From: Planctomycetota bacterium
Lineage (GTDB): Bacteria; Planctomycetota; GCA-002687715; DRQF01
Direction of reading: 5' to 3'
Length of the DNA stretch: 10,076 nt
Assembly: GCA_027001995.1 (NCBI GenBank)
Contig: JALTLO010000175.1
Coordinates: forward strand, 1-10,076
The translations under genes were made by a program, and so were the position numbers. Within the stretch, counting starts at the first letter, position 1; each line of letters starts with the position of its first letter. Of this stretch, positions 1-10,076 are shown piece by piece. The notes beneath the pieces are model-generated. The model worked only from the letters and a program-made list of their open reading frames with translations, was not told the origin of the DNA and ran no database searches.

Positions 1-1
1 A

Positions 2-1012
2 CTCTATACCGTGCCCGGACAGGTATATTACAACTCCACCCGCAAACTGGTTCTTCGGGGTGCAGATGGGGTGATCTTTGTTGCCGACTCCCAGACATCC
101 AAGCTCGAAGAGAACGTTGAGTCCATCGAGAACTTGGAAGAATGTCTGCAAGAGCAGGGAAGATCTCTGAGCGAGATGCCTCATGTCATTCAGTTCAACA
201 AGCGTGACTTAGACGACATCATGACGGTTGAGGAGTTAACGGAACAACTCAATCGCCATGGAGCTCCATGTTTGGAAGCCATGGCTGCCAGTGGCGAAGG
301 TGTCTTAGAGACTTTCAAAGCGTTGGCTGCCATGATGCTTGAAAAAGTGAAGGCTATGTCAACGGAGAGTGCGGCGAAACCCAGTGCAGGCAAATCGTCG
401 GGCAATGGGAAGGCAAGAGTGCAACCCATTCCTCTGACAGATAGCCAGAAACTACAAGGGGGAATCGCCGCTACCCCAGAGCGAGCTCAGCCCTTGGTTA
501 AGCTGTCGAATACACCTATCGATACTCTGCCCAAAGAGCCAGCTCGCCCAGCGGGATTTGAATCAACCTCGCTTACTCAACCGGCCCCCCCAGCGGAGGT
601 CCGACCAGCAGCGAGCTTGTCATCTCCGGAGCCCGTTGCCAGTGCGAGAAACCCCGCCCCAGCTCCTCAGGAGACGGAACCGTCACCAGGACAACAACCT
701 CAATCTTTATCGCCGACTCCGAGTTCTGCTCCAGCGCCAGCCGCCGCACTGGCCATGGAAACTGCGGCCCCAGAAGCAGCGGTTGCCACGATGGAGACCG
801 TTAAGCCTTCCATCCGCGAACCTCGTAGTGAGAAAAACCCCCGGCGTGTGCGCCGGGGTGTGACCTCCGGGGCCATGCAGATTATGGGTGAAGGCATGAT
901 GATTTCTTCATCCTCTCGGCGCCGAGGAGGTGACGGAAAGATATTTTGGGCCTTAGGCCTTCTTGTCCTGGGTGCCGCCGCAGCCGCGGGCTGGTACTAC
1001 TTCCTCAGATAA
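2..1012 (+). CDS. mglA: MglA-family small Ras-like GTPase (5' end outside window) with long Pro/Ala-rich C-terminal extension and terminal transmembrane helix
   Basis: Frame is open from position 2: LYTVPGQVYYNSTRKLVLRGADGVIFVADSQ (the MglA-type TVPGQ G3 motif), QFNKRDL (G4) and EAMA..GEGV (G5 region). The P-loop lies upstream of the window. A low-complexity P/A/S/E linker follows, then RRRGGDGK-IFWALGLLVLGAAAAAGWYYFLR-stop. Confidence 0.9.
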   Translation, partial: LYTVPGQVYYNSTRKLVLRGADGVIFVADSQTSKLEENVESIENLEECLQEQGRSLSEMPHVIQFNKRDLDDIMTVEELTEQLNRHGAPCLEAMAASGEGVLETFKALAAMMLEKVKAMSTESAAKPSAGKSSGNGKARVQPIPLTDSQKLQGGIAATPERAQPLVKLSNTPIDTLPKEPARPAGFESTSLTQPAPPAEVRPAASLSSPEPVASARNPAPAPQETEPSPGQQPQSLSPTPSSAPAPAAALAMETAAPEAAVATMETVKPSIREPRSEKNPRRVRRGVTSGAMQIMGEGMMISSSSRRRGGDGKIFWALGLLVLGAAAAAGWYYFLR

Positions 1013-1044
1013 GATCGTATTCCCCTGAAAAAGGACCCAGTCCC

Positions 1045-1554
1045 ATGAATGACAGCCAAAAACTAAAAGACAACCGCATGGTCTTCTACGAAGACGACAT
1101 TGAAGGCATGGTGAAAGTTCTTAAGGAGCTCAATCACATGTCAGGTGCCAAGTGCTCCCTTCTGATCGATAAAGAAGGCCACATGGTTGCTAAAGAGGGG
1201 GCGGTTCGTTCTTTCGACACCGATTCTCTTTCTGCCTTGGTGGCAGGCTCGTTTGCCGCTACCCGCGAAATGGCGCGGATGGTGGGAGAAGACGAGTTCT
1301 CGGTCATGTTCCATCAAGGCCAACGTGACAATCTGCAACTGACTTTGATTGATGATCGCACCATCCTGACGGTCATTTTTGATGACCAGACTCAACTGGG
1401 GATGATTCGTCTCTATACGGCAGAAGCCGCCAAGAAGCTCATGGAGTTGTTCGAGGCTTCCCGTAGTTCGAATTCGGACCGTCCCGGCCTGGAACTCGAC
1501 AACGATTTCGCCACCGCTGGCAAAGCCAACTTGGACGACGTCTTCGGCGTTTAG
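1045..1554 (+). CDS. mglB: MglB / Roadblock-LC7 domain protein (GAP partner of MglA)
   Basis: ATG at 1045 is preceded by AAGGA at 1031-1035; the 946 start in the ORF track overlaps mglA and is unlikely. Sequence MVFYEDD..AKCSLLIDKEGH..DTDSLSALVAGSFAATREMARMVGEDEFSVMFHQG..LTVIFDDQTQLGMIRL closely follows the Myxococcus MglB pattern, and the acidic C-terminal helix is present (NLDDVFGV). Confidence 0.9.
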   Translation: MNDSQKLKDNRMVFYEDDIEGMVKVLKELNHMSGAKCSLLIDKEGHMVAKEGAVRSFDTDSLSALVAGSFAATREMARMVGEDEFSVMFHQGQRDNLQLTLIDDRTILTVIFDDQTQLGMIRLYTAEAAKKLMELFEASRSSNSDRPGLELDNDFATAGKANLDDVFGV

Positions 1555-1717
1555 CCCGAGTACTCCCATCGAAGCTCACTGAGTTGCAATTGGCGTGAGT
1601 ATGAAGCTGGCCTTTGTGCTCGCGGGAGCCTCAATGTCTGGATCTCCATCGTCGAAGGAAGTCAAGCTTGGGCAAGGTGGGTCACTTTTCGCTTGGCATT
1701 TCCATGAGTTATTGAAG

Positions 1718-1726
1718 TGCTAGGAT
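1718..1726 (+). promoter_or_regulatory. Possible extended -10 promoter element for fic
   Basis: TG-C-TAGGAT lies 11 bp upstream of the first palindrome; no convincing -35 at canonical spacing. Confidence 0.3.
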
Positions 1727-1737
1727 ACTCAGCAGGC

Positions 1738-1812
1738 ATGAGCCGAATATCGGCCCTATTCGGCTCATATTTGTGTTGTTTGTGCGCCGAATGTCGGATA
1801 TGTTCGGCTCAT
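1738..1812. promoter_or_regulatory. Tandem palindromic operator-like sites upstream of, and overlapping the start of, fic
   Basis: Perfect 12-bp inverted repeat ATGAGCCGAATA-N7-TATTCGGCTCAT (1738-1768). A second degenerate copy GTGCGCCGAATG-N7-TGTTCGGCTCAT (1782-1812) ends in the AT of the fic ATG. Both spacers begin TCGG. Confidence 0.7.
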
Positions 1813-2917
1813 GAGCTTCAATTGGCAACAAGATGATTGGCCCTGCTTCAACTACGATCTTCAGGAATTAACGGAGTCGCTTCAACTCTACGCAGCTCGC
1901 ACAGAACGTCTCTGTGGGCAAACGGAAGCCTTCCATCAGGCCACCGCATTAGATGTCGCCATCAACGCGACGCTGGAAGAGGCGATGATGACATCTGGAA
2001 TCGAGGGAGAGGTTCTGAGTCGCCAAGATGTCGTTTCATCTATACGCAATAATTTGGGGCTAACCAGTGCCGATAGACAGCCCAAAGACCAACGGGCAGT
2101 TGGCATCGCAACCTTGCTAGTTGATGTGCGATCGACATTTGAAGAGCCCTTGAGCGCAACTGGTCTACGCAAGTGGCACAAATTTTTGATGTCTGGTAAC
2201 CCCTACATCAAAACCGGAGCTTGGCGAACCGGCACAACACCCATGCGAGTCGTTTCAGGGACGATCGGAAAGGAAACTGTTCATTTTGTCGCTCCCCCGT
2301 CTCAGTCAGTGCCAAGAGAAATGGCAACTTTCGTCCGGTGGTTCAACAAGACCGCGCCAGGTGCCAAAGAGGCCATAGAATTCGCTCCAATTCGATCTGC
2401 GATTGCCCATTTATACTTTGAGTCCATTCATCCCTTTGTAGATGGCAACGGGCGGATTGGCCGGGCTATCGCCGAAAAATCTCTCTTTCAAAATGCGGGC
2501 ATGGCTTTACCAATGAGTCTCTCCCAATCAATTCAGTCGAATCGACAATTGTATTATCAAGAGCTCCAGAAAGCCCAGGCTTCCAATTGCATTACGCCGT
2601 GGCTGGATTACTTTTTGTCAATGCTTTTGAATGCCCAAGATGAAGCCAGAGAGCGGGTGCAATTCGTCATCAAGAAAATGAAGTTCTTCGACCAGCACGG
2701 AAAGGAGCTCAATCTGCGGCAAGAGAAGGTTATCGTAAGAATGTTCGAAGAAGGTCCAGCCGGGTTCGAGGGCGGCATGAATGCGAAAAAATACATGCGC
2801 ATCTCAAGAACATCCAAAGCCACCGCCACGCGAGATTTGCAGGACCTCCACGGCAAGGGTATCTTTAGCAAGAACCCTGGCGGTGGCCGGAGCACTAGCT
2901 ACGCACTTGTCTATTAG
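1811..2917 (+). CDS. Fic family protein (DUF4172-like N-terminus, Fic domain, C-terminal winged HTH); class II, putative AMP transferase
   Basis: Canonical Fic motif HPFVDGNGRIGR (2429-2464). N-terminal inhibitory (S/T)xxxE(G/N) motif TSGIEG (1991-2008). N-terminus FNWQQDDWP and C-terminus NAKKYMRISRTSKATATRDLQDL..GGGRSTSY are typical of this architecture. Confidence 0.92.
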   Translation: MSFNWQQDDWPCFNYDLQELTESLQLYAARTERLCGQTEAFHQATALDVAINATLEEAMMTSGIEGEVLSRQDVVSSIRNNLGLTSADRQPKDQRAVGIATLLVDVRSTFEEPLSATGLRKWHKFLMSGNPYIKTGAWRTGTTPMRVVSGTIGKETVHFVAPPSQSVPREMATFVRWFNKTAPGAKEAIEFAPIRSAIAHLYFESIHPFVDGNGRIGRAIAEKSLFQNAGMALPMSLSQSIQSNRQLYYQELQKAQASNCITPWLDYFLSMLLNAQDEARERVQFVIKKMKFFDQHGKELNLRQEKVIVRMFEEGPAGFEGGMNAKKYMRISRTSKATATRDLQDLHGKGIFSKNPGGGRSTSYALVY

Positions 2918-3012
2918 AGGTACAGATATGGTACCCGATCAGATTCACCAGTTTTGCATTTTCTAATGACCGCACCCCGTATTCTGGCGTGTGTGTGCCT
3001 TGGCACGAATGA

Positions 3013-3057
3013 CGATTTCGTGAAAAATCGCCCGATTGCCCAATAGTCACGAATTCG
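3013..3057. repeat. Imperfect 11-bp inverted repeat in the fic to NuoE-like intergenic region
   Basis: CGATTTCGTGA (3013-3023) and TCACGAATTCG (3047-3057), 10/11 complementary, with a 23-bp spacer. Confidence 0.35.
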
Positions 3058-3145
3058 AGGACGCCCATGAGTACTCAGCAAAGTGACTTCCGCAAATCGG
3101 TTTTTGTGGCTAACCTCTGGGCATAGACGTCCGATGTGAGACCGA

Positions 3146-3622
3146 TTGGGGGAATTGGTTTTGGGGAATGCTGCTCAAATTATTGAAGTGGTGGAGCTTG
3201 TCGCCACAGTCGACACCTCTTATCCGGTTCTGTTGACCCTCTTGCGGTTGAAGCGAGGGGGCCTGGAGCTCGATAGGAGCTGCAGTCAAGTCATTGCCCG
3301 GGCCATGGATCGTGACCCTTCGCGGGTTTTCCAGTTGGCCCAGTGGGTAGAAGCTATTTGCTCTATCTCCGAAGCCGGGGTGATTGATCGCTGCGTGAGC
3401 GTCAGTTGCACCAGCAACGGAGCCCAAAACCTCTGGCGGGTTCTAGAGCCAGAGATGAAGTCTCTTGGCCTGGATACCCGGGTCCACCCGGTCCATTGTC
3501 TCGCTCGCTGCGAAAACGGACCCTGTCTCGCCCTTGTTGACGAGATTTATTTGGGCGAAAGCGAGAGTATCCATGAAGACGATCGTCCATGGCGAGAAGC
3601 ACCTTTCGATCAAGACCTATGA
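3146..3622 (+). CDS. NuoE-like / thioredoxin-like [2Fe-2S] ferredoxin domain protein (divergent, orphan)
   Basis: C-x4-C (CVSVSC, 3392-3409), then x29, then C-x3-C followed by ENGP (CLARCENGP, from 3497): the ligand pattern of thioredoxin-like [2Fe-2S] domains. The N-terminal helical part (VLLTLLRL..VIARAMDRDPSRVFQLAQW) resembles the NuoE N-domain. Start uncertain (TTG at 3146, 3155 or 3161; in-frame stop at 3137). Confidence 0.7.
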   Translation: MGELVLGNAAQIIEVVELVATVDTSYPVLLTLLRLKRGGLELDRSCSQVIARAMDRDPSRVFQLAQWVEAICSISEAGVIDRCVSVSCTSNGAQNLWRVLEPEMKSLGLDTRVHPVHCLARCENGPCLALVDEIYLGESESIHEDDRPWREAPFDQDL

Positions 3623-3712
3623 GGTGTAGGATTTCACTGGACTTCCTCGTGCTCATCAAACTTGGTTAGCCAAGGGGCTCATTTTCGAGTTTCCAAAACT
3701 CATTGGACAATC

Positions 3713-4291
3713 ATGGACGACTGGGATCTTCTTCAATCGAGTCAAGAAGGCGGCAAGGCCTACGAGGAAATCGTAGGTAAGCACTACCAGTCTGCTTTTC
3801 TCTTCGCTCGGCAAATTTTGGGTGATGATCACCGGGCCGAAGATGTGGTGCAAAAGGCGTTTGTCAACATTTACGTCGCAAGAGATCGAATGGAGCGCCG
3901 GGCAAAATTCAGGACCTTCTTGTTTCGTGTTGTCACCAATTTGGCCCTCAATGAACTCAAACGTAAGAAACCCCATCCATCCCTCTCAGAAGTTCATCCC
4001 GACCAAGACGGCGGTATAGGATCGAGCTTCTCAGACCCATCTACTAAGTCACCCCAAGCGCACCTCGAATCCCAGGAGCTGGGACAGATGATTGATGCGG
4101 CCCTCCAAAAACTACCCCCTAAGCATCGGGCTGCTCTGTATCTTCGGGAATACCAGCAATTGACCTACGCACGCATCGCGGAGGTCTTGGAAGCATCCAT
4201 GAACGAAGTGAAAATCTGGATTCACCGGGGCCGGAGCGCTTTGCAAGAGAACCTAAAACCCTATCTGGACCGAGGCGAGAGTATCTCATGA
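3713..4291 (+). CDS. ECF (sigma-70 group 4) RNA polymerase sigma factor
   Basis: Region 2 AYEEIVGKH..AEDVVQKAFVNIY..FRTFLFRVVTNLALNELKR; region 4 ALQKLPPKHRAALYLREYQQLTYARIAEVLEASMNEVKIWIHRGRSAL. ATG 3713 (MDDWDLL) gives a typical ECF N-terminus; upstream TTG at 3662 is less likely. Confidence 0.93.
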   Translation: MDDWDLLQSSQEGGKAYEEIVGKHYQSAFLFARQILGDDHRAEDVVQKAFVNIYVARDRMERRAKFRTFLFRVVTNLALNELKRKKPHPSLSEVHPDQDGGIGSSFSDPSTKSPQAHLESQELGQMIDAALQKLPPKHRAALYLREYQQLTYARIAEVLEASMNEVKIWIHRGRSALQENLKPYLDRGESIS

Positions 4292-5283
4292 GCGAAGCAG
4301 AGATAGATCTTCAATTGAACCTCTATTTGGATGGCGAGCTGCCGGACGACCAGAAAGCAGCCCTGGAGGAGCAGCTTTCAGCTTCTCCTGAGCTCAGAGA
4401 GCGCATGGAACGGTTGCGCCGAGCTAGCAAGGAACTGCAAAACTTTTTCACTGATTCTCAAATGATTCACGCAGCCAGCGAAACGGATAGAGACATGGTT
4501 GTGGAGAGAATCGTTCGGGAGAGCACAATGGAAGCAAGACGCAGTGGGATTGCAGGGGCCAACAAAAAGAAACCCTCGTATATCCTGGGGGGCAGCCTCG
4601 CCATTGCCGCAATCGCCGCCCTTTTCCTCTTGATTAGAGCCTGGGTCACCAGCGGCCCGGAGCCTACCCAATTGATCGAAGGAGCAAAGCGATCCATGCT
4701 TCAGGAGTACATGGAGGCCGAGGTCTATGTACCCAGTTTTGTCGCCCTGGTTCGCGAATTCAATCCCACTGGCTCTGACATCATTCCCAACACCCGTTGC
4801 CGCCTCAGAACCGGCCCCCAAGGACGATTCCATGTCTTCCTCACCGATGGCGACGACGGTACACCTTTGGCCCATATCGGATTCGACGGAAAACAGGGCT
4901 ATGTTTGGCGTAAAGATGACGACAAGGCCCAGATCTTAAGCCTGGAAGAAGTCCGAAAGCACCCCATTGCCGCCGCTGCTCTGTGGAGTTTGGACTCCAT
5001 GTTGAACGCTGTCAACGAAGGAGCGGAGCATCCAGATGCCCTTGAGTTAGTGGGGCGGGTGAAAGACGAGGCCAACAAGAAGCTGTGGAAGGTGCGCTTG
5101 GGAGGCCCCAAGACCAGTTTTCGGGCAAGTTATTGGTTTGACAACGACGGCAAACTACGCCGAATTTCCGCAGGGCCTGTGCAATTTGATATGAAGGAGG
5201 GGGTAGAGCTTGGCCCTGATGACTTCAAGCTGGAGACTGTGCTGCCCGGTATGTCCGGCAAGAAGAGCTCACGAGACCTATGA
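4288..5283 (+). CDS. Single-pass membrane anti-sigma factor with degenerate zf-HC2-like N-domain and putative LolA/RseB-like extracytoplasmic domain
   Basis: ATGA overlap with the sigma stop codon. N-terminal LNLYLDGELPDDQKAALEEQLSASPELRERMERLR is an anti-sigma domain with no HxxxCxxC. KKK precedes a TM helix (about 4579-4635). The beta-rich C-domain contains IGFDGKQGYVWR. Confidence 0.8.
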   Translation: MSEAEIDLQLNLYLDGELPDDQKAALEEQLSASPELRERMERLRRASKELQNFFTDSQMIHAASETDRDMVVERIVRESTMEARRSGIAGANKKKPSYILGGSLAIAAIAALFLLIRAWVTSGPEPTQLIEGAKRSMLQEYMEAEVYVPSFVALVREFNPTGSDIIPNTRCRLRTGPQGRFHVFLTDGDDGTPLAHIGFDGKQGYVWRKDDDKAQILSLEEVRKHPIAAAALWSLDSMLNAVNEGAEHPDALELVGRVKDEANKKLWKVRLGGPKTSFRASYWFDNDGKLRRISAGPVQFDMKEGVELGPDDFKLETVLPGMSGKKSSRDL

Positions 5284-5618
5284 AACCCACTGATATGCCC
5301 TTAGAAGTTTGGGAAGCCTTATGCCGCAAGTGCGGCAAGTGCTGCACGGAAAAGATCGACATCGACGGGCGCATTTATTCTTCCAAGAAGTACTGCCGCT
5401 TCCTCGACACTCGCATCATGCAATGCACCGTCTATGAAGACCGCCACGTGGCAGAACCGGGTTGCATGTCCGTTCCTGATGGTGTCAAGGCCGGCATCTT
5501 CCCAGCCGACTGCCCCTACATCCAAGACGTCAAAGACTACGTTCCCACCATTGAAGAATGGGACAACCCCGCCATCGACCAAGCTATCCGAGAAATCCTC
5601 GGCGACGACGCCATCTAA
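5280..5618 (+). CDS. YcgN/UPF0260-like CxxCxxCC cysteine-cluster (Zn or Fe-S binding) protein
   Basis: WEALCRKCGKCC..K....YCRFLD....CTVYEDR....PGC.......PADCPY, with 8 Cys in the YcgN arrangement; ATGA overlap with the anti-sigma stop codon. Confidence 0.82.
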   Translation: MKPTDMPLEVWEALCRKCGKCCTEKIDIDGRIYSSKKYCRFLDTRIMQCTVYEDRHVAEPGCMSVPDGVKAGIFPADCPYIQDVKDYVPTIEEWDNPAIDQAIREILGDDAI

Positions 5619-5628
5619 CACCCAATCA

Positions 5629-5901
5629 TCGCTCCCAGCCCCACACTACGAATACCCAGAATTGTTCTGTTGGATGGGCGAGAAGCCCCAGTCCAATGCC
5701 GAAGTCGATTGTGTCGTTTCTTTGGGTCCAAAGATTGTCCCGGTTGAAGTGAAAGCCGGCAAAACCGGAAGGCCCAAATCTCTTCCTCAAGGAGGAAAAC
5801 CACCACTTTGCTCTTCGCTTCAATTCAACTACCGCCTCCTGTCGCTTCCCCACGACCTCATCTGCCCAGTCCGGCGTCTCGGCCACGAATCCATGCCCTA
5901 A
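5629..5901 (+). pseudogene. C-terminal remnant of an AAA+ ATPase / DUF4143 PD-(D/E)xK-like protein, truncated and frameshifted
   Basis: PELFCWMGEKPQSNAEVDCVVSLGPKIVPVEVKAGKTGRPKSL matches the (Y)W..EVD..P(I/V)EVK.G signature. The expected continuation LFLKEENHHFALRFNS is in a different frame (5780-5827), after which the original frame resumes with YRLLSLP. There is no start codon or ATPase domain. Confidence 0.75.
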
Positions 5902-5957
5902 CCCCGCCTTGTAAACGACTGAACTGAAAATGAATGTCATTGCCACCTTCTTCTTGA

Positions 5958-5987
5958 CTGACAGAGAAGAGTGTTTCTCGTTAGGAT
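5958..5987 (+). promoter_or_regulatory. Possible sigma-70-type promoter for the SNF2-SWIM pair
   Basis: CTGACA-N18-TAGGAT, overlapped by short inverted repeats GAGAA/TTCTC (5964-5979) and AGGAT/ATCCT (5983-5993). Confidence 0.25.
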
Positions 5988-6083
5988 CATCCTGAAAATC
6001 AAACGTCACGTGAACTGCCGGCGAAATGTTCAGCAGTTAGCTAGAAACCGTTGCGCTGACTTCTTCCTATGAAAGGACGAGCC

Positions 6084-8786
6084 GTGAAACTCGAGTTGAT
6101 TCTAACCCCGGTTGGTCATCTACGTTTCCAACAAGACGATGGGAACGGAGATGAAAGTGACAAAGGATGGATTCGCCGGGTTGCGGCTGCTTTTTCCGAA
6201 TCTTCCTCCGAAGGACTCTTTGCCCTTGCTGCCGCACGGCCAGACATGCTGTTGCCCCCCTCCCTTGTCTTTTGGCGGAGCTTTGCGAGCCGCTATCTGA
6301 CTGAACTTTGCCGGACACCAGAACTTGGCGACGGCCAGTTGCACCCGATCAAGACTCCGAACGATGCCGACATCGAGTCGATCCTGGTATCGGCCCCCCC
6401 ACTGCTCGGTGGAGAATACTTGACCGCCGAGGTCATTTGCGCCTTGTGGAGAGATTTGGACACGTGGCTGGGCGCAGAAGTCGCGGCTTCAAATGACAAT
6501 CTGGCCCAGTGGCTCAAGAAGCACGCCGCCATGTGGCATCAGGTCGGTCGGGTTTGTTTTCATCTTGCAGAAAACAAGAATGACTCCGGGTACCCTTTCG
6601 CTTTTCTGGCGACCTATACACCTCGCCTTTCCAAGGGGGGGCGCTTGCAATACCAGCCTCTCGGAAAGGCCTTACAAGAATACGCAGGTGCCCGAAACAA
6701 ACAGGCCTTGGTCAATTTGCTTTCTCCGGTGCAACGGGCGGCAGACAAGATCGATTTCGTCAAGAAGCTTGTCGAATCGGGCGACGTGTTTCACCCATTG
6801 GCGTGGACCCCGGATGAAGCTTATTTGTTACTGAAGAACGTGCAATTACTCGAGGAAAGTGGTCTTCTGGTTCGACTTCCCGACTGGTGGCGTAAACGTC
6901 CGCGGCCACGAGTGTCAGTGACCATTGGTGGCACCAAGAAGCGAAGCCGTTTTAACACCAATGCCATGTTGGACTTCAAGATTGGCTATGCCTTGGGCAA
7001 TGAAAGTCTGACCGAGAAAGAATGGCGCAAAATCATGGAATCGGCTGACGGTCTTGCTTTCGTGAAAGGACAGTGGATCGAGGTCGACCGCGAAAAACTC
7101 TCTCAGGCGCTTGCACACTGGAAGAATGTAGAAGCCGCCAACGGGGCAGGGGTTTCATTCAATGAGGGCATGCGGCTTCTTGCGGGTGCACCAGCAAAAC
7201 TCAAGGCGGAGGGGTCGCTTGGTGAAGAAGAACAGGCGTGGTCATCGCTAAAAGCAGGCAAGTGGCTTTCGGAACTTGTTTCAAACCTGCGCGATCCATC
7301 AAAGTCAAATAGCCGAGGTCCCAGCAAGAACCTTCATGGGACTCTTCGACCCTACCAGGAAATCGGCCACAAGTGGCTTTGGCTCTTGACGAATCTCGGA
7401 TTGGGCGCCTGTCTTGCCGATGACATGGGATTAGGAAAGACCATCCAAATGATATCCCTGTTGTTGACAATGAAAGAAGAACGAAAAGCGCAAAGCAAGC
7501 CATCTTTACTGGTGCTTCCTGCGTCTCTTCTCTCCAATTGGAAAGCAGAGCTAAGAAAGTTTGCACCGACGATCGAGGCCAGCTTCGTCCATCCGTCAGA
7601 AATGGACAAGGCCAATCTGATGAAGATAGGTGAACAGTCGGGCAAAATGCTCAAGAGCACCGATGTCGTTGTGACCACCTACGGCATGCTGCTCAGGCAG
7701 AACTGGTTACTCGACTTGAAGTGGCGGCTGGTGATCTTGGACGAGGCACAGGCCATCAAGAATCCAGCTTCCCGCCAAACGAAGGCAGTCAAGAAACTGA
7801 ATTCCGAATCCCGAATCGCGCTGACCGGAACGCCGGTCGAAAATCGACTCTCTGATTTGTGGTCCCTGTTTGATTTTCTCTGTCCAGGTCTTTTGGGTTC
7901 GGCCGCAACATTCAAGAAATTCGTGAAGACTTTGGAAGCCCGGCATCATGATCAGTACGCCCCCCTGAGAAATCTGGTCAGGCCCTATGTCTTGAGGCGC
8001 CTTAAGACTGATAAGAGCATCATCACCGATCTTCCCGACAAAACAGAGGTGAAGGCATTTTGCGGCTTGGCCAAAAAACAGGCGGTCCTCTATGCCAAGT
8101 CCGTGGGAGAGCTCGGTGCGGAGCTTGACGGACTTGATGGCATGAGCCGTCGCGGCCTAGTCCTTGCCTACCTCATGAGATTCAAACAGATCTGTAACCA
8201 CCCCAGTCAGTTCCTTGGCGATGGAGACTATGATCCGAAAGACAGCGGCAAGTTTGAACGACTTCGTTCGATCTGTGAAGAAATCGCTTCCCGCCAAGAG
8301 AAGGTTTTGGTGTTCACTCAGTTTCGCGAGATGACCGAACCGATTGCATCGTTCCTTGGCAATGTTTTTGGCCGTGATGGCCTCATTCTGCATGGCGGAA
8401 CAGCAGTCAAGAAACGCAAGAGCTTGATCGATCAGTTTCAAAGAGAGGGTGGCCCGCCCTTCTTCGTTCTCTCACTCAAGGCCGGCGGCACAGGTCTTAC
8501 TTTGACCGCAGCATCGCATGTGATACATTTCGACCGATGGTGGAATCCAGCTGTCGAAAACCAAGCCACCGACAGGGCTTTTCGTATCGGACAGCACCGA
8601 AACGTCGTAGTCCACAAATTCATCGCTCGCGGAACGGTCGAGGAAAAGATTGACGCCCTGATCGAAGACAAGAGCAACCTCGCCGACGATATTCTGAAGG
8701 CCGGGGCAGAATCCAAGTTGACCGAGATGAGCAACGAGGAGCTACTCAAGATAGTCGCCCTCGATGTCAACAGAGCAACAGCATAG
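6084..8786 (+). CDS. SNF2-family (SF2) helicase/ATPase, SWIM-partnered type
   Basis: LRPYQ (Q motif), CLADDMGLGKT (I), ILDEAQAIKN (II), ALTGTPVENRL (III), LVFTQF (IV), SLKAGGTGLTLT (V), WWNPAVENQATDRAFRIGQ (VI). GTG 6084 has AAGGA 6 nt upstream; ATG 6069 is the alternative start. Confidence 0.95.
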   Translation: MKLELILTPVGHLRFQQDDGNGDESDKGWIRRVAAAFSESSSEGLFALAAARPDMLLPPSLVFWRSFASRYLTELCRTPELGDGQLHPIKTPNDADIESILVSAPPLLGGEYLTAEVICALWRDLDTWLGAEVAASNDNLAQWLKKHAAMWHQVGRVCFHLAENKNDSGYPFAFLATYTPRLSKGGRLQYQPLGKALQEYAGARNKQALVNLLSPVQRAADKIDFVKKLVESGDVFHPLAWTPDEAYLLLKNVQLLEESGLLVRLPDWWRKRPRPRVSVTIGGTKKRSRFNTNAMLDFKIGYALGNESLTEKEWRKIMESADGLAFVKGQWIEVDREKLSQALAHWKNVEAANGAGVSFNEGMRLLAGAPAKLKAEGSLGEEEQAWSSLKAGKWLSELVSNLRDPSKSNSRGPSKNLHGTLRPYQEIGHKWLWLLTNLGLGACLADDMGLGKTIQMISLLLTMKEERKAQSKPSLLVLPASLLSNWKAELRKFAPTIEASFVHPSEMDKANLMKIGEQSGKMLKSTDVVVTTYGMLLRQNWLLDLKWRLVILDEAQAIKNPASRQTKAVKKLNSESRIALTGTPVENRLSDLWSLFDFLCPGLLGSAATFKKFVKTLEARHHDQYAPLRNLVRPYVLRRLKTDKSIITDLPDKTEVKAFCGLAKKQAVLYAKSVGELGAELDGLDGMSRRGLVLAYLMRFKQICNHPSQFLGDGDYDPKDSGKFERLRSICEEIASRQEKVLVFTQFREMTEPIASFLGNVFGRDGLILHGGTAVKKRKSLIDQFQREGGPPFFVLSLKAGGTGLTLTAASHVIHFDRWWNPAVENQATDRAFRIGQHRNVVVHKFIARGTVEEKIDALIEDKSNLADDILKAGAESKLTEMSNEELLKIVALDVNRATA

Positions 8787-8798
8787 GAAGCACAGAAG

Positions 8799-9857
8799 AT
8801 GAGCAGGAATGACAATTGGAAACCCTATGTTTCGGTTGCGAAGCGTCGCGCTCGTGCTGCGAAGCAGATGGCTAAGTTACGAAAAAAAGGACTCGACGTT
8901 CAGCCAGTAGAGATTGAGGGTCGTAAAATCGCTCGAACATTCTGGGGCGAAGCTTGGTGCGAGCACTTGGAGTCATTCAGCGATTACGAAAACCGCCTGC
9001 CTCGGGGGCGGACCTATGTCCGCAATGGTTCTGTATGCCACCTTGCCGTGAGCCAGGGCGAAGTCAACGCCATGGTCAATGGCTCAAGACTCTACAACGT
9101 AAAGATAGAAATCAAGACGCTTGCCAAGAAGAAATGGCAGAGGCTCAAAGAACAATGTAGCGGAGAAATTGGCTCGCTTATCGAGCTTCTTCAAGGCCGT
9201 TTGTCGAAAAACGTGATGCGAGTCGTCACCGACAGCCAGAAGGGTTTGTTCCCTCATCCCAAGGAAATCGGTTTGTCTTGCAATTGCCCTGACTGGGCTA
9301 CTATGTGTAAACACGTGGCGGCAGTCCTCTATGGCGTGGGCGCACGACTTGATGAAAAACCGGAGTTGCTGTTTCGCTTGCGAGGCGTTGACCAGAATGA
9401 ATTGATCGGCGCTGGCATTGATGTGAAGAGTGCTACGGAAAAAGCGAGGGGCGGTCGCAGACGCATCGCGGATGACGCTTTGGCCGGCGTTTTCGGCATC
9501 GATTTGCCAGACAATGAAAATCTAACTCAGCCCAAGCCCCGAGGGCGCCCGAAGACAAAGAAAGTGCCCAAGTCCAAGAAGGCGTCGGCCCCACGCAAGA
9601 AGGCCAAAAAAGTATCGCCTCGAACGGCTCAAAAATCTGGCCCAATTACCGGAAAGTCCATCACCAATTTGCGCGAGAAATTTGCCATGACAAAGAGCGA
9701 ATTCGCCATGTTGCTTGATGTCAGTGGATCCACCATTGGAAGCTGGGAAAAGAAAGCAAGCAAAACGCTGAGGCTTCAGCCTCGTTCTCTCGAAGCCTGG
9801 ACTTCAGCCAAGAAACTGTCGAAACGTAAAGCGTGGGCGCAACTGAATAAACCATAG
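8799..9857 (+). CDS. SWIM zinc-finger protein with Lys-rich linker and C-terminal XRE/Cro-type HTH
   Basis: TFWGEAW..ENRLPRGRTYVRNGSV N-domain. SWIM CxC-x6-CxH: CNCPDWATMCKH (9279-9314), followed by LDEKPELLFRLRG. A K/R/P-rich linker leads to ITNLREKFAMTKSEFAMLLDVSGSTIGSWEK (HTH). The gene starts 12 bp after the SNF2 stop, with AGGAAG as RBS. Confidence 0.88.
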   Translation: MSRNDNWKPYVSVAKRRARAAKQMAKLRKKGLDVQPVEIEGRKIARTFWGEAWCEHLESFSDYENRLPRGRTYVRNGSVCHLAVSQGEVNAMVNGSRLYNVKIEIKTLAKKKWQRLKEQCSGEIGSLIELLQGRLSKNVMRVVTDSQKGLFPHPKEIGLSCNCPDWATMCKHVAAVLYGVGARLDEKPELLFRLRGVDQNELIGAGIDVKSATEKARGGRRRIADDALAGVFGIDLPDNENLTQPKPRGRPKTKKVPKSKKASAPRKKAKKVSPRTAQKSGPITGKSITNLREKFAMTKSEFAMLLDVSGSTIGSWEKKASKTLRLQPRSLEAWTSAKKLSKRKAWAQLNKP

Positions 9858-9967
9858 ATCCTCGAATTTCTATCAGGTCGCCCAGAAACCAAAAAATGCC
9901 CTATGGGATTTGCAGGGCTTCAATGACTGGCAACGAATCTTCACGATGAAGCTTCCGAGTCCGAGTC

Positions 9968-10015
9968 CATCGTTCACACCGACGAGGTCACAAGTTCAAG
10001 TCTTGTATCGCCCAC
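9968..10015 (+). mobile_element. 3' half of tRNA-Val(CAC): probable attachment-site (att) duplication or tRNA pseudogene
   Basis: CATCG-TTCACAC-CGACG (anticodon arm, CAC, one mismatch), AGGTC (variable loop), ACAAG-TTCAAGT-CTTGT (perfect T arm), ATCGCCC-A-C (3' acceptor strand plus discriminator). The required 5' GGGCGAT and D arm are not present upstream. Confidence 0.8.
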
Positions 10016-10027
10016 TTACATAAGTCC

Positions 10028-10075
10028 AGCCGACGCGAGTGTTTCGCGTACCTGCCGCTTGCGGCAGCTGCGGCT
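10028..10075. other. Branched GC-rich stem-loop structure (terminator-like or structured repeat), at window edge
   Basis: AGCCG/CGGCT closes two hairpins: ACGCGA-GTGTT-TCGCGT and CTGCCG-CTTG-CGGCAG. Confidence 0.5.
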
Positions 10076-10076
10076 C

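Follow-up and report, generated by a model that had tools for sequence, protein, structure and literature searches.

The characterised bacterial MglA proteins are soluble GTPases which pattern cells by moving between the poles, and in the accessible part of a preprint on the archaeal GTPase ArcoA (10.64898/2026.07.23.738820) bacterial MglA is termed cytosolic. A C-terminal membrane extension of Ras-like GTPases has been proposed, in the available text of PMC10933270, to have arisen with the eukaryotes. As far as its text is accessible, the survey of PMC4316618 describes group 1 MglA as single-domain proteins of 150 to 240 amino acids, left out GTPases of more than 240 amino acids and records PATAN genes near some group 1 and group 5 mglA genes; its main text makes no mention of Planctomycetes. 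The term "Mgl" is absent from the main texts of PMC6906331 and 10.64898/2026.10.26.761892, the supplements of which may list such genes, and the available text of PMC11135422 mentions planctomycetes only for GYF proteins. Here we describe a planctomycetal mglA gene whose product continues beyond the G domain into a long linker and a predicted C-terminal transmembrane helix. Such a form is apparently undescribed, as no description of a transmembrane-anchored MglA was found in the literature searched, from which subscription papers were mostly excluded.

The window, i.e. the whole stretch of 10,076 nucleotides analysed, is the entire contig C175 of the source genome (G000). Its first frame (2-1012, plus strand) is open over 336 codons and closes with a TAA stop at 1010-1012; since the window begins at the contig end, mglA is truncated at its 5' side. 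The missing 75 codons are located at the end of contig C64 of the same genome (L002 8979-9221), where the terminal open frame of 81 codons encodes the N-terminal end of an MglA, G1 and the Asp-Arg-Thr motif included. The last 20 nucleotides of C64 are identical to the first 20 of the window, which is the sole such pair among 408 contig ends, and the tailed mglA therefore comprises 411 codons. The features of the locus are compiled in the table below. In the family of the source genome the P-loop reads GCGLGGKT (L002:8979-9221), with Cys at a position where other families have Pro.

Table. Features of the tailed mglA and the adjacent mglB gene (positions in nucleotides of the window).
Feature	Position	Strand	Basis
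mglA, 3' part, 336 of 411 codons	2..1012	+	open frame; overlap with C64
C-terminal half of the MglA G domain (G3 TVPGQ, G4 NKRD, last helix)	2..352	+	match to M. xanthus MglA
Pro/Ala/Ser/Thr-rich linker, about 196 amino acids, predicted disordered, fast-evolving core	353..940	+	composition; AlphaFold2; drop in identity
Basic patch RRVRR	842..856	+	sequence
Juxtamembrane motif, hydrophobic-Ser-Ser followed by an Arg cluster	896..940	+	conserved in relatives
Predicted C-terminal transmembrane helix, 22 uncharged residues, aromatic ends	941..1006	+	hydropathy; AlphaFold2
mglB, roadblock GAP orthologue including the C-terminal helix region	1045..1554	+	match to M. xanthus MglB

The G domain clearly belongs to MglA. 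Residues 1-117 of the window's frame (nt 2-352) correspond to positions 76-192 in MglA of M. xanthus (E 2e-36), and the complete G domain aligns without any gap to residues 4-192 of that protein (E 3e-66), the numbering being identical. G1 (GxGxxGKT) and Arg53 lie on C64, and G3 (TVPGQ, including Gln82) as well as G4 (NKxD) within the window; the intrinsic Arg53 and Gln82 have catalytic roles in MglA. Among the 126 proteins surveyed (see below) G1, [DE]RT and NKxD are present in all and TVPGQ in 125. In a fold search with the model of the near-identical full-length database protein P0004, the top 14 matches are MglA structures (compared with PDB entries 6H17, 5YMX, 6IZW and 3T12 from M. xanthus and Thermus thermophilus), the identity amounting to 49-54% for MglA versus 16-22% for Ras and Rab. 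Hence sequence and fold are both closest to M. xanthus-type MglA, in agreement with the assignment made by an earlier sequence-only reading of the window. At 411 amino acids, linker and tail included, the protein lies outside the size range of group 1 (PMC4316618, available text) and, judged by its sequence, is an extended variant of this group.

Membrane segments were judged by hydropathy, and disorder and helix formation by hydropathy together with AlphaFold2. The linker comprises residues 118-313, and its stretch from residue 121 to 270 contains 28 Ala, 27 Pro, 18 Ser and 12 Thr among 150 residues. The AlphaFold2 model of P0004, calculated with 43 sequences, reveals a G domain ending at residue 200, coil over 201-391 (linker pLDDT 39-62) and a helix over 392-414 (pLDDT 82-92). 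In ten more distant relatives the identity is 73-85% within the G domain, 19-46% within the linker core and 39-83% within the terminal helix. A second basic patch, RRRGGDGK, is found at nt 917-940. The juxtamembrane motif is 80-100% identical in the six closest relatives, and its hydrophobic-Ser-Ser pattern occurs in 46 of 50 proteins of the subclade to which the source gene belongs. The terminal helix, followed by one Arg and the stop codon, shows a mean Kyte-Doolittle hydropathy of 1.75; it is thus moderately hydrophobic as well as rich in Ala and Gly, which counts against an anchor. Upon shuffling of the tail, a 19-residue window of at least 1.7 arises within 12 residues of the end in 10 of 10,000 cases and at any position in 145 of 10,000. 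The Pro/Ala/Ser linker, basic patches and hydrophobic C-terminal helix which the sequence-only reading had proposed are all present according to sequence, composition, hydropathy and AlphaFold2.

The named relatives of the protein are Planctomycetota, and in a search of the ESM Atlas the Planctomycetota clusters of the protein itself rank first. We surveyed 221 Planctomycetota genomes using the G domain alone as query (threshold E 1e-30) and obtained an MglA match in 129 of them. From 125 of the 128 genomes other than the source the best locus was taken (G010, G130 and G136 were left out, G059 entered twice), which yielded 126 rows; hydropathy divides these into 79 tail anchors from 39 families, 24 proteins from 8 families with a transmembrane segment plus a longer outer tail, 16 proteins cut by a contig end, four long proteins without transmembrane segment and three short ones. 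Of 110 complete best hits, 103 thus have a called C-terminal membrane segment, 79 of them as strict tail anchors, and the linker and terminal helix prove to be conserved; the call for L154 (G037) is probably false, with a hydropathy of 1.66 at 204 residues before the end, and L123 and L100 contain runs of N. An earlier count of 111 out of 116 was discarded in favour of the survey with the G domain only, since it was biased by a length filter of 220-702 amino acids and a full-length query; in addition, five of 121 rows lacking the NKxD pattern used had been dropped from it.

The linkers of the 79 tail anchors are 69 to 289 residues long and consist of 23% Ala and 20% Pro. All but one of these tails (78 of 79) harbour an uncharged run of at least 18 residues. 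Compared with the C-terminal side, 59 of the 79 tails carry a higher net charge on the N-terminal side of the helix, 14 the same and six a lower one, a bias which by sequence bears out the positive-inside, cytoplasm-facing orientation claimed previously. In none of the 126 proteins does an N-terminal hydrophobic stretch occur, the maximum 15-residue hydropathy within the first 35 residues being 0.91. The protein therefore displays the sequence hallmarks of a tail-anchored protein, namely one hydrophobic segment at the very C-terminus, neither signal peptide nor other transmembrane segment, and a predicted N-in orientation. These sequence features lend good support to a predicted membrane anchoring that leaves the G domain on the inner side. 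Tail-anchored proteins exist in E. coli (PMC6794478, available text), and YidC is present in the source genome.

Four of the seven complete proteins without transmembrane segment (G029, G067, G092 and G030) end in a basic amphipathic helix, which is reached by 0, 1, 2 and 19 of 1000 shuffles, respectively; that of G041 is similar but not significant (172 of 1000). The appearance of these four ends in place of a transmembrane segment suggests selection for membrane attachment, and we presume them to be comparable to the membrane-targeting helix of MinD. Among the other complete proteins of this kind, G019 is the soluble paralogue and G101 contains runs of N. In L023, L028, L116, L125 and L133, which belong to the clade of the tailed forms, the transmembrane tail has given way to an amphipathic end that is short, basic and rich in Phe. 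In families f15 and f24 (L030, L142, L062, L069 and others) the transmembrane segment is followed by a low-complexity segment of 27-119 residues, which would lie outside the cytoplasmic membrane.

In a tree of G domains (60 rows, one per family and class) the tailed forms constitute one group (100/97), separate from the soluble paralogues and from a Nitrospirota MglA, with TM-less tails nested within it at at least two places; the tree contains four outgroup rows only and its bootstrap is not settled. L038, a short tail-less protein of 200 amino acids, falls within the tailed group, which counts against the anchor. With the G-domain query no MglA match was obtained in 92 of the 221 genomes, including all eleven of family f7 (0/11) and all sampled members of f35, f42, f44 and f55. 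These five families include most of the near-complete closed genomes, which may be why the tailed MglA has been overlooked.

Some neighbouring observations concern other MglA homologues. Expansions with up to 10 matches and open frames of 700-960 amino acids with MglA domains occur in G059, G030, G092, G042, G179, G194 and G149. The tail of a Nitrospirota MglA of about 301 amino acids (L037:5983-6903) ends in a basic-aromatic motif and may represent a further membrane attachment of independent origin. At rank 7 of the ESM Atlas search stands a 364-amino-acid cluster which is commonest in Myxococcota (feature score 0.94, 10% Arf annotation) and may be regarded as a lead for a similar layout outside Planctomycetota.

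The tailed mglA is part of a conserved cluster in the order TPR-roadblock gene, roadblock gene, mglA and mglB, often joined by a gene for a DUF4388-TPR membrane protein. In the window mglB starts 32 nt past the end of mglA and its product matches M. xanthus MglB, C-terminal region included (E 2e-28, residues 11-167), scoring 103.6 bits, which is below the NCBIfam equivalog cut-off of 200. Upstream of mglA, contig C64 carries genes for a roadblock protein of 117 aa and a TPR protein of 393 aa. Counting those of the 107 complete tailed rows which have enough flank, mglB lies downstream of mglA at 97 of 104 loci; on the upstream side, 100 of 105 loci carry a roadblock gene and 87 of 92 the TPR gene, and the retrieved flank includes a DUF4388 gene at 54 of 68. 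The TPR protein terminates in a roadblock domain, which matches the small roadblock protein at 98.6% in hhalign (N-terminal control 0.06%). This TPR-roadblock protein was detected in 119 of 221 genomes, 118 of them with MglA; as related genomes are not independent of one another, this count does not amount to a statistical test. The DUF4388 protein, about 1080 amino acids long, matches DUF4388, TPR and PQQ-propeller profiles, and one central hydrophobic segment is seen in three of four complete copies and in 46 of 63 frames of at least 600 amino acids. In the source genome its gene is unlinked to mglA and split over C62 and C169; the two halves share no exact overlap, and their joining is inferred from profile coverage.

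Further downstream, the window contains an ECF sigma factor gene, a zinc-finger anti-sigma gene and a YcgN-like cysteine cluster gene (3662-5618), for which several genomes of the order show synteny behind mglB; the ECF sigma gene directly follows mglB in several genomes of this order. In the window a Fic/DUF4172 gene (1811-2917; region 1591-2917) is placed between mglB and the ECF sigma gene. Contigs covering 1591-1658 show a several-fold higher depth, which suggests a repeat at the boundary of a Fic/DUF4172 insertion. A gene pair for an SNF2 helicase (DUF3670) and a SWIM-HTH protein (6069-9857) gives weak ZorD/DrmD matches below the cut-offs.

Directly after the DUF4388 gene, C169 (L169:2054-2863) encodes a 269-amino-acid MglA-related protein (hhalign 96.8%) which has a predicted C-terminal transmembrane segment of its own. 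A Pfam search with it gave no relevant family; the top 14 fold matches of its model (pLDDT 80.6) are MglA, with E-values down to 2e-12. Since its G1 is altered and Gln82 and NKxD are absent, it is predicted to be inactive as a GTPase. Orthologues were detected at 17 loci, all in the source order and in 8 of 8 genomes of the source family; 16 of the 17 possess a C-terminal hydrophobic segment, 13 also match the DUF4388 profile, and the protein occurs as well in genomes without detected tailed MglA (G010, G015, G019, G020 and G022). Besides, the source genome encodes a soluble MglA paralogue of about 220 amino acids on C23 (L001:6486-7256, minus strand), with no roadblock gene found in the 9.9 kb analysed at this locus. 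Such a soluble paralogue is present in many genomes of the source order.

Considering these observations together, we regard it as reasonably probable that the protein is an MglA-family GTPase fixed in the cytoplasmic membrane by its C-terminal helix and acting as a switch which marks a membrane site. The single helix would be inserted as that of a tail-anchored protein, and the long flexible linker would hold the G domain in the cytoplasm. With such an anchor MglA would stay membrane-bound whichever nucleotide it carries, so that patterning would proceed via local GTP loading and lateral diffusion, not via release into the cytoplasm. MglB may serve as the GAP, the two other roadblock domains may form a second platform, and the DUF4388 protein could provide a membrane-spanning input or landmark. 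The output favoured by us would be the type IV pilus motor: a polarity role is inferred from the family, and pilus control would be the most likely function. In Synechocystis, PilB1 and PilC are binding partners of PATAN (DUF4388) domains (10.1101/2021.06.11.447907, available text), and in M. xanthus the TPR protein SgmX mediates the effect of MglA on pili (PMC11580455, available text). The source genome encodes PilT and PilB-like ATPases, the PilB-like matches being below the TIGR02538 cut-off. PilT is present in 129 of 129 MglA-positive genomes, but also in 214 of 221 overall and in 85 of the 92 without MglA match, and MreB in 215 of 221; both are too widespread in the phylum for their co-occurrence with MglA to be discriminating. 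Among the conserved neighbours of the tailed mglA there is no pil gene.

The same anchored switch might position envelope work such as the division site, budding or membrane invagination instead of pili, which appears possible to us albeit unlikely. The phylum Planctomycetota is not known to divide by means of FtsZ. This reading would accord with the conservation of one cluster over about 50 families, with the predicted transmembrane segment and outer PQQ/BamB-like propeller of the DUF4388 protein, and with the membrane-bound, Ras-like ArcoA, which positions division in Haloferax (10.64898/2026.07.23.738820, accessible part). Yet, since 92 of the 221 genomes, all those of f7 among them, are without an MglA match, it cannot be a general system of division; none of the conserved neighbours was recognised as a division or peptidoglycan gene, and MreB does not track the tailed MglA.

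More speculatively, and with little confidence, one may envisage that many uncultured Planctomycetota possess a self-contained membrane G-protein platform which gives identity to a membrane domain, for instance an invagination or a contact site, in a manner resembling Rab or Rag-Ragulator but independently reached. Its parts would be the integral-membrane MglA, the three kinds of roadblock domain, the membrane-spanning PATAN-TPR-propeller receptor and the order-specific, tail-anchored pseudo-GTPase.

We consider it improbable that the cluster is a non-polar transmembrane signalling unit in which, similar to a conservon, receptor, roadblocks and GTPase relay an outside signal to expression or to an enzyme. 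Such a unit would make sense of the receptor-like build of the DUF4388-TPR-TM-propeller protein and of the ECF sigma gene following mglB, and the logic of actinobacterial conservons is described in the available text of PMC4316618. The G domain, however, retains Arg53 and Gln82 of group 1 MglA, the cluster is devoid of a kinase, and the ECF sigma link is confined to three families.

That the terminal helix is a protein-binding helix or a cleavable sorting signal of the GlyGly-CTERM, PEP-CTERM or sortase type, and not a permanent anchor, is highly improbable. Sorting signals are composed of a motif, a transmembrane segment and a terminal basic cluster, in proteins with an N-terminal export signal. 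The moderate hydrophobicity of the window's helix would fit, and a GG pair, the sole partial match to sorting signals, precedes the helix in 23 of the 79 tails. Neither [VI]PEP nor LPxTG, however, occurs in any of the 79, at least two Lys or Arg among the last six residues are found in only one, there is no signal peptide, and in 24 rows a longer segment follows the helix.

Finally, a fusion of an ordinary MglA to unrelated sequence by read-through, frameshift or mis-assembly, for which speak the contig break within the gene and the lack of coverage of 425-458 by the contigs of run X1, is refuted by spanning contigs and relatives: at the level of DNA contigs, one contig of run X4, from an independent strain keeping the same frame, reaches from 1 to 1182, differing by 98 substitutions and one in-frame insertion of 12 nt, a contig of run X2 bridges 369-570, P0003 and P0004, two database proteins of 415 aa, show 91-96% identity over the G domain and 96% over the terminal helix, and the tail is present in 8 of 8 genomes of the source family. 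The contigs of X1, which may be the window's own source, match 1-424 and 459-1647 without differences.

The tailed MglA/MglB pair is thus a real, conserved and apparently new form of the known MglA/MglB switch, and Planctomycetota with the tailed MglA likely run a membrane-anchored form of a switch that is soluble in model species. With the MglA/MglB systems of M. xanthus and T. thermophilus it shares the G domain, the top fold match and an adjacent MglB orthologue; it differs by a length of about 411 versus about 200 amino acids, by linker and predicted transmembrane tail, by mglB being located downstream and by a cluster which adds two roadblock domains, a TPR protein and a DUF4388 membrane protein. 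Moving between poles would not be available to an anchored form, which would show a bacterial small GTPase patterning a membrane in two dimensions. As in the PATAN-linked group 1 and group 5 loci of PMC4316618 (available text), mglA and mglB are found near a PATAN-domain gene, but group 1 neighbourhoods are variable there and fixed in the Planctomycetota cluster. Like ArcoA of Haloferax volcanii, which is needed for patterning, the protein is a prokaryotic Ras-superfamily GTPase with its own membrane attachment; ArcoA differs in its N-terminal amphipathic helix, reversible binding and SepF-like partner, a roadblock partner not being mentioned in the accessible part of the preprint (10.64898/2026.07.23.738820).

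The presence of several roadblock domains alongside the GTPase is reminiscent of Rag/Ragulator, as far as its description was available. Miro has a C-terminal transmembrane tail preceded by two GTPase domains with EF-hands. The present model, in contrast, consists of one G domain, coil and helix, a second GTPase or EF-hand domain being absent from it. The sequence of G domain, variable linker and C-terminal anchor resembles that of Rab, whose anchor arises by prenylation (PMC10933270, available text). Of the parallel to Rab and Miro drawn in the earlier reading, the likeness in layout holds, whereas kinship does not: none of the 79 tails has a Cys for prenylation or geranylgeranylation among its last six residues, and the fold is closest to MglA. 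The parallel is one of analogy, not of membership. In a phylum known for unusual membranes, the tailed MglA would thereby represent a bacterial parallel to the C-terminal membrane extension of eukaryotic Ras-like GTPases.
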